Notes under the pieces: generated by a model | The model's database searches: none | What the model saw: only the letters and a program-made list of their open reading frames with translations | Told to the model about the DNA's origin: nothing | Position numbers and translations under genes: made by a program | Shown here: piece after piece, positions 1-64,000 of the stretch | How the letters are laid out: every line of letters begins with the position of its first letter | Numbering within the stretch: the first letter of the stretch is position 1 | IMG/VR virus record: IMGVR_UViG_3300025108_004499 | Reading direction: 5' to 3' (one strand) | Source: a virus | Length of the DNA: 64,000 bases

Positions 1-303
1 AAGTTCCTGTACTTCTCTAGAAACTGCTTTAAATTCGCTTCGTACTTCAGACAAGTTCTTACTAGCTCTATTTAGCGTCTTTACTAGTTGTCTTATCGTG
101 TAAATTGTCCAGAACCACCACGTTACTGCTGTTACAGCAAATAGCCCTAACCCTACATAAAATGCTTGTTCAAAATTAATTACACCTGTAGCAACTAAGA
201 TTCCGGCAACCACCAGAAAAATAGTAGGGACTATCCTTGCGAATGTATCCCATCTCTCGACTTGGGCTTCTATTTGTTTTTCGTTTAATTCCATAATCTT
301 CAT
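1..303 (-). CDS. Partial membrane protein (runs off window start)
   Basis: ATG at 303, open to position 1 (MKIMELNEKQIEAQVERWDTFARIVPTIFLVVAGIL...); two hydrophobic segments then coiled coil. Confidence 0.7.
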   Translation of the reverse strand, partial: MKIMELNEKQIEAQVERWDTFARIVPTIFLVVAGILVATGVINFEQAFYVGLGLFAVTAVTWWFWTIYTIRQLVKTLNRASKNLSEVRSEFKAVSREVQEL

Positions 304-409
304 TCTGCCTTTTGTTATCGGAGGCTCGTGGCGAACTCCGTGTTACTCATGACTTTAGTGTCATAACGCATACTATTTAATACTTTCTAAGGGTTGATTA
401 AATTGGAAC

Positions 410-829
410 TTAACCTGATATTGCACCAAAAGATCTCCACTCACCTGGAGTACCAGTTCTAACACAAATCCAACCTAAGTTGCCGCCTGGGGTAGGTGCA
501 TCATGCCATACAATATCACCTTGATTGTAAAGACCAATAGTTGGGATACCGTCACCAACTTCCATCTTTTTGTTTTGAAACTTAACAGGTCCGTTAGTTT
601 CTAATGCTACGCCATTTGATACTGCTGAAACACCAATTCCTACATTACCTTCAAATACTGTGTTTGAAGATCCTTGTACTTTAAGTGTGCCGCCGCCATC
701 AATAATAAGTCTTGATGTTGTATCGTCTCCAGCGATTTGATTGATTGATAGAAGTGCATTACCTAAACTGTTTAGACCTTCTTTAATTGCAAGAACGTTC
801 TCTGCACTTATGTTTACTAATGCTGTCAT
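410..829 (-). CDS. Putative virion/fibre-associated protein, paralogue of the C-terminus of 826..1893
   Basis: Likely start MTALV at 829 overlapping the upstream stop; C-terminal GDIVW..P..GG.LGWICV..G.PG.W..FG.I motif shared with neighbour. Confidence 0.55.
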   Translation of the reverse strand: MTALVNISAENVLAIKEGLNSLGNALLSINQIAGDDTTSRLIIDGGGTLKVQGSSNTVFEGNVGIGVSAVSNGVALETNGPVKFQNKKMEVGDGIPTIGLYNQGDIVWHDAPTPGGNLGWICVRTGTPGEWRSFGAISG

Positions 830-1893
830 GCTTCTATCTTCCCAAATTGTTTCCATGTACCAGGTGCACCACTTTCTACACATACCCAACCCATAAAGCC
901 TCCTGCTTGTGGATTAGTATCGTATACAATATCACCTTGGTTGTTGTTTCCTGTAGTAGGCATTTCGTTACCTACTGCTAATCTTTTGTCTGCAAATCTA
1001 ATTGCGCCTGCTACTTGTAAATCTACATCGTCACCTGGATACTGTACTTTAATACCTAGTGTGCCTTTTACTTCAACACCGCCTTGTTCTTTAATAACAA
1101 TACGTTCTTTGTTGTCTGTAATTAGACTCATTTTACTTGTAGTATATGCACCTACTCTAATATGATCAAACTCAGGATCAACTACAAACTCTGCTTCGTT
1201 ACTTGCTACACTTAATTGTGCATTAGGTGCTTCAGCACCAATAGCAAAACGCATTGTTCCACTATCGTATGTAACAAATTCGTCAACACTTAGATCGCCT
1301 GCTATACGTAGACTGTTTAATGTTCCTACAGTTTCAAGTTCACTGTGCTTAACAGTAACACCTAACTTGTCTGCACTTAGTACAGGAATATTATCAATTT
1401 CAATTACTGCATTTCTATGTAGGTCAATTGTATTACTAATGTAGAATCTATCTCCACGCCATACAATTTGTTTAGTTGCTTCACCGTCTTGTCTCCATTG
1501 CATACCCATCATGTCAATGGTTCCGCCTTGAGCAGTAAAGTCAATATTTTGTGTAACTTTTTGTGTTGAACTTAGTTCTTCAACGTGTAGTTTGCCAGCA
1601 GTGAGAGTTCCCTGCACATTTAATGCTCCACTTACGTCAATGTCGCCTATTAGGCTATCAACGTCCATACTACCTACAGTAATCAAATCATCTTCTACAA
1701 GCAAACTAGTTCTAGTTGCTTTGTCATTGATACCTGTACTTCTAAGTAGTGTAATTTTACCGCCATGCACTGCATTACCGCTAATACTGTTTACAGTTGC
1801 GGGTGGCATTTCTGCGGCTTGTGTGTTTGCTATGGTCTCAACAGTCGTTGCTAGACGTGCGAGGCCTTCTCTTATATTATCTATCTGGCTCAT
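826..1893 (-). CDS. Putative virion/fibre protein
   Basis: Late TAAATA box 5 nt before ATG 1893; beta-rich; C-terminal GDIVYD.NP..GG.MGWVCV.SG.PG.WKQFG motif. Confidence 0.55.
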   Translation of the reverse strand: MSQIDNIREGLARLATTVETIANTQAAEMPPATVNSISGNAVHGGKITLLRSTGINDKATRTSLLVEDDLITVGSMDVDSLIGDIDVSGALNVQGTLTAGKLHVEELSSTQKVTQNIDFTAQGGTIDMMGMQWRQDGEATKQIVWRGDRFYISNTIDLHRNAVIEIDNIPVLSADKLGVTVKHSELETVGTLNSLRIAGDLSVDEFVTYDSGTMRFAIGAEAPNAQLSVASNEAEFVVDPEFDHIRVGAYTTSKMSLITDNKERIVIKEQGGVEVKGTLGIKVQYPGDDVDLQVAGAIRFADKRLAVGNEMPTTGNNNQGDIVYDTNPQAGGFMGWVCVESGAPGTWKQFGKIEA

Positions 1894-1904
1894 GTAAGTA
1901 TTTA

Positions 1905-3212
1905 TCAACTTACCTTCAGAAGCACTGTATCCGCATTTATCCTACCGTTAAGTTTAATGTCTACAGCATTGATATCTTCTAAGAATGTACGTAGTTTAAC
2001 CTTGCCTGCCTCTTTAAACTCTTTAAGTTTTTCTTCAGGCTTACGCATTGTCTTTTGAATACTTTCTGTTTCATTAAATCCAATAATAGTAGTACCTTTT
2101 ACACTAAGTCCACTACCTTCACGTTGCATACCTTGCGGATCTATGTTCTTAGCAACATACTTACCAATCTTACGTGTCTTAACATTAAACACCCAAAGCT
2201 CATTTGCATAGATAATTTCTATTGGATTAATACTTGCAAGACTGTTCTTATTGTCCACTTTGCAATATTTTAACTTCTCAACTAGTTTCTCAGCACTCTT
2301 AGGCTTACGTTTTCTAGTCTTACGTGTTGCTTTACTTGTATCAACTACTAGTTGGCAAGCCATTTGTATATTGCCCATTGCTTCTAATATTTTTTTAACA
2401 TCATCTTTGTTAAGATGTGCATATGCTTCTTTGAGTTGTTCCAACATGTCTTGTGCATGTTCGTCCATCTTTGCAATTTTAGCCTTACTAGGATAGTTCA
2501 ATAGTTCTGTGTACTCTGATATTTCATCATCATAGAAACTAGATATTCTACGTGCATGAGCTTGTGTTACACCAAAGTTTTGAAAGTGTTGTTTAAAATT
2601 AAACCCTTTAGGGTCAAATGACTTTGGGTCTGTTATCCACCCATCTAACCATTCTTCAATTTCTTCTGATTGAATATTTACTTGCTCACGTATACGTTCT
2701 TGTATAGTAGGTTGATGTACTTTTGCTTTTTCTTCTTCTACTTCTTTCTTTTGTGTAAGTAGATATTCGCCTTGTGATATTGCTTCTACAATACGTTTCT
2801 TTAAGAATACACTAGCAGGAGCAACATCGCCCATTGTTCCAGCAAGTGTTTGCCAGTAGTCGTCATGCTTCTTATTGTAGTCAGGCATTCCTGCCATTAA
2901 TAGTTTAGCAGTAATGCTACCTGTAATGCTTAATGCATGTGTTGGTGCGGCCCTAACTGCTTTAATTTGTTCTTTTGTATAACCTTCTTTAGTCATCCAA
3001 CCTGAAACTGCTGGATATAAGTCTGCAGGTTTATAATTCTCGTAATACCATGCTCGTGCATGTTGACTGGCTTTGTGAAACTGCTCTCCAGTCCATTCTT
3101 CCCAACCGTCCCAACTAGGTTCAGTAAGTTTATTGCCTCGTTTAATACGTGGTGCACCACGGGGAGCCTTCTTTTTAACAGCTCTACCTGTGATCTTATT
3201 TACTCTAGCCAT
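1905..3212 (-). CDS. Phage hypothetical protein (435 aa)
   Basis: Long ORF with RBS and upstream TTGACT-N17 promoter at about 3240-3267. Confidence 0.75.
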   Translation of the reverse strand: MARVNKITGRAVKKKAPRGAPRIKRGNKLTEPSWDGWEEWTGEQFHKASQHARAWYYENYKPADLYPAVSGWMTKEGYTKEQIKAVRAAPTHALSITGSITAKLLMAGMPDYNKKHDDYWQTLAGTMGDVAPASVFLKKRIVEAISQGEYLLTQKKEVEEEKAKVHQPTIQERIREQVNIQSEEIEEWLDGWITDPKSFDPKGFNFKQHFQNFGVTQAHARRISSFYDDEISEYTELLNYPSKAKIAKMDEHAQDMLEQLKEAYAHLNKDDVKKILEAMGNIQMACQLVVDTSKATRKTRKRKPKSAEKLVEKLKYCKVDNKNSLASINPIEIIYANELWVFNVKTRKIGKYVAKNIDPQGMQREGSGLSVKGTTIIGFNETESIQKTMRKPEEKLKEFKEAGKVKLRTFLEDINAVDIKLNGRINADTVLLKVS

Positions 3213-3270
3213 GTGCCACTCCTCTAATGTGTATAAACAGTATATAGCCGACTTAACAAAAAGTCAAGCA

Positions 3271-3972
3271 TTATTGGAAATATTTTTTTTGATGAAATGC
3301 TCGTTTGTACATATTATGTAAGAACAAGTTCATTTTACTTCTAGTAGTTGGAGCCTCATATTTGAGTGTATGCTTCCAATTTTCTCTTTTAAAAGGTATT
3401 ACTTGTACCAACGGTTCGCCTGGCTTAATTAGTTTTACAGGATCAGTTAGGTAACAAGGAAAATTAAGATTGTTTAAATCAAATTCATCAGTATCAATAA
3501 TTGCAGGCATTATTACAAACTCTTGATCAAAATGCCAAAACGGTTGTACAAACAAACAACTATAACCTGGAGGAGTTTTGATCTTCCAAGGCACAGATAC
3601 TTTAATAAAAGATTTCTTTTTGCCTTGTATGTGTACAGGACATTGTTGGTTTGAATGAAATGCACTTGGAGAAGTAAACTTGTTTTGTACTTCCATAAAC
3701 TCACCAATGCGTTCAACAGGATATACTCTTTCAAGTTCTTCTTCGCCTGTATCATGATTAGTTTGTGCTATAATTTCTTGTTCATATACATTAGGTATAA
3801 TGTAACCTGCAGTTACCATATCTCTCACAGGCCAACAGCCTGCAATGGTTGGAACACCATTGTCGTCATTTGCTTTAAGACTGCTATACCAATCAGGCAA
3901 GCAATCTTTAGCAGGTACGATAGGAAAATTTGTTAAGACACTTTTGTCACCACAAATAAATTCGATATCCAT
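3271..3972 (-). CDS. Hypothetical protein, dUTPase-like/DUF6065-like
   Basis: PW.IKTPPGYS.LF..P, IIDTD and G.PLVQVIPF motifs typical of this phage family. Confidence 0.5.
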   Translation of the reverse strand: MDIEFICGDKSVLTNFPIVPAKDCLPDWYSSLKANDDNGVPTIAGCWPVRDMVTAGYIIPNVYEQEIIAQTNHDTGEEELERVYPVERIGEFMEVQNKFTSPSAFHSNQQCPVHIQGKKKSFIKVSVPWKIKTPPGYSCLFVQPFWHFDQEFVIMPAIIDTDEFDLNNLNFPCYLTDPVKLIKPGEPLVQVIPFKRENWKHTLKYEAPTTRSKMNLFLHNMYKRAFHQKKYFQ

Positions 3973-4526
3973 TAAGTACTTTCGTTCATGTTAATACAAA
4001 TTGCTTGATGTCCTGCTTCAAAGTAACCATTACCTTTGCCATGTTCTACACTAAGAACATCTCTTGCTTGAAAGCATTCAGTCATTGTTGAATGAACACT
4101 AACAAGTTCTGCAAAAGGTGTTACTTCAAAAAAGTATACAAATACTAGAGTCCACATATTATTCTCCACCTCCAGAAACTACGTATGTTCCTACTGTGCG
4201 ATTATATGCTTCTATAAGCATTTCCCACATTTCGTTACTTAATAATAACATTTCGTCAACATCGATAGTTTCGTTGTACTGCACAAGATACACACCCTCT
4301 TCATCAAAGTGTGCTTTTACATCTTCAAACTTTCCTGTTGTATCCATTACAGTTACAACAGATTCGTCAAAGTTTTCTTCTACAGTAAACATTTTATAAT
4401 CCTAGTATACCAAATAGGTTGAACCAACCCATTGATGTTCCAATAATTATAGGTACACCTAACATCATAAAAGCAATGATGAAGAACGCTATGCCTACAC
4501 CTTTGTTGTGATATGGTTCGTTTGGA

Positions 4527-4967
4527 TTACTCATGTTCGCCACCATAACCACGTGAGTTAATTCCGTTGTCTCTACGGAACGCACTTGGATTACGTTTTG
4601 CGGTTTCAAATGTTGCTACTGTTACTGCAATCGCTCCTAGCAATAGTGCGTGTATAATCATACTAATTACACCTGCCCACATACTACTTACAATAATTGC
4701 AAATACAATACACCACATCCATGCAAGTACTTGCATGATCATATGCCGTGTGCTAAAGTCTGGAATGTTACTCAACGGATTCATATTATGATCCATTACT
4801 ACATTCCAACAATTATAAATCCATTCTCTCATTGATATAACCTTTCTAAATGTTACCTTTACTGGATAATGTGCGTCGGCGACATCGCGCCAATCTATTG
4901 CGTCATACAGATCATGAAATGTCTGTGTAACTTTGTGATTCTTAAAATATGCTGTGACCTTATACAT
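4527..4967 (-). CDS. Membrane hypothetical protein (possible internal start MREW)
   Basis: NPL..IPD...RH..MQ.LAWMWC motif followed by TM helices. Confidence 0.6.
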   Translation of the reverse strand: MYKVTAYFKNHKVTQTFHDLYDAIDWRDVADAHYPVKVTFRKVISMREWIYNCWNVVMDHNMNPLSNIPDFSTRHMIMQVLAWMWCIVFAIIVSSMWAGVISMIIHALLLGAIAVTVATFETAKRNPSAFRRDNGINSRGYGGEHE

Positions 4968-6289
4968 TAGATCTTCTCACCAGCTTGAAATCCACGAAAC
5001 GTTTTGAATCGTGGAAATCTCAAACTGTAAGTGTCACTGTCTTGTGATTGTGTTCGAGCATCTGCTCTAATTTCAATTAACTGACCAATGAGACTAGAAC
5101 GTTCAGTCCAGTACTCATCACGTTGAGCGTCAGTGAAACCGCTCCCACAGTTAAGGCGATAATTGTATCCATCGTCTTCTCCTTCTACTATTACGGCACC
5201 TAGTCTTCCTTCGTTACGTCCTGTGCCTTCCTCAACGTCAACGACGGTTAGTGTAATTTCAATAAAAGGTTTTGCTTTGAGCCAAGCATGTGTACGTTTA
5301 CATTCGTAGGGTGCATCAATGTCTTTTATCATAACCCCTTCATAGCCACCGTCTACAGCCGTCTTATTAAGCTCTACAAAGCGTCTATTGCCTTCATCAG
5401 TACTCAAGTCTACCTCTTCCCATTCACACGCTGTAACGTGCTCTAAGAGGTCTTGATTCTCCAGTACCCAATACTTGACTAAGTTACTACGATATGTTTG
5501 TGGTTTATCCCAACCACCTTCTAAAAAGTCTTTCAATGGAATAAAGTCAAACAAGTGTAGTACACTATCAGTTGCGGCTTTACCATCTTTTCTATGTACT
5601 TGCTTCATAAGGTCTTGGAAGTCTTTGCTCATTACTTCGCCGTCAAGTACACAATCATATGGACTAGGCTTTGCGGCAAGTACTGCTTCAATCTCTGCGA
5701 TGATGTGCGGAAAGTTATGAAACTGTTTTCCATTACGTGAGAACAATTCTACCTTACCACCTTTGCATACTGCTAGTACACGAACACCGTCTAGTTTAAC
5801 TTCAATTTGTTTTTTGCCTACCATCTTCTTTTCATGGTTAGCTGAGTCGTGTGCAAGTGAACAAGTAAATGTAGGAATTGCATACTGTGGAAACTTTTTA
5901 GCAATCTTGTTTACAGTCTTTTCACTACAACCACAACGTAGGTCTTTGATTAAGATACGTCTATAAAATCCATTCCACTGTTCAGTAGTAGCAACACCCA
6001 TTGCTAATATGATAGCATCACGTGCCGCATGACCTGTAAGTTCTCTATTAATAAGTTGGTTAGCAAGGACTTTAAATGTATCCCAATCTAATCCTTGTCC
6101 TGTAAGCACATCTGTACGTTCAGGTACTTGCTTCACACCAAATGTAACAAGTGGATCAAGAGCCATACGTACACCTTCAAAGAACTCATCTAGTCCTTCT
6201 TCCATTGCTTCTAGTATTACTTGTTCCTTAGCAAGACGTGAATTATCTGCTTCTAACTTTTCTATAATAGCCTGTGGTTGCGTTCTCAT
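4967..6289 (-). CDS. lig: ATP-dependent DNA ligase
   Basis: Motif I KLDGVR, SRNGK, LDGE, EGVMIK, WLKAK, C-terminal OB fold with SLRFPRF. Confidence 0.95.
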   Translation of the reverse strand: MRTQPQAIIEKLEADNSRLAKEQVILEAMEEGLDEFFEGVRMALDPLVTFGVKQVPERTDVLTGQGLDWDTFKVLANQLINRELTGHAARDAIILAMGVATTEQWNGFYRRILIKDLRCGCSEKTVNKIAKKFPQYAIPTFTCSLAHDSANHEKKMVGKKQIEVKLDGVRVLAVCKGGKVELFSRNGKQFHNFPHIIAEIEAVLAAKPSPYDCVLDGEVMSKDFQDLMKQVHRKDGKAATDSVLHLFDFIPLKDFLEGGWDKPQTYRSNLVKYWVLENQDLLEHVTACEWEEVDLSTDEGNRRFVELNKTAVDGGYEGVMIKDIDAPYECKRTHAWLKAKPFIEITLTVVDVEEGTGRNEGRLGAVIVEGEDDGYNYRLNCGSGFTDAQRDEYWTERSSLIGQLIEIRADARTQSQDSDTYSLRFPRFKTFRGFQAGEKI

Positions 6290-6366
6290 GTGTGCCTCAT
6301 TAATTAATTATGTTACTATAATAGCATCAGTATATACAAATGTCAACCTCTTTTGGACAATAAAAT

Positions 6367-6440
6367 TGGCATAGGTGGAGGGAATCGAACCCCCATTAAC
6401 TGGTTTGGAATCAGTTGTGTTACCATTACACCACACCCAT
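6367..6440 (-). tRNA. tRNA-Trp(CCA)
   Basis: Cloverleaf; acceptor ATGGGTG/CACCTAT, discriminator G, encoded CCA, loop TTCCAAA (one A-C mismatch in anticodon stem). Confidence 0.88.
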
Positions 6441-6477
6441 AAAAAAAGCCCCTAATAAAATTAATTACTAGGGGCTT
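6441..6477 (-). terminator. Intrinsic terminator directly upstream of tRNA-Trp
   Basis: 13-bp stem AAGCCCCTAGTAA/TTATTAGGGGCTT followed by a T-tract that abuts tRNA position 1. Confidence 0.85.
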
Positions 6478-6506
6478 ACTGAAATAACTTTTTTTACAAA
6501 GTCATG

Positions 6507-6566
6507 TCAAGACATACCCCCGGATGGTGGCCAACAAGTAATATATGTTGTATTAGTCTGTGACAT
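6507..6566 (-). CDS. Candidate leader peptide MSQTNTTYITCWPPSGGMS
   Basis: AAGGA RBS at 6579-6575; upstream TTGACA-N17-TATATT promoter; single Trp codon followed by Pro-Pro; precedes terminator and tRNA-Trp. Confidence 0.6.
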   Translation of the reverse strand: MSQTNTTYITCWPPSGGMS

Positions 6567-6609
6567 GTTAGTATTCCTTATTTCTTATTATGTATTTAAT
6601 ATACACTCT

Positions 6610-6783
6610 TTATTTTAGTTTGTCAACATCTTTTTTGTCTGCTCTACCTTTTTTTCCGCAGTGTGGACAATGAAATGTTGTTCGTTCAATGCAATACTTG
6701 TCTTCCATAGTAGCGAATGTAAACCAGCCCTTACATTGAGTGCAGGTTAAATGCCATATGATTTCTTTTACCGCATTGAACAT
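6610..6783 (-). CDS. Small zinc-ribbon protein (57 aa)
   Basis: MFNAVKEIIWHLTCTQC...FHCPHCGKK; two CxxC pairs; TAAATA box upstream. Confidence 0.7.
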   Translation of the reverse strand: MFNAVKEIIWHLTCTQCKGWFTFATMEDKYCIERTTFHCPHCGKKGRADKKDVDKLK

Positions 6784-6810
6784 TGTAAAAGTATTTAGCT
6801 TACCTATCTT

Positions 6811-6963
6811 TTAGATTTTTTGTAATCTTGGATCTGAACTTAGTATGTTCTTTTCAGCTCTTGGTCTAGACAAACGATTCTCAGCCATTTTGCGTATTAT
6901 TGCTTTATGTGCTAGTTCTGTTTTTCTTTTCTTACGAGCTAGTTCGAAGTCTTTGTGATTCAT
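6811..6963 (-). CDS. Small basic protein (50 aa) downstream of glutamine riboswitch
   Basis: MNHKDFELARKKRKTELAHKAIIRKMAENRLSRPRAEKNILSSDPRLQKI with GGGAG RBS. Confidence 0.65.
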   Translation of the reverse strand: MNHKDFELARKKRKTELAHKAIIRKMAENRLSRPRAEKNILSSDPRLQKI

Positions 6964-6987
6964 AACACTCTCCCTTTTACAGTTAAG

Positions 6988-7033
6988 TGCGTTCCTTCGC
7001 TTAGTGCTACTTCCGGGCTTATTGCCTGAACGT
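6988..7033 (-). promoter_or_regulatory. glnA-motif (glutamine-I) riboswitch
   Basis: ACGTTCA-GGC(AATAA)GCC-CGGAAGTA-GC(ACTAA)GC-GAAGGAACGCA matches the glnA RNA three-way junction/E-loop consensus. Confidence 0.8.
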
Positions 7034-7037
7034 AATA

Positions 7038-7415
7038 TTATTTAGCTCTAGATTGGTAGTCTTTTATTGCTGATTTGATTGCATCTTCGGCAAGTACACT
7101 GCAATGTATCTTAACTGGCGGTAGTGCAAGTTCTTCTACAATGTCCATATTCTTAACTGCTGATGCTTCGTCTAGTGTCATTCCTTTTACCATTTCAGTT
7201 ACTAAACTTGAACTTGCTATTGCACTACCGCAACCGTAAGTTTTGAATTTAGCATCTACAATAACGTTATCTTCTACTTCTATCTGTAGACGCATAACAT
7301 CACCGCAGGCAGGTGCTCCTACCATTCCTGTTCCGATGTTATCTTTACTAGGATCAAACTTTCCAACGTTGCGGGGGTTTTCGTAATGGTCCATTACTTT
7401 TTCTGAGTAGGCCAT
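7038..7415 (-). CDS. iscU: Fe-S cluster scaffold IscU
   Basis: YSEKVMDHYENPRNVG, GAPACGD, GCGSAIASSS, LPPVKIHCS. Confidence 0.95.
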   Translation of the reverse strand: MAYSEKVMDHYENPRNVGKFDPSKDNIGTGMVGAPACGDVMRLQIEVEDNVIVDAKFKTYGCGSAIASSSLVTEMVKGMTLDEASAVKNMDIVEELALPPVKIHCSVLAEDAIKSAIKDYQSRAK

Positions 7416-7460
7416 ATAATAGTCTCTGTAGTTATACTACATTTATTTATGACCATTAGT

Positions 7461-7535
7461 TGGTAGTCCCAAGGGGAATCGAACCCCTCTTTTCAGGATG
7501 AAAACCTGATGTCCTAACCGATAGACGATGGGACC
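7461..7535 (-). tRNA. tRNA-Glu(TTC)
   Basis: Cloverleaf, stem TCAGG/CCTGA, loop TTTTCAT, CCA end. Confidence 0.92.
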
Positions 7536-7545
7536 ATATCTTACT

Positions 7546-7620
7546 TGGCTGGAACGATAGGACTCGAACCTATAATCACTTGTACCAAAAACAAGGGCAT
7601 TACCATTATGCTACGTTCCA
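7546..7620 (-). tRNA. tRNA-Gln(TTG)
   Basis: U1-A72 acceptor, stem CTTGT/ACAAG, loop TTTTGGT, CCA end. Confidence 0.9.
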
Positions 7621-7633
7621 TTACCAGTTAAAC

Positions 7634-7709
7634 TGGTGCCGGCACACGGACTCGAACCGCGGACCTACTGATTACAAATCAGTTGCTCTACCAACTGAGC
7701 TATGCCGGC
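7634..7709 (-). tRNA. tRNA-Thr(TGT)
   Basis: GCCGGCA acceptor, loop TTTGTAA, CCA end. Confidence 0.95.
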
Positions 7710-7711
7710 AT

Positions 7712-7801
7712 TGGCGGAAGATGTAGGATTCGAACCCACGGTAGAGTCACCCCTACGACGGTTTAGTAAACCGCTCCTTTAAACCACTCAGGCAATCTTC
7801 C
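7712..7801 (-). tRNA. tRNA-Ser with ACT anticodon
   Basis: Long variable arm, G73, GGAAGAT/ATCTTCC acceptor, stem GCGGT/ACCGT, loop TTACTAA. Confidence 0.85.
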
Positions 7802-7811
7802 AGTTTGTTAT

Positions 7812-8222
7812 TTATTTTGTAAACTTTAGTCTTTGTTGTTTACCGTTATACATAAAAGTTACAACCGAATGACTATAAACTTCACGCTGTGATTCTTCAT
7901 ATCTAGTTTCAATTTGACACTCTCGACGTGTACCACTTGGTTTCTTTTGTGCTTTATCTGCACCAATAACTCCTCCAAGTATTGCACCTGCCGCGGCACC
8001 TTTATCATTACCACCTAGTACTTTACCTAGTACACCGCCAATAATCATTCCGCCCAAGGCACCTTCTCCTGCATTAGATCCTTGAACAGTTACATCTTTA
8101 CACACTTCAACTCTGTAAGGTGTTTGCTCAATAACTATTTTATATTGATCTGTTACAGTTTCAGCTATTGCTGATGTAGACATCAAAGTAAAAATTCCTG
8201 CTGTAATAAATTTATTCATCAT
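7812..8222 (-). CDS. Secreted glycine-zipper 2TM protein
   Basis: Signal peptide; GALGGMIIGGVLG...GAAAGAILGGVIG. Confidence 0.8.
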   Translation of the reverse strand: MMNKFITAGIFTLMSTSAIAETVTDQYKIVIEQTPYRVEVCKDVTVQGSNAGEGALGGMIIGGVLGKVLGGNDKGAAAGAILGGVIGADKAQKKPSGTRRECQIETRYEESQREVYSHSVVTFMYNGKQQRLKFTK

Positions 8223-8369
8223 TGTCTCCTTTTAATTGTTTAATTCTATCTTTCATCCAACCAATTGCGGTATGTATATGTCCTGTGTCATGTTCTTGTA
8301 ACTGACTCTGTGCATATTTAACTTCATCTTCTAAGTACTTGACTCGGATAAGGTTTCCGCTAAAGTCTT

Positions 8370-8720
8370 TTAATTTTCCTTCCAAAACTCACCTAACCTT
8401 ACTTTGTAATCTTCTTTAGCAATAACTTCAATGTTAGTTACTCGGTCGTATCTAAAACTACGAAAGCCTTTTGATTCAACTGCCCACACTGCACAGACTT
8501 TGTCCGATATCTCTCGAACTTTCTTTTGGGTGATTGCATCATCTTTTTTAGCTGGAGGAAGAAAGTCTGCAATAAGTGTACAAGGCATTTTGCGTTCATC
8601 ACCATTTAATTTTTTAAATGTAACTACTGCTACTTCTTTCTTTAACAACTCCATAAGTGCATCTCTTGTTGGGATGCCTTTTAAACTTGCTACTGTTTCT
8701 TCTACAGTTGTATCTACCAT
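8370..8720 (-). CDS. SH3-like/WYL_2 (DUF2693-like) protein
   Basis: V.VTFKK.NG..R.M.CTL ... VW.VE..GFRSFR.D. Confidence 0.65.
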   Translation of the reverse strand: MVDTTVEETVASLKGIPTRDALMELLKKEVAVVTFKKLNGDERKMPCTLIADFLPPAKKDDAITQKKVREISDKVCAVWAVESKGFRSFRYDRVTNIEVIAKEDYKVRLGEFWKEN

Positions 8721-9014
8721 ATTATTCTCCACTTTTTATTATTGCTGTGTACTGTAAAATTGACACTGAGAACAGTTAGTATAAATTACTGTTAGGACAG
8801 TTGCTAACATAAACAGTACAATGAAAATTTGTTTACCCATGCTCATGGAACTATAACTCCTCTACAATACCAAGTATTTCTGCAACAAGAAATCCTACGG
8901 CTAACCAGCCCCAACTATATGTAACTAATGCAACTACACAACCTGCAATACGTACTGCACTTTTTACAAGACTAATATAAAAATGTTTCTTACTTACGTC
9001 TACTGGTTCAGCCA

Positions 9015-9605
9015 TTACATTTTCTCCACAATGCGATCAATAAGTCCGTACTCAAGAGCTTGCTGTGCAGACATAAATGTATCTCTATCCATGTCTCTAG
9101 TAAAGTCCTCAAATGTTTTACCTTTAGTGTTGTGCTTTACATACAAATTAGTAAGCATTTCTTTATAGTGCATAATCTCTTTGTATGAGATTTCAATATC
9201 ACTAGCCATACCTCTTGCTCCGCCACTAGGCTGATGAATCATGTGCCTTGCGTGTGGTAACATCATTCTATGTCCTGCTTCTCCTGCCTGTGCTAGGAAA
9301 CTACCCATTGAACATGCTTGACCCATTACAATAGTATGTACTGGTGACTTAATAAATTGCATTGTATCGTAAATGCTTAGACCGTCACTGATAACACCGC
9401 CTGGACTATTAATATAAAAACTAATAGGCTTACCTGGTGCTTGTGATTCTAAGAATAATAATTGTGATACAATTAGACTTGCTGACATTGAATTAACATC
9501 AGTGTCCATAATTATAATACGGTCCTTTAGTAGTCGACTATAAATGTCATAACTACGTTCACCTTTAGATTCTTTTTCAACAACAACTGGTACTAAATTA
9601 GGCAT
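9015..9605 (-). CDS. clpP: ATP-dependent Clp protease proteolytic subunit
   Basis: GERSYDIYSRLLKDRII, YINSPGG, catalytic Ser in QACSMGS, HQPSGG, DRDTFMS. Confidence 0.97.
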   Translation of the reverse strand: MPNLVPVVVEKESKGERSYDIYSRLLKDRIIIMDTDVNSMSASLIVSQLLFLESQAPGKPISFYINSPGGVISDGLSIYDTMQFIKSPVHTIVMGQACSMGSFLAQAGEAGHRMMLPHARHMIHQPSGGARGMASDIEISYKEIMHYKEMLTNLYVKHNTKGKTFEDFTRDMDRDTFMSAQQALEYGLIDRIVEKM

Positions 9606-10020
9606 CTTTCCACTCCATTAACGGATCAACTGATTGCGAGTCGTGCCAGTCAGTTTGATCTTTATTAAATTTACGTGATGTTATTTCTTTACGTAGCATA
9701 CCGTCTTTGATTCGATATGTAATTAGTTCTTGTTTAACAACACCTGTAGGTTCAGTTTGAAAAGCACTTACAAGTGGGCCATCGTATTTTTCGTTCATTA
9801 TCGTCCTTCCTTTACATTATATGATTCTGGTCCTGGTGTAGTAAATTCGTATCCAAACGCATTACCTACATACACTCTTCCGTTATATTTCATATGGATT
9901 TTATTAGTAGCCATAAACACATTCATAGACTCTTTAGTTCTAAAGTTATCTACTTCTGCTTCTACAATCTTATCGTTGTTTGTACATGTTACCATGCATT
10001 TGTTTTCAAATACTTCCATT

Positions 10021-10740
10021 TTACACCTTATAAAGTTTAACGTAGTTAAGTCTAGTTTCGTTTGCACTAAACAATTTGTTTTTTGTTTGAGCTTTTACTT
10101 TGCCTTTTACACGTAGCATACGGCCTACGTCATATGGAAACTTATTCATAAAGCTCACTAAGTTTCCATCTATAACTGCTGTGTAGTTATAGCTCTCCCA
10201 ATGTTCGCTGTAACGCTTGTCGAGAATCTTTATAACACCTTCAACAATATCTTTTTCTTTGCCTAGGTATTGGCTGTCACGATACTCAATACGGATTTCT
10301 TTTGTAAGTCCTGTTTCGTGTTTGTCACGTTTTACAAACTCTGGTACAAATGCAATAAGTCCTAGTCTAGTAACAGGTACATTGTTTTCTGCTACTGCGT
10401 TAATTATATCACGTTTGAAATTATCTAGGTCAGCAAGTCCTAACATTACATAACGTTTCATCCATTTATGTATTTCTGCTACTTCTTCGTAGTCTTGTGC
10501 TGTTAGTGTAGGCTTTACATAATCGGTTGGCGCATGAAAATCAAAGAAGAATCTAACAATCTCTTTGTTACTAAACTGTGTTTTGTTTTCTGGTTCTGAA
10601 AAGCGTCTAGTATCTTTGATATAATTACCATTAATACGTTGTGCCGCTACTGCAATAGCAAGTGCATCTTGTATAGGTACTGTCTTCAATGGTAAAACGT
10701 TTTCATTCTTTACGTATCCGTCTTTAACTTGTGTCAACAT
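10021..10740 (-). CDS. Hypothetical protein with C-terminal OB-like fold
   Basis: Early promoter upstream; ends KGKVK...ETRLNYVK. Confidence 0.6.
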   Translation of the reverse strand: MLTQVKDGYVKNENVLPLKTVPIQDALAIAVAAQRINGNYIKDTRRFSEPENKTQFSNKEIVRFFFDFHAPTDYVKPTLTAQDYEEVAEIHKWMKRYVMLGLADLDNFKRDIINAVAENNVPVTRLGLIAFVPEFVKRDKHETGLTKEIRIEYRDSQYLGKEKDIVEGVIKILDKRYSEHWESYNYTAVIDGNLVSFMNKFPYDVGRMLRVKGKVKAQTKNKLFSANETRLNYVKLYKV

Positions 10741-10801
10741 TTTAAGCCTTTAATTAATTTTACTTGTATATTATAGCATCTACTAATACACTTGTCAAGT
10801 A

Positions 10802-11269
10802 TTAATCTTCCAAAACCCAATGTTTTTTTGCAAGTCCTTCTGCTTCACAGTAACGTATAAACAATCCTATTTCACGTCCGTGTGCTTCTATTTCCCAAGG
10901 TTGATCCCAGTAAGTAGGTTCTTTAGGTAACCACTTACCTTTCCAGCGATGCTTGTTAGTACGCCCGCTTTCGTAAAGTTCTCCACGTGCAAATTGCTTT
11001 ACGTGTACAAATTCATGTGCTACAGTTTCTAATAGTCTACGTAATTTGATTTTCTTATTAATATCTATATCAAATTCTCTTGGACGAGCCGCATCTGCAT
11101 AGTCAGTAGGTATGCAATAACCATAGCTCTCGTCTTTGCCAAAGTCACGAAGTCTTATATTAAGTTCAAGACTATGCATACGTGGCATTAGTTTAGATTT
11201 ACAGAAACGTAAAATCTTTTCAGTATGCTTGCGTTGAGACTTCGAGCCGCCTGTAAAGTTAATCTGCAT
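10802..11269 (-). CDS. Putative zincin metallopeptidase
   Basis: AHEFVHVKQ (HExxH) and PWEIEA. Confidence 0.75.
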   Translation of the reverse strand: MQINFTGGSKSQRKHTEKILRFCKSKLMPRMHSLELNIRLRDFGKDESYGYCIPTDYADAARPREFDIDINKKIKLRRLLETVAHEFVHVKQFARGELYESGRTNKHRWKGKWLPKEPTYWDQPWEIEAHGREIGLFIRYCEAEGLAKKHWVLED

Positions 11270-11334
11270 CTATCGTTCCTCTGTTAGTATCTTATTATTA
11301 TACTACTATTTACGACAAATGTCAAGTTTTTTGG

Positions 11335-11808
11335 CTATAACATATACTCAAAGTTTTGGCAAGAATCGTGCTTTGCGACTAGTTTAGCGCCGTTGCGTAG
11401 ATGAAAACGCTCTGCCATCTCAGTTAAAGGGCTCAAAGTTACGAATCTTTTGGCTTTTTTGACACGTTTTAGCTCACGAGCAACATCAAATACTATCTCA
11501 CGGCCAGCACCTTTTGAGTAACTCCATACAGTATAAAACACTGCAATGTCGCCTTTTTGTCCGTCTTGACATGCTTGTTGACTATACAAATCTAGCTCAT
11601 ATTCGTCCTTAGGAACTTCATTAGTATAGGCTACACATATAATTGCACGTATATCATCATCTGGATAATGTTCTACTGCATACTTACTTTCATATAATGC
11701 ATATACTTCTCTGTCTGCATCTAACCTAAAGTCAGATGTTAAGTGTGGACGTACAGGATCGTCCTTTAAAATAATTTTTACTTTGTCTTTACCAATACTC
11801 GTTATCAC
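11335..11808 (-). CDS. GNAT-fold protein resembling the malonyl-CoA decarboxylase catalytic region
   Basis: AVFYTVWSY.KGAG and FVTLSP motifs. Confidence 0.45.
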   Translation of the reverse strand: MITSIGKDKVKIILKDDPVRPHLTSDFRLDADREVYALYESKYAVEHYPDDDIRAIICVAYTNEVPKDEYELDLYSQQACQDGQKGDIAVFYTVWSYSKGAGREIVFDVARELKRVKKAKRFVTLSPLTEMAERFHLRNGAKLVAKHDSCQNFEYML

Positions 11809-12469
11809 GTTGTCCTCTTTTCACTAGTAGTGCTTTGTTATATTTAAGTGCAAATAAAGTTGCTTGTTTTGAGTCTTCTACATCTACATATATATCACAA
11901 CGACAGTATGTAGCTCCAGGTAGTATTTGACTGTCACTTCTAACATAGACTAAATCAAATCCTGGTTGATTGCATTGTAGGAATAGTTCGTCGCCTAGTT
12001 CGCGCCTTACCCATATGTCTTCCATTTCCATGCGGGCGTGGTTCCATTTATATTCACACTGGGATAGAAAAAATCTCAATTGGTTTGTTTCCATTTTTCA
12101 TATGCTTCTTCAAATCCTTCTAACGCATATTGAGATCTTTCATGATTACCCCATAGTCTTTTAAAGTAACCGTTATAAGAATCTTTCATAGTTTCAAATT
12201 CTACTAAATGTCCTTTAACCATATAAAAGATTCTTGCAATTTCTTTTTCGTCTATGTCCATTACCACCATCCTATAGTTTTAGAATTACCTGCTATAATC
12301 ATAAGACAAGTAGTAACATGCAACACAATCCAAAAGGTACGAAAGGCCAGTGCCTTCTTTACATCTGATTGTGTAATAGGAAGGAACTCTGGCTTATCGT
12401 TGTCATCAATGCCAACTGGCATGCCAACGGTTCTAGCCCATACTCTAAGCCATCGCCGTTGTCCGCTCA

Positions 12470-12991
12470 TTAGTGATTACCTTTGAGGTAGTCTAAACAA
12501 TTCTTTGGAGTTGATTGCTCATACGGATCATCATCAGCACCTTCGTTGTTGATGCCAGGTTCTTGCCACCATTGCTCAACTACGCCGTCATTGACAATAC
12601 ACATAAAACGCCAACTACGTAACCCAAAGCCTAGATGGTTTTTACCAATAAGCATTCCTAAGAAACGTGTCATATTACCACTACCGTCTGGAATAACTTT
12701 TACGTGTTTGATACCCTGGTCTTTTGACCAAGCGTTCATTACAAATGCATCGTTAACACTCATACAATAAACTTCGTCAATATCATTATTACGAATGTTA
12801 TCGTAGCTTTCTTCAAACCCTGGTAGTTGGTATTCACTACACGTAGGTGTAAAGGCACCCGGTAGGCTGAATAATACTACTCGCTTGCCTTTGAAGTAAT
12901 CTTCTGTTGTTTTATCTTCCCAACGATAATCTTCACCATCGCGGACTCTTGTTTTAAATGTTACATGCGGTAACTTAAAACCTTCAATCAT
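12470..12991 (-). CDS. Peroxiredoxin (Prx5-like)
   Basis: LPGAFTPTCS, SVNDAFVMNAW, G.RSWR. Confidence 0.93.
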   Translation of the reverse strand: MIEGFKLPHVTFKTRVRDGEDYRWEDKTTEDYFKGKRVVLFSLPGAFTPTCSEYQLPGFEESYDNIRNNDIDEVYCMSVNDAFVMNAWSKDQGIKHVKVIPDGSGNMTRFLGMLIGKNHLGFGLRSWRFMCIVNDGVVEQWWQEPGINNEGADDDPYEQSTPKNCLDYLKGNH

Positions 12992-13154
12992 AGTCTTTAA
13001 TCTCCATTGTTAGTATTAGTGTAATATTAACACCTATAGGTGCAAAAGTCAACCTATATTTTCTTACTCAAATATTTATAAATTGCATAATAATTGCATT
13101 GCAAACATGGCTAAATATAATTAGGGTCAACGAAGTATAGAGGGCAAAGTAAAT

Positions 13155-13433
13155 ATGGATTTTTTAACAATAGCAAAAGATTTAGGATTCCCAATCGCAG
13201 GGGCACTTGGTGCTGGCGGCTTTGTATTTTTAACACTTAAATTTATCCTAGCAGGTGTTACTGACTCTGTGACTACACTCAAAGGAATTATTGGATCTCT
13301 TGACAATCGTGTTCAAACTATGAACAACGACTTAGTTAAGATTGATGCACTACTGAGTCACGCATTACATATTAAACCAAACGTAGACAGAATTGCCGCT
13401 AACGAAGGCAAGGATGACGCAAGACGAGATTAA
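13155..13433 (+). CDS. Small membrane protein (YvrJ/holin-like), paralogue 1
   Basis: KDLGFPI...G..V TM then coiled coil L.NRV..+.ND++++D. Confidence 0.6.
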   Translation: MDFLTIAKDLGFPIAGALGAGGFVFLTLKFILAGVTDSVTTLKGIIGSLDNRVQTMNNDLVKIDALLSHALHIKPNVDRIAANEGKDDARRD

Positions 13434-13653
13434 AGGAGAAACTAAAATGATGTGGTTAGATTACACAATTAACCAAGCACCAGGAAGAGGCTTTAAAGTC
13501 GAAGGTGACACTCCAACAGAAGTAATGGACAAAGGCTTGTATAAGCCAGGCGATGTGTTTATTGTTAATGAAAGCGGCTGGCTAGTTAAGTCAGACGAAT
13601 TATCATCAATGATAATCAAACACGAAGCAAAGAAAAAGGAACCAGCATAATCT

Positions 13654-13983
13654 ATGGAGTCAGAACTAACAAACGTAATTAAAGACTTAGGATTTCCAGT
13701 AGTTGCCGCTCTAGGTCTTGGTTACTTCATTTACTTTATTTGGAAATGGGTTACAGAAGTTATTGATCCTGTTATAGGTCAAACTATGGGTACACTAATT
13801 AAATTAGTTGACCGTGTGCGTATGTTAGATAATGATATTATTCGCTTAAACACAAAGTTAAGCATGGTATTAGAAAACGAAGCCAAACTAGATAAAAAAC
13901 GTAGAGCTGAACTAGAAGAAATAGTTTCAAAATATACAGACATAACAAACGACCCATTTAATACAACGGGTACAAAAGATTGA
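13654..13983 (+). CDS. Small membrane protein (YvrJ/holin-like), paralogue 2
   Basis: KDLGFPV...G.FI TM then L.DRVRMLDNDIIRL. Confidence 0.6.
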   Translation: MESELTNVIKDLGFPVVAALGLGYFIYFIWKWVTEVIDPVIGQTMGTLIKLVDRVRMLDNDIIRLNTKLSMVLENEAKLDKKRRAELEEIVSKYTDITNDPFNTTGTKD

Positions 13984-14144
13984 TAGGGCCAGTTCGCTAC
14001 TGTGAGAGTTGCGGACATAGATGTCACTGTTACCAACCAGACTGCAAGGAGTGTGTGAATGATGTATGCACAAACTGCAAATGTAAAGATTCCAATGGAA
14101 CACTACATAGCAAAACTAAAGGAACACGAAGCAAAGAGACTTAG
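13980..14144 (+). CDS. Cys/His-rich metallothionein-like peptide (54 aa)
   Basis: TTG start overlapping upstream TGA; CESCGHRCHCYQPDCKECVNDVCTNCKC (9 Cys, 2 His in 28 aa). Confidence 0.55.
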   Translation: MIGPVRYCESCGHRCHCYQPDCKECVNDVCTNCKCKDSNGTLHSKTKGTRSKET

Positions 14145-14182
14145 TACTAACGAGCGTAATGCTTATTGGAAAGCGTACTTAC

Positions 14183-16231
14183 TTACTTCGAAGTAGCAAT
14201 AAACACACCGGACCAGTCTTTAGGAAGGTCTTGTGTTTTCTGGAATTCACAACGTTCAATCCACATGTCATAGTATGCACTCATTTTGCCATCAAAGTGG
14301 CTGTGTAGTGTATTACATAATTCTATTGCTTTGTCAAAGTCTTGTGCTAGATATGCTTTGTGCATTTCTTCATGCTTACGTTGTGCTGTACGCCAAGCAG
14401 GGCGTCTATTATCTAACACTGTCCATATTGTAATACCTACAGTTTTACCTTTAACTGCTAAATCGTCGATTTTTAAATAGAAAAAGTCGGTTTTAGTACG
14501 TTGGTATGTCGCATCTCCAACAAGTAATACACATCCGTATTCTTTACACTTGCTTTCAATACGAGCGGCTGTACTGACTGAGTCTCCAAGGACGTCATAA
14601 CTGTGTCGGGCTGTTGAACCCATCTCGCCAAGATAGCCAAGCCCAGTATTAATACCAGCCCCCATACCCACTGGGGGTCTTCCTTCTTTGGTAATCTTAT
14701 CATTAAATATCTCCACTGCTTTTAACATATCCAATCCGCATTGTACTGCTGTCTTTGGATGTTGCGGATCTTCAATTGGTGCATTGTGTACGTGCATACT
14801 TGCATCGCCAATGTACTTAATAACCATACCGTCTGCGTCAAGTATAGGTTGTGTGATGGCATCCATGTAACCATTCATAATTTTTGTTAGACCTTTTACA
14901 TCATCACCAAATGATTCACCTAATGGTGTAAAGCCTCTTAGGTCTGAGAAACAAATTGAAACTTCTTTCTTCATACCATCTTTTATAAGTGCAGGATTCT
15001 CTTGTAGCATACGTACTACTGTTGGTGATGCATATCCTGCAAACTGTTTTTTGATTGCTTGTTTCTGTGCATACTCACTTACAAATCTATTAAAGATTGC
15101 ATGTAAGCCTACTACAAATACAGTTACCATAGGCATTGTACCATCTAACAAGTACAAATAATTAACCCATGCATAATGTACACTATAGGTGAGTCCTCCC
15201 ACAAACGCAACTAATATTCCTCCAGCCAACCAGTAAGGGGCAAACCTTCCAACGCACACCAGTGCTATGCCTAGTAGTCCGGTTGTGATAAGCTCTGCTA
15301 AGAATGCCCAATAGGGACGCTCAATTTGATCGCCATCTATCACAGTTTGAAGTGTTACTGCGGCCGGTATATAGTTGTGTTGTGGTCCAGTCGGACTAGC
15401 GATTAAACCACCTATGCCTTCTGCGGTTACTCCTATAATAACAGTCTTCCCTTCAAACGATCTATAATCATCTGAGGCCGCACTAATAGTTTCAAATTGT
15501 TTATTCCATCTCAACCATATCTGTGCATTAGGATCTGTTTTTATAATTGGGTAACCAGGAACTCGTACTGCTTCTATTCCACCACCAGCTTCTTTAACTT
15601 GGTAACTAGGGTTTCCTGTTGCTACACGAATAACTTCAATTGCTAAAGCGGGATACGTGTCTTCGCCGACACGCATTAGGAGTGGTACTCGTCTTACAAC
15701 ACCGTCGATTTCTGGGTTAGTGTTCAACACGCCCACACCGTCAGCATTATCTCCTAGCAATTGGATTGGTCCTAACATTCCTGGCCATTCAAACATATAT
15801 GGCACAGGATCACCAATTTTCGCAATGCCTCGAGGGACCGCATTACGATTGGCTTGGGTACTTCCTACTTGTGCTATTACAACACCGTTACCCGCAAGTG
15901 CTTCAGCTAATTGAATATCACCACCTAGTCTATCTGTCTCAGACATGATAACAGGAATTACGATGATACCAGCACCTGCTTCGCGAAGTTTCCAGATTAT
16001 ATCTGCAATTATATCACGCTTCCAGGGCCATTGCCCGTACTTTTCAATGGCGGCTTCGTCAATGGTCACGATGCCGACGTCCTGGGATAATGTTGCCTTA
16101 TCAGTTTGTTGAAGTAAGTCGAATTGCTTAAGGCGAGCAGTCTGCACTAATTGACCATCTGTGTAATGCAGACCTATCATAATGAACGCTGTGACAAACG
16201 CCACAGTCCAATGTGTAATATACTTCGTCAT
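14183..16231 (-). CDS. CHASE2-domain class III adenylate cyclase
   Basis: IDE..I.KYGQWPW.R and DGVVRRVPL (CHASE2), 3 TMs, FSDLRGFT, KYIGDA, YDVLGDSVSTAARIES. Confidence 0.93.
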   Translation of the reverse strand: MTKYITHWTVAFVTAFIMIGLHYTDGQLVQTARLKQFDLLQQTDKATLSQDVGIVTIDEAAIEKYGQWPWKRDIIADIIWKLREAGAGIIVIPVIMSETDRLGGDIQLAEALAGNGVVIAQVGSTQANRNAVPRGIAKIGDPVPYMFEWPGMLGPIQLLGDNADGVGVLNTNPEIDGVVRRVPLLMRVGEDTYPALAIEVIRVATGNPSYQVKEAGGGIEAVRVPGYPIIKTDPNAQIWLRWNKQFETISAASDDYRSFEGKTVIIGVTAEGIGGLIASPTGPQHNYIPAAVTLQTVIDGDQIERPYWAFLAELITTGLLGIALVCVGRFAPYWLAGGILVAFVGGLTYSVHYAWVNYLYLLDGTMPMVTVFVVGLHAIFNRFVSEYAQKQAIKKQFAGYASPTVVRMLQENPALIKDGMKKEVSICFSDLRGFTPLGESFGDDVKGLTKIMNGYMDAITQPILDADGMVIKYIGDASMHVHNAPIEDPQHPKTAVQCGLDMLKAVEIFNDKITKEGRPPVGMGAGINTGLGYLGEMGSTARHSYDVLGDSVSTAARIESKCKEYGCVLLVGDATYQRTKTDFFYLKIDDLAVKGKTVGITIWTVLDNRRPAWRTAQRKHEEMHKAYLAQDFDKAIELCNTLHSHFDGKMSAYYDMWIERCEFQKTQDLPKDWSGVFIATSK

Positions 16232-16243
16232 ACTGTATTTATG

Positions 16244-16459
16244 TTACTTTGTGAGGTGTGAAGATTTTATTATTTCACGCTGTTCTAGTTGTTGTTTGAA
16301 CATTGCTCGAACTTCAGGTGCGTTGTCTGTTGCTTCTAAGAACTGTAATATACCGCTCCAACTGTTGCCCATAAACAGTATCCAACCGTCCTTGTATAAT
16401 ACGCTACGGCTGTTTAAATTTTTGAAGTAGAAGTTTTTATAGTGATATTCGTTCATCAC
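16244..16459 (-). CDS. Small hypothetical protein within the curli-cyclase operon
   Basis: 71-aa ORF behind a TAAATA box. Confidence 0.55.
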   Translation of the reverse strand: MMNEYHYKNFYFKNLNSRSVLYKDGWILFMGNSWSGILQFLEATDNAPEVRAMFKQQLEQREIIKSSHLTK

Positions 16460-16465
16460 TAATAT

Positions 16466-17896
16466 TTAGTTTTGGGTAATAGTAGTTGTGCCACAACCAT
16501 TTGCGTTTACACAATTTTGATTTATTGAATATACTTGTCCTGTTGAACTATCTTGTGTAAGATCAAGTCCTGAGTCATAACCTGACATTGAGATACTAGC
16601 ATTGTGATTGCCACTTCCGTCTTGTGTTATGTCAACTGTTTGATCGTTACCTACTGCTATTTCTGTATAGTGAGATCCTGATCCCCATTGGTTAACATCT
16701 ATATCGTTGTCATCACCTTGTACAGAAATAAATGCTTTTTTATCACTGTCATTTAACTGGCTGGTATTAACATTATTAATATCTCCATCTATATCTACTG
16801 CAATATAGTGTCCGTTGTTACCTACAGTATTATTATGATTTTGTGTAATACTTAATATATTAGAGTCACCGTCAATATCAAACTCAACTCTATTATCATC
16901 TGCACCTGTTGTAACTCCTTGGTCAACTGTTGTTGTATTAGAGTTGCCAGTAATCCCAAACAATATAACATTGTTTTCACCTTTTTGTTTGAGTGTAGTG
17001 TTGTTATTATCTCCAACTATCTCTGCTTTTGCTAAACTGCCGTTACCTGCAATAAGATTGTCATCGCCGTCTTGTACGATAGTAAGTGTATTGCTGTCTC
17101 CTATTTGTTCAATGTATACACCGTTGCCACTGTGTGTTACACCTCTGGCTGTTGAGATCTGATTAGTTTGTGCATTGCTTATACTTGAAGTATATGTTGT
17201 CGTTGTTGCAACTAATCCTGCTTCTGTCATTGCACGAGTTAGGAAGTCTACCATGTTATTACTATATTGATGTGTTGATAGTAATTGTCCATAACCAAAT
17301 GAAACTGTAATTGATCCACCATTACTACCATACTCCCAATTATACCAAGTGTTCCAACTACTGCCTGTACTATTTTTTGCCATTGCTGTACCGCCACTTG
17401 CTGTAAACAGTTTGTCTGGTCCTGGCAATGTGTTTTCACTTGATGTGCTTGAAGCATAATCGCCTACCGCATATGAACCCCAACAGGTATTACAACTACC
17501 TGCTATATACATACTTCCTACACTTAATTTACTTTCAACCAACGATTCAATGCTACCTATTCTATTGGTTGCTCCGTTGGGTGCAAGAATGACTACGTGT
17601 CCTCCGTTGCCTATAAAACTTTCATAGTTTGTTTTACACGTACTGCCACAGTTTGAAGTTCCTGCTATATCAATTACAAGTTCTTTGCCTGATAGATCAT
17701 TTGAACTTACTGTGCCACTTGTACTTCCTGTCACAGTAAAACCTAAATCTTCAAGTTCACTTTTTAAATGATTGTAGTGTGAACTTGTGTTTGTTCCACC
17801 TGTGCTGTAATATATTAAGGCATCATTTGCCCAACTAGTTGTTGGACTGAATAATAGTAATACTATTAGTGCCTTCGCTACCCAATCTATAGTCAT
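16466..17896 (-). CDS. Secreted protein: N-terminal globular domain plus C-terminal curlin-like repeats
   Basis: Signal peptide ending SWA; about 23-aa repeats with Q-x-G-x-x-N (IEQIGDSNTLTIVQDGDDN, LKQKGENN, ITQDGSGNH). Confidence 0.75.
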   Translation of the reverse strand: MTIDWVAKALIVLLLFSPTTSWANDALIYYSTGGTNTSSHYNHLKSELEDLGFTVTGSTSGTVSSNDLSGKELVIDIAGTSNCGSTCKTNYESFIGNGGHVVILAPNGATNRIGSIESLVESKLSVGSMYIAGSCNTCWGSYAVGDYASSTSSENTLPGPDKLFTASGGTAMAKNSTGSSWNTWYNWEYGSNGGSITVSFGYGQLLSTHQYSNNMVDFLTRAMTEAGLVATTTTYTSSISNAQTNQISTARGVTHSGNGVYIEQIGDSNTLTIVQDGDDNLIAGNGSLAKAEIVGDNNNTTLKQKGENNVILFGITGNSNTTTVDQGVTTGADDNRVEFDIDGDSNILSITQNHNNTVGNNGHYIAVDIDGDINNVNTSQLNDSDKKAFISVQGDDNDIDVNQWGSGSHYTEIAVGNDQTVDITQDGSGNHNASISMSGYDSGLDLTQDSSTGQVYSINQNCVNANGCGTTTITQN

Positions 17897-18995
17897 ATAG
17901 GAAGAAATCTCCTTGTTCAATATCTAGTGTGTAATCGTGTCTAGTATTTAATCTTAATCTAATAAAACCGCCTTGTTCAAAGTCTTCACGTTGCCATACC
18001 CAGTGCGGTTCTATTTTGTCTAATCTAATTTGTGTTTTAGGATCAAACCCTACCTTAGGAACATTTGATAATAGTCTTGCGTTTTGTCTTTTTAATTCAT
18101 CTTGGAACAATGCCGCTAGTGCTTCATTAAGTTTGTCTAGCATGTCATGTAGCATGTCAGCTAACATGTAATCAGTTTCGTCTAGTGCTGTTTTCCAAAT
18201 ACCTTCAATGCTATCTTTGAGTGCATCGCCTTCTAAGCCGTCAAACTCTAAAAAGTCAACACCTAAGAAGTCTGCTAGTTTTCTACGTCTTTGCATTTCT
18301 GCTTCTGAGTATTCATCAATAGGTGTACGCTTACGCAATAGTAATAGGTTGTTGATTTGGTCTTCGCTTAGATCTAACAGTACTGGCGGTGTTGGCTTAC
18401 GCATACCATGTACTGTTGCTGTTGCCTGGAACGCTTGATTCATAATAACCATACCAGCATCTGTTTCTACAGTAATTTCTCCTACGTAGCACATGCCTGC
18501 TGTATCACAACTAGGCAATAGTGTAATCATTGACCCGCCCACTTCATCTACGACCATTACGAAGTCTGTACCACGAACACCAATAGTAGCACTAGGTGTT
18601 CTTATCTTTACATTCTGTTTGTATTTTTTTGCAATTTGGCCACTTGCATAACGCACTGTGCCTAAACTTGCTTTGAGGGAAAGTGACCCTACATCGTTTG
18701 CTGGGTCGTATACAAACTCGTCAATTACTAGTCTTGATTGTTCTGTAAGTTCAACTCTTGTTTCGTCAACAAAGTCAATACGCATAGTACCGTTTGCTGT
18801 AACAGCAGAGTCCATGCTTTGAACACCAACACCTGCGTCTCCTTCAATAACAACATCGCCGTCTCTTTCAAGTACACCTGATCCTTTGATCTGTCCGATC
18901 TCTCCTACATTACCATATGCAGGTCTAGCTATAATAGCTATTACTATCAAACCTAGGAGCAGAAACCATGTATACTTGTTCGGCGCCATTGTCAT
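17835..18995 (-). CDS. FecR-domain periplasmic protein
   Basis: Signal/TM, F.D.T...L.EQS.L.ID, G.VRYASG, IRTPSATIGVRGTDF. Confidence 0.85.
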   Translation of the reverse strand: MTMAPNKYTWFLLLGLIVIAIIARPAYGNVGEIGQIKGSGVLERDGDVVIEGDAGVGVQSMDSAVTANGTMRIDFVDETRVELTEQSRLVIDEFVYDPANDVGSLSLKASLGTVRYASGQIAKKYKQNVKIRTPSATIGVRGTDFVMVVDEVGGSMITLLPSCDTAGMCYVGEITVETDAGMVIMNQAFQATATVHGMRKPTPPVLLDLSEDQINNLLLLRKRTPIDEYSEAEMQRRRKLADFLGVDFLEFDGLEGDALKDSIEGIWKTALDETDYMLADMLHDMLDKLNEALAALFQDELKRQNARLLSNVPKVGFDPKTQIRLDKIEPHWVWQREDFEQGGFIRLRLNTRHDYTLDIEQGDFFLYDYRLGSEGTNSITIIQSNN

Positions 18996-18998
18996 TCC

Positions 18999-19748
18999 TT
19001 AGTCGCTTTGTGTTATATCAACGTCTTGATCATCACCAGCAAAATCAGCGTCAACCATATTATCGTTGACTCCACTTTGTGTAACTGTATAACTACTTGC
19101 ACCGCCTGTAGCATCAATTTTAACTGTGTGTCCTGCACTGTCGCCGTCACCACTTATGTTAATATCAACTACATTACCTGCACCACTTGATGTTAAATTG
19201 TTTCCACTAGCCGCACCGCCACTTGCTGTGCTTGAACTATTGTTTACAGTAACCGCAACCAATGCACTTTTGCCGTCAACGTTTGAGTTAATAACGTTTC
19301 CGTCTCCAGTGATTGTGAATCCAATTGTAGATCCATCTGCATCAGCTGTATCGCCAATGTCAAATGTAAATGCGTTTGAATCACCTGTTGCTGTAATATT
19401 TAAAGTTATGTTTTCACAATTGGTTCCACTTGTACTATCACAACTTAAATCCACTGTGTTACTATCTCCTGTAAACACCCATGTACCAGTATAAGTGTCA
19501 CCTTGGATATCTGCTACGATTGTGTTTAAGCTACCTGTTTGTGTTATAGCAAATGTCATCGAGTCACCATCTAAGTTTACGTCTGTTGTTGATGTACCGA
19601 TTACGTTATTTGCTCCGTCTTGCACAATATCTAAATCTAATGTATCACCCACTTGCTCAATGTATATGTCGTTAGCCAAAGCAGGAGCCACACTAAAGAT
19701 TAGTAGTACTAATGCTGTTAAGCTATTTGAAATGTACTTTCTTGTCAT
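18999..19748 (-). CDS. Curlin-like secreted repeat protein (CsgA/CsgB-like)
   Basis: Signal peptide ALA|ND; repeats IEQVGD...VQDGANN, ITQTGSLN, TGDSN, TGDGN, VTQSGVND. Confidence 0.75.
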   Translation of the reverse strand: MTRKYISNSLTALVLLIFSVAPALANDIYIEQVGDTLDLDIVQDGANNVIGTSTTDVNLDGDSMTFAITQTGSLNTIVADIQGDTYTGTWVFTGDSNTVDLSCDSTSGTNCENITLNITATGDSNAFTFDIGDTADADGSTIGFTITGDGNVINSNVDGKSALVAVTVNNSSSTASGGAASGNNLTSSGAGNVVDINISGDGDSAGHTVKIDATGGASSYTVTQSGVNDNMVDADFAGDDQDVDITQSD

Positions 19749-20715
19749 TGTTGTCCCTCGTTGTATTTGTTATTATTTTTTCTTCAGCTTCTATAGGCCA
19801 ACATAAATCTTTCTCGCTACAGTACAATCTAGCTTTAGGCCATTTTTCCAATGCATCTTTTAATGGTAATGGTCTCAGCTTAGGCACCTCGCCTTTGTAT
19901 TTTGTACTGACCTCTTTAAACTTCCAAAGTCCTTCCTTTTCACCTTCATATACCAGTTGCACTACACCTGCTTCAATTGCCGCCCTTACAGCATAATTTA
20001 CTGGCTCGTTAACAGAGTAACCTGTCTCCGACTCTATCAATTTAGTTCCCATATCTAAGAACTTAAATACGTCTGCTCCAGACCTTGAACTTGCAATAGT
20101 TTTTTCTGTTGCAATACTCAATAACACCTTTCCAGTGCTAACTGATACAATTCTCATCACTACTGTGACTGTATCAACTCTATACTCAGTTTGTGCGCCT
20201 ACTCCAAGATATCTTGCACCAGCACCTCCAATAGCTACATTGCTATCGTAACCAATAATGCCGCCTTCAAGTATCAGTCCTGCAAATACCATTGGCTTTA
20301 ATGCTCTTGGACCGTTCGGTAAGTTTTTCTCGTATACTTCTCTAGTGTTACGGATCAACTGTCTTTCTTTAATCAAGTTATCCATACCTATACGTTCAAC
20401 AACTTCGAACCATGTTTTGTTGCCTATATCTTGCAGAGCTTTTATAACCCAAACCTCTGAACCTTGCGTTACTGCACTAGATAGATTAGCAATATTATCT
20501 GCAGGTTTACGTTGTCCAGTTTTATCTGAAAAACTATAAACTGCAATAGTAATTTTCTGCCCGTCTAACTCAGGAACTGCAATCATCCTGTCTGCTAATG
20601 GAGCCGGCTGTATCCTTGGTGGACCAGCATTTTCCTTTATAGCCAGTGACTGTTGCATTGTTCCACTGCATCCAGTTAGTAACAATAAGCCTATGATAGT
20701 TAAGATCTTGTTCAA
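19723..20715 (-). CDS. csgG: Curli secretion channel CsgG
   Basis: Lipobox LLTGC; AVYSF.DKTGQRKP, SSAVTQG, WF.VVER..+DNL.KERQLIR, EGGIIGYDSN, GGAGARYLG, NEPV. Confidence 0.93.
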   Translation of the reverse strand: MNKILTIIGLLLLTGCSGTMQQSLAIKENAGPPRIQPAPLADRMIAVPELDGQKITIAVYSFSDKTGQRKPADNIANLSSAVTQGSEVWVIKALQDIGNKTWFEVVERIGMDNLIKERQLIRNTREVYEKNLPNGPRALKPMVFAGLILEGGIIGYDSNVAIGGAGARYLGVGAQTEYRVDTVTVVMRIVSVSTGKVLLSIATEKTIASSRSGADVFKFLDMGTKLIESETGYSVNEPVNYAVRAAIEAGVVQLVYEGEKEGLWKFKEVSTKYKGEVPKLRPLPLKDALEKWPKARLYCSEKDLCWPIEAEEKIITNTTRDNNDKKVHFK

Positions 20716-21182
20716 AAGTTAAAATTCCCTGAGCCTGGTATTTCAATAGTAGTAGTGCTTCCATCTTCTTCAACAATGGTTAGCGTAATTGCTCCTGTTG
20801 TTGTGTCTTTAGCCCACGATATTTGCGAACCTTCGATTTCTGCTGATCCACTGTTTGCACAACTATTACCACAATCAGCGAACATACTATCTACCATTTG
20901 CTTACTTAACGTTGCGTAAATTCTTGACTCAACGTTCTTAATAAACTTATTCAGGGTAGTATTTTCTAACTCTCGTTCTAATCTTTTAGCCTCTGCGTTT
21001 GCCTCATCTTGTAAATCTTTCTTTCTATTAAATTGTAGTTGCTCAACACTTAAAACATGTGACGAGTAACCATTTCCATAATGGAAAGCTGGAGATTTAA
21101 AACCCCAAGTAAGTTCGGCGGCCACTGGCTTGCTGATTAATAACATAATTGTAACGCCTATGTATATAATACTTTTGTACAT
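20712..21182 (-). CDS. csgF: Curli assembly component CsgF
   Basis: Signal peptide then ELTWGFKSPAF (cf. F.NPxF); C-terminal G..TTIEIP; directly upstream of csgG. Confidence 0.8.
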   Translation of the reverse strand: MYKSIIYIGVTIMLLISKPVAAELTWGFKSPAFHYGNGYSSHVLSVEQLQFNRKKDLQDEANAEAKRLERELENTTLNKFIKNVESRIYATLSKQMVDSMFADCGNSCANSGSAEIEGSQISWAKDTTTGAITLTIVEEDGSTTTIEIPGSGNFNF

Positions 21183-21262
21183 TTGTCAGACTCCTATATA
21201 TGATATTTATCAGATCGTAATAGTGTTGCCTCCCTCACGCTTTACACATCTATTTATATATA

Positions 21263-21282
21263 GGTGTAAATAATTTTACACC
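21263..21282. promoter_or_regulatory. Palindromic candidate operator GGTGTAAA-N4-TTTACACC
   Basis: 8-bp inverted repeat (TGT-N10-ACA) between divergent csgF and Fis-like genes; extra TTTACAC half-site at 21241. Confidence 0.5.
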
Positions 21283-21325
21283 AATATAACATACTTACGT
21301 ATAGATAAGCATACTAAATACTTTT

Positions 21326-21556
21326 ATGACAACATATAAAGAAGAACAAGATGGATTATGGGCCGCATTAGACGAAGCATTTCCTATCAACACTAAATTA
21401 CAAACAAATCTCAATGATGAAGTTACTAAACTTGAAATGAGTCGTATAAGTGAAGCACTAAGAGAACATGATGGTAATCAAACTAAAGCCGCAAAGTCTT
21501 TGGATTTAGGTAGAGTTACATTTATTGCTAAGGCAAAAAAGTACGAATTAGTTTAA
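21326..21556 (+). CDS. Stand-alone Fis/NtrC-type HTH (HTH_8) protein
   Basis: LE...I.EAL..HDGNQTKAAKSLDLGRVTF..K.KKY. Confidence 0.85.
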   Translation: MTTYKEEQDGLWAALDEAFPINTKLQTNLNDEVTKLEMSRISEALREHDGNQTKAAKSLDLGRVTFIAKAKKYELV

Positions 21557-21602
21557 TATTATTTCTTTGTAGTGAGGCGCCCTCACGCTCTACTATAAGT
21601 AT

Positions 21603-22289
21603 TTATTTAATCTTAGGAAAGAGCATGTCTGTGCAGAATTTATCAACGTCTGCTTCATTAAGCCCTAGGCTTTTCATTACTCTTGGGGTATGTGGATTTT
21701 GTTGCTGATTATGGCAATAGTAGTTTTGACTTGCAATAGTTAAGTCTCTATCACCTTCGCCTGTATACTGGCCAACGGAATCAAAGTACGTTTCAAGGTT
21801 GTCAAGCGCCAGTTGAATAATAACAGTTGCTTCTTCTTCCTTTACATTGCTTGCCGCAATCATACTTGGAGTAAAGATGTTTGTTGCCCACTCGGGTAAC
21901 TCACGCTTCTTTTCTGGCACAAAGTCTTGTACTGCACTCTGATACCATTGAACCATAGGGTGATCTTCTCCGCCTGAACTAGCAGAAAAATCATGGAAAG
22001 CACCAGTCATTTTAGTCTTTCCTGCAATAACGTCAAATCCGTAAATTGGACCGTTATTGTTAAGTTGTGGAAATACACAAACATGCATCATCCACAAACC
22101 TTTAGTATCTCTTGCGTCGACTACATCAATATGAGCTCTGCGAACATGTTCGTTCTCCCATACTCTGTTAATCCAACTCCCGTCAGCCTGATTAAAATGG
22201 TCCATTCCTGGTTCATTTATTTCAGTGCCGCGGGCATTGAACATTTGAATGATATCTTCTTGACAGTCGACGAGTTGATCCCAGATCAC
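21603..22289 (-). CDS. pcyX: Ferredoxin-dependent bilin reductase, PcyX/PcyA-like
   Basis: RRAHID, MMHVCVFP, PIYGFDVIAG, AFHDFS, RELPEWA.IF, QNYYC.NQQQNPHT; Asp at the PcyA Glu76-equivalent position. Confidence 0.82.
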   Translation of the reverse strand: MIWDQLVDCQEDIIQMFNARGTEINEPGMDHFNQADGSWINRVWENEHVRRAHIDVVDARDTKGLWMMHVCVFPQLNNNGPIYGFDVIAGKTKMTGAFHDFSASSGGEDHPMVQWYQSAVQDFVPEKKRELPEWATNIFTPSMIAASNVKEEEATVIIQLALDNLETYFDSVGQYTGEGDRDLTIASQNYYCHNQQQNPHTPRVMKSLGLNEADVDKFCTDMLFPKIK

Positions 22290-22308
22290 TTTACTCTCCT
22301 ACTTAACT

Positions 22309-22902
22309 TTAGTAAGTGAAATTGTTTAGTTCTTCAAAAATTGCTGTTGAAAGTTCAAAAGCCTTATTAGCTTCGTCAGCCATGCTATCTTTAGTACGCT
22401 TACGAATTAATGCTTTCATTTCATCTACAGAATGATTCATATCTGCGAATGCATACATTCTACCTGATCCAGGTACTTTGTTTGCAATCATTTGTCCGCC
22501 ACTCAAATCGCCCATGTGTCTTACATAAACGTGTGCAAACAATTTGTCTTTATCGTGTTGACAATTTTTTACAATGTGACTTCTGTATGCTTCTGCTGAA
22601 GGTGCTATCTGTGGTGGATTTGAACCATCTTCGGCTCCACCTAATTCTACGTAGTCTGCCCAAATATCATCTGCTTGGATTAAACCATCTAATGGTAGAT
22701 CGTCATCCGGCATTGATAAATCTTCTGGTCCAAAACAACCCATGCTTAGTGCAACATCTTCTAGGATGTCATATACTAACCACATGTTGTATAGGTATGT
22801 TTTATATTTTACTTCGCTCATTTTGCCAGACATCATTTCTCTTGCGAATTCCTGACGTTCTGCGTTCTGATGAGCGGCTTGTGTTAGTGATGCTAAACTC
22901 AT
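22309..22902 (-). CDS. hemO: Heme oxygenase
   Basis: Proximal His in T..AHQNAE; AHVYVRHMGDLSGGQMI; EAN.AF. Confidence 0.92.
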   Translation of the reverse strand: MSLASLTQAAHQNAERQEFAREMMSGKMSEVKYKTYLYNMWLVYDILEDVALSMGCFGPEDLSMPDDDLPLDGLIQADDIWADYVELGGAEDGSNPPQIAPSAEAYRSHIVKNCQHDKDKLFAHVYVRHMGDLSGGQMIANKVPGSGRMYAFADMNHSVDEMKALIRKRTKDSMADEANKAFELSTAIFEELNNFTY

Positions 22903-22953
22903 TTAATTACTCCTTGTGTAATAGTTATCATTCAATTTACTAGTGTATTTATA

Positions 22954-23265
22954 CTATTCTTTTTCAATTGCCACCTGTAAAGGATAGCCATGTTCTCTAG
23001 AAATCTTAGTACATTCCACTGCTTTTTGTTCAGCAATCTCATATGTGTATAGTCCAACTACTGCTGAACCTTTCTCATGTATTGCCATAGTTAGTTCTTG
23101 TGCAGTTTGTGCTGAATGCCTAAAAATATCTACTAATAAATCTACAACAAAATCCATAGGAGTTTCGTTGTCGTTAGCAAAGATTACTTTGTATTTGCCC
23201 GGCTCTTGGACAACTTCTTTAATCTTTTCTTTTACATTAATTTCTGTTTCTAGTTCTACGCTCAT
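22954..23265 (-). CDS. clpS: ClpS N-degron adaptor
   Basis: YKVIF.NDN.TPMDFVV, IHEKGSAVVG.Y.YEIAEQK, YPL. Confidence 0.95.
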   Translation of the reverse strand: MSVELETEINVKEKIKEVVQEPGKYKVIFANDNETPMDFVVDLLVDIFRHSAQTAQELTMAIHEKGSAVVGLYTYEIAEQKAVECTKISREHGYPLQVAIEKE

Positions 23266-23313
23266 ATCATTTTCCTTTGTTTCGGGGGAGTTATTGCACT
23301 CCCCCTAGACTGT

Positions 23314-23772
23314 TTACTTACTTTCACCGTCAATTGTAAGACCATCATTGATCTTAATTGTTTTAGGCTTTAATGCCTCTGGCAATTCACGTTCTAAGTG
23401 AATGTTAAGCATGCCTAGCTCAAGGCTTGCATTTTTAACATTTACATGATCTGCAAGTGTAAACTCCCTGCGGAAACTACGTCCGCCAATACCTTTGTGT
23501 AGGTAATTGACTTGTTCATCTCCTTTAGGGGCAGTTCCTTCAATCTTTAGTGTATCACCGTCTTTAGTAATATTAAGATTGTCCATACCAAAGCCAGCAA
23601 CTGCGACTGAGATCATATACTCGTCATCGTTGATTTGTGCTATGTTGTATGGTGGATACCCATTTCCGTTTGGACTATTTGCGAACTGCGTGTTCATTTG
23701 TTCAAATAATCTATCAAAGCCTACTGTGGCTCTGTGGAAGTGTGGTAGGTCTAGAGTTGTTAGTCTTGTCAT
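23314..23772 (-). CDS. Small heat-shock protein (Hsp20/IbpA-like)
   Basis: VGFDRLF, YPPYNI, AVAGF, YLHKGI..R.F.R.F.LA. Confidence 0.95.
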   Translation of the reverse strand: MTRLTTLDLPHFHRATVGFDRLFEQMNTQFANSPNGNGYPPYNIAQINDDEYMISVAVAGFGMDNLNITKDGDTLKIEGTAPKGDEQVNYLHKGIGGRSFRREFTLADHVNVKNASLELGMLNIHLERELPEALKPKTIKINDGLTIDGESK

Positions 23773-23853
23773 TGTTTTCTCCTTATATTAAGCAAGATTA
23801 ATTTTACAGTCCCTTATGGGCACTGCATGTACATTGAGCTCTTCTCTTTGTAC
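23773..23853 (-). promoter_or_regulatory. ROSE-like RNA thermometer in the Hsp20 5' UTR
   Basis: CTTGCT-TAATAT-AAGGAG: U(U/C)GCU opposite the Shine-Dalgarno with a bulged G; two upstream hairpins. Confidence 0.65.
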
Positions 23854-23857
23854 GTTA

Positions 23858-24976
23858 TTATTTATCATCTGACGCATATACTCCATTAAATTGTTGAGTA
23901 CAACGTACAAACGTTGTGCATTTGCTAAGTTGCTTTAGCTTCAAAGCGCCTGCGTATGTGCAAGTACTACGCAAACCGCCTAGTATATCCTGCACTGTAA
24001 CCGCGACATCGCCCCTATACGGAACAAAAACTTCGCGGCCTTCTGATGAACGATAGTCTTTAAGTCCACCAAAATGCTTTGTGTTAGCGGCATCACTACT
24101 CATACCGTAGAACTGTACAAACTGTTTTTCTTGTACTTTACGTTTATGATTACTTAAATGATCGCCAACTTCATATTCTAATTCATCTGTCTGATAGTAC
24201 TTGGTAATTACTTCACCGCCGCCTTGATCATGGCCAGCAAGCATACCACCGAGCATAACATAGTCTGCTCCACCTGCAAAGGCCTTAGCAACATCACCAG
24301 GGCAAGTACACCCACCGTCAGCAATAATGTGACCCCCAAGTCCATGGGCGGCATCTGCACATTCGATGACGGCAGATAACTGCGGATATCCAACACCAGT
24401 TTGTATCCGAGTAGTGCAAACACTCCCGGGACCAATACCCACTTTAACAATATCTGCTCCACTTAAAATTAACTCCTCTGTCATTTCTCCGGTAACCACG
24501 TTACCTGCTATAATTACTATATCTGGAAACTTTTCACGTACTTTACGTACTCTTGCCGCAAAGTGATCCGAGTATCCATTTGCAATGTCCATACAAACAT
24601 ATTTTAAATTATGTACTACATTGTTGTACACATCAACCAACTTATGAAAGTCAGCATCACTTGTACCAATACTCATAGCAACATTGGCTGTACGCTCTGG
24701 TATGTCACTGTTAAAGTATTCCGTAAGTTGTTCTACTGTATATGTCTTTACTAGACACGTAAAGATGTTGCCTTCAGCAAGTTTGTCTGCCATTTCAAAT
24801 GTACCAACACCGTCCATGTTAGCCGCCATAATAGGAACACCTTCGTATTCTGCTTTACTGTTTCTAAATTTAAACTTGCGTTCAAGCCTAACTTGTTTGC
24901 GTGATACAAGTGTTGAACGCTTTGGACGTATTAATACATCTTTGTAGTCTAGTTTGATATCTTGATCAATCCGCAT
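23858..24976 (-). CDS. guaC: GMP reductase
   Basis: [58 protein letters not shown]. Confidence 0.95.
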
Positions 24977-25553
24977 TTTTTGGTTTCATCCCGTAATTAA
25001 AAGAAATACTAATTCTATCTTCGTTGGATAGGTTAGGTTGTACACTATGCTTTAACCAGCCTGGAAAGATATAAATTGCATTTGTCATTGCTTTGTATGT
25101 TGTTGCTGTACTTGTAAAGTAATTAGGCTTCTCCATAGGTGGAAGGAAATATTCAGCATTGTCACCTCTTTCAAAAAAGATGTTACCTTGCTCTGGAGTT
25201 GCTTTTACATAATATACTCCACTAAGTATACTACCTGCATGATTATGCAAGTGATTATATGATCCTGGTGTATTTACATTGATCCAAATATTTTGAATTT
25301 CTAGTTTTGGTATATCTGCTTGTACGGCACAATTATTAACTTGTTCTGTAATTGTTCCAACTAACTTATCAAATTCTTCGTTATCACCATGTCGCATTGG
25401 GCCACTTTGCCAACCTATATAGTTTGATACTTGTACACCTTCGTCAAGTTGTTTACGGTCTTGAGCATATGTTTCAATTGCAGAATTATCTACACCGTCC
25501 ATCATACCAGACCAAATGACCGAAGGGAACCACTGTTCAGCAGTAAGTGCCAT
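24966..25553 (-). CDS. 2OG-Fe(II) oxygenase (TIGR02466-like)
   Basis: [31 protein letters not shown]. Confidence 0.88.
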
Positions 25554-25849
25554 TAGTAACCTCTATCGACTTTTGATTTTTCTTGTAATTTTAACCAACG
25601 CTTACGTCCAGCCGCTTTTGCTTTTTTACGTTTAGCACTAGGCTTTTCGTAGTGTTGTCTTTCTTTGTATTCTTGTAGAATACCTTCTTCTTGAACTTTC
25701 TTCTTAAAAATTCTAAGAGCTTTCATAACGTCACCGTTACGCACTTCTACATAAAGACCTCTTTTAGATGCCATTGGATCTTTGTTGTCAAAGTTACGTC
25801 TTGGTTTAAAGTTGCTTGAACCTCTTCTGTTATTATTGTTGTACGCCAA
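25553..25849 (-). CDS. rpsU: Ribosomal protein bS21 with N-terminal extension
   Basis: V.V.NG...ALR.FKKKV...GIL.E.KERQHYEKPS.KRK. Confidence 0.88.
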   Translation of the reverse strand: MAYNNNNRRGSSNFKPRRNFDNKDPMASKRGLYVEVRNGDVMKALRIFKKKVQEEGILQEYKERQHYEKPSAKRKKAKAAGRKRWLKLQEKSKVDRGY

Positions 25850-26225
25850 AGTAGTTTACTCCTTCCATAAATTGTTTTAGTTCGTATATTCTATTATTAT
25901 TAATTACATTATACACTGTTTCAGGGGTGTTTGTCAAGTAAAAAGTTTTACCAAAACCTAACAAATATCCAATAATCCAATGCGAAACATTAGTATTATC
26001 AATATCCAAAATAATATAATCTACAACCTGTGATACTTCTATTAGCCAACCTAGGTTAACTTCTGCATTCTCATGTAAGTATAAATTTACATCATTCTCA
26101 AACTGTTGAGCATAATGGTTAAAATTTTCTTTAATTGTATCACTAGGGTTTACTAACAACAAACTAGGATTGTCGTTGAATAGTTTATCAGGTGAAGTGA
26201 TTAAGTTTAATACAGGATCAGACAT
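25833..26225 (-). CDS. Hypothetical protein
   Basis: 130-aa ORF in operon. Confidence 0.6.
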   Translation of the reverse strand: MSDPVLNLITSPDKLFNDNPSLLLVNPSDTIKENFNHYAQQFENDVNLYLHENAEVNLGWLIEVSQVVDYIILDIDNTNVSHWIIGYLLGFGKTFYLTNTPETVYNVINNNRIYELKQFMEGVNYFGVQQ

Positions 26226-26230
26226 TAATA

Positions 26231-28255
26231 TTACTTATTGTTGTCGTCTTGTATTTTCTTCCAAACTGAACTTTCACTTTGTTCTGCATTTTGTACATAA
26301 CCTTCTTGTTCATTTTCTATTGGTGCCCATGGTAGTTCGTGTATTCTACCTGACACATATGCTTGTTTCCAATCCTTTATACTTTGATCAGGATTGTCAT
26401 CTTTCCATTTACGTTTTGCTTTTGTCCATTCCGCATCATTTTCGTACTTTGCAACAAGAGTAGCTCTTTCTTTAATCTCTTGTGATTTAAGATTGTCGTC
26501 TCCAAACATCACTGCTTGTTCTTGAGCAACTTCTTTCTCTGCGGCCTCAACCCATTTGTTCCATTGTTCAATGTCACTAGGTTCTTCTTTTAATTCTTCC
26601 GATGATTCTTGTTCTTTTTTTTTAGGTTCTTCTTTCGGAGTATCTGCTAGTTGCTCTAGTATTTCTTTATCTTCTTCCATAATCTCTTCAGCAACTTTAA
26701 CTGCTTCGTCTACAGGCTCCTCTTCAGGAGCATCAGGCTTTTTTGGCGTTTCATTCCTCGCAATCATATTACCACGATTAGTTTCATAGTCTTTCCATTC
26801 TTTGCTTCTTCCATTCTTTCTAGCAAACTCAAATGTGTATTGTGAGGCAATCAATAGCAATACTGCTAGTGGATCAAACACAAAGATAATAATCATAATG
26901 ACCCAACGTACTGCTTCTTCAAGCATTGTGTTGTCAGCAGTTTCACCATAAACAAATTCAGCAATGTATTTGATTGGCCCTACTTCAGCTTCGAGCAAAC
27001 GATACTCGCCTTCTAGTTTGTATTTCTTTTCAGTTAGTACATCTATTTCGCCTTCAGCAGTTTTAATTTTTAATAGTTGTTCATCTACAGACGCATCAAT
27101 TTCATCTGCTTTATCTGTTTGTGCTAGTTGTGAACGTAGACGTTCAATTAGTGCTTGACTGTTAACTACTGAGTCTTCAGCACTCTTACGAAGTCTTTGT
27201 ATTTCATCTCTTGCTGTTTGTATAACAGGTGATTCTGTTTGACGTACTTCATCAATCTTACCTAGCATTACAAGTTCACGTTCTTTGAGTGCAGGTATTT
27301 GTACTTCACGTATATCTTTAACTACATTTGCTAAACGGAAACGTTCCATCTTAACTGTTTTAGTTGCTTCGTTACGTACTGACGCTACTTCGCCTTGTAT
27401 TTGTGTAATTCTATCACGTTGTCCTTGTACCCATTTAGCAAGAGCAGTTCTAGTGTTGCCACCAAATAGCCCGTCACTTGATACACCAATGATTGCTTGT
27501 CCGGCACGTATCTCGCCTTTTTCAGTTGATTGTAATTGATTAGTTACACGAATAATTTCTTGTTCTAGTGCATCTATTTGTGCTAGTAAAGGTTCAACTC
27601 CACTGTTGTCTGTGTCTAAGTTTTCAATCTTTGCTTCATACTCTTTGGCACTAGTTTCTAAACGTAGAACTTCTGCTTGTATATTTGTTAATTGATCTTC
27701 ATAAGGCTTAGTACGACTTGTGTCAGTTGCTCTAGCATCTGTAATAATTTTGTTCTGTTGTTCAATAGCAGGTTTCATACGATCAAACGCTTTGTCTATA
27801 CGATCTTGCTCTTTGTCAATTTGTGCTTGTAAGTTAGCATCACTACCTGTACCACTTGTTTCAAGTGCTTCAATCTTATCGTCAGCACGTTTAATAATTG
27901 CTTCAAGTCTAATGACTTCACTTTCAATCTGCTGTACTTGTGCAACACTTTCTTCGCCTGCACTTGTTTGTTCAATATGTGCTTTTGATAAGAAGCCAAA
28001 GATACCCATGCTTGTGATAAACATGAGTACAAGAACTGCTGTTGCAAGGTAGTACTTTAACCACCACCTAGCTTGACTCCAATACTTGTGTAGCCAAACT
28101 GCTGTAACTAATTTACCTATTTCTAAAACACCACCCATAATCATAATGGGTACTGCCGCGGCCGCAAAGATTGCAACTAAACCTGCGATACTATAATATA
28201 TCGCTACAGCCGAGATACTCAAAGCCGTAATTAAAACTAATATTCCTAATGCCAT
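26231..28255 (-). CDS. Membrane-anchored long coiled-coil protein with embedded peptidoglycan-binding-like motif
   Basis: 3 N-terminal TMs, coiled coil, IRAGQAIIGVSSDGLFGGNTRTAL, EVGPIKY...IIFVFDPLA TM, acidic tail. Confidence 0.7.
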   Translation of the reverse strand: MALGILVLITALSISAVAIYYSIAGLVAIFAAAAVPIMIMGGVLEIGKLVTAVWLHKYWSQARWWLKYYLATAVLVLMFITSMGIFGFLSKAHIEQTSAGEESVAQVQQIESEVIRLEAIIKRADDKIEALETSGTGSDANLQAQIDKEQDRIDKAFDRMKPAIEQQNKIITDARATDTSRTKPYEDQLTNIQAEVLRLETSAKEYEAKIENLDTDNSGVEPLLAQIDALEQEIIRVTNQLQSTEKGEIRAGQAIIGVSSDGLFGGNTRTALAKWVQGQRDRITQIQGEVASVRNEATKTVKMERFRLANVVKDIREVQIPALKERELVMLGKIDEVRQTESPVIQTARDEIQRLRKSAEDSVVNSQALIERLRSQLAQTDKADEIDASVDEQLLKIKTAEGEIDVLTEKKYKLEGEYRLLEAEVGPIKYIAEFVYGETADNTMLEEAVRWVIMIIIFVFDPLAVLLLIASQYTFEFARKNGRSKEWKDYETNRGNMIARNETPKKPDAPEEEPVDEAVKVAEEIMEEDKEILEQLADTPKEEPKKKEQESSEELKEEPSDIEQWNKWVEAAEKEVAQEQAVMFGDDNLKSQEIKERATLVAKYENDAEWTKAKRKWKDDNPDQSIKDWKQAYVSGRIHELPWAPIENEQEGYVQNAEQSESSVWKKIQDDNNK

Positions 28256-28283
28256 GTATTATTCCTGTTCTACAATGTAATAT

Positions 28284-28723
28284 TTATCGGATAAAACGCC
28301 AGGAATTATCTACTGCATTAATACATGCTGTTTCTTTAAAGTCTCTCTGCTTGTTATTGTAAACAATTTGACTCATAATTACCCGACAATAACCACTACC
28401 TTGTGGATATGTCATAGATACTTTTACAGCACCTTGGGCACCTGTGTTACCGTTATACCAACGAGTAACTTCTCCGTTCTGCAAGTTATTTAGTGCAAAG
28501 AACACTGACTGTTCTTGCTGTTGCTGATCGTATGGCTCCATTCGATTAATTGTCCAAGACATATAATTTAGCATAGCACCTACACTAGTGTCTACTGGTT
28601 GGTAGTCAGACTGTGTACTTGCATACGAACTTTTACTTGTATGTGTTAGTGTATTTTGTGCCGAACAAGCAGATAACAATCCAATACTAATTGTAAGGAT
28701 GGTTAACGATTTCCCAAGTGCCA
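28284..28723 (-). CDS. Lipoprotein, 17-kDa surface antigen (RT0821/Lpp0805)-like
   Basis: Lipobox LSAC; W.N..TG..G.V, YCR, ETAC, WR. Confidence 0.75.
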
Positions 28724-29043
28724 TCAATTTTCTGACACACGAAACCACGTTGTCTAACACGTTTTCCATTAAGATTAATAACATAATAATGCTCCCTGCA
28801 ATCCTTGGCCATGCCACTGTATGCTAGAAAATGTTTGTCTTTAGGATCGTCTGTACAATTTACATCAACCCTACTGTTTGCCTTATTACCATTCTTCAAA
28901 GTATACTCACTTTTAGTATGACAATACTGCGGTTCGAACTGTGCCATAGTCGGCATAGTGTTGGAGGAGCAAGCCGATAATGCCAACACTGCTCCTACAA
29001 TTATAAATGTTTTAGTTGTTGTTAGATGCGATAACTTTTGCAT
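28687..29043 (-). CDS. Lipoprotein
   Basis: Lipobox LSAC; G.VCQK.DGTWEI. Confidence 0.65.
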   Translation of the reverse strand: MQKLSHLTTTKTFIIVGAVLALSACSSNTMPTMAQFEPQYCHTKSEYTLKNGNKANSRVDVNCTDDPKDKHFLAYSGMAKDCREHYYVINLNGKRVRQRGFVCQKIDGTWEIVNHPYN

Positions 29044-29530
29044 TTTTCGCCTCCGCTACAAGTGCATCAAAGATTTGTTTGTTCATTTTAAGTTTGACAA
29101 ACGTATACTGTTTGCCTGCATACTTAAATGTACCAGTCTCTTTTGAAATATGTTCACGGATAACGGTATCCTTTACAACATAACTGATTACAGTTCTAGT
29201 CTTTCTAGACTCTGAACCATTTTGATCGTAAAACTCTAACTTAGTTTCTGAATTCACTTCACTGTTAATACGTTTTGCAAAGTTGTTCATTGCAATCGCA
29301 TACATCTGCTCTTCAGCCGCTTGTTGGAAAATGCTTTCACCTGCACCGCAAGCATACGCCATTTCTTCTTTCCACCAAAACCAGCCTTCATAGCCTGATT
29401 CGACACAGTTAGCATACCATTTAGGTTGTGCATATGTATCACGTTCTGCGATTTCTACATACTTACCGGAACATGCTCCAAGCATACCGAGAAGTCCTAG
29501 GGTTACGCCTATTTTAATAATGCCTTTCAT
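29012..29530 (-). CDS. Lipoprotein (LPP20-like)
   Basis: Lipobox LGAC; PKWY, CGAGES, A..INS. Confidence 0.6.
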   Translation of the reverse strand: MKGIIKIGVTLGLLGMLGACSGKYVEIAERDTYAQPKWYANCVESGYEGWFWWKEEMAYACGAGESIFQQAAEEQMYAIAMNNFAKRINSEVNSETKLEFYDQNGSESRKTRTVISYVVKDTVIREHISKETGTFKYAGKQYTFVKLKMNKQIFDALVAEAKNAKVIASNNN

Positions 29531-29618
29531 TTTAGCCTCTTTCTGTGTTGCCGTTGTTTTGCATTGTCTTTACATAATAACACCGTTTAAACAAAAGGTC
29601 AACCTATTTTGGTTAACC

Positions 29619-30203
29619 TTATTGCCAGCGATAAAATATATGTGTAGAGATACTACCAACAAGCTGAATCTTGCTTGCCCAACGAGGACTCACGTAGTCA
29701 GCATGGTAGTGTGTTGCGCCTTCTGTAATGCCTCGCATCTTATCAGTATGTACAATTTTATATGCTATAATTTGTGCCATACGCCAAGCATCATGATCTC
29801 TTACTGTGTCAGCCTTGCCATCACAGTACCAAGAGAATTGACATCTATTCTTTTTTGGATAATAGATGCGTTCATCATCAGAAAGATCAGGATTTTGTTT
29901 TGTTTTCCAACTTTCTTTGATTGGTCCGTCTTTGACAACTTCGCATATTGTGTTAGGATAACGAGTATCGTTAACACGATTAAGAACTACATCAGCAACA
30001 GCATACTGCCCTGCTAGTGGTTCTGACTTAGCTTCAAAGTAAATGTTTTGTGCCAGACAATAAAGTTCTGGTTGATTTTCTTGTGTATATAATTCCTCAG
30101 TTTCTGCGTTTTGGAATGTACTTGCTCCTGCTTGGGCGAAAGCGGTTGACACCGTCATAACGGCTACTGCCCAATATAAATTTAATTTCATAATCTGCCT
30201 CAT
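29619..30203 (-). CDS. Cell wall hydrolase (SleB/Hydrolase_2)
   Basis: CLAQNIYFEAK.EP..GQ.AVA.VVLNRV, CQFSWYCDG, GATHYHADYV.P.W, H.FYR. Confidence 0.93.
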   Translation of the reverse strand: MRQIMKLNLYWAVAVMTVSTAFAQAGASTFQNAETEELYTQENQPELYCLAQNIYFEAKSEPLAGQYAVADVVLNRVNDTRYPNTICEVVKDGPIKESWKTKQNPDLSDDERIYYPKKNRCQFSWYCDGKADTVRDHDAWRMAQIIAYKIVHTDKMRGITEGATHYHADYVSPRWASKIQLVGSISTHIFYRWQ

Positions 30204-30244
30204 GTTTTATTTAAAGTTGTTTAGCACATACTTTTGTATGTACT

Positions 30245-30697
30245 TTAGTTTCTTCTCATTTGTGCTATTTCAGTTGCTTGCTTTGATCCTGTCTTATCGT
30301 CATCATCTGCAAATACTGGCACCATGTTGCTTTTGTGCATAGTTGCAATACCTACGAGTCTACGCTCGCCTGAGTATTGTAATGGTTGTTTCTGTAGTGC
30401 TGGGGCAAAACTATCCTTAGTAACACGACTAGGAACGTGCTGTGTTTCACGTACTTTAGGACCTTCATATGTCCATGCCTTGTTAGATGTTTTTGCTTTG
30501 GGTTTGAAGTTGCCACTTACATATTCTACGTACTCGTCAAACGTCATACAATTACTATGTGCGTGAATACGTTTCATATATTTGTTGTGTTCACGATGAT
30601 CTTTTTGTAGTTTCTGTAGTCTACTGGCAGTCATCTTAGTTGCCTTACGTTTTTTGGTGTTTAGCGATGTCATACCGCGTACTAAACTCATTGTCAT
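30245..30697 (-). CDS. Phage hypothetical protein
   Basis: GIATMHKSNMVPVF motif; early promoter upstream. Confidence 0.7.
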   Translation of the reverse strand: MTMSLVRGMTSLNTKKRKATKMTASRLQKLQKDHREHNKYMKRIHAHSNCMTFDEYVEYVSGNFKPKAKTSNKAWTYEGPKVRETQHVPSRVTKDSFAPALQKQPLQYSGERRLVGIATMHKSNMVPVFADDDDKTGSKQATEIAQMRRN

Positions 30698-30779
30698 GTT
30701 CTGCGCCTATCTGTTGCCTTATTATTAATACTATAATAACACTGATAGGCGCAAAAGTCAACCTATTTTGGTAACTTAA

Positions 30780-31040
30780 TTAGGCAGTTACTCTTCTTCT
30801 TGAAATAGAGTACTCAAGAGCTGGTCTACCTTGGTAACCAGTTTCTGCTGTTTTAGTTTTTACGTTAAAACCAGCATCTCTGATTTCAGAAATTCTAGCA
30901 CCTGGACTAGCAATATCCATTTTCTCTCTTAAACCGTCAAGAGTGAAAGTTTTACCAGTACCCCAGTATTTTGCTAGGATTTGTTGATTCTGTGATCCTA
31001 CTCTAAAGTATTTAGATCCAGTTGTATTTGATTTTACCAT
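30780..31040 (-). CDS. Small winged-HTH-like protein
   Basis: AGGAG RBS before MVKSN; SPGARISEIRDAGF. Confidence 0.55.
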   Translation of the reverse strand: MVKSNTTGSKYFRVGSQNQQILAKYWGTGKTFTLDGLREKMDIASPGARISEIRDAGFNVKTKTAETGYQGRPALEYSISRRRVTA

Positions 31041-31166
31041 ATTGGTCTCCTTTGTTAAGAAAAAAGAGCTCAAAAGAGCTCTTTTCATTGTTTCTAGTTT
31101 ATCTAATTTAAACATAATGTATACAATATACACTCTTTAAATCAAAAGTCAACCTATTTTGGTAAA

Positions 31167-31655
31167 TTATTTGCTTTCCATCAATTTAACTGCGGCATCG
31201 TAGTCTTCTTGTGAAATTACGCCTTCACGTAGGAGTTTTGTTCTGTTTACAAGGTGTTTTGCGGCAATTTCTTCCTTGTTGCCACCAAAATATGCTACTG
31301 CATGTCCTTCTTCAACAAGTATATCTGTTACAAGTTCAGCTGGTTTATTTTCCCAACGCTCTACTTTGAAGTCTCCTAGGATACGTCCAAACTTGCCTTT
31401 CATATCTTCGCCTTTGCGATCTTCAGTAGTAATAAGTTTACCACCGTCTGCCATAAGTTCTTTTAAACGTGCTTTGGCGGCTTCGCCAAACAAGTCTTCT
31501 ACTTTGTCTCTTGTGCGTGATTCAGGCGTATCAATGCCCATAATTCTAACACGTTCATCTTTTAGAGTTACACCAAAACCTAGATCAATATCTACGTCTA
31601 CTGTATCTCCGTCGACTACTTTAACGACTGTCACGTCATATTCATTCTTTTGCAT
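31167..31655 (-). CDS. Thermonuclease (SNase-like)
   Basis: VVDGDT.D, RVRI.GIDTPE, GKFGRILG. Confidence 0.9.
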   Translation of the reverse strand: MQKNEYDVTVVKVVDGDTVDVDIDLGFGVTLKDERVRIMGIDTPESRTRDKVEDLFGEAAKARLKELMADGGKLITTEDRKGEDMKGKFGRILGDFKVERWENKPAELVTDILVEEGHAVAYFGGNKEEIAAKHLVNRTKLLREGVISQEDYDAAVKLMESK

Positions 31656-32401
31656 TTTATTTCCCTCATTTGTTATTCATCCAAGTTTAATGCTTGGTCG
31701 CCCCATTCTTCCATTATAAACTCTGCGAATGCTTGTCCGAAGAGCCACATTAGTGTAAGAATTACTGCTCCTGCACATATTATCATTGTCCACACCCAAA
31801 TTTGTAATAATGGATGCTTGCCTTCTGTCCAATGTGCTACTTTCTTAATCTTGTTCTTTACGCCATCTAATAGATAATTGCCTATTATCCAACGTGCTAA
31901 TCTCATTACAATTAGTATAGGTGAACTTAGTACGTCAAATAGTATTAAGAACAGGTCGACAGCTAGATCTACAATATGGTCTATGTTTAACCATTTGCGA
32001 AACCGTTGCCACATCAGTCATTCCGATGTTTTAAAATGTCTTTCATGACATTAGTTGCTGTATTAGTAAAGCACCTTGGTGCTATGCTGTGTATTATTAG
32101 AGCAGGCACCAACAGTTGTAACTTTACTGCTGTTTTCAATGCTGTTGCCATATGCTCTAATGGTTTTTGGTTGACTGATTCTAAGTGTAACTTGCACTGC
32201 TTACTGAACATTGTCGCCAACCATATCAAACAACGCAGGACCAAAACTACTTGCGGCCCAACCTAATGCTACCAAAGTGATTACTCCGTAGACTAACCAT
32301 TTAACTTTAAAGTCATCTACTACCATCTTGATGCCTACTAGTTCGTTTCCTAGTATACGCAATGATACTTCCATCTTTCCTGTGTTATCTTCTTTCGACA
32401 T

Positions 32402-32545
32402 TTACTTCCCCTGTCCTTTGTATTTCTTATAACTTCTCTTCTTACTCTTGTTCATAGAACTAAACTTTGTTCTACTGTGATTGTTTCCTATACTCGTCTT
32501 CTTTGGCTGTGTTTCATGTGCTTCAAAAGTTTTGTGTAACTTCAT
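32402..32545 (-). CDS. Small basic protein (47 aa)
   Basis: MKLHKTFEAH...MNKSKKRSYKKYKGQGK with AGGAGG RBS and TAAATA box. Confidence 0.65.
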   Translation of the reverse strand: MKLHKTFEAHETQPKKTSIGNNHSRTKFSSMNKSKKRSYKKYKGQGK

Positions 32546-32639
32546 AACCCTCCTTGGTTATGTACGTATTTATTCTCTTTCAGCCGTAAAAAAAGGCCGC
32601 ACTAGGCGACCTTTTAAGTTAGTTCTAAGACTGCTTTAC

Positions 32640-33458
32640 TTAAAACTTAAATTTGATTCCAGCTTGTGGTGACACATCTTTTGAATCTGTATCATAGTCA
32701 ACACCTGCTGATAGCTCTGCACCGTTCCATGCAACAACATACTCACCACCAATGTGTTGTAGTTTGTTATCGTCATCACCGTTGATGTATGTTGATAAGC
32801 CGTTTAATGCTAATGAACCTTCATACGCCATTTTTGATGCGTCTGTGTCATATGTCATCATTCCGCCTGCAGATAGTCCAGCTAGTTCTAAGCCTGATAC
32901 TGCTCCACCTAATACTGTGTTTTCAGTTGTACGGTTATAGTCAGCACTTGCAGTTAATGCAAGATCACCAGCGTTTACTGTGTATGCACCTTGTAGGTGA
33001 TTTACTTCAGTTACGTCTGTTGTCCAGTTTGTTAAGCCTACTGCTACACTTGCCGCACCCATTGTTACTTGCAATGACTCAGTCATTGTTGATACGTTTA
33101 GTGTTCCGTCTGCTGTTGTGTTTGCACCTGTTTCTGGTAATAGGCCATTGCTATCGCCAAATGCTAATGCTACTGCACCTGCTGTTGTTCCAACAGTCCA
33201 AGTGTCTAATGTTAGTGAACCGCCGTCGGTTGCTTTGAAATCTAAATCAACTGTTGCAAGATCTCCTGCATCAATATCAAGTTCAACACCCATTGTTCCG
33301 GCTGTTTTGTTTGTCGCTGTCTCTGCAAAGTCAAGTGATACTGCACCTGAAATAATTGGAGTAGGCGCCACTACCGCTACTGTTTCGTCTGCGGTCGCTA
33401 GTGTCGCTGATGAAAGCGCCAAAGTCGCCATAGCGACTGTGATTAAAGTCTTTTTCAT
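32640..33458 (-). CDS. Outer-membrane porin-like beta-barrel
   Basis: Signal peptide, alternating beta strands, terminal GIKFKF Bam-type signal. Confidence 0.7.
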   Translation of the reverse strand: MKKTLITVAMATLALSSATLATADETVAVVAPTPIISGAVSLDFAETATNKTAGTMGVELDIDAGDLATVDLDFKATDGGSLTLDTWTVGTTAGAVALAFGDSNGLLPETGANTTADGTLNVSTMTESLQVTMGAASVAVGLTNWTTDVTEVNHLQGAYTVNAGDLALTASADYNRTTENTVLGGAVSGLELAGLSAGGMMTYDTDASKMAYEGSLALNGLSTYINGDDDNKLQHIGGEYVVAWNGAELSAGVDYDTDSKDVSPQAGIKFKF

Positions 33459-33569
33459 TTTTGATTTTCCTCGTTTTTATGAAGTGTAGTTCTCTTTGTC
33501 TACAATGTATAGTTATCTAACCCTTAGATAAAGTGTGCGTTTTCTGGCACGATGTATTTATAGAGTGTG

Positions 33570-33900
33570 GGGAAAGAGTTAAAGTACGACTTTTCTGTTG
33601 CTAGGTAAGTCGCCAACCCCGAGCGATTATGCCGCTAGGGCGAAATCCTCATTGACAGCGAAGTCATTAAGTGCACCGAAGTTCACGAAAGTAAATTCGC
33701 CGTTGTTTATATTTGCTTTTGCAATTATAAGTTTCGTTCGCGTTAACCGAGCTTACATCCGGGCAACTCCACTCTTCTACTAATCCGCCTGTCGATCCCA
33801 TGTCATCCCCATCATAAGCACACTCAGTAAATGTGTTTATGGTGGAGATGCCGGGAATTGAACCCGGGTCCAGCTCGTCGTTTGAATTGCTTCAACGTTA
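33570..33900 (-). ncRNA. ssrA: Two-piece (circularly permuted) tmRNA
   Basis: Acceptor piece ...GGTTCAATTCCCGGCATCTCCACCA ending 33840, short intervening segment, coding piece GGGGATG from 33810 (G3-U70); tag frame 33722-33627 ends FALAA*; outer ends approximate. Confidence 0.9.
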
Positions 33901-33922
33901 CATTTATATTTATACAGTCTTT

Positions 33923-34303
33923 TTAGAGAGATGTCAAGAGAAGAATGTAAGAAAGATAACAAGTATAATGCAATATTTGATCTATTGACTGTGTTACCCA
34001 ATAACTATTGTCTGACGGTGTCCATTTATATCTTTTGACTATTTTTGTTTTATAATGATCAATAGCAAAATGAAGTATATAATCTAGTAATGCAATTATA
34101 ATAGCATTTACAAAGTTAAATGTAATTAATAATATAACAAGAAATGTTCCTACACTATGATCACCGGCATGAATGTATCCTTTAGAACTTCTAAGGTCGC
34201 CTTTGTCTCCTGGTAGGTTACGGAAAGATTGCAAGGCCAAATCAGCAATAGCATGTTTAACAAACAGTCCCCAAAGCAATAATAAACTTTCTATCATGCC
34301 CAT
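33923..34303 (-). CDS. DUF3307-like membrane protein
   Basis: KH..AD..LQ, H...H, H..ID..K, DQ.LH. Confidence 0.75.
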   Translation of the reverse strand: MGMIESLLLLWGLFVKHAIADLALQSFRNLPGDKGDLRSSKGYIHAGDHSVGTFLVILLITFNFVNAIIIALLDYILHFAIDHYKTKIVKRYKWTPSDNSYWVTQSIDQILHYTCYLSYILLLTSL

Positions 34304-34318
34304 TGGACTATCTCCTTA

Positions 34319-34534
34319 CTATTCTGGTGTGTGGATAATTGCTATATCAATTGCTACAGGCTTGCCATTATGGTCGTCAAGTTCATAGTCGATAACCATG
34401 CCTTCAACTACCTTCTTAACGCCTGCTTTACGAAACTCTGAAATGTGTACAAATAGATCCGCTTGTCCTTCGTCACGTGAAATGAAACCATATCCTTTAA
34501 CGTGATTGTACCATTTTAATTTGCCCTGCTTCAT
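34319..34534 (-). CDS. Cold-shock domain protein
   Basis: G.LKWYN..KGYGFI (RNP1), DLFVHIS (RNP2). Confidence 0.93.
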   Translation of the reverse strand: MKQGKLKWYNHVKGYGFISRDEGQADLFVHISEFRKAGVKKVVEGMVIDYELDDHNGKPVAIDIAIIHTPE

Positions 34535-34596
34535 GTCTTGCCCTTCTTAAAGTATACAGGGCGTAGAAACAATTCCTACGCCCTATACAGTATTTA

Positions 34597-34773
34597 TTAC
34601 ATATTATTCTTTTTTTCTTGGATCTCAGCTCGCTTTGCTTTTGCAAGTTTACCCATTTCGCCTAGTGCTTTTCTAGCTCTAGCCGCGGCCGCTTTAGTAC
34701 CGCCTTCAAATTTATCGTTTTCTGCTAGGTATGCTTCATACTGTGCAACGATTTGTTCGTGAATTGTTGACAT
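34597..34773 (-). CDS. Histone H1/Hc1-like small basic protein (58 aa)
   Basis: MSTIHEQIV...KFEGGTKAAAARARKALGEMGKLAKAKRAEIQEKK; AGGAG RBS. Confidence 0.65.
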   Translation of the reverse strand: MSTIHEQIVAQYEAYLAENDKFEGGTKAAAARARKALGEMGKLAKAKRAEIQEKKNNM

Positions 34774-34785
34774 CTTTATCTCCTT

Positions 34786-35076
34786 TTAGTTAATCTTTAT
34801 GCCGGTTGTTGATTCAATGTATTGGTCTGCCATTCCTTTTTCAGTCTTAGCAATAAACACGATAGTTGATAAGTTAATATCTAGTTCACTATCGCGACCA
34901 ACAGTAAAAGTAAACGGCACCATGCCGATACCGTCTTTAGTCATAGTCAAAGCCATAGGCTTTTTAACTTTCATCGAATCTGTTTCTTTTTTTACTAGGC
35001 GTGCAATTACTTCTTCACCTGCTACAGTTTTAAAACTAATTGTGTCGCCGTCTTTATATGTGTTTTCTAATAACAT
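34786..35076 (-). CDS. Hypothetical protein (Sm-like fold possible)
   Basis: SFKT..GEEVIARL ... Y..STTGI. Confidence 0.55.
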   Translation of the reverse strand: MLLENTYKDGDTISFKTVAGEEVIARLVKKETDSMKVKKPMALTMTKDGIGMVPFTFTVGRDSELDINLSTIVFIAKTEKGMADQYIESTTGIKIN

Positions 35077-35077
35077 A

Positions 35078-35356
35078 TTATGATAAGCTCTCCCCTGTTC
35101 CGTTCCATCCTGTTTGATCAATGTAGGAAACTAATGCTTCATAGCCTCCAATGTGTTGATCGCTAATAAAGATTTGCGGAGCAGTCCTTGGTGCTGGCAA
35201 TCCCTTCTCTTCAAAGAGTGCCATTAATTGACTTGGCTGTATATCTGTGCCAATACTTTTTGCTTCGTAAGTAACGTTCATCTTATCCATTAATGCTTTT
35301 GCTTTAACGCAAGAAGGACAGTTAGGCTTACTGTATATCACTACTGACTGTGTCAT
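35078..35356 (-). CDS. Glutaredoxin
   Basis: CPSC, TAPQIFI, IGGY; directly after nrdB. Confidence 0.9.
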   Translation of the reverse strand: MTQSVVIYSKPNCPSCVKAKALMDKMNVTYEAKSIGTDIQPSQLMALFEEKGLPAPRTAPQIFISDQHIGGYEALVSYIDQTGWNGTGESLS

Positions 35357-36456
35357 AGACTAAATCCTTTCAGTGAATCCTTGTCTACGTCTTGTTTGAT
35401 ACCGCCAATGATATACGACTCTACTTCAGTCTCTTGTGGAGCCACTTGTAATCCTGACGAACTCAACCAATGCTGTGTCCAAGGTAGTGGGTTAGTGTTT
35501 AGTGGACGATCATAAATTGGTTTGTAACCAAGTGCTTTAAGCCTACGGTTAGCAATATACTCAACATAATGATACAACAGTTCTTCGTTAAGTCCGATGA
35601 TAGCACCGTCTTTAAACAAATAGTCTGCCCACGCTTTTTCTTCGTTAACGCATTCACGCCACATGTCTAATACTTCTTCTTCACACTCTTTAGCAATATC
35701 AGCAAACTCTTTATCGTCAAGTCCTTTGATCCAATTCTTAAGAACAGAAGTTGATAGGTTCAAATGTGTTGCTTCGTCTCTTGCAATCAACGAAATAATT
35801 TTTGCACTGCCTTCCATAACTTTGGATTCAGCAAAGGCAAATGTGCAAGCAAAGGAAACGTAGAAACGTAGTCCTTCAAGAATGTTAACATTGTGCATTG
35901 CTAAAAATAGTTTCTTTTTAACATCACGCATGTTACCTTCTTTACGATGGATGTAAGCATCCGCCGCTTCTGTAAACGCATCGTAGTTTTTAGTAACTGC
36001 GGTAGCACGTTTTAGAATTTCTTTATCATCTAAGATTGTATCAAATACTTCAGTAGGATCTGAATACACGTTCTTCATAATATGTGTATATGAGCGTGAA
36101 TGGATTGTTTCAAAAAAGTCCCAAGTAACAATACAACCTTCTAGCTCAGGTAGTGATACATGTGGCAAGAATGCCAAACTAGGACCACGTCCTTGTACAC
36201 TATCTAATAGTGTTTGATATTTTAAGTTACTAGTAAAGATATGTTTTTGTTCTGGTCTAAAGTTAGCAAAGTCTGCTCTATCTTTTTGCAAACTAACTTC
36301 TTCTGGTCTCCAAAAATATCCTAGCATAGTTTGATTCAATTTATCAAACTCTGGGAACTTAAACACATCATAACGCTGTGTGTTTTGATCAGGTCCAAAG
36401 AACATTGTGCTCTTGGTGAAGTCTACCTTCTCTTGATTAAATACTGTTTTTGCCAT
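35353..36456 (-). CDS. nrdB: Ribonucleotide reductase class Ia beta subunit
   Basis: FWRPEEV, LDSVQGR, ETIHSRSY, EGLRFYVSFAC, RDEATH, VAPQETEVESY. Confidence 0.97.
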   Translation of the reverse strand: MAKTVFNQEKVDFTKSTMFFGPDQNTQRYDVFKFPEFDKLNQTMLGYFWRPEEVSLQKDRADFANFRPEQKHIFTSNLKYQTLLDSVQGRGPSLAFLPHVSLPELEGCIVTWDFFETIHSRSYTHIMKNVYSDPTEVFDTILDDKEILKRATAVTKNYDAFTEAADAYIHRKEGNMRDVKKKLFLAMHNVNILEGLRFYVSFACTFAFAESKVMEGSAKIISLIARDEATHLNLSTSVLKNWIKGLDDKEFADIAKECEEEVLDMWRECVNEEKAWADYLFKDGAIIGLNEELLYHYVEYIANRRLKALGYKPIYDRPLNTNPLPWTQHWLSSSGLQVAPQETEVESYIIGGIKQDVDKDSLKGFSL

Positions 36457-36516
36457 CTCTTTTCCTTTATCTCATAACTGTACTATAATAACATCATTGT
36501 ATCAGCATGTCAACCT

Positions 36517-38826
36517 TTAAATTGCACATGCCTCGCAATATTCTTCATATTCTTCATTTGACCCTGCAAATTCTTCTCTTGCAAGTGGTTGTTCTGCAAC
36601 ATCTGCCATATCACCATCTGTCTTATAATCATAAGTGTTTTGGTAGTATGATGTTTTCCATCCATACTTATACGTGTTTAACAAATCACCTATCATAACA
36701 CTCATTGGCACTTCATTATTGTCAAAGTGTGTAGGATTGTAACTCCAGTTACCACTAATTGCTTGGTCAAAGAACTTTTGCATTACTGCTACGATATTGA
36801 TATAACCTTCGTTACTTGGCATATCCCATAGTAGTGTGTAGTGTTGCTTTAGTGTAGTATACTGTGGAACAACCTGCTTAAGAGGCCCTTTTTTGCTTTT
36901 CTTAACGGACAAGTAGCCTCTAGGTGGTTCGATTCCGTTGGTAGCGTTCGACACAACGGAACTACTCTCCGAAGGCATCTGTGCGGACAATGTTGAGTGC
37001 CGTAGCCCGTGTTCCTTGATGTCTTTGCGTAAAGTATTCCAATCATAATTTAATTTAAACTTTCCTAACTCATCGACTTCTTTTTTGTAAGTATCGATTG
37101 GCATAATGCCTTCTGAGTATTTAGTGCGACTAAAGTATTCACATGCACCACGCTCTTTTGCAATGCTATTACTTGCTTTTAGTAAGTAGTATTGGAATGC
37201 TTCTGTTAGATTGTGTACTAATTTCCATGCTTCTTTATCATCATACTTGACATGATTCTTTGCAAGATAATGTGCTAGTCCAATGTAGCCTACGCCCAAT
37301 GAACGTCTTGCTTTTGTACTAATCTCTGCCGCTTTAATTGGATAACGTTGATAATCAATAATTTCTTCTAATGCTCTTACTGCTAGTTCACATAGTTCTT
37401 CTAAGTCATCTAACTCTCTTAGTGTACCAACATTGATAGCTGACAAAATACATAAAGCAATTTCACCTTCTTCGTCATCAATATGATCAAGTGGCTTAGT
37501 AGGCAGTGTAATCTCTTGACACAAGTTACTCATGTATACTTTGTCTTTGAATGAGCTGTGTGTATTACAATGATCAACATTCATAATATAAATGCGTCCT
37601 GTTTCAGCACGTTCTTTGATCAACGCAGAAAACAAATCCATTGCTGGGATAGAATGTTTCTTAATGCTTGTCTTACGCTCATACATTTCATACAGTTCTT
37701 TAAACTTATCAGCATCACCAAAGTATGCTTCATACAATCCTGGTACATCATGTGGCGAGAAAAGAGTTATGTTTCCGCTGGTTAATAATCTTTCATACAT
37801 AGTTTTATTAAGTTGAATAGAATAATCTAACTTACGTACACGATTATCTTCTGTGCCTTTGTTGTTTTTCAACACAAGAATGTCTTCAATCTCTTGATGC
37901 CAAAACGGGAAGTGTGTAGTAGCACTTCCGCCACGTACACCATTTTGTGTACAACAACGTACTGTTGCTTCGAACTTTTTAAGGAACGGAACCACACCTG
38001 TGTGTGCAACCTCTCCACCTCTAATCTTAGAGTTTACTCCTCTAATTCTTCCTGCGTTGATTCCGATGCCTGCCCTTTGCGCCGTATAACGTCCAATAGA
38101 CATATCGCTGGCAAAGATGCTATCAAGGGTATCGTCAGAGTCAACAAGAACGCAACTTGCAAACTGCCTGACAGGGGTCCTGACGCCTGCCATGACTGGC
38201 GTTGGGATATTGATTTTAAATAATGAGGTCGAGTCATAATATCTCCTTACATAATGTAACCTATCTTCTTTAGGATAGTTAGCAAACAATGTAGCCGCAA
38301 TCATCATATACATATGTTGTGGGGTTTCAAATAACTCTCCTGTTGAACGATCCTGTACTAGGTACTTGTCAACTACTTGACGTAGTCCTGCATAGGTAAA
38401 GTTCTCATCACGCTTGTGGTGAATGTATGAATCCAACTTAGCAAACTCATCATCAGTATATGAATTTAGTATTTCTGGATCGTATATATTGCGTTCAATA
38501 TTTTTAGTAATCATCTCTCTAAGGGAAATCTTTTCAAAGCTACCATACACATCTTTATACACACCGTACAATAACAAACGTGCCGCCGCATATTGATAAT
38601 TTGGCTGTTCAAGTGTAATCAAATCATTTGCTGATCTAACTAATAAGTCTTGAATTTCTTTTGTTGTCATGCCGTCTGCAAATTGAATACCTGCGTTCAT
38701 TTGAATAAGACTACTACTCACACCTGCCAGTCCTTCACATGCAAAATTTACTACTTTGTGGATTTTTTGAATATCCAACGGCATTGTTTCTCCGTTGCGT
38801 TTTAGAATATTTAGGTTTGTTTTCAT
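36517..38826 (-). CDS. nrdA: Ribonucleotide reductase class Ia alpha subunit
   Basis: ATP cone, PTPVMAG, FASCVL, SNLCQEI, MPSESSS, TSYY, C-terminal CEAC. Confidence 0.97.
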   Translation of the reverse strand: MKTNLNILKRNGETMPLDIQKIHKVVNFACEGLAGVSSSLIQMNAGIQFADGMTTKEIQDLLVRSANDLITLEQPNYQYAAARLLLYGVYKDVYGSFEKISLREMITKNIERNIYDPEILNSYTDDEFAKLDSYIHHKRDENFTYAGLRQVVDKYLVQDRSTGELFETPQHMYMMIAATLFANYPKEDRLHYVRRYYDSTSLFKINIPTPVMAGVRTPVRQFASCVLVDSDDTLDSIFASDMSIGRYTAQRAGIGINAGRIRGVNSKIRGGEVAHTGVVPFLKKFEATVRCCTQNGVRGGSATTHFPFWHQEIEDILVLKNNKGTEDNRVRKLDYSIQLNKTMYERLLTSGNITLFSPHDVPGLYEAYFGDADKFKELYEMYERKTSIKKHSIPAMDLFSALIKERAETGRIYIMNVDHCNTHSSFKDKVYMSNLCQEITLPTKPLDHIDDEEGEIALCILSAINVGTLRELDDLEELCELAVRALEEIIDYQRYPIKAAEISTKARRSLGVGYIGLAHYLAKNHVKYDDKEAWKLVHNLTEAFQYYLLKASNSIAKERGACEYFSRTKYSEGIMPIDTYKKEVDELGKFKLNYDWNTLRKDIKEHGLRHSTLSAQMPSESSSVVSNATNGIEPPRGYLSVKKSKKGPLKQVVPQYTTLKQHYTLLWDMPSNEGYINIVAVMQKFFDQAISGNWSYNPTHFDNNEVPMSVMIGDLLNTYKYGWKTSYYQNTYDYKTDGDMADVAEQPLAREEFAGSNEEYEEYCEACAI

Positions 38827-38858
38827 CTTACTTTACTTCCCTTTGATTTAAAAAATAT

Positions 38859-39284
38859 TTAGTGTAGCGGAGGCAGTTGGATCACCTTTTGTGATACAAT
38901 GCTTTGCGGTATTGAGTTGCTTGATGATACTTCGTCGTTATATCCTAAAACAATACTTCCGTCCAAATACACTAGGTACATGTTTACTTCTTTTTCTATG
39001 TCCTTACTGATATGTATCTCTACTTTTGCCTGGCTAAACCTATCAGTTAACTGTAAAGTATAGCCGCATAATAGTGCAATTTCATACTCAGTAAACGACT
39101 TGTTTTCAATCAAGTGCCACGGAAGTGCCACGCTTTCAGGATCCCATGGATTCTGTTTACGAGTACTTCTTGGTAGGCTCTGGATAAAATCGTTTAGTAC
39201 CCGGAAAGGCTCATAGGCTGACTCAAGGTCTTCCCTTACTTCTTTCCAGACTCGTACTTTGTCTTCAAATTTTAATTCATGCAT
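38859..39284 (-). CDS. Hypothetical protein
   Basis: 141-aa ORF coupled to the upstream structural gene. Confidence 0.6.
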   Translation of the reverse strand: MHELKFEDKVRVWKEVREDLESAYEPFRVLNDFIQSLPRSTRKQNPWDPESVALPWHLIENKSFTEYEIALLCGYTLQLTDRFSQAKVEIHISKDIEKEVNMYLVYLDGSIVLGYNDEVSSSNSIPQSIVSQKVIQLPPLH

Positions 39285-40900
39285 TAACTTCGAACTTTGA
39301 TTTTGTAGTTAAACTCACCTTGATCGTTTGTAATAGAGTTTAACATAGAAACTATGATCGTGTCAACCCCTAAATTGCCATCTGTGTTAACAGTTGCGGC
39401 AGTAAAGGTTAATGCATTTTCGTAGTTACTATCTCCTTGATAATTGTATTCATCTTCAAATAATAGTGTGTTTGTACTAACATCTAACATGATAGTCATT
39501 GTACCGCTACGTTGTGCATTTGCTATTGAACTCGAATAGTTATATTCTATGTTATAAGTTCGACTGTAGTCACCTGGTAATCTAAAGAAGTAAGTGGACG
39601 AAGTCGCCTCTTGCACTTCTAGATTATTAAGGCCGCCAAGTGTAGCATTTACTTTGCCTTTAATCTCTGATACATATTTGTATGTTGAGATATATGTTTG
39701 ATTGTAACCAAGGTCAGCAGTTCTAGCAAAGTAATCCTCTACACTAGAGTTGCCTGCTTTGTTATAATCAATTACGCTGAATTGTGCATTACCTTCGTTA
39801 CCACCCATGTTACCCACATTTTCAAAATTATTATGTGAGCTTATGTTGTTGATACCTTGTGTAATTACAATAGCTTCTTTGTCAATGTCTGTAAAAGAAC
39901 TTTGACTAATTTTATTCTTACATGGAGCAGTTGATTGTCCTTGAGCACCTAATGCTGTTCCTTCACCAAACAATGCTCCGTATCCTAGATTCATAAAATA
40001 ACTACAATGCCAATGGTTGTTATAGATATCATCGTCACTAGCAATACCAACACTAAGTCCGCTAAACATAATATGATCGAACTTGTTCTTTTGTGTTCCT
40101 ACTAATGCACTTAATGATTCTAATTCAATTCCTGCATTGTCTGTAGTGATTGCTGTTCCTGTTGTCCAAGGACCTGTAATTTTAATTTCTTTAAAGTGGC
40201 TGTTCTTACAACTTTGTAATTTCACTGCTGGTTGTGCAGTTGCTACAGTTGTAATTGTAAATCCTTCTAAATGAATATTAGTTGCTTGATTTAATGTTGT
40301 ACTAGTACTATCATCAGCATAGTTACCTGGTGTACTTGAACTGTTTACTGTTTGAAATACAGGAGCATTGCCTGTCATATTAAACTTAGTCTTGTCCATA
40401 CCATCACCGTATATTGTTGTATAAGGTGGTAGGTAAATTGTTGCTGATACTTTGTATAATCCTGCTGGAATATATAATCTTACACGACTTTGCTCTGTGC
40501 CTTTAGTTGAACTATTAATATACAGTTGATCAATAGCTCTTTGTATTGCTACAGTTTCGTCTGTTGCTCCATCACCTGTTGCACCAAATGATTTAATATT
40601 AACAATTTCATCTAGTCTAGATTGTAATGTTCTTTTAACAGGAGAAGTTGAACTTGGTCCTGTTTGAACTGTTACACCATTTAAGTAGGTGTAGGTGTTT
40701 GCTAGTGTAAATAGGTCATCATGCTCTGTGATAATCTTTGTGTTACCTACTGCTGGTGATCCTTCTGCAACACTACCGTTACCAATATATAATGCACGAT
40801 TGTCTACTGCCCAACCAAATTCACCTCCAGCTAATTGTGGAATACCATTTGTGCCCTTACCACGTCTAACTTGGATTCTTGAAATTTGTACGACTGCCAT
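39284..40900 (-). CDS. Tail-fibre/structural protein with pectate-lyase-like beta-helix
   Basis: N-terminal IQVRRG...L..GE.GWA.D...LYIG motif; VNIKSFGATGDG..D.T.AIQRAI. Confidence 0.75.
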   Translation of the reverse strand: MAVVQISRIQVRRGKGTNGIPQLAGGEFGWAVDNRALYIGNGSVAEGSPAVGNTKIITEHDDLFTLANTYTYLNGVTVQTGPSSTSPVKRTLQSRLDEIVNIKSFGATGDGATDETVAIQRAIDQLYINSSTKGTEQSRVRLYIPAGLYKVSATIYLPPYTTIYGDGMDKTKFNMTGNAPVFQTVNSSSTPGNYADDSTSTTLNQATNIHLEGFTITTVATAQPAVKLQSCKNSHFKEIKITGPWTTGTAITTDNAGIELESLSALVGTQKNKFDHIMFSGLSVGIASDDDIYNNHWHCSYFMNLGYGALFGEGTALGAQGQSTAPCKNKISQSSFTDIDKEAIVITQGINNISSHNNFENVGNMGGNEGNAQFSVIDYNKAGNSSVEDYFARTADLGYNQTYISTYKYVSEIKGKVNATLGGLNNLEVQEATSSTYFFRLPGDYSRTYNIEYNYSSSIANAQRSGTMTIMLDVSTNTLLFEDEYNYQGDSNYENALTFTAATVNTDGNLGVDTIIVSMLNSITNDQGEFNYKIKVRS

Positions 40901-40923
40901 TATATGCTCCTTATTTTATATAT

Positions 40924-41604
40924 TTATCCATGTTTGTCGTAATACTGATACACTCTATCCCACCACATTTGTTCATACTTGTCAAACTCGTCTGGCCATA
41001 CATCAAACTGTTGATACTGTAGGTCTCTTGAACACATAAAGATGTGTCCTTCACGTATGTTGGTGCCAAATACTTCGTTGTGAGCGAGAGCGTAGGCTGT
41101 GAGCTGTAAGTAATAGTCTTCAACCCATTCAGGCTTTTTAGGCTTGTTTGTTTGTTTAAAATCCATTATACAAGGCTGTCCTTTATACTGTCCAACCAAG
41201 TCAGTTGTACCTGCATATAATTTAGGATGGAATAAGTTTATCTCTGATCCCCATATTTCGTCAACATCGACCATAGCGTTGTCACGGATCTGTTCAGCCA
41301 TCTTGTGAGCTTGCTGTGCATAAGGGTTAGATCCAGGTGTAGGCCATTCGCCAAAGTCAACATAGTCTTCCAAATACTTGTGCATACGTGTACCAACACT
41401 GGCCGCTTCAGTAACAATTTCTTGTGCTTTTGCTTCACCTACACGTTTGCGCCATGCAATTAAATGGGTCTTATCTTTCGTTTTATCAAGGATAGTTGTA
41501 ACACTTGCGACAGCGTTTCCGTCTGGACATGCGTATAAACGCTTGCCATTTATCTGTTTACGTTTGATTTCTTTGTAGTCGTACTTCTCTATAATTAAAC
41601 TCAT
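40924..41604 (-). CDS. PD-(D/E)XK exonuclease
   Basis: SVTTIL, GTRMH..LE, AGTTD, IMDFK, Y.LQL.AY. Confidence 0.88.
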   Translation of the reverse strand: MSLIIEKYDYKEIKRKQINGKRLYACPDGNAVASVTTILDKTKDKTHLIAWRKRVGEAKAQEIVTEAASVGTRMHKYLEDYVDFGEWPTPGSNPYAQQAHKMAEQIRDNAMVDVDEIWGSEINLFHPKLYAGTTDLVGQYKGQPCIMDFKQTNKPKKPEWVEDYYLQLTAYALAHNEVFGTNIREGHIFMCSRDLQYQQFDVWPDEFDKYEQMWWDRVYQYYDKHG

Positions 41605-42359
41605 TAGTTCTCCGTGTAGTATACTGCTTCCAGCTTTATTGGATTGCTACCTGTTGCATGACCTGCAACTTTTGTAGAACAATCTCCGCCTATTCCTTTT
41701 AGTAATGCTCTTTCTAATTGTGCCTGTTCGTATGTTAGTTTATGATTTGCTTTGCTTACAATAGCATTTGTTGCTTCATCATCCTTGCGTGTCTGTAGTG
41801 CAATAATTCCTTGTCCAACTGCTGGCACTATGCTAGTCAAACGTTCGTAATCTCTTTTGATACCTAGTGCATCTAATCCTGCTTCTGCAAGTACAATAGC
41901 ATCATATTCACCTGCATCTAACTTTGCAAGTCTTGTATCAATGTTACCACGTATAGGTTTAACTTGCACATTAATTCCAGCATACAGTTGTTCTAGTTGT
42001 GCTTTGCGTCTTGGACTACTAGTACCTATTACAAAGCCGTCAAATACTTTACCTATCAATACATCATGCGGCCTATTACGTTTTAACACTGCACATATAT
42101 GTAAGTCAGGATGTTCTATATCTCCTGGCATATCTTTTAAACTGTGTACACCAACATCAATAAGCCCGTGCTTCAATCCGTATTCAATAGCATTACAGAA
42201 TACACCTTTACCACCTATCTCATGTATAGGAGTATCAGGATTGAGATCACCATCTGTTTGTATTACTTCAATAGTTCCTTGGCCCATTGCTTTTATAGCC
42301 TTGTCAGCATATGCTAGTGCTAACTTACTACCACGCACACCTACTCTAATCAATGTCAA
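41604..42359 (-). CDS. hemC: Porphobilinogen deaminase, C-terminally shortened
   Basis: RGSKLAL, GGKGVF, VHSLKDMP, GTSS.RR, RGNIDTRL.KL, PAVGQG, cofactor Cys in GGDCS. Confidence 0.92.
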   Translation of the reverse strand: MTLIRVGVRGSKLALAYADKAIKAMGQGTIEVIQTDGDLNPDTPIHEIGGKGVFCNAIEYGLKHGLIDVGVHSLKDMPGDIEHPDLHICAVLKRNRPHDVLIGKVFDGFVIGTSSPRRKAQLEQLYAGINVQVKPIRGNIDTRLAKLDAGEYDAIVLAEAGLDALGIKRDYERLTSIVPAVGQGIIALQTRKDDEATNAIVSKANHKLTYEQAQLERALLKGIGGDCSTKVAGHATGSNPIKLEAVYYTEN

Positions 42360-42945
42360 AATCCCATACTAAGCAACGTCTGTTATCTTCAGTTGGATAA
42401 GCACCATGCCATACTCTATCGTCCATAACAACTACTCTACCTGGAGTAGGATGGAACTTGTGATCATATGTATAACCAAATTGGTTTTGCATAACTGTAT
42501 ACATACAACCATTAAACTGATTTGTCTTTGAAGGAGTTATATGATCAAACAACATTACACTAGATGCAAAACGTTTGTTAGTTTGCCCCATTCTATCTAT
42601 TGAATGAAAGTGTCCTGCTTGCCAGCCGCCAGGAAAATAATTAATAGTCCAGGCTTTCTCTTCCTGTCCTTCAGTACGTTCTGTTATTTGTGTAACAGGA
42701 AGGTCAACTTGTTTAAAACAATCAAGCAACCAAGTTTTGTAAGTAGCTCGTTGTTTATTCCATTCGTCATACTTTAATGGCTTTTGTATTCCATTAACTG
42801 TACAAGTGCCTGCGGCAATATCAGCTGACGTAAAGTCAAACAAACATTCCATGTCCTTGTAATGAGGATAGATTGCACTTACAACCCAATGTTGATTTTG
42901 GGTCATGTACAATTCTATGTCGTTAATTTTCTTTAAAAGACTCAT
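42346..42945 (-). CDS. 2OG-Fe(II) oxygenase-like protein
   Basis: W...Y..GGWQ..HFH, WHGAYPT, RR.LV. Confidence 0.65.
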   Translation of the reverse strand: MSLLKKINDIELYMTQNQHWVVSAIYPHYKDMECLFDFTSADIAAGTCTVNGIQKPLKYDEWNKQRATYKTWLLDCFKQVDLPVTQITERTEGQEEKAWTINYFPGGWQAGHFHSIDRMGQTNKRFASSVMLFDHITPSKTNQFNGCMYTVMQNQFGYTYDHKFHPTPGRVVVMDDRVWHGAYPTEDNRRCLVWDFDID

Positions 42946-43007
42946 TCTTAACTCCTATACTATGTATTATATAACAAAAGTACTAAGAAGTCAAGTTCTT
43001 ATTTGAT

Positions 43008-43316
43008 TTATTTTAGTGCGTTTTTAGTAGCAGACTTTGCCATGTTATCTACGGTTTTGTCTTCTGGTTTTGCTTGAGGTTCTTCGCCGCCTGCTAGTAC
43101 TAGGCCAGCTTCATCAAAACTATTAACTAAGTTTTGTAAACGTTGATCGTTATTGTATGCAACGACGAAGCTCTCTCTATTGTATTGTTCTGCGCCTGCG
43201 TTTGCTAGGAACTTATTTAATTGTTCCCAACCAATTCTAGATGCGCCTTGCTGTGCTTGTAGGTGTATTACTTGTGATAACTTATCAGATACTGTTTCAG
43301 ATAATGAGTTTAGTCT
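43008..43316 (-). CDS. Start-less 102-codon ORF in the -1 frame, probable frameshift extension of 43310..44230
   Basis: Open frame RLNSLSETVSDKLSQVIHL...SATKNALK; no ATG/GTG/TTG near its 5' end; begins at A9 run. Confidence 0.6.
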   Translation of the reverse strand, partial: RLNSLSETVSDKLSQVIHLQAQQGASRIGWEQLNKFLANAGAEQYNRESFVVAYNNDQRLQNLVNSFDEAGLVLAGGEEPQAKPEDKTVDNMAKSATKNALK

Positions 43317-44230
43317 TTTTTTTTCGAATCTGCTAATAGCAAACCTAAACGCTTTGAAAGCTCAATGCTTTCTCGCTTTCCTCTATCATCTGACTCATCT
43401 CCGCCTGTTGATGCGTCTGCCGCCGCAAACTCATCATCGCCTTCAGGGGCGTCTGCTTCCGCATCTGCGTCAACGGTTGGCTCCATGTCCATGTCATCTG
43501 CAGGTACTTCATCGCCCATTGTGTCAGGTGCACCTTCGCCTGTTAAAATAGCTACGCCACTTGTAAGGGAATCTCGTGTGCTTTCCAATGATGTAAATAG
43601 TGAGCCTAATGCTGGTTTGACTGTGTTTATAAATGTTTCACTTTGGTCAACGCCCATTTCGTCTCTAATTTTATCGCCTAATTCTAACATGCTTTCTGTT
43701 TGCATTTCTGCTGTGTCTTCCATCCAGCCTGTGATTCTGTCTACCATGTCCTTTGCGGCCATTACTAATGTTGCTTGTTCTTCTGCGCCTTCAGTAACTG
43801 CTGATTCGTTCTTAGCATCTTTAGCGGCTTTTTTCATTGGCTCTTTTTTGTCGCCGTCTTTGTCTAAGTCTAAAAAGTCTGGCTTGCCTTTGCCTGCTTC
43901 TTTACTTGCTGGCTTCTTGCCTTTGTTTTTCTTTTCCATATGCTTTTTTAAGCCTGCTGGCATTTCGCCTTCTGCTACTTCACGCTCTGCGATTGCTGTG
44001 TTCAGAAGTTCAAGGAACAATTTATTCTTCTGATATGTTTCGCTAGTGTGAACAGCATCAAAACTTTCATTAGTTTCAACTTGTGATAAAGTTGTTCTAA
44101 GTCTGTTACGAGCATCTTCTAATTGCTCTGTGGTAAATTTATCTACATTGATTGTTTTACCATATTTTTTAGCCAAGTTCTCGTTAAGTGATTTCACTGT
44201 AACTGGCTTTGAAAATTCGTTAATAAGCAT
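43310..44230 (-). CDS. Late acidic protein, putative head scaffold/internal protein
   Basis: MLINEF N-terminus, PDFLDLDKDGDKKEPMKKA motif, D/E-rich C-terminus ending SKKKD. Confidence 0.6.
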   Translation of the reverse strand: MLINEFSKPVTVKSLNENLAKKYGKTINVDKFTTEQLEDARNRLRTTLSQVETNESFDAVHTSETYQKNKLFLELLNTAIAEREVAEGEMPAGLKKHMEKKNKGKKPASKEAGKGKPDFLDLDKDGDKKEPMKKAAKDAKNESAVTEGAEEQATLVMAAKDMVDRITGWMEDTAEMQTESMLELGDKIRDEMGVDQSETFINTVKPALGSLFTSLESTRDSLTSGVAILTGEGAPDTMGDEVPADDMDMEPTVDADAEADAPEGDDEFAAADASTGGDESDDRGKRESIELSKRLGLLLADSKKKD

Positions 44231-44256
44231 AGTATTGTTCCTTTGTCATTATGTAT

Positions 44257-46677
44257 TTATTTATCAAAGATATAACTTTCTATCTGTGCAAGTGACGACC
44301 ACGCTCGTTCCGTTGCAATGTCAAATTTAATCTCTGATGCTTCTATCCTCTGTATATCCTTGCTAATTTGTATAGCTCGTTTTGCAAATAGTGCGTCCAT
44401 ATAGTGTTTAGATACTTTATCGTCTAATTTTATAATATCTCTAATACAATGCCCAGGACCGTTTTCTGCTGTAATCTTTGCAATAGCAAGTGCCGCGGCC
44501 TTAGTAAATGTAGTAACTACGTGCTTATTAGTACTTATGTCAAAGATACGATAACCGTTCTTATGTTTTCGTATAACTATGTTCTTAACACGTATACTAT
44601 TGCCTTTTTCATAGGGAATTGGCAACTCGGATAGTCCGTGTACTATAATTTCTTCTAGTTCTTTTGCTAATTCTTTGTCAAAACTCATTCGCTACGACCA
44701 TTACAGTTCCATCATGTATTAGTTTACTTACTAATGCTTTGCGTATCAGACCCTCAATTACGAATCTGTCCCTCTCTGAATAACTGTCTAATGATCTACA
44801 ATCGTTACATCTTTTCAATACTGCCCGCTCTTCATTTGTGCATTGAATAGTAAAATGTTGTATGAGTGAATTTATTTTCATTTTATACTAGCAATCTGTT
44901 GTTTCAAACGCATTGTAGTATCTTTGTGGCTTTTTTCTTGTGCTTTTAATTGTGCTTGTAATGTTTTCTTTTGCTGTTGCATAACTTTTGGATCTTGCAT
45001 AGATATATCGTCTATTGCTTGTCCGTTATCTATACCACCTTGTGCGCCAGGCTTTGTGCTTCTAGCAGTCTTAATAGTATTCACAGCATCTTTGCCCATC
45101 TGTACTGTATTCTTAACAGCATTAACACCCTTCTTGGCCATGTTAACACCTTGCTTGGCTACATTGACACCCTTCTTGGCTATGTTGCCTGCTGTTCTTA
45201 AACCTTGTCCTGCCATCTTCGCACCTTTAAAAGCGGCCATTCCAGCAGTTCTTGCGCCTGCAACTAAAGCTGGTACTATTTCGTCCAATTGTTCTTCAGT
45301 TAGATGTGGATACATTTCCTTTAACTTTTGTCTTTCGTCTATTTTAAATTCATGTAATCTCATTACTTCATCCTTTTACGTTTTGCTGTTGAACGTCTTG
45401 TTGGTTTCATTCTAGTTTTGTTTAGTCTTGCAATACGTTTTGACTGAGCTCCCATTCTCTTTTGGAACTTAGTCTTAATACCAATTAGTGGAGACTTTCT
45501 AGCTCTAGTCTTTTTCATTGTAAGTTTAGCTTTGACATTAATAGGAGCATTACAAGTTGTAGCTTTCGCAACAATACGACCTTTGCGTGAGCCACTAGTA
45601 CAACGATACTTGCGTGTTACTTTACCTTTGCTTCTACCAAAAGTAGTAACGGCTCCTTCTGTGATAATATCTGATATAATCATCTGGCTCTCTTGTTCAA
45701 TCTTTTCAATGCAATTGAAGCTGGATTTGTACGCTTAGTTCTCTTAGCCTTACGTGCCATTCTAGCACCAAGCCTAGCTCTTGTACGCTTCATTGATATT
45801 TTCTTTTTAATGTTGGGTGCGGCAAAGCATTGTCCTATTGTAGAAACAATACGGCCTTTACGCTGTCCACTTGCACAACGATATTTTCTTACAATTTTTT
45901 TACCTGTTCTGCCCCATATTTGCTTTTCGCTTAGGTCAGAAGATACGATCTCTGTTACTAACATAACAGTATTTATGTAATTTGATTATGAAAAGTTAAC
46001 AAGGAGAACTACGATGGTACTAAGTAGTCCTGCAACAATAGTGCCAGTTGCACCAATAATTACTTTTGTTAATGATTTGTTACCGTGATTGATATCAGTA
46101 TGGATATGTTCGACCTTAGCTTCAATTTTATCTAAACGTGTTTCCAAGTTGATGTAACGCTGTTCACATAAGTCAACATGTGCTTCTAAGTTTTCACGTT
46201 CTAAATTTGTGGCTTTTGTTTTGGCCATACTATATTCTCCATTCGTATTAGTAAACTCTAAGTTAGCCTAATTAAGTGTTGTTACTCTGCCTTGAATATA
46301 ATGTTTTTAGCCTTTGGTGTTGTTCTGAACACATTATTATTTAGCTGAATTGTCTCATTTAATTGACCAATAACAGGAACTAAATTAAAATCTTCTTCAA
46401 GAGCATCAATGGGTGGAAAGTATTGATATTCGTCTGTTGTACACTCAACTTCCCATACTCTATGCTTACCAGTGTAGTCAGTACCAAAGCCTAACTTCTT
46501 AAACTCTGCCGCAGTATAGTCTGTAGCAACAGGTGCTTCACAATATACATTTGTTCTAAGCATCATAGTCTGTACAAACGTCATCCAATTGGCTTGTTGA
46601 CCAATAGCAGTTCTATCTGTACTATTGTTTCTGCGTTGTTTTGTTTCGCTGATGTCAATTAGTGAATATACTTTCAT
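44257..46677 (-). other. Cluster of short late genes (44257-44688, 44678-44881, 44878-45363, paralogous basic 45363-45683 and 45680-45964, TM-tailed 45986-46228, 46282-46677)
   Basis: Mostly translationally coupled ORFs behind TAAATA/TAAGTA boxes; two share RKYRC.SG.RKGRIV...C. Confidence 0.65.
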
Positions 46678-46758
46678 ATAACTACTTATCGGTCATAAAA
46701 AAAGGGTGCCGTAAAAACGACACCCTTTATATAAGTTATAAACTAACTTTTTACTTTA

Positions 46759-47100
46759 TTATACTGCGTCAATAAAGTCAGCTAGTAATGAACTAGTTAC
46801 GCCAGTTGAACCTGTTCCAAAGTTAGAAGCCGCTGTAAATGCGCCTGTACCTTGAATTGCAACTTGTACGTTATCAGTTGTACCTGATGTAAAGATACCT
46901 GATTCTGTAAGTGGAGCAACGCCTGCGATTGTGTGTGCATCGTTTGTTCCAGCTACGTCACCTGCTGACAAATAATCTAAAGCCGCTTTAAGCTCTACGT
47001 CTGTCATGTTTGATTTTGCTAAGTTGATAATTCTAGTTCTTGGTCCTAAACCATTTGATGTTCCAGCTGTTCCGCCGTTACCTTGTGCTTGTCCTGCCAT
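46759..47100 (-). CDS. Small Gly/Ala/Thr-rich putative structural protein
   Basis: Strong AGGAG RBS, late box, own terminator at about 46697-46729. Confidence 0.55.
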   Translation of the reverse strand: MAGQAQGNGGTAGTSNGLGPRTRIINLAKSNMTDVELKAALDYLSAGDVAGTNDAHTIAGVAPLTESGIFTSGTTDNVQVAIQGTGAFTAASNFGTGSTGVTSSLLADFIDAV

Positions 47101-47185
47101 TTTATTCTCCTATGTTTTCTCTAATGACCAATTCCGCTACTCTGCGAAGTTGTTATAAGTATTTACCTATAAGTGAAAAAAGAGG

Positions 47186-48061
47186 CTATTTACGGCTGTT
47201 TTGGGCCCGATTTTCCAAAGCTCTAAGGGCTTGTACAAAGCCTGGGCCGCCTTTTGCTATATTATCTAGTATAATAATAGCTGGAATGTATGCTTGTAGC
47301 ACGTTTGCAGGTATACTCTTACCATCTTTAGCAAGTTCTAAAAACTTCTTTGTTAGCATTAAATTCTTAGATCCTACTAGTCGTAAGTAACCTGCCATGT
47401 CTTGACTTGTTACTGCAATATCTGGAATACTTACTTTTGGTTCTGGATCGCTTACATTGTATACTTCAAGATTTCTTTCTGCTGAAAGTTCTTCTAAGTA
47501 TTGTATGATGTCACTGTTTCTTAATTTAGCACGAGCCGCAAGTAATAATCTTGTAACCAACTGCTTTTTACTATTTGAAGATAGAGATGAGAAACTAAAA
47601 ACATTTCTCCTAACAATTTTGTAATCACTGTTAGTAATCTTTAGAGCAGATTCAATATTAATAAAAGTTTGTTGGTCTTGTTGTGCATTACCTACACCAC
47701 CCATTTTCAGTTTAGAAACATATCTATTAAAGGCCATTAACGGAAACTGTGTGTTCTTACGCATTATACTTGCCGCACCTGGATCTTTTAATTTACCTAG
47801 TGCATCTTCGTCACCTACAATAAAGTAGACAAAGTTATATAAATCAGTACTTGACATTCTAAAATGATTATAGTTGTCATGCCCTGCTGTCTTCTTAGCA
47901 TACCCATGTGCATATGCCGCCATGTTTGGGAACTTCCTAAGAACTTCCATAATAAGCATAGTTAGATATGCTCGCTCACAACAGTCTGTATAGGTGAGTG
48001 TCTTTAATGCACCACCTTGCCTAGTCAGTCTAGCTTCGTGAAGTTCTTTAATAAAATCCAT
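47186..48061 (-). CDS. Late hypothetical protein
   Basis: 291-aa ORF, MDFIKELHEAR N-terminus. Confidence 0.65.
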   Translation of the reverse strand: MDFIKELHEARLTRQGGALKTLTYTDCCERAYLTMLIMEVLRKFPNMAAYAHGYAKKTAGHDNYNHFRMSSTDLYNFVYFIVGDEDALGKLKDPGAASIMRKNTQFPLMAFNRYVSKLKMGGVGNAQQDQQTFINIESALKITNSDYKIVRRNVFSFSSLSSNSKKQLVTRLLLAARAKLRNSDIIQYLEELSAERNLEVYNVSDPEPKVSIPDIAVTSQDMAGYLRLVGSKNLMLTKKFLELAKDGKSIPANVLQAYIPAIIILDNIAKGGPGFVQALRALENRAQNSRK

Positions 48062-48498
48062 TAGTAGTTGCTTGCTTCTGGTTTTCTATCTGCCGCTGAA
48101 AGACTAGCCATGTTAGCCATTAAGTTTTTCATTTCATTTGCATCACCAGCTGATACTAATTTTTGCAATTTATCTGAGTCCATTACTATTGAAGTCATTC
48201 TTTCAACTGCTGAAGGTTTAAACATACTAGCAATACTGCCTGGCTTTGAACCATCTATCATGTTAAGTAGTAATGATGCTGTTTGGTCGCTCATCTCAAC
48301 TTCTTTACCATCTGCTGTTTTAATTGTTTGTAACGATCCGATATTTAGAATCTTCTTTAATTGATTAGCTGGATGGTCGCTAAAGTTTTTGTCACTCATT
48401 CCTGCTTCGTCGTCATCAGCACTGTCTTTTCCTCTGCGGCCGATTGTTGCAATATCATAATCGGATAATGCTTCTTGTACAAGGTCTTTCATTTTCAT
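48061..48498 (-). CDS. Late hypothetical protein
   Basis: MKMKDLVQE N-terminus. Confidence 0.6.
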   Translation of the reverse strand: MKMKDLVQEALSDYDIATIGRRGKDSADDDEAGMSDKNFSDHPANQLKKILNIGSLQTIKTADGKEVEMSDQTASLLLNMIDGSKPGSIASMFKPSAVERMTSIVMDSDKLQKLVSAGDANEMKNLMANMASLSAADRKPEASNY

Positions 48499-48508
48499 AG
48501 TTTTTCTC

Positions 48509-50860
48509 CTATCTCTCTACTGCTCTGTTAGCGGCAGTAAATACTGCTCTGTTAACTAATTTAATATCGCCTTCAGGATGAGCTAACACATACCCTTCGC
48601 CGCCTTCTTCGCCTGCTGTCTTAGCCTTAACCGCATTTGGGTTTTTATCTAAGTCAGCAATTATACTATCTTTAACTTTCATTACACCTGTAATAACTTC
48701 AAATAATGATGTCCAAGCATTCATGTTCTGTTTGATATATTCAATAATCTTTTTTTGCTTAACTTGGCTTATTCCTTTTTGTGACATTAACCATTTAGTA
48801 AAGTCACGTCCTAAGTTATCAAGTCCTGTGTCAACTTTACTGTTCATATACTTGTAAATAATTTTAGGAAAGTCTGTCATTTTCATTTGTCTTAGTTTGT
48901 TTTGATCAAGTAGACTATCAATGTCTGCACTATCTTTTTTAATGATTTGTTCTAGCCTGTCAATTTCTGGGCTATCAACTTGTGCAGGCTGTTCTATTGA
49001 TACAGGAGGTACAACTAATAAGTCATTACCTTGGAATATCTCTAGGTCTTTAAGTGGATGTTCTCCACCGTCTGGGTCTACCATTCTGTGTACAACTACA
49101 CCAGCAGTTGATTTAGCAATCTTCTTGCCTAGGTCACTTGCAACATCAACAGCATATTCTACAATTTGTGGTTTAAATACAAAGTTCTTTTCTATTACTG
49201 GCGGAGTGTTATAATATAACAAGTCGCCTTTGAAGTAACCTCTATAGTCTTTTGGTACTGCTTTTTCAAACACACTAAATGCTTGCCCCATGCTATCTGC
49301 AAATGCTATACGTTTTGGATCGTCTTTGTTTACTCCACCACTTCGTCCAAGTAATTCTTGTTTAAGTGCGTCTGGGCTAGTTGTTCTACCAACTCCGCCT
49401 TTTTTAACAAATCCACTTTTGTCTGTGAATACAAATTCACCATCGTCATTACGACCAAACACAACTGCGGGAGATCCGTCCCATTTAAGTGTAACGTTTC
49501 CTTTTCCACCTTGTGCCATGTTGCGTAAACTTTGTAACGCTCTTGATGCTCCTTGTGAACCTTGTAGGTAAACTAGATCCTCAGCATGATCAATTCTTGC
49601 GGCTTCTCTAAGAACACTCTCATTTTTTAAAAGTTTAGCTGGTTGGTCTTTGGCTTTTCTATAATAGAGTCTAGGATCTGATACGTATTTGTTACCTGGT
49701 GTTTCAAATTCTTTTTTAGATATATCATTCAATCTTTTAATTGGTTTGTTGTCATCTCTTGTATAACTTACAATATCGATAGGATCATCTGGTATTGATT
49801 TCCAACCTGCTTTTTGCCATTTTGGTAGATCAATTTTTACAATAATTCTGTGAACTCGTTGGCCGCCTTTTACACCTGCAATTCTTACAGTATTGCCTGT
49901 CATTCTTTGTCCTAGTTTAGTAAACTTATCACCAACTTGACCTAGTGTAGTTTTTCCACCACCTGCATCTTTATAAGTTTTTGACATTTTACTAAGGTCA
50001 CCTGTAAAGCTGGCATTGGATCCTGAGCTAGAACCTGCTCTACCAACTGCATATCCTGCCTTCATAGTGTCTAGTGCTTTACCAAACATATTACGTTTCT
50101 CTGGCTCTGCTTCGTCTACTCTTTGTTTAGCTTGTAACATTCCAGTTATCATACCACGTGACTCTGGTAGTGGTAATCCTTGTTTTTCAAAGTTTGCAAA
50201 TGCATCTGCTGTTAGTGCATCAAAGTCTGGAGAGCCTTTAATCTTCTTAACCATAGTTTCAACACTATCTAAGTCAGCACGGTTAGCACCTTGGCCTAGT
50301 AGTGCTACTGCAACTTCATCTGGTGCACCAGCAACAAGATCGTTTGTTTCTCTGTCAAGCAATCCTTTACCAGGAGACCATTTCATTCCTCTTGCCTTTG
50401 CCATACTAGCAATCATAATTGCTCTGTGAGCACCTTTGTATACTGTTCCGTCACCTGTACCTTTGAATGCAAACTTCATTGCTTCTGGATTACCAAACAT
50501 TAAATCTGTCTGTACATATCCATTGTTAGGGTTTCCGTTGATAGGTGTTTTAAAATGTACACTGATACCTGACTTAGCAACCCATTGCCTAGTAGTATCG
50601 TCTGGATGGTTTTTCATTTTCCATGCATTAAGTTTATCAAATAATTCTTGCTTGTCTACTTTGCTTGCATCAATAGCAACATCTAAGTCACCACTTGTAT
50701 CTTTAATACCTGTTGAGCCAAGTTTCATATCAGTATGATTCAAACCTGTAATCTTTTCTAACCAAGTAAGTGTTGGATCAACATCATGCCTGGCAATGCG
50801 TTGTGTGACAGGTGTGCCCTGTTCGTCTTTGAATATATTTCCGCCTTCTTTAAGAATCAT
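48509..50860 (-). CDS. Fusion of Pol-beta-type nucleotidyltransferase and ligase-like (DUF6267-like) domains
   Basis: LGSTG....SGDLDVAID and VQTDLM; later KWDGSPA, FKGDLLY, EGYV, KLV. Confidence 0.6.
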   Translation of the reverse strand: MILKEGGNIFKDEQGTPVTQRIARHDVDPTLTWLEKITGLNHTDMKLGSTGIKDTSGDLDVAIDASKVDKQELFDKLNAWKMKNHPDDTTRQWVAKSGISVHFKTPINGNPNNGYVQTDLMFGNPEAMKFAFKGTGDGTVYKGAHRAIMIASMAKARGMKWSPGKGLLDRETNDLVAGAPDEVAVALLGQGANRADLDSVETMVKKIKGSPDFDALTADAFANFEKQGLPLPESRGMITGMLQAKQRVDEAEPEKRNMFGKALDTMKAGYAVGRAGSSSGSNASFTGDLSKMSKTYKDAGGGKTTLGQVGDKFTKLGQRMTGNTVRIAGVKGGQRVHRIIVKIDLPKWQKAGWKSIPDDPIDIVSYTRDDNKPIKRLNDISKKEFETPGNKYVSDPRLYYRKAKDQPAKLLKNESVLREAARIDHAEDLVYLQGSQGASRALQSLRNMAQGGKGNVTLKWDGSPAVVFGRNDDGEFVFTDKSGFVKKGGVGRTTSPDALKQELLGRSGGVNKDDPKRIAFADSMGQAFSVFEKAVPKDYRGYFKGDLLYYNTPPVIEKNFVFKPQIVEYAVDVASDLGKKIAKSTAGVVVHRMVDPDGGEHPLKDLEIFQGNDLLVVPPVSIEQPAQVDSPEIDRLEQIIKKDSADIDSLLDQNKLRQMKMTDFPKIIYKYMNSKVDTGLDNLGRDFTKWLMSQKGISQVKQKKIIEYIKQNMNAWTSLFEVITGVMKVKDSIIADLDKNPNAVKAKTAGEEGGEGYVLAHPEGDIKLVNRAVFTAANRAVER

Positions 50861-51110
50861 TTTTCTTGCTCTCATTAATTTTTTGTATGCCACGTTTAAA
50901 TTTACGTGAATCGCCACTCTTTACACTGTTTATAAACCTACGTTCAAGCTCTAGAGCTTCTTCTGGTGAATAGTGTTCAGACATCTGTTCAAACAAGTTA
51001 ACTGCACTCTCAACAAGGTTTATCCCTGTAGTTTCGATTAGGTGTTCTTTATTTCTATTGAAATTAAGATTATTCAGTTCTTCAAGTATAGATCTAGTAG
51101 CTTTTTTCAT
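50850..51110 (-). CDS. Hypothetical late protein
   Basis: TRSILEELN...ELERR..NS.K.GD..KF.RGI. Confidence 0.65.
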   Translation of the reverse strand: MKKATRSILEELNNLNFNRNKEHLIETTGINLVESAVNLFEQMSEHYSPEEALELERRFINSVKSGDSRKFKRGIQKINESKKNDS

Positions 51111-51179
51111 TATGTTACATTCCTTATATGGTATTTAGTCACATTACGTTATAAATATTGTATTAACGGAGGGTGAAGT

Positions 51180-51941
51180 ATGACAATCAAAAAAATGGAC
51201 TTTAATGCTCGTTCCTTATTATTTGCAAAGTTATCAAGTATAGCATATAATAATGTCAAAGAAGCAAAAAGTCAAGCGAAAAAATTAGGATTCACTACAA
51301 CTGAATTCTACCAAAAGGATGGAGCACAAGCATATCGCTTCATGAACAAAACAGATCTAGTAATTGCATGTCGTGGAACTGAACCAACAGAGTTTAACGA
51401 TATAAGTGCAGATCTAAAAGCATTGCCAGTAATGGCAGAAACAATCTCAAGAGTGCATCAAGGTTTTAAAGCAGAGGTAGATGAACTATGGCCTGCTATT
51501 ACAGAAGACATTAACCGTAAAGCAAACTTAGGCAAAACACTTTGGTTTTGTGGACATAGTTTAGGAGCGGCCATGGCAACAATAATGGCCAGTCGTTGTT
51601 TACATGATGTAGAACTTAACGATCCAGTTGAACTATACACATTTGGTTCGCCACGTGTAGGTTGGAGAGGTTATGTTAAGAGCTTAGGTGTTGTACATCA
51701 TCGTTGGAAGAACAACAATGACATTGTCACTACTGTTCCTCTTGCTGTTATGGGTTATGTACATCATGGTACAGAACATTATCTAAATGCATATGGCAAC
51801 TACAGAAAACCTACGGGTTGGCAGTTGTGGAAAGACAAGTGGCGTGGTATATGGATGGGCCTAAAGCAAGGTAAGATAGATAGCTTTGGCGATCATTCAA
51901 TGACTGAATACATAAAACACATTACACGAATAGAGAGCTAA
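51180..51941 (+). CDS. Class 3 lipase
   Basis: RGTE, VHQGF, GHSLGAA, TFGSPRVG, NNNDIV..VP, DHSM. Confidence 0.9.
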   Translation: MTIKKMDFNARSLLFAKLSSIAYNNVKEAKSQAKKLGFTTTEFYQKDGAQAYRFMNKTDLVIACRGTEPTEFNDISADLKALPVMAETISRVHQGFKAEVDELWPAITEDINRKANLGKTLWFCGHSLGAAMATIMASRCLHDVELNDPVELYTFGSPRVGWRGYVKSLGVVHHRWKNNNDIVTTVPLAVMGYVHHGTEHYLNAYGNYRKPTGWQLWKDKWRGIWMGLKQGKIDSFGDHSMTEYIKHITRIES

Positions 51942-52854
51942 CACTTTCTTCGTTTGTAACACGTCTAATAGCTTCACCAAACAAAGGCGCGACACTAACC
52001 TGTCGTGTCTTTTTACAATTCTTAGGACAACGATTAGGTACACTGTCTGTAACTACTAATTCTTCAAGTACACTCTTCTCAACCTTTTGACAAGCCTCGC
52101 CTGATAGTACACCATGTGTGATGTATGCTCTAACACTTAGAGCCCCTTGATCCATAATTGCTTTAGCCGCATTGCATAATGTTCCGCCTGAGTCTACAAT
52201 GTCATCTACTAGGATAGCATGTTTACCTTGTACTTCGCCTATTAGATTCATTACTTCACTCTTGCCTGCTTCTGGTCTACGTTTGTCTACAATAGCAATG
52301 TCGCCTCCAAACATATCAGCAAACTTTCTAGCACGAACAACTCCGCCTGCATCTGGCGAAACAAATACTGCTCCTTCTTCTGCTTTTACTCGACGCTTGA
52401 TGTCTTTAGCAAACACTACACGGCTTGTTAAATCATCTACTGGGATGTCAAAGAAACCTTGTATCTGTCCTGCGTGTAAATCCATTGTTAAGATTCTGTC
52501 TGCTCCTGCTGTTACAATTAAATTACTAACAAGTTTAGCAGTAATTGGAGTTCGACTTGCACTCTTACGATCCTGTCTGGCATAACCAAAGTAAGGAATG
52601 ACTGCTGTAATTCTATTAGCACTTGATCTACGTGCCGCATCAATCATAATCATAAGTTCCATAATGCTGTCATTAACTGGAGTACATGTACTCTGTATAA
52701 TGAAAACGTCTTCTCCTCGAATGTTCTCTAAGAACTCCACGCTGGACTCTCCGTCTGCAAACGTGGTTACCTTCGCTGGCACTAGTGTCGCAAAACAATG
52801 TTCTGCAATCGCTTGTGCTAGGTCTGGGTTAGCATTTCCTGTGATGATTTTCAT
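51922..52854 (-). CDS. prs: Ribose-phosphate pyrophosphokinase
   Basis: FADGE, PYFGYARQDRK, DLHAGQIQGFFDIP, SPDAGG, VDDIVDSGGT. Confidence 0.97.
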   Translation of the reverse strand: MKIITGNANPDLAQAIAEHCFATLVPAKVTTFADGESSVEFLENIRGEDVFIIQSTCTPVNDSIMELMIMIDAARRSSANRITAVIPYFGYARQDRKSASRTPITAKLVSNLIVTAGADRILTMDLHAGQIQGFFDIPVDDLTSRVVFAKDIKRRVKAEEGAVFVSPDAGGVVRARKFADMFGGDIAIVDKRRPEAGKSEVMNLIGEVQGKHAILVDDIVDSGGTLCNAAKAIMDQGALSVRAYITHGVLSGEACQKVEKSVLEELVVTDSVPNRCPKNCKKTRQVSVAPLFGEAIRRVTNEESVSSLFV

Positions 52855-53039
52855 TTTCAAGTTGTAAGCCTTCCTACTTTGTTGTGATGTAATGTAATAC
52901 TTATATAATAATGTCATCAGGGGTAGAAGTCAAGAGAAAAAAGACTCATGCACACAACGCATGGCCGTCTTGCGTAAAAAGCACTTGATTTCAGCTCATT
53001 CTAATGTTATATTATTAGTGTAAAGTATAAATACAAGCG

Positions 53040-53200
53040 TTAAAAGAACTGCAATGGCGATTTTAACCACACACATAGACACACTGGAAAGACAGTGGGA
53101 TGGCGCAGACATCCTAAAAAAGCGAACGACGGCTACCAAAGGTAGTTGCACCGCCGGGGAAGTTCCGGGGTATTGCTTTCCTCAAGCATCATTGAAAACT
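53040..53200 (+). ncRNA. Candidate multi-hairpin RNA leader/sRNA ahead of the DUF1127 cluster
   Basis: Five tandem hairpins (CACTG/CAGTG, GGATG/CATCC, CTACC/GGTAG, CCGG/CCGG, TGCTT/AAGCA) in a GC-rich non-coding island after a TATAAATA box. Confidence 0.55.
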
Positions 53201-53217
53201 TAACCAAGGAGAATAAA

Positions 53218-53394
53218 ATGTTCGAAATGACATTCAACGGCCTTGTGAGTTTGCTTGGACCTAAACCGGGTACACGGTTTGAACGCGAGATGCTCACATT
53301 TGCCAAAACAGAGTACGGAAAAGATTGGCGTTACGCCTATGAGTATATGCTTGACCATGCAGGTAAAGCACCAAGAATGGGAGTACATCAATAA
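53218..53394 (+). CDS. Small hypothetical protein
   Basis: AGGAG RBS before MFEMTF; FAKTEYGKDW.YAY. Confidence 0.65.
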   Translation: MFEMTFNGLVSLLGPKPGTRFEREMLTFAKTEYGKDWRYAYEYMLDHAGKAPRMGVHQ

Positions 53395-53651
53395 TGGCCC
53401 ATTATGTATTAGAAGCATCAAATTGGATCCAAGATGCAATCCACGGATTCAGCGACTTACGTAGAGCAATGAGAGCTCGTGCAGAACGCAAAGCGGCATA
53501 CAAACGTACATTAAATGAACTTAGCAAGTTAACTGACTTTGAACTAAACGACATTGGTATTTGTCGTGGCGACATTAGAAACGTAGCACGTGGTGATAGA
53601 ACAATCATACGTGGTATAGAAGTTAACGAAAACTTGAGAGGATCAGTATAA
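53394..53651 (+). CDS. DUF1127 (YjiS-like) protein
   Basis: Y.RT..ELS.LTD.EL.DIGI.RGDI. Confidence 0.88.
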   Translation: MAHYVLEASNWIQDAIHGFSDLRRAMRARAERKAAYKRTLNELSKLTDFELNDIGICRGDIRNVARGDRTIIRGIEVNENLRGSV

Positions 53652-53866
53652 TGACTGTAGCAACAATGACTAACACAACATGGTCTTACACATGTAAAAT
53701 CTGTAAGACAATTAGAACTGCATTAAGTATTGCATTTGTAGGTTTAATTGCATTTGGTGAATCAGCAGGCAGAGCAAGAGCGGCGGCACAACTTACCAGA
53801 GACGGTTACCACGACGAAGCGAAAGCATTGATGTTATCTCCAAAGGAGTATGGCAAAGATGTTTAA
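53651..53866 (+). CDS. Small protein, possible DUF1127-related
   Basis: GRARAAAQL.R.GY..EAK.LM. Confidence 0.55.
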   Translation: MTVATMTNTTWSYTCKICKTIRTALSIAFVGLIAFGESAGRARAAAQLTRDGYHDEAKALMLSPKEYGKDV

Positions 53867-53993
53867 ACGTTTTATAAGAGCGATGGAATACAGAAGTTAC
53901 TGTATGGCAATCCGTGAACTAAGAAGCAGAGGCTATTATAAAAAAGCTGATGAGATTTCAGAGTTCAAGCATGAGACTTACGGGAGCTTCTAA
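53859..53993 (+). CDS. Small protein, possible DUF1127-related (44 aa)
   Basis: MFKRFIRAMEYRSYCMAIRELRSRGYYKKADEI; AGGAG RBS; resembles preceding ORF. Confidence 0.55.
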   Translation: MFKRFIRAMEYRSYCMAIRELRSRGYYKKADEISEFKHETYGSF

Positions 53994-54222
53994 TGTTAGA
54001 TCCAGATCACTCATATGTTAAGCCCAAGGGCGAAAAGAAGAAAGGCGGCAAATAATGTGGCCTTACACTGACGAAGAAAACGACTTCTTGAACGGCAAAT
54101 AAGTCTGCTACAAATTAGCACACACATATAATACGAGTTGACCTTAGGGTCGATTCGTGCTATATATTATACACGCTATAAATTCTTATAGCACACTACA
54201 CATATACACAAAGGAAAACAAA

Positions 54223-54654
54223 ATGAGAAAATTACTATCTACAGTTGCCCTTATGGGTCTACTAACAACACCAGCACTAGCCGCAGACATCTCCGTTGAC
54301 ATGCTGAACAAGCGTGACGATGGAGCAAAAATGGTTTACTCAGAAGACATCTCAACTATCGAAGTAGGTGATTCAATCACATGGTTGCCAACATCAAAAG
54401 GACACAATGTAGAATTTATTGCAGGTCCAGATGGTTGGGACGCACCAAAGAAATCAAAATTATCAAAACAATACACTTACGCATTTGACACACCAGGCGT
54501 ATATCTATATCAATGCTCCCCACACAAAACAATGGGAATGATTGCTATTGTAGTTGTAGGTGAACTAACACAAGAAGGCATTGATGCTATTAAAGACGCC
54601 AAAGTACGTGGCAAGTCAAAGAAAAAACTAAAGGCACTATTAGCTGATCTATAA
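54223..54654 (+). CDS. Pseudoazurin-like type-1 copper protein
   Basis: Signal peptide ALA; GHNVEF and YQCSPHKTMGM (His/Cys/His/Met ligands). Confidence 0.9.
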   Translation: MRKLLSTVALMGLLTTPALAADISVDMLNKRDDGAKMVYSEDISTIEVGDSITWLPTSKGHNVEFIAGPDGWDAPKKSKLSKQYTYAFDTPGVYLYQCSPHKTMGMIAIVVVGELTQEGIDAIKDAKVRGKSKKKLKALLADL

Positions 54655-54851
54655 TGGACAAAGTTAGAACAGATGCACAGAAACAAGCTGAGGTCGCATT
54701 TGACGGCTTCATCTTGTGGAGTAAACGTGTAACTTGGATATCTATTATTTGTTTATTAATTGTTGCTAAGTGTAACTTTGGTGTTGAAGAAGGTCAGTAC
54801 CCAGGTTACAATGGAGAACAGTATAGCCCATCAGGACTGAGTACAAATTAA
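54654..54851 (+). CDS. aa3-type cytochrome c oxidase subunit IV-like peptide
   Basis: AE..FDGF..WSK followed by a single TM, as in alphaproteobacterial CtaH. Confidence 0.55.
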   Translation: MDKVRTDAQKQAEVAFDGFILWSKRVTWISIICLLIVAKCNFGVEEGQYPGYNGEQYSPSGLSTN

Positions 54852-55429
54852 CAGGAGTCTCGTTATTAGCTGATATTTAAAGTATTTGATAAGTACCATT
54901 ATAATTAGCTAACTCGAAAGTATCGTTATGAAAACTACTGACAATTCTATTCTAAGAGCATTGGTAAGACTTAGAATGTTCTATGCAGATTTCCGTGGTC
55001 ATCATGGAAAGCGTTGGGACTACGAACCTTCCAATAATTACTTAGGAATGAAACAATCTAAGAAATGGAAGAACAAAAATGCCAAAGCCGAATGGAAACT
55101 TTAATTTAACAGTACAGGATGTAGAGCATATTGAACGTGCTCTACATCAGTACCAAGTGTCTTTAGAAGACGATACTGACAAGAAGAAAATAGTTGACTT
55201 ACTAGCTAGGTTGTATCATCAAAAGAATTGGTATAGACCTAAGAGTAAAAACTATGTTAGTGGTTAGATGAATCCGCAACTGAGGACAGTAATACTAATG
55301 TGGGCAGTAATAATACTGCTACACTTTATAGTGATACCTATTTGGATGTGGAATTTAGGATTACATTAAAATGACAGAGCCCTCCGCCAAGAAGGCTCTG
55401 CCATAACTTAAAAGTGTTATGATTTAATA

Positions 55430-55666
55430 TTACGACTTGCGATTGTAGATATGATATAACACCCAAACAGCTACTAGTCCAACTAGTCCCTGAGCTGATA
55501 ACGCTGTTATCATTCCAGTAATGTTGTCTACTACGCTGATGTTTGGCCAGAACGGAATGTTCTGTCCGTTAAATAGGATTTCGAGTACGATAGCTAATGA
55601 AATAAGTGATATACCTACTTCAGTAATAGCACCGGCCCAACCCTTTACTTTGTTTAAGATTTCCAT
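55430..55666 (-). CDS. Small membrane protein
   Basis: Two TM segments, strong RBS, late box. Confidence 0.65.
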   Translation of the reverse strand: MEILNKVKGWAGAITEVGISLISLAIVLEILFNGQNIPFWPNISVVDNITGMITALSAQGLVGLVAVWVLYHIYNRKS

Positions 55667-55775
55667 TTGGATCTCCTTTCAAATTGCTGAGTAATAGTAC
55701 TCAGTCATTTATTTAGAGTCGAAGATCCAAAAGTTAAACTACCATAAATGGTCTTAGGTACCAAAAATGTAGGAT

Positions 55776-56198
55776 TTATTTTATCCAGGCTACTTTTTCG
55801 CCAGCTTTTACCCTGCGTTCTTGCTCTTTTACACTACCTGGATATCTCCAAGCCCAAATAGCAACTAGTGCCATTGAACCACCTGTCCATGCTACAGCCG
55901 CAACATTGTAGGTTGTAAACCAAAAGAAAATAAGCGAGGATGCCATTACAGCAATCATAGCATATTTGCCTTTGGTCGGAAATACTTTCTTTTGTGTCCA
56001 GTTAGTTAGGAACGGTCCAAAGTATTTGTGATTGTATAACCAATCGTGCATTTTCTTATTACTCTTAGCAAAACAATATGCCGCTAAGACAAGAAAAATT
56101 GAGAACGGTATGCCTGGTACTACTACACCAACGTATGCCATTCCAAGTGATAGGAAACCTAGTCCCATCCATAGATATTTTTTAATACTAATTTTCAT
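55776..56198 (-). CDS. YbaN/DUF454 family membrane protein
   Basis: G...P..P...[10 protein letters not shown]....H.WL..H..FGP....W. Confidence 0.85.
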
Positions 56199-57381
56199 TT
56201 AATACTTTCCTTAATGAATCCACCAGCTCTGAAATCATTGCATCTGTATGCAAAGGTGTTGGAGCAAATCTTAAACGTTCTGTTCCTTCTGCTACTGTTG
56301 GATAGTTAATTGGTTGACAGTAGATGCCGTGTTCTTCTAACAAAACATCACTGAGTTTCTTACAACGTACAGGATCACCTATCATCACTGGAACAATATG
56401 AGTACTTGCATTTTCATGTACTTCTATATCATAGTGTGCAAGTTTTCTTTTGAGTTTACTTGCTTGTAGTTGATGCTGTTCGCGTAATTCGTTGTGGTCC
56501 ATTACGTACTTGACACTTGCCAAAGCGCCTGCACATATAACTGGACTAGAACTTGTTGTAAAGATAAAACCCGAGGCGACAGAACGGATAGCGTCTATAA
56601 CGATTGCTTCCCCAGCAATATATCCTCCCTGTACACCAAAGGCTTTTCCTAAAGTGCCGTTGACAATATCGATTCTATCTTGTAAGCCAAGTTCTTCTAA
56701 CTTGCCTCCTCCATGCTCGCCATAAAGGCCTACTGCATGTACTTCGTCAATGTATGTCATTGCACCGTATTTCTCTGCTAAATCGCAAACTTCGAGCATA
56801 GGCGAAACGTCCCCATCCATGCTATACACAGACTCAAATACGATACAAGGCGTACCTGACACGTTCTTTAGCTTCTCCTCGAGGTCCTCCATATCATTGT
56901 GCGTCCATATAACCTTGTCTGCACCACTGTGTCGAATGCCTTGAATAAGTGAAGCGTGGTTTGCACTATCACTTAGAAACACAATGTCGGGAATGATTTG
57001 TTTAAGAGCGACCAACGTCCATTCGTTTGCGACATAAGCGGACGTATAAAGTAACGAGCCTTCCTTCTTGTGAAGTTTGGCTAGTTCATGTTCTAATGCT
57101 ACATGATAATGACTTGTTCCAGCAATGTTACGTGTGCCTCCTGCTCCTGCTCCAGTTTGATCCAAGGCAGTGTGCATTGCATCCAGCACAACTTTGTTCT
57201 GACCCATTCCTAGGTAATCATTACTACACCAGTTTACAATGTTCTTAATATTATAAGGTCCATACCAGATAGCGTTAGGATACTCTCCACGCTCTCGGAG
57301 TATATCATTAAAAACTCGGTAGTTGCCTTCAGACTTTAGTTTGTCTATCGTCTTGTGAAATGGTTCTTTGTTTACTGTCAT
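56188..57381 (-). CDS. hemA: 5-aminolevulinate synthase (Shemin pathway)
   Basis: [54 protein letters not shown] (PLP Lys), INYPTV..G.ERLR. Confidence 0.95.
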
Positions 57382-57691
57382 TTAAATACTTCTTAAATTG
57401 TTCTTTGTCTACATGTGTATGGTTGCCAAGATGATGAACGGTGTGAAAAATACCCATGTCGTTAAGTTCTTTTTGGACTTCACACCAGTCTTTGTAACAC
57501 TCTTTAATCCATTTAAACATAATACTACTTATGCCTATGAAATGTATTAGTTTTGGAAAAGGTTGCCCCTGCTAACTTTTGGAAGGTTGACAGCCAATGG
57601 CATGAATCTCTGTTCTCGATTTCGTTAGCAGGGGTACGATGTATCTATGTACTTTTGTTGTAAGAGCTATGCTCCGGGTAATAGTTATATG

Positions 57692-58012
57692 TTATTGCTT
57701 TGAATCGCCGGTTACAAAGTTATAAAATTGATCTGCGGCTTCTAATACTTCTTTACTACCTGGTACTTCAGGAACTGTTAAAGTTGATGTAACTTGTCCA
57801 GTCTTAGGATCACGTTCTACAGTTTGTTCAAACTGACCCCATTTAGCATAATAGTCTTTCCAGACTGAAACACTCGCCAGTTTTAATACTTCTGTGCGAA
57901 TTTCATATCCGTTTTTGTTTGTGGTTACTTTTGGCATTGCCGCTTTAAACATCTCAGTAAACTCTTTGGTCTGTTTAAAGATGGCTTCACCGTACTTTGT
58001 GTCTACGCTCAT
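57692..58012 (-). CDS. Phage hypothetical protein
   Basis: KNGYEIR...A..FY.FV; ACACACAC-AGGAG leader. Confidence 0.7.
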   Translation of the reverse strand: MSVDTKYGEAIFKQTKEFTEMFKAAMPKVTTNKNGYEIRTEVLKLASVSVWKDYYAKWGQFEQTVERDPKTGQVTSTLTVPEVPGSKEVLEAADQFYNFVTGDSKQ

Positions 58013-58070
58013 TATTTTCTCCTTGTATGTGTGTGTAGTGTTATTATTATAACAGAGTATTTAGCGTATG

Positions 58071-58487
58071 TCAAGTCCCATTTGGCGCAACTGCGGGTCC
58101 AAATTTACCACCTGCTTGTATAACGCACCAAAATACGTTTCCAGGCATCTCAGCAACTAATGTATATGTTCTTTTATCCATATTAACATACATTGTCATC
58201 CTTGCTGGCATCTGTACACCGTCTGGTCTCTTTACCATTGTTTGTCCTTTTACAAAAGGAATCTCTCCATACTTTTTAAGAACTGATATTATTACTTCTG
58301 GTGGCGAGCATTCAATCATTGCTGGTAGAATCATAATTGGGGGAACTGAAGGTTGCTCCGGGTTTGTTTGTGGTGCAGTCTCTTCAGTGTTGTTATCTTG
58401 CGGAGTATTTACTAATGTTGCAAGTGCGCCTGCTTGTGTGGCAGTAGCGAATAGAACAATGAAAAGACTTATGAACAAATTTTTCAT
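58071..58487 (-). CDS. Secreted hypothetical protein
   Basis: Signal peptide, two Cys, YGE.P. Confidence 0.6.
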   Translation of the reverse strand: MKNLFISLFIVLFATATQAGALATLVNTPQDNNTEETAPQTNPEQPSVPPIMILPAMIECSPPEVIISVLKKYGEIPFVKGQTMVKRPDGVQMPARMTMYVNMDKRTYTLVAEMPGNVFWCVIQAGGKFGPAVAPNGT

Positions 58488-58518
58488 AGTCTTTCTCCTT
58501 AATTAAAAATATATTTAG

Positions 58519-59061
58519 TTAAAAATATTGGTCCATTAGCCGTGTACTGGCTAAATCGATACCAGCTTTCCACTGGTCTTCTTCATCGTAGTTATAAAAA
58601 ATTTCTTGATTAGGTTCTACAACTAACCATGCTTTGTGTTTGTATATCTCTGCTTGCAACTGCGGAACTATCCATGTACTCATTCCGCTCATTAGTCTCC
58701 AACACATAGGCATATTGTTGTGTTCCATTTTCTCTAACATTAATTCATCTGAGCTAATAGCATTACCGTGTGTTGCTTGTATTGTATTAGTAGAGTACCA
58801 ATCGTTTGTATGTAGAAGTAATAGACTTTGTTCACTAACAGGTCCGCCACGATACAAATGTCCTGAGGCCCCGCTGTTAACTGCCCCTCTCATAGTTTGT
58901 ATATCAGATACATTCATATAACTAGGTTTGTTTAGGATTAATCCAATACAGACTTTGTCTGTTTGTTCGTAGATGTATACCACGCTCTTTGCAAAGTGTG
59001 GATCTTTCATTACTCCTGGCTTGGCTACGAGTAACTTACCTTTGAAGGTGTCTAACATCAT
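58519..59061 (-). CDS. YqgE/AlgH (DUF179) family protein
   Basis: GKLLVA.P..DP.F..SV, GLILNKP, GGPV, W...QL..E. Confidence 0.88.
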   Translation of the reverse strand: MMLDTFKGKLLVAKPGVMKDPHFAKSVVYIYEQTDKVCIGLILNKPSYMNVSDIQTMRGAVNSGASGHLYRGGPVSEQSLLLLHTNDWYSTNTIQATHGNAISSDELMLEKMEHNNMPMCWRLMSGMSTWIVPQLQAEIYKHKAWLVVEPNQEIFYNYDEEDQWKAGIDLASTRLMDQYF

Positions 59062-60264
59062 TAGCTATAGTCCGGTAATGGTCCGCCGTACTTTTTACCT
59101 TTGATCTTCTTGCCGCCGACTGTGACTCTTGTCTTCTTACTAATCTTATGACTTTTACGTCCTGATCTTGTTCGTAGACCTTGACTCTTACAACTCGCTA
59201 GGGCACTCGCACCTAATTTGCTGTTAGGTCTTGATGAGCGACACAGCTCTTTACTAGCCTGCCATTCTAATTCCAATGATTCGTCAATATCTGTTATCTT
59301 CATGCTATCTATATTTATCCGCAAGGCACTCAATGTCTTGATCTAACGGCTCCTTATTTTGCGTTAGACTAAACGTAAGAGCTTTCCTAGTTCCACGAGT
59401 TGTACCTAATACAACTTCTCCTGACTTTTCATGATATTCTATTTTTGTAATCTTTGCAGGCTTTTTAGATTGGCCGACAAGAATTTCCTGACCTATTTCT
59501 AGGCTCAAATCAATTGTTCGTAATGTCATTGGATTCTCCATTTGGTGTGGTCCCTTGTATGTTTGGACAATAGTATTTATTTTATAACATCTCAATCTTT
59601 ATGTGTCAACCAAAAATAAGCAAGGCCCCGCTGTTAGCACTTAACCTCTGCCTACCATTTGCTAAATATTATTATGAGATACCAAATGTTAGACGACTCC
59701 CTCGGTAACTATTTGATTATTGATACCTGGGCAAACCATTTACTGGCAAAGGTGACCACCATGCAATTGGCGGCACGGACCTGCCAGCAACTCAACAAAC
59801 GACTTGGAACACCTGAATACTTGGACGAACTTCGCCAAAAAGTCTTGACAAACTGACCTATATAATATAGTATATAGAGATAAGTTAGAAAAGCAACTAG
59901 TATTTGAAAGGTACAAACAATGTCGTTCTTAACTATTCTTGGGTATGGTATACTCATTAATACCATTCATGTAATCGCAACAGGTCAAAGTTGGATGATC
60001 TGTGTTTCAGGGTGTAACTAACATGAAGTCAATAGCACTTTTATTATTAGCAACTGTCAGTCTTAGTGCCTGTGGTACAACGACTAAAACTGTTCTAAAC
60101 GAATGGTACACTACTAACATAAATCCTACAGGGTTCAAATCTTATGATCCTCCCAACGGTGATTGGATTTTCATTAGGAACGAACCTGGAGGTTCTCGTA
60201 CCGGATTGAAAAGAACACAGGACTGGGATTGGAACTCAGGCGGTAGACCCAAATACTAATATAC

Positions 60265-60341
60265 CTGCCCTTAGCTCAGCTGGATAGAGCGTTGGTTTGC
60301 GGAACCAGAGGCCAGGGGTTCGAATCCCTTAGGGCAGGCCA
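60265..60341 (+). tRNA. tRNA-Arg(GCG)
   Basis: CTGCCCT/AGGGCAG acceptor, D loop with A20, stem TTGGT/ACCAG, loop TTGCGGA, CCA end. Confidence 0.88.
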
Positions 60342-60367
60342 ATAAGAAATCTTTTTAATTCATCCGT

Positions 60368-60439
60368 CCAAAAATGGTTGACTTTCGTATCAATTGATCG
60401 TATAATATATTTAATAATTAGGCAAACAGAAAAGGCACA
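60368..60439 (+). repeat. Early promoter cassette, copy 1
   Basis: CCAAAAATGGTTGACTTTCGTATCAATTGATCGTATAAT...GGCAAACAGAAAAGGCACA; near-identical to 61467-61537. Confidence 0.85.
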
Positions 60440-61017
60440 ACGAATGATCTATAATGTATTAGAATCTAAGATGCGAGAAGCAATTGACTTAGATGAAAAC
60501 AAGAACAAAGACGGTTCTATCAACTGGAACTTTGTAGACGCAGACGCTTACATGGATTGCAAAAATCTATTCCGTAGCGATGCAGACTTTTATGAAGCAT
60601 TTAATTTCTTAGCAGACGGTATCCAAACCGAGAACAATCCTGCATCATGCTCATCAAACGAATATCAACTTGAAATGGAGGTTTAGTTATGTTTTACATT
60701 TATGAACAGCAATCAACTTATATCATGGGCAAGCCAAGTAAATATGATCAGACAGTTCGTCCGGATCATAGGCAACGATACAAAACAATGGCGTCAGCCA
60801 AAGCAGGGCTCACACGTATTAAAAAAGCAGAAGGCCTATTGCCAACTGATCCAAATTATGCAGACTTTCGTTATGCGATTGCAGAGTGTGGATACTTCCA
60901 CCAGAACATTGAAGCAACTCGAAAGGCTCAAAACTTAATGAGCAAGGAATGGTTTGTAGAGCCAATCAACACCCCGGGTTATATGAGTCCGGCACGTGAA
61001 TCTTATTGGAGTATGTA

Positions 61018-61266
61018 ATGCCAAAATTTAAGCAATCTTATATGAAGCCGACATTCAAATATGATACGAGCATATTCGAAGGCTTGATATGGAAAGAACC
61101 CAACTCTAAAGGTACTGACACCTATGACATTACACTAGAGGCCAAAGGCTTCACTTGTGATTGTCCAGGCTTTACCTTTAGGGGTAAGTGTAAACATACT
61201 CTAATCGTTAACAACAGGGTCAAGAGAGCTATTGATAGCGAAGTCCCTGAATACTATACCGTCTAG
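61018..61266 (+). CDS. SWIM zinc-finger protein
   Basis: FTCDCPGF..RGKCKH. Confidence 0.75.
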   Translation: MPKFKQSYMKPTFKYDTSIFEGLIWKEPNSKGTDTYDITLEAKGFTCDCPGFTFRGKCKHTLIVNNRVKRAIDSEVPEYYTV

Positions 61267-61466
61267 GAGGACACATGAAATGACAGAAGGATTTATTTTA
61301 TTAGCCTATATATTAGGCACAGGCTTTGGCTGGTGGGTTGGTAGAAGTTCGGGCATGAAGCAGGGTATCGCTGATTGTGTCGACAGTCTTATTGAACAGG
61401 GTTTCCTTAAATGGAAGGGCTCTAAAGATAATCCCGAAGTTATGAAATGGAACGAAAAGTAATCTG

Positions 61467-61537
61467 CCAAAAGTGGTTGACTTTCGTATCAATTGATCAT
61501 ATAATATATATAATAATTAGGCAAACAGAGAGGCACA
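61467..61537 (+). repeat. Early promoter cassette, copy 2
   Basis: About 70-bp direct repeat of 60368-60439 with TTGACT-N17-TATAAT. Confidence 0.85.
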
Positions 61538-62658
61538 TAGTATGACAAACTTAGTAACAAAATCAGTAGAACTTATCTATCAAATGGACAACGATCAATT
61601 GAATGAAATCGTTGATGCAATCAAACTTAAAAGAACATACCTAGCCAAACAGGCTGTAAGAAGTTTCCTTGTAGGAGACATTGTTCAATTTACTAAGAAG
61701 GACGGTATGCAAGTATCAGGCCAAGTTCGTAAGATCAATAAGAAATATATTATTGTGAACGAGAGTGCTACAGGTACTCAATGGAAGGTGCCAGGTACAA
61801 TGCTAACCAAGTTAGGCATAGGTGCTTAAATGGGACCGTATTCCGAAAAAGTTCAACAACAGAGGGCAGATGCTATCAAGCACCTGCTCGCTACCAATCC
61901 ACAGATGGACGACTATATGAAGGCTGTCTGGGAAAACAAGTTGAATGGTCTTGCTCAAAACGAAGACGAATATAACAAACGGGTCAAACAGATTTATTCT
62001 TCCCTAAAACCAAAGCATAGGATTTGGAATAGATATGGCACAGGATAAAAAATGGTCTATGAGTGCCAAGTTCACTCAGCCATATCACGGCTTAGGTAGC
62101 AGACAATTAAATGAATATATCAAAGGCAATGATCAGACAGTAGCCAATGAACTGGCATGGATTGATTATGTTGAAGAAGAATTTATCCAAAAGATGTTGA
62201 CTTATCCCGACGCTGAGGCTATACTGAATAAAATAACAAAGGAGAATAGAAATGATTAAAGCATTGATGTTCATGGCTATTGGAGCCATAGGTGCATATC
62301 TTTACATGAACCCAGGTGATGTAGAAGGTGCCGGCAAGATGGTTAAAGAAGGTATCAATCACGGTGCCACAATTATTCAAGAGGCAACTAATGATTAATA
62401 TTGAAGACGTTACACCAGGCAAACCATATGCCTGCAAGTTTAAGGTCGAACATATTTTAGATGAGTATGGTCGCCTACCAGGCCTAAGCGATACACCTTT
62501 AAAAGGGCTTGGATGGTATGAAGGCTTTGGCGAATTGATGCAAAGAGATTCCGAAAAGCAATTGGTTAAGATACTCGACGAAAAGAGTAAAAGAGAATTT
62601 ATTGTTCCATTCAGTCAGATATGGGACGTTGATGAAGTTGAATACGTAGAGGATTAAT

Positions 62659-63171
62659 ATGAAAGACTCAGCAATTATTACTGCCGCAAAGATGATGGCA
62701 GGAAAGGCACATGAAGGACAGGTTAGAAAGTATTCCGGCTTACCTTATATCATTCACCCTGTTGAGGTTGCTACCATTGTAGAATCTGCAGGTGGTACTG
62801 ATGATATGATTGCGGCCGCATTGTTACATGATGTGGTTGAAGACTGTGAAGGATATACCTTTGAAATGATTGCAGATGAAATCAGTCCAGAGGTTGCTGA
62901 ATTGGTTAGGGGTATGACAGAAGCATCTAAGCCTGAAGATGGTAACAGAGCCACTAGGAAGGAAATAGATAAAGACTTCTTAGCTCAACAGAGTGCAGAG
63001 GTACAGACTATCAAGTATGCCGATATCATTTCGAACACCCAAGACATTGCCGTAAGTGATCCTAAGTTCGCAAAGGTCTACATTGCAGAGATCAAAGCCT
63101 TGTTGAAGGTTATCGACAAAGGTGATGCTGACTTATATGCTAAGGCAAATGAATTAGTCAACCAACATTAA
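62659..63171 (+). CDS. HD-domain small alarmone hydrolase (SpoT/Mesh1-like)
   Basis: AH.GQ.RK...PYI.HP..VA, AALLHDVVED, IKYAD...N. Confidence 0.82.
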   Translation: MKDSAIITAAKMMAGKAHEGQVRKYSGLPYIIHPVEVATIVESAGGTDDMIAAALLHDVVEDCEGYTFEMIADEISPEVAELVRGMTEASKPEDGNRATRKEIDKDFLAQQSAEVQTIKYADIISNTQDIAVSDPKFAKVYIAEIKALLKVIDKGDADLYAKANELVNQH

Positions 63172-63188
63172 AAAGATTAGAATGTCAG

Positions 63189-63227
63189 CCAAAAGAGGTT
63201 GACATTCCTCATGACTGAACGTATAAT
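63189..63227 (+). promoter_or_regulatory. Early sigma70-type promoter
   Basis: CCAAAAGAGGTTGACA-N17-TATAAT. Confidence 0.8.
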
Positions 63228-64000
63228 GTATATATAATTACAAAACAACGGAGGGCATCCAATGTCTACAGATTTAAGAAACGTTCCAAACTGTGAAGCA
63301 GAGAATGAATTGCACCAAACACGTTTTTGGGGTGGCAAGGACAGAGCGACTTGTGTACAGGTTACTCAACGTAAACGTAAAGGTGAGAACAACGGTATAG
63401 CCGGCGACTTCTTTAACCATATACAATTGACACGTGAGCAGGCAGGTGCATTGGCTGTTGAGTTGATGCTATTTTCTCAAGAACGTGAAGTGGAGGACAT
63501 ATAATGACAACTGAAAAAGATTGGATTAAAGATCCTCTTCCGCCATTACCAAGCAAGTTTCGTCTATTCTGTAATGACAAATGGTGGGAACACCAAGACG
63601 AAATCTTTGCCTGGACAGGATCTAATCCTAAATACGATAATCGATATTATTTCAATAAGCATAAATGGATGCTGAGAGATATGTTTAGAGAACAAGAGGG
63701 GAAGAAATAAGATGGCTTATTACACTCACACAAAGGATCCAATTGGTGCTTTCCAAGAGAAAGACACAGGCAACTGGTTTGAATTTTCTAACAACGATGA
63801 ACCGTGGAACAATCACTTAGGTGAAGACTTCCCCCACAAGGTATGGGTAGGCGGTAAAGGCGTATGTGGAATGACAGGCTGGCGCTTTGCCAATGTTATG
63901 AAGACACGGGCCGTGGTTGTAGTAGACGAAGATGAGTTTGGTCTACCTGTAGTAGAAAAATGGTATACAAAGAAACATAGGGACTACCATCATGTCTAAG

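Follow-up and report, generated by a model that had tools for sequence, protein, structure and literature searches.

Phage tRNA genes are usually seen as constitutive helpers in codon usage or as spares against cleavage. The locus studied here raises the question of why one of them, a tRNA-Trp gene, should lie directly behind a short open reading frame (ORF) and an intrinsic terminator. It lies on the minus strand of a 64,000-nt stretch of DNA of an uncultured marine phage (IMG/VR record IMGVR_UViG_3300025108_004499), which we call the window. Judging from sequence comparison and folding, we consider the unit to be probably a ribosome-mediated leader-peptide transcription attenuator of the trp-operon type, gating the phage's own tRNA-Trp with negative feedback on tRNA supply.

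The leader unit and its relatives

The module is ~260 nt in size, has its own promoter and terminator, and occurs in a single copy in the window. Every element that the original prediction had read from the minus strand was present, namely the promoter, AAGGA, a 19-codon ORF with one Trp codon, and a 13-bp terminator abutting tRNA-Trp(CCA). The features, in the order of transcription, are:

6598-6626, minus strand: sigma-70-type promoter (-35 TTGACA at 6626-6621, 17-nt spacer, -10 TATATT at 6603-6598)
6575-6579, minus strand: Shine-Dalgarno sequence AAGGA, 8 nt 5' of the AUG
6507-6566, minus strand: leader ORF with 19 sense codons and a UGA stop, product MSQTNTTYITCWPPSGGMS (ATG at 6566, TGA at 6509-6507)
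6556-6566, minus strand: 5' strand of helix A, comprising the start codon and codons 2-4, which pairs with 6513-6504
6531-6533, minus strand: UGG for Trp at codon 12, which would act as the sensor, 12 nt 5' of the first G of the G-run
6522-6530, minus strand: C-rich Pro-Pro-Ser codons CCACCAUCC, partner of the G-run in minimum-energy folds of the free RNA
6521-6517, minus strand: G-run GGGGG, within the leader ORF
6504-6513, minus strand: 3' strand of helix A, GUCUUGACAU, spanning the final sense codon, the stop codon and the next 3 nt
6470-6521, minus strand: predicted antiterminator hairpin, from the G-run (6521-6517) to the CCCC (6474-6471) of the terminator 5' arm
6441-6477, minus strand: intrinsic terminator with a 13-bp stem, a 6-nt loop (6477-6446) and U7 (6447-6441) ending at tRNA nucleotide 1
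6367-6440, minus strand: tRNA-Trp(CCA), the putatively regulated gene (ARAGORN; Rfam RF00005, 62.2 bits)
6318-6346, minus strand: next promoter, TTGACA-N17-TATTAT, at the end of the tRNA unit, driving the ATP-dependent DNA ligase gene at 6289-4967

The leader promoter matches the consensus at 11 of 12 positions and overlaps the final codons of an upstream ORF for a 57-aa zinc-ribbon protein. There is one G-U among the 13 pairs of the terminator stem (-19.7 kcal/mol, z -4.3), and no promoter-like site was found between the terminator and tRNA-Trp. The tRNA itself, as read from the sequence, has A1-U72 and G73, with CCA encoded. The predicted antiterminator has an 8-bp tip helix in which 6505-6498 pairs with 6491-6484. 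The 5' strand of the antiterminator contains the stop codon (6509-6507) and shares nucleotides with the 3' strand of helix A.

The module was found in at least 247 elements in marine viral and metagenome contigs, with 104 distinct leaders among the matches listed. About half of the matches to the 15-mer query alone are due to chance; the recurrence of the module is far beyond chance. Of the 104 distinct leaders, 96 have a promoter-like site at the same place and 93 have AAGGA; 79 begin with ATG and 25 with GTG, and all relatives listed retain the leader ORF, at 15-24 codons. An insert of ~95 nt present in relatives matched no Rfam family.

The in-frame UGG is present in every one of the 104 distinct leaders, as the single Trp codon in 87 and at position 12 in 85. 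With tRNAs in the relatives called by ARAGORN (linear mode, padded sequences), tRNA-Trp was found downstream in 108 of 108 leader/cluster combinations, so that the leader ORF with in-frame TGG upstream of tRNA-Trp, whose conservation the original prediction had made its first check, is indeed a conserved arrangement. It is the first tRNA in 107 of these combinations, and the tRNAs behind it vary widely among relatives. Other tRNA genes, plus tRNA-Trp in a few relatives, stand directly behind a promoter, without the leader; tRNA-Arg in relatives is behind a bare promoter, and in the window tRNA-Arg(GCG) and a Ser-Thr-Gln-Glu cluster come directly after coding genes.

Spacing within the leader is also restricted. 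Despite indels, the distance from AUG to UGG takes only the values 27, 30, 33 or 36 nt in the 104 distinct leaders. The distance from UGG to the G-run is 12-21 nt in all of them and never below 12, and takes eight values, some of which are not multiples of three, so that the G-run falls in each of the three reading frames or beyond an early stop codon. UGG is thus conserved as a codon and the G-run as RNA. The stop codon is 11 nt past GGGG in 96 of the 104 and within or beside the hairpin in the others. These distances agree with the earlier suggestion that the G-run sits near the edge of a ribosome stalled at UGG and is covered by one that reaches the stop; the ribosome footprint size used for this geometry is general knowledge.

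The leader pattern had no match in bacterial and archaeal species genomes, and blastn of the locus and the leader against 50,697 phage records matched only the tRNA, or noise. The neighboring ligase shares no more than 35% identity with any protein of a cultured phage.

Alternative folds and a proposed switch

Folding yielded two mutually exclusive states, each in 50 of 50 leaders, in keeping with the alternative structures that had been suspected. In the free full-length RNA, the minimum-energy fold was the terminator state in all 50, with helix A in 49, and the Pro codons (CCNCC) paired with the G-run in addition to helix A; this state was more stable than the antiterminator state by 10.4 kcal/mol on average. 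When the RNA was masked up to UGG+12 to represent the stalled ribosome and the 3' arm of the terminator was left out, all 50 leaders had the G-run-to-CCCC hairpin as their minimum-energy fold, at -14 to -26 kcal/mol. The original prediction had taken the pairing of the G5 run with CCCC for the antiterminator and had called it short. That pairing exists, as one part of a long imperfect hairpin of ~20 bp (6521-6470) with a predicted energy in the window of -19.0 kcal/mol (z -3.7), and the worry about shortness does not hold.

We weighed these folds against shuffled and displaced sequences. Shuffling the antiterminator 3' strand gave a median z of -3.2 over 27 distinct 3' strands. For the window itself the outcome was modest, 11 of 200 shuffles folding equally well (z -2.05). 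Taken together, helix A and the terminator had 91.9% of alignment cells paired (no more than 61% after sliding) and three pairs with compensatory changes, which 1 of 500 shuffles reached. The terminator on its own had 97.6% of cells paired and compensatory changes in two pairs, and helix A had one compensatory pair (G-C 39, G-U 7, A-U 2). In the lower antiterminator stem, whose 5' strand hardly varies, covariation accordingly did not exceed that of shuffles. Because indels in the loop throw the 3' strand out of register, RNAalifold on the MAFFT alignment recovered only the outer and tip helices of the antiterminator. At equilibrium, in the window, the terminator together with the hairpin tip outdoes the full antiterminator (-28.8 kcal/mol); the switch must therefore act kinetically, like 2:3 versus 3:4 in trp.

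A ribosome stalled at UGG would already have passed the 5' strand of helix A and would leave it uncovered, which we counted against the attenuator reading.

At the level of sequence, then, the anatomy, the conservation, the alternative folds and the geometry are established, and the locus combines the features expected of an attenuator: a leader ORF with a ribosome-binding site, a cognate codon, an intrinsic terminator with no other promoter, a mutually exclusive antiterminator, an upstream blocking pairing, and a stall/stop geometry. The mechanism that we propose would begin with transcription from the promoter at 6626-6598 and translation of the 19-codon leader during RNA synthesis. With no ribosome on the leader, helix A would join the two ends of the ORF and the Pro codons would pair with the G-run. 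Since these pairings would lock the G-run segment, the terminator would form and RNA polymerase would halt in the U-tract, a single base short of the tRNA. An unhindered ribosome would reach the UGA inside the antiterminator 5' strand and hide the G-run segment, so that the terminator would form again. A ribosome waiting for charged tRNA-Trp at UGG would stop with its front edge just 5' of the G-run, probably hiding the CCACCAUCC codons (region 1) while UGG is in its A site. The G-run and the sequence following it would then fold with the terminator 5' arm into the ~20-bp antiterminator hairpin, polymerase would read through, tRNA-Trp would be made, and RNase P would trim off the leader.

Slow decoding of UGG would in this way cause the phage to top up tRNA-Trp, for example when the host's tRNA-Trp has run low, has been broken down or has been cut by a defense nuclease, and in relatives the same control would extend to the tRNAs behind tRNA-Trp. 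From this arrangement we infer that the leader is translated in vivo, that ribosomes stall at UGG and that read-through is regulated. The comparative tests support the earlier proposal that tRNA-Trp is made only when Trp decoding stalls, a function that we likewise infer. Classical leaders have two to seven regulatory codons, and the single regulatory Trp codon here was counted against the attenuator reading on the score of sensitivity.

Leader codons and other readings of the locus

The original prediction had raised co-variation of the leader codon with tRNA identity, and among the leader/cluster combinations AUA, Cys and Gln codons do track the further tRNAs of the operon: at least two AUA codons against a tRNA whose anticodon is UAU or CAU (CAU being Met or lysidine-modified Ile), 18/0 vs 4/86; a Cys codon against tRNA-Cys, 67/1 vs 29/11; and a Gln codon against tRNA-Gln, 8/0 vs 51/49. 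In phylogenetically separate pairs, cognate codons were more numerous in the tRNA-bearing member in 45 cases and fewer in 11, with 34 ties (P = 5e-6 in a pooled sign test, which used all branches of a tree from ~230 columns, with comparisons across tRNA kinds not fully independent). On well-supported branches only, every codon/tRNA pair was concordant and none was significant singly (P 0.06-0.25). Pro codons, Pro-Pro included, did not co-vary with tRNA-Pro. The window's leader has a Cys codon without a tRNA-Cys, which we also counted against the attenuator reading.

On these comparisons we tentatively suggest, with somewhat less than even confidence, that the leader may be an evolvable "test strip" of the whole tRNA operon, in which codons near the fixed UGG (AUA-AUA, UGU/UGC, UAU, CAA) swap in step with tRNA gain and loss. 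Each phage might then gauge, codon by codon, how far the infected cell decodes what the phage's own tRNAs supply, and turn the operon on only upon failure.

The alternative folds would suit any stall signal equally well, and a ribosome-dependent attenuator answering to some other cue must be considered. The cue might be nascent-peptide arrest at an ...I-x-C-W-P-P sequence, alone or dependent on EF-P or Pro-tRNA, or general translation capacity (host shut-off, ribosome-targeting stress), with UGG merely a slow codon. Almost all leaders have a Pro in the three codons after W, and TTYITCWPP resembles FXXYXIWPP(P), a known artificial arrest peptide motif (PMC11669330). The W-P-P singled out by the original prediction is present in the window, but it is not universal: position +1 after W is Pro in 79 of the 104 distinct leaders and Cys in the other 25, position +2 is Pro in 81, and leaders with WPL, WPS, WCP, WCT, WCS or WCL retain the rest of the module. 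Moreover, a ribosome whose A site held the second Pro codon would hide the window's G-run, so that a Pro-Pro stall would favor termination rather than read-through; pairing with the G-run also accounts for the CCN codons. Another cue would leave unexplained both the constant tRNA-Trp downstream and the AUA, Cys and Gln codons that track the operon's tRNAs. We regard this reading as unlikely.

The unit is also complete enough, with promoter, ribosome-binding site, ORF and strong terminator, to be an independent small gene or small RNA, in which case the tRNA would be made by unregulated leak or by read-through from upstream, and the folds would be incidental. Its terminated RNA of ~150 nt is highly structured (-44.7 kcal/mol, z -5.5), and attenuator RNAs and leader peptides of Sinorhizobium can act in trans (PMC6614838, PMC7298713). 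However, protein conservation is lacking in the C-terminal third of the peptide, which appears in three frames, with early stops and frameshifted tails, over nearly invariant nucleotides, and no Pfam or Rfam family fits the leader. Nor would a free-standing gene account for a G-run held at least 12 nt from UGG, a stop codon held inside the antiterminator, leader codons that track the downstream tRNAs, or, among the matches listed, a module never found without tRNA-Trp (with its one copy in the window). We judge this reading to be distinctly unlikely.

A case for a binding factor might be made from the block GGGGUAUGUCUUGACRUGACUUU, which is more conserved than pairing needs (invariant at G73-G75, T77, G80-T81, T83-T84, A86-C87, G90-A91 and T93-T95). 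A phage or host protein or RNA could bind there and pick the antiterminator or the terminator, the ORF being secondary. Overlapping constraints from coding, stop codon, helix A and antiterminator can explain this invariance, though, whereas a factor would leave unexplained the in-frame conservation of ribosome-binding site, AUG and UGG. No candidate factor was found, T-box and other RNA families gave no match, and such a switch seems to us improbable.

An internal promoter, with the invariant TTGAC inside the leader as a -35 driving the tRNA, was rejected as very improbable: TTGACG-N16-TATTTT can be read in many relatives, but the spacing to TATTTT ranges over 16-19 nt with the loop length of the tip helix, the window has TATTTC at 18 nt, not called as a promoter, leaders L082, L083, L098, L154, L162 and L174 lack any -10-like hexamer, and a transcript from there would still carry the whole terminator.

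Known attenuators and the possible meaning for phage tRNA supply

The proposed attenuator at tRNA-Trp is closest in design to E. coli trpL (RF00513) and to hisL, pheL, leuL, thrL and ilvL, which like the module have a translated leader with a regulatory codon followed by an intrinsic terminator. In both, the antiterminator uses the terminator 5' arm and an upstream pairing locks the antiterminator segment when there is no stall; stalling leads to read-through and free or no translation to termination, as we propose for the module. The differences are several. The module would regulate a tRNA rather than an amino-acid biosynthesis operon, closing its loop on decoding capacity; it is phage-encoded; and it has one Trp codon, not two or more in tandem. 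Its sensing codon lies between two locking elements rather than inside region 1, and its stop codon is inside the antiterminator. No sequence or covariance-model similarity to the trpL type was found (RF00513 Trp_leader, E up to 5, positions 6000-8300 scanned).

The pheM leader of pheST, with its run of Phe codons, exerts ribosome-mediated attenuation on an aminoacyl-tRNA synthetase gene, and is thus likewise a leader-peptide attenuator that controls a translation component through reading of the cognate codon; its product, however, is a protein enzyme, non-phage, and not a tRNA gene. T-box riboswitches share with the module a terminator/antiterminator switch reporting the state of one tRNA, but they bind the uncharged tRNA through Stem I and the T-box bulge, with no ribosome, whereas the module has no Stem I, specifier loop or Rfam match and has a conserved translated ORF. 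The T-box model RF00230 gave no match at E up to 5, and the leader of ~150 nt is taken up by the ORF.

TnaC and FXXYXIWPP(P) resemble the module in having a short ORF with a critical Trp followed by Pro, where ribosome position controls downstream transcription, and in TnaC the critical Trp is also at position 12. TnaC, though, stalls at its stop codon with free Trp and blocks Rho, whereas the module's terminator is intrinsic and its leader lacks the TnaC spacing W12-D16-P24. From arrest peptides in general the module differs in its variable W-P-P and in the termination that a Pro-Pro stall in the window would favor.

In the literature searched we found no published case of an attenuator of tRNA genes, and a pelagimyophage paper (PMC7029224) has nothing on this element. 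Phage tRNAs have been discussed as spare parts against tRNA-cleaving defenses such as AriB of PARIS (PMC12409363). If the attenuator reading is right, phages would gauge decoding speed and regulate their tRNA supply on demand, and classical attenuation would extend from amino-acid genes to the decoding machinery. If the "test strip" reading also holds, feedback attenuators on tRNA genes may counter host tRNA depletion or a tRNA-cleaving defense. With more than 240 copies, the module is widespread in marine viral contigs, and it would offer a natural handle on when phage tRNAs matter in infection.

The Trp leader and its relatives

Re-reading of the minus strand bore out the predicted coordinates of the promoter, ribosome-binding site, ORF, terminator and tRNA-Trp gene. 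The leader occurs once within the 64-kb window.

Features of the Trp leader and its surroundings, read from the sequence where no other basis is given
6626-6621 and 6603-6598, minus: promoter, TTGACA and TATATT with a 17-nt spacer, 11 of 12 consensus matches
6579-6575, minus: ribosome-binding site AAGGA
6566 (ATG) to 6509-6507 (TGA), minus: leader ORF encoding MSQTNTTYITCWPPSGGMS
6566-6556 with 6513-6504, minus: helix A, the start of the leader ORF paired with its end (fold of the window leader)
6533-6531, minus: UGG, codon 12 of the leader ORF
6521-6517, minus: GGGGG run
6521-6470, minus: antiterminator hairpin, ~20 pairs (fold, -19.0 kcal/mol, z -3.7)
6477-6446, minus: terminator, 13-bp stem-loop (-19.7 kcal/mol, z -4.3)
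6441, minus: last base of the seven-U run of the terminator
6440-6367, minus: tRNA-Trp(CCA) (tRNA gene call)
6346-6318, minus: next promoter, driving the ATP-dependent DNA ligase gene at 6289-4967 (promoter scan)

The promoter scan of the window found none between terminator and tRNA-Trp; considering sigma-70-type signals, tRNA-Trp would thus be made only by read-through of the terminator.

Relatives were gathered in two ways, through the neighboring ligase gene and with a pattern confined to the leader's 3' half, which introduces no bias toward particular codons or downstream genes. The family comprises at least 247 elements, with at least 104 distinct leaders and at least 108 distinct leader/tRNA-cluster combinations. 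Every one of the 104 distinct leaders collected has an ORF of 15-24 codons (starting with ATG in 79 and GTG in 25) and an in-frame Trp codon, so that the conserved TGG-bearing ORF sought upstream of tRNA-Trp is indeed present; AAGGA precedes the ORF in 93, and 96 have an upstream promoter-like site. When the search was rerun without requiring UGG, none of 51 leaders lacked a Trp codon. The window leader has a single regulatory Trp codon.

The distance from AUG to UGG is exclusively 27, 30, 33 or 36 nt, placing W at codon 10-13. From UGG to the G-run there are eight distances (12, 13, 14, 15, 16, 18, 19 and 21 nt), so that across leaders the G-run block GGGGUAUGUCUUGAC falls in each of the three reading frames; some leaders stop ahead of it (…CWPPG-stop, …CWPPS-stop) and others continue after it into a frameshifted tail (…GPGVCFDMTL-stop). 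The fixed frame on one side of UGG and the free frame on the other indicate that UGG is kept as a codon and the G-run block as RNA, a pattern that would not be expected of a small protein gene.

The Trp leader was absent from the bacterial and archaeal species genomes scanned, and searches of cultured-phage sequences found no close relative of the window; relatives are abundant in marine viral and metagenome contigs, which reach ~350 kb. The window itself (38% G+C, six tRNAs) carries genes for ribonucleotide reductase, a CHASE2 cyclase, curlin-repeat proteins and an aminotransferase. The CHASE2 cyclase (682 aa) joins a CHASE2 domain to an adenylate/guanylate cyclase domain and has a 476-aa curlin-repeat protein as its neighbor (14183-17896, minus), cargo not usual in a phage. 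A glutamine riboswitch aptamer (RF01739; 6986-7034, minus; 42.5 bits vs a gathering score of 35) lies only ~400 nt from the Trp leader, immediately 5' of a 50-aa basic ORF (6811-6963, minus) that matched no Pfam family; the same aptamer occurs in the related locus L005 (1847-1895, 41.3 bits). Between this riboswitch and the tRNA cluster sits a 125-aa ORF (7038-7415, minus), by eye a putative IscU/NifU-type iron-sulfur scaffold.

Alternative folds and ribosome position

Folding yielded the two alternative structures anticipated, each in all 50 distinct leaders folded. For the free full-length RNA the minimum-energy fold was the terminator state, with helix A in 49 (typically UCAAGAC with GUCUUGA) and the C-rich Pro codons paired with the G-run; it lay on average 10.4 kcal/mol below the best fold containing the G-run:CCCC pairing. 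We then imitated a ribosome holding UGG in the A site by hiding the RNA up to 12 nt downstream of the first UGG base, and RNA yet unmade by omitting the terminator 3' arm. The minimum-energy fold became one long imperfect hairpin that joins the G-run to the CCCC in the terminator 5' arm (-14 to -25.6 kcal/mol). The original prediction had considered this pairing short; in the window it is a hairpin of ~20 pairs (6521-6470, -19.0 kcal/mol).

The antiterminator 3' strand exists in 27 distinct versions, some pairing elsewhere along the invariant 5' strand, and its complementarity far exceeds that of shuffled versions (median z -3.2; window z -2.05). Of the cells in helix A and the terminator together, 91.9% were paired vs at most 61% when slid, and compensatory changes were seen in three pairs, a number that 1 of 500 shuffles reached. 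For the lower antiterminator stem the corresponding paired fractions were 89.1% and at most 64%, with covariation no higher than in shuffles, as the 5' strand is nearly constant. With the complete RNA at equilibrium, the terminator plus the hairpin tip is favored (-28.8 kcal/mol in the window), so the antiterminator must rely on kinetics, as does the weaker 2:3 pairing of the trp leader.

In all leaders the G-run begins at least 12 nt from the first base of UGG, and exactly 12 nt in 42, the window included; footprints and toeprints place the front edge of a ribosome holding a codon in its A site at about this distance from the first base of that codon. Spacing is longer, typically 19 nt, in the class with a Cys codon after W. 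The stop codon falls within the antiterminator 5' strand, 11 nt past GGGG, in 96 of 104 leaders, and just ahead of the G-run or within the hairpin in the remainder; a ribosome reaching a stop within the antiterminator must therefore melt or cover it. This 12-nt spacing and the stop inside the hairpin agree with the proposal that the G-run lies at the edge of a ribosome stalled at Trp12 and is covered by one at the stop. On this model, a ribosome waiting at UGG would leave the antiterminator just free and cover the C-rich partner of the G-run.

tRNA genes behind the leader

All 108 complete combinations have tRNA-Trp(CCA) behind the terminator, as the first tRNA in 107 (the exception, L281, has Cys then Trp), followed by a diverse set: Cys, Pro(UGG), Ser, Ile(UAU), CAU, Gln, Tyr, Arg, Gly, Glu, Lys and Ala. 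Other tRNA genes of these phages, among them tRNA-Arg (in the window and relatives) and the Ser-Thr-Gln-Glu cluster, lack a leader, making it a specific add-on of the Trp-led operon; in a few relatives tRNA-Trp itself has no leader and sits immediately 3' of a coding gene or of a bare promoter.

Several tRNA genes and their flanks have features of their own. The Ser-Thr-Gln-Glu cluster lies directly 3' of a coding gene, and ARAGORN calls its first member tRNA-Ser with anticodon ACU (A34; window 7712-7801, minus). The window tRNA-Arg has anticodon GCG (60265-60341, plus); in the related locus L037 (~700-837) a promoter and then a ~90-nt structured leader without obvious ORF precede tRNA-Arg(GCG), unlike the bare promoters found before it elsewhere, and L037 also has a tRNA with anticodon UUA, called a suppressor by ARAGORN. 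A ~95-nt structured insert, with outer stem ACUACACUA…UAGUGUAGU and no Rfam family match, separates the terminator U-tract from tRNA-Trp in L009 (~2520-2616), L019, L027, L028, L033, L073, L204, L210, L214 and L217; L034 and L215 have different inserts there. In some relatives the tRNA-Trp(CCA) gene has a long variable arm and a length of 85-88 nt, unusual for tRNA-Trp (L005 2268-2355, L017 822-909, L091 and others; Rfam tRNA score 42.5 bits). The tRNAs assigned to Ile(UAU) by anticodon call only are 91-94 nt, with a long extra arm and A73.

Leader codons were compared with tRNAs over the 108 combinations, for Cys, Tyr and Pro first and then for every tRNA kind. The tables gave 18/0 against 4/86 for two or more AUA codons and a tRNA with anticodon UAU or CAU, 67/1 against 29/11 for Cys codon and tRNA-Cys, and 8/0 against 51/49 for Gln codons and tRNA-Gln; Pro codons and tRNA-Pro showed no association. 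Since relatedness inflates such tables, pairs were compared on a tree built from non-ORF parts only (promoter plus UTR, G-run to terminator, and tRNA-Trp). Independent pairs on well-supported branches were always concordant and almost never opposite, each kind singly falling short of significance (p 0.06-0.25) because pairs were too few. Under a uniform count of cognate codons on all branches of this short tree, unsupported ones included and with recombination likely, the tRNA-bearing member was the richer in cognate codons in 45 pairs and the poorer in 11, with 34 ties (pooled sign test p = 5e-6, with comparisons across tRNA kinds partly dependent); more/fewer counts were 11/2 for Cys, 10/1 for AUA, 5/0 for Gln and 6/4 for Pro. 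Co-variation of leader codons with tRNA identity, which the original prediction had raised, thus appears real on moderate evidence, holding for AUA, Cys and Gln and failing for Pro. In the window, UGG is the sole leader codon with a matching tRNA behind the terminator.

The CAU tRNAs, called Met (L114, L129 and L152, for example), accompany leader AUA-AUA as tRNA-Ile(UAU) does, which suggests that they may be lysidine-type tRNA-Ile2; having G1-C72 and A73, they are not initiators.

Proposed mechanism and meaning

The element is probably a ribosome-dependent attenuator, and we favor, with less assurance, decoding of UGG by Trp-tRNA-Trp as the step sensed. An arrest peptide or general translation sensor could work the same RNA switch, which we consider unlikely: W-P-P is not universal among leaders, a Pro-Pro stall in the window would cover the G-run and so favor termination, and the tRNA linkage would go unexplained. 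A little less likely again is an independent small gene or small RNA whose terminator leaks, against which stand the conserved geometry and the conservation of the 3' block independently of frame. A factor bound to the invariant block is improbable, as it leaves the translated ORF unexplained, and an internal promoter at TTGAC scarcely credible, its spacing not being conserved and the terminator still lying in the transcript.

As an attenuator, the leader would match the classical 1:2/2:3/3:4 scheme one to one, with CCACCAUCC and the 5' strand of helix A serving as region 1, the stretch from the G-run up to and including UGAC as region 2, the terminator 5' arm plus a few upstream bases as region 3, and the terminator 3' arm as region 4. 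Absent or unhindered translation would lead to termination; a pause at UGG would allow read-through and production of tRNA-Trp, which would in turn relieve the pause. The A/U-rich tip helix with the UUAUUU that follows it may pause RNA polymerase and so synchronize it with the ribosome, and helix A may be covered by another ribosome waiting in line at the start codon.

The element would work like the trp, his and phe leader-peptide attenuators, whose every defining feature testable in silico it has, although the Rfam Trp_leader and T-box models do not match it. It differs from them in its target, a tRNA gene, and in its phage setting, which are what is new here; a full-text literature search, with many subscription papers outside it, found no described attenuator control of tRNA genes. 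With a tRNA gene as its target, such an attenuator would form a feedback loop on decoding capacity.

Follow-up and report, generated by a model that had tools for sequence, protein, structure and literature searches.

One of the closest described counterparts of the locus reported here is the glutamine riboswitch that Synechocystis sp. PCC 6803 has in its gifB (IF17) leader. In the model of that leader, the ribosome-binding site is paired with the linchpin C and the bases following this C until glutamine binds and frees the site (PMC6212724). The switch is experimentally ON with glutamine (Klahn et al. 2018, PMC6212724). The linchpin pair, G23-C60, is ligand-dependent and joins a junction G to the C just 3′ of P1, according to the account in PMC11477058 that cites the crystal structure of Ren et al. 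2015.

Glutamine aptamers are also known from marine metagenomes, and the related Downstream-peptide motif has small ORFs behind it (Weinberg et al. 2010, PMC2864571). T4-like cyanophages have glutamine riboswitches among their non-coding RNAs (PMC9602691), and such switches were also reported in the OM43 phage Melnitz and the Pelagibacter phage Mosig (Buchholz et al. 2022, PMC9004378). The Melnitz aptamer was read as controlling the tmRNA gene (ssrA), and the small ORF downstream of it went unmentioned (PMC9004378).

Here we describe such a riboswitch in the window, i.e. the whole 64-kb stretch of viral DNA that was analysed. We consider it probable that the locus is a self-contained mobile cassette made of a late-promoter-like box, a type-1 glutamine riboswitch, a 22-nt expression platform and a 50-codon gene, working by the control logic given below. 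The RNA switch is of a known type, as phage glutamine riboswitches were published earlier for cyanophages, Melnitz and Mosig (PMC9602691, PMC9004378). In this respect the locus is less new than an earlier note on this DNA assumed.

A type-1 glutamine riboswitch by covariance model and covariation

The cmscan search matches RF01739, the type-1 glutamine riboswitch or glnA RNA, at 6986-7034 on the minus strand with 42.5 bits, the gathering score being 35. Positions 1-53 and thus the whole model are covered, the E value is 6.8e-6 over the 64 kb and 5.3e-8 for the local 501 nt, and this is the sole riboswitch match within the window. The glnA-motif assignment of the earlier note, read from the letters alone, passes the Rfam check by this score and length, and the sequence quoted there is the minus strand of 7033-6988. 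The extent given there, 6811-7033, needs two corrections: the strand is minus throughout and the upper end of the aptamer is 7034, one base farther.

P1 pairs CGUUC (7032-7028) with GAACG (6994-6990), P2 pairs GGC (7026-7024) with GCC (7018-7016) around an AAUAA loop, and P3 has just 2 bp, G7007/C7006 with G7000/C6999. J2/3 is CGGAAGUAG at 7015-7007. All bases of this strand and of GAAGG, the conserved junction strands of the E-loop region, are present within the enclosing P1 (7032-6990). The linchpin bases are present as G7013 and C6989, the latter after the GAAGG strand, and are invariant among 44 leaders. Their pairing is predicted, the role of the two bases being carried over from PMC11477058.

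An alignment of the 44 leaders has standard pairs in 99.4% of its cells, and the pairing falls to 26–48% when the 3′ partners are slid. Five aptamer pairs are altered on both sides, and none of 500 shuffles matches the observed values. Two-sided change is seen in all three P2 pairs (UA:23/GC:21, CG:25/GC:19), with P2 alternating among GGC/GCC, GCC/GGC and UCC/GGA across the leaders. Of the 103 distinct viral P2 segments, 102 form a hairpin of at least 3 bp. P1 is paired in all 44 leaders, its single double change from CGUUC/GAACG to CGUUU/AAACG being that of phage Mosig, and P3 is weakly variable. By covariance model and covariation, the window element is a bona fide glnA-motif (type-1) glutamine riboswitch and presumably binds glutamine.

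A conserved gene for a basic orphan microprotein

The ORF behind the aptamer occupies 6811-6963 on the minus strand and has 15 K/R against 6 D/E residues over 50 codons. The distance to its ATG (6963-6961) is 22 nt from where the Rfam match ends and 26 nt from P1. It is the K/R-rich ORF of 50 aa that the earlier note had placed about 25 nt downstream of the aptamer, and it is present as described.

The peptide has 36 homologue clusters with 65–100% identity, nearly all of 50 aa, on contigs of up to 221 kb. Cluster look-ups find the family on hundreds of contigs, where every label is hypothetical. The 53 distinct coding sequences from 76 viral loci are all intact, with 27, 23 and 45 variable sites at codon positions 1, 2 and 3, respectively. 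Their pN/pS is 0.27 in the reading frame versus 1.0–1.3 in the two other forward frames; the reverse frames give 0.45–1.25, lowest in the frame that shares its third positions with the true one. Judged by this conservation and the in-frame pN/pS, the 50-codon ORF is a real gene under selection.

AlphaFold2 with the family alignment models a single long helix over residues 3-32 (mean pLDDT 83), followed by an extended conserved tail, SRPRAEKNILSSDPRLQKI. In a broader alignment the conserved core is the C-terminal part, with the consensus LRKRSKDSIARPKAEKNILSxDPRMQxI. A profile search of 1.8 billion protein representatives yielded just 45 small relatives. Two long proteins from the same search (P0052 and P0080) matched via repeats or low complexity and were not accepted as homologues.

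Scans of the peptide and 20 family members against Pfam, PHROGs and NCBIfam gave no match, nor did Pfam at E up to 0.1 for the window peptide. PDB sequence searches with two family profiles found nothing credible, the best being geminin with E 0.23. By these searches the microprotein belongs to no known family and is an orphan.

Linkage of aptamer and gene and mobility of the unit

The aptamer lies upstream of the peptide gene in 76 of 76 related viral loci with 38 distinct leaders. Because it precedes the homologous ORF in every one of them, the aptamer-ORF feature is not a chance arrangement.

In the window the upstream neighbour is iscU (7038-7415, minus strand; Pfam NifU_N, E 2.5e-52), which stands outside the unit. 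The iscU stop codon TAA is at 7040-7038 and the aptamer begins 4 nt later, directly after the stop as noted earlier. This context between iscU and a DNA ligase gene is common to only about 10 of about 80 related loci and is retained in relatives of the window's phage. In many of the others, the unit follows speD or the T4-like genes for prohead protease, scaffold and gp23 (major capsid), and in one 36-kb contig it comes after a tmRNA gene. Tandem aptamers are found in relatives such as L167, and in a 221-kb contig two of them precede the same peptide.

From these varied surroundings, the aptamer and the gene together are a mobile phage unit that moves between contexts. Since the cassette is mobile, the gene neighbourhood is uninformative on the function of the peptide. 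The neighbourhood of a riboswitch-linked related peptide of 70 aa in a Pelagibacteraceae MAG (L257) holds no functional hint. A hairpin plus T-run terminator follows the ORF in 5 of 49 downstream contexts, so we do not claim it as a part of the cassette.

Several features were observed around the cassette. In the gp23-linked contexts it is followed by other structured RNAs, manA RNA (RF01745) and freshwater-2 RNA (RF02980), at L199 6213-6418, L177 6494-6577 and L135 6508-6590, which make an RNA-rich gap downstream of the capsid gene. On a T4-like phage contig, a 578-aa TonB-dependent receptor with Plug and beta-barrel is encoded immediately after the cassette (L169 6489-8225).

Across the viral contigs L001-L120, a small basic ORF lies about 20–35 nt behind nearly every glutamine aptamer. 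These ORFs form at least seven unrelated families, including a 64-aa NGxGTSGY family, YRGV repeats, 30-aa W-C peptides, MKTKNNWQL, and MTKYQ...NPFYP behind tandem aptamers.

A late-promoter-like box before the aptamer

T4-type late promoters have no −35 element, and their TATAAATA-like −10 element is placed a few bases ahead of where the transcript begins. A CTAAATA box, which we take to resemble the T4 late promoter TATAAATA, lies at 7045-7039 on the minus strand. The box shares bases with the final codons and the stop of iscU, and 6 nt separate its end from the CGUUCA of P1. A search for a sigma-70-like site between iscU and the aptamer found none.

Of the 48 unique contexts of this peptide family, 44 have a TAAATA box 5–9 nt ahead of the aptamer, most often at 6 nt. 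The box is found before viral glutamine aptamers generally in 61 of 104 contexts. Among 116 cellular contexts it occurs in 11, where no distance is favoured, and the background is 1–2% of 22-nt windows. In many contexts the box stands right behind a terminator hairpin that belongs to the preceding gene, and many of the cassette carriers are T4-like. Window-wide, CTAAATA is not enriched, with 19 found versus 17 expected. The position and recurrence of the TAAATA box make it a putative promoter and suggest late transcription starting at the aptamer.

Among the 19 CTAAATA sites of the window, 15 are on the coding (minus) strand. A second box is located at 6792-6798 on the minus strand, 9 nt before the ATG of the next gene (6610-6783, minus strand), which encodes a zinc-ribbon-like protein of 57 aa that has four Cys in CxxC pairs.

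Hosts and relatives among phages and cells

The window carries an alphaproteobacterial-type permuted tmRNA, 26 kb from the aptamer. In tblastn searches of 50,697 phage records, relatives of the peptide occur only in four Pelagibacter phages. Mosig gene 116 (Mosig_00116) encodes a 51-aa protein of 40% identity behind its own RF01739 aptamer of 50 bits. The podovirus HTVC023P has gp47 (L122 2501-2653), 48% identical and with no aptamer, which overlaps the end of the preceding gene. The other two homologues are in HTVC103P and HTVC104P. The lack of an aptamer at gp47 implies that the peptide can work without glutamine riboswitch control.

The tmRNA type and the restriction of peptide relatives to Pelagibacter phages make a SAR11-type alphaproteobacterial host likely, in line with the host surmised in the earlier note. 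The microprotein family is confined to SAR11-type marine phages in our searches. The NrdA of the window gives no placement of the phage, its identity being about 72% to cyanophage proteins as well as to Mosig.

Cellular contigs (L203-L322) also have RF01739-pattern aptamers, often in tandem, before amtB, glnA, gltB and some small ORFs. The carriers are uncultured Alphaproteobacteria including Pelagibacteraceae, SAR116 and Rhodobacterales, SAR86-type Gammaproteobacteria and other marine heterotrophs. A 468-aa protein encoded behind cellular aptamers is presumably of the circularly permuted ATP-grasp type, recognised by eye. As the same aptamer occurs in the genomes of marine heterotrophs, its signal is one that the likely hosts have of their own, and the class reaches beyond cyanobacteria.

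Nitrogen assimilation as a possible target

For the microprotein, the most likely mode of action is binding to a host protein or to the ribosome. It might be a functional analogue of IF7/IF17, or another regulator of host nitrogen assimilation acting on GS or AmtB and made at high glutamine, although we regard this as rather unlikely. Such a role would follow the gifB-like logic of an RF01739 aptamer near the SD of a small basic protein gene (PMC6212724). Moreover, glutamine is the nitrogen signal of the likely host lineages, judging by the same aptamer in front of their amtB, glnA and gltB, and the modelled shape of a helix plus tail would suit a protein binder.

However, no sequence relation to the known factors was found. 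The hallmark of IF17, DUF4278 (PF14105) with its YRG motif, was not found in the window peptide by Pfam at E up to 0.1. An hhalign comparison of the family profile with seven riboswitch-linked IF7-like peptides gave a probability of 0.06%. The mobility of the cassette denies this role any help from neighbouring genes, and PII, one of the proposed targets, is reportedly absent from SAR11. With no Pfam or PHROG match either, the gifB-like effector on the GS/PII pathway that the earlier note envisaged gains no support here.

Expression platform and direction of control

The expression platform occupies 6964-6990 on the minus strand and includes the SD AGGGAGA (6975-6969). The 3′ tail of the aptamer, GCACUU (6990-6985), is complementary to GAGUGU (6970-6965), which adjoins the SD and ends two bases before the AUG. 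In the ligand-free minimum-free-energy fold of the leader, the tail/GAGUGU helix is present and P1 is absent. The whole-leader fold is no more stable than those of shuffles (z −1.09), and the tail helix is short with 5–6 bp including G-U pairs, overlapping the SD core by at most three bases (GAG, 6968-6970).

The tail and the post-SD bases co-vary over 97 distinct phage leaders with differing downstream peptides. Examples are CACCU/GGGUG, CACUU/AAGUG or GAGUG, CAUCU/AGAUG, CAAUC/GAUUG and CACCC/GGGUG. When permuted over the 21 tail classes, the observed helix length was reached in 55 of 5000 permutations and the observed duplex energy in 0 of 2000. Because the helix hardly varies within the peptide family of the window, its covariation comes from the other cassette families.

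Since the platform has the same arrangement as that of the gifB leader, we read the window element as a translational ON switch, a direction drawn from this likeness. At low glutamine, the tail GCACUU, which includes the linchpin C, would pair with GAGUGU beside the SD and impede initiation. With glutamine bound, P1 and the linchpin pair would retain the tail and the ribosome site would open. The microprotein would be made only at a high host glutamine pool, and its production would probably occur late in infection. Of this scheme, the aptamer with its covarying stems, the coding gene and its strict linkage to the aptamer, the complementarity of tail and SD region, the promoter-like box and the mobility of the unit are observed. 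That glutamine binds, that it turns the gene ON, that transcription is late and what the peptide acts on are what we infer.

The opposite direction, a real riboswitch that turns the gene OFF at high glutamine, appears unlikely. The sequence alone gives no certain direction, and the cellular copies of the aptamer precede amtB, glnA and gltB, which glutamine should repress. However, the cellular leaders before these three genes are long (62–88 nt) and have a different platform, whereas the phage platform shares the short tail/SD layout with the experimentally ON gifB switch (PMC6212724). Moreover, the occluding helix is already formed in the ligand-free fold, which speaks for the ON switch.

The ribosome as a possible target

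As to what the ON switch would deliver, the microprotein could alternatively be a ribosome-binding factor. Its basic helix would come from, or mimic, the C-terminal helix of bS21 and retune translation late in infection. We find this quite improbable. Family members share a local match, RKKRKTE(E/L)(A/S)xK, with SAR11-type bS21 (BLASTP E 0.003–0.04 in single comparisons), over which the peptide and bS21 genes are identical at 20 of 21 nt. Also, an 83-aa protein, P0063, fuses an N-terminal part of bS21 (Pfam E 4e-17) to the C-terminal part of the peptide family.

On the other hand, profile-profile comparisons by hhalign with SAR11-type S21 gave probabilities of just 0.5% and 1.2%. Pfam S21 (PF01165) matches neither the window peptide nor any plain family member, only P0063, and basic A-rich codons make short matches easy. 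Furthermore, P0063 is on one contig of 537 nt, the halves of which match different contig sets with a 21-nt overlap, as in an assembly chimera.

P0063 (L323 146-397) carries, behind its bS21 part, the C-terminal 30 residues of the peptide family. Its contig matches S21 contigs at 97% and peptide contigs at 81.5%, joined at the 21-nt shared stretch. Judged from these halves, it is probably an assembly chimera and possibly a rare recombinant. The odds that remain beyond the nitrogen and ribosome roles go to another host target.

The gene under control in Melnitz and in the window

At the DNA level, the aptamer-leader matches only four Melnitz isolates among the 50,697 phage records, with 89% identity over 56 nt that span the 3′ part of the aptamer and the leader. 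The Melnitz aptamer is located 3′ of the tmRNA. On the same strand, 26 nt behind this aptamer, comes an unannotated ORF of 32 codons, MTLYQQWCY... (L123 2553-2651), the stretch from aptamer to ORF being L123 2482-2651 or about 46398-46567 of MZ577097.1. The Melnitz record annotates instead a hypothetical gene (no. 89) on the opposite strand.

The Melnitz aptamer is 3′ of the tmRNA and runs into the ORF, and 26 kb separate aptamer and tmRNA in the window, so it is the small ORF that is regulated. The published tmRNA reading of the Melnitz switch is corrected accordingly. Control of a neighbour instead, i.e. the tmRNA as described for Melnitz by Buchholz et al. (PMC9004378) or iscU or the downstream ligase in the window, is very improbable even with the aptamer directly after the tmRNA in Melnitz and in contig L324, since a 5′-leader switch cannot act on a tmRNA or iscU that it lies 3′ of, and since the small ORF stays in place about 25 nt downstream as the neighbours change from context to context.

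Significance and comparison with known systems

In phages of SAR11-type heterotrophs, the item under glutamine control is a tiny, usually unannotated gene and not the tmRNA as published for Melnitz. The function of the peptide is testable, owing to the cultured representative, Mosig gene 116 of a phage on Pelagibacter HTCC1062, and to hundreds of marine contigs. The linkage of the late-promoter-like box to the aptamer suggests that the phages join infection timing with a nutrient signal. The wide spread of the aptamer in marine Alphaproteobacteria (Pelagibacteraceae and SAR116) and SAR86 extends its class beyond cyanobacteria.

Tentatively, and with a low chance in our estimate, SAR11-type phages may use glutamine-gated microproteins on a central host process, nitrogen assimilation or the ribosome, only late and only in a nitrogen-replete host. 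The nitrogen-assimilation example would be a GS inhibitor, IF7-like in function and unrelated in sequence. If true, phages would encode a nutrient checkpoint that operates in the most abundant bacteria of the ocean, and with either target this would bear on the viral steering of nitrogen flow in the surface ocean.

Compared with the gifB leader of Synechocystis sp. PCC 6803, the window has an aptamer of the same family with the conserved junction bases and the linchpin C. Both aptamers directly precede the SD of a gene for a small basic protein, and both have a 3′ tail complementary to the ribosome-binding region. The window element differs in being phage-borne in a SAR11-type, non-cyanobacterial setting, in its minimal P2 and P3 (3 and 2 bp) and in its shorter leader (22 nt). 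The promoter is NtcA-controlled at gifB, whereas the window has a T4-late-promoter-like box, and the window product lacks similarity to DUF4278/IF17 or IF7.

Melnitz and Mosig have the same aptamer, and the Melnitz expression platform is nearly the same as that of the window. The small ORF has 32 codons and is unannotated in Melnitz, and has 50–51 codons in Mosig and the window. The glutamine/Downstream-peptide cassettes of cyanophages and picocyanobacteria likewise combine an aptamer with a very small conserved ORF within about 25 nt and are, like the present one, common in marine viral contigs. The window aptamer is single and simple by comparison with them. In contrast to the DUF4278/YRG cassettes of cyanophages, the cassette of the window encodes a different peptide family with no YRG motif and belongs to pelagiphage-type genomes.
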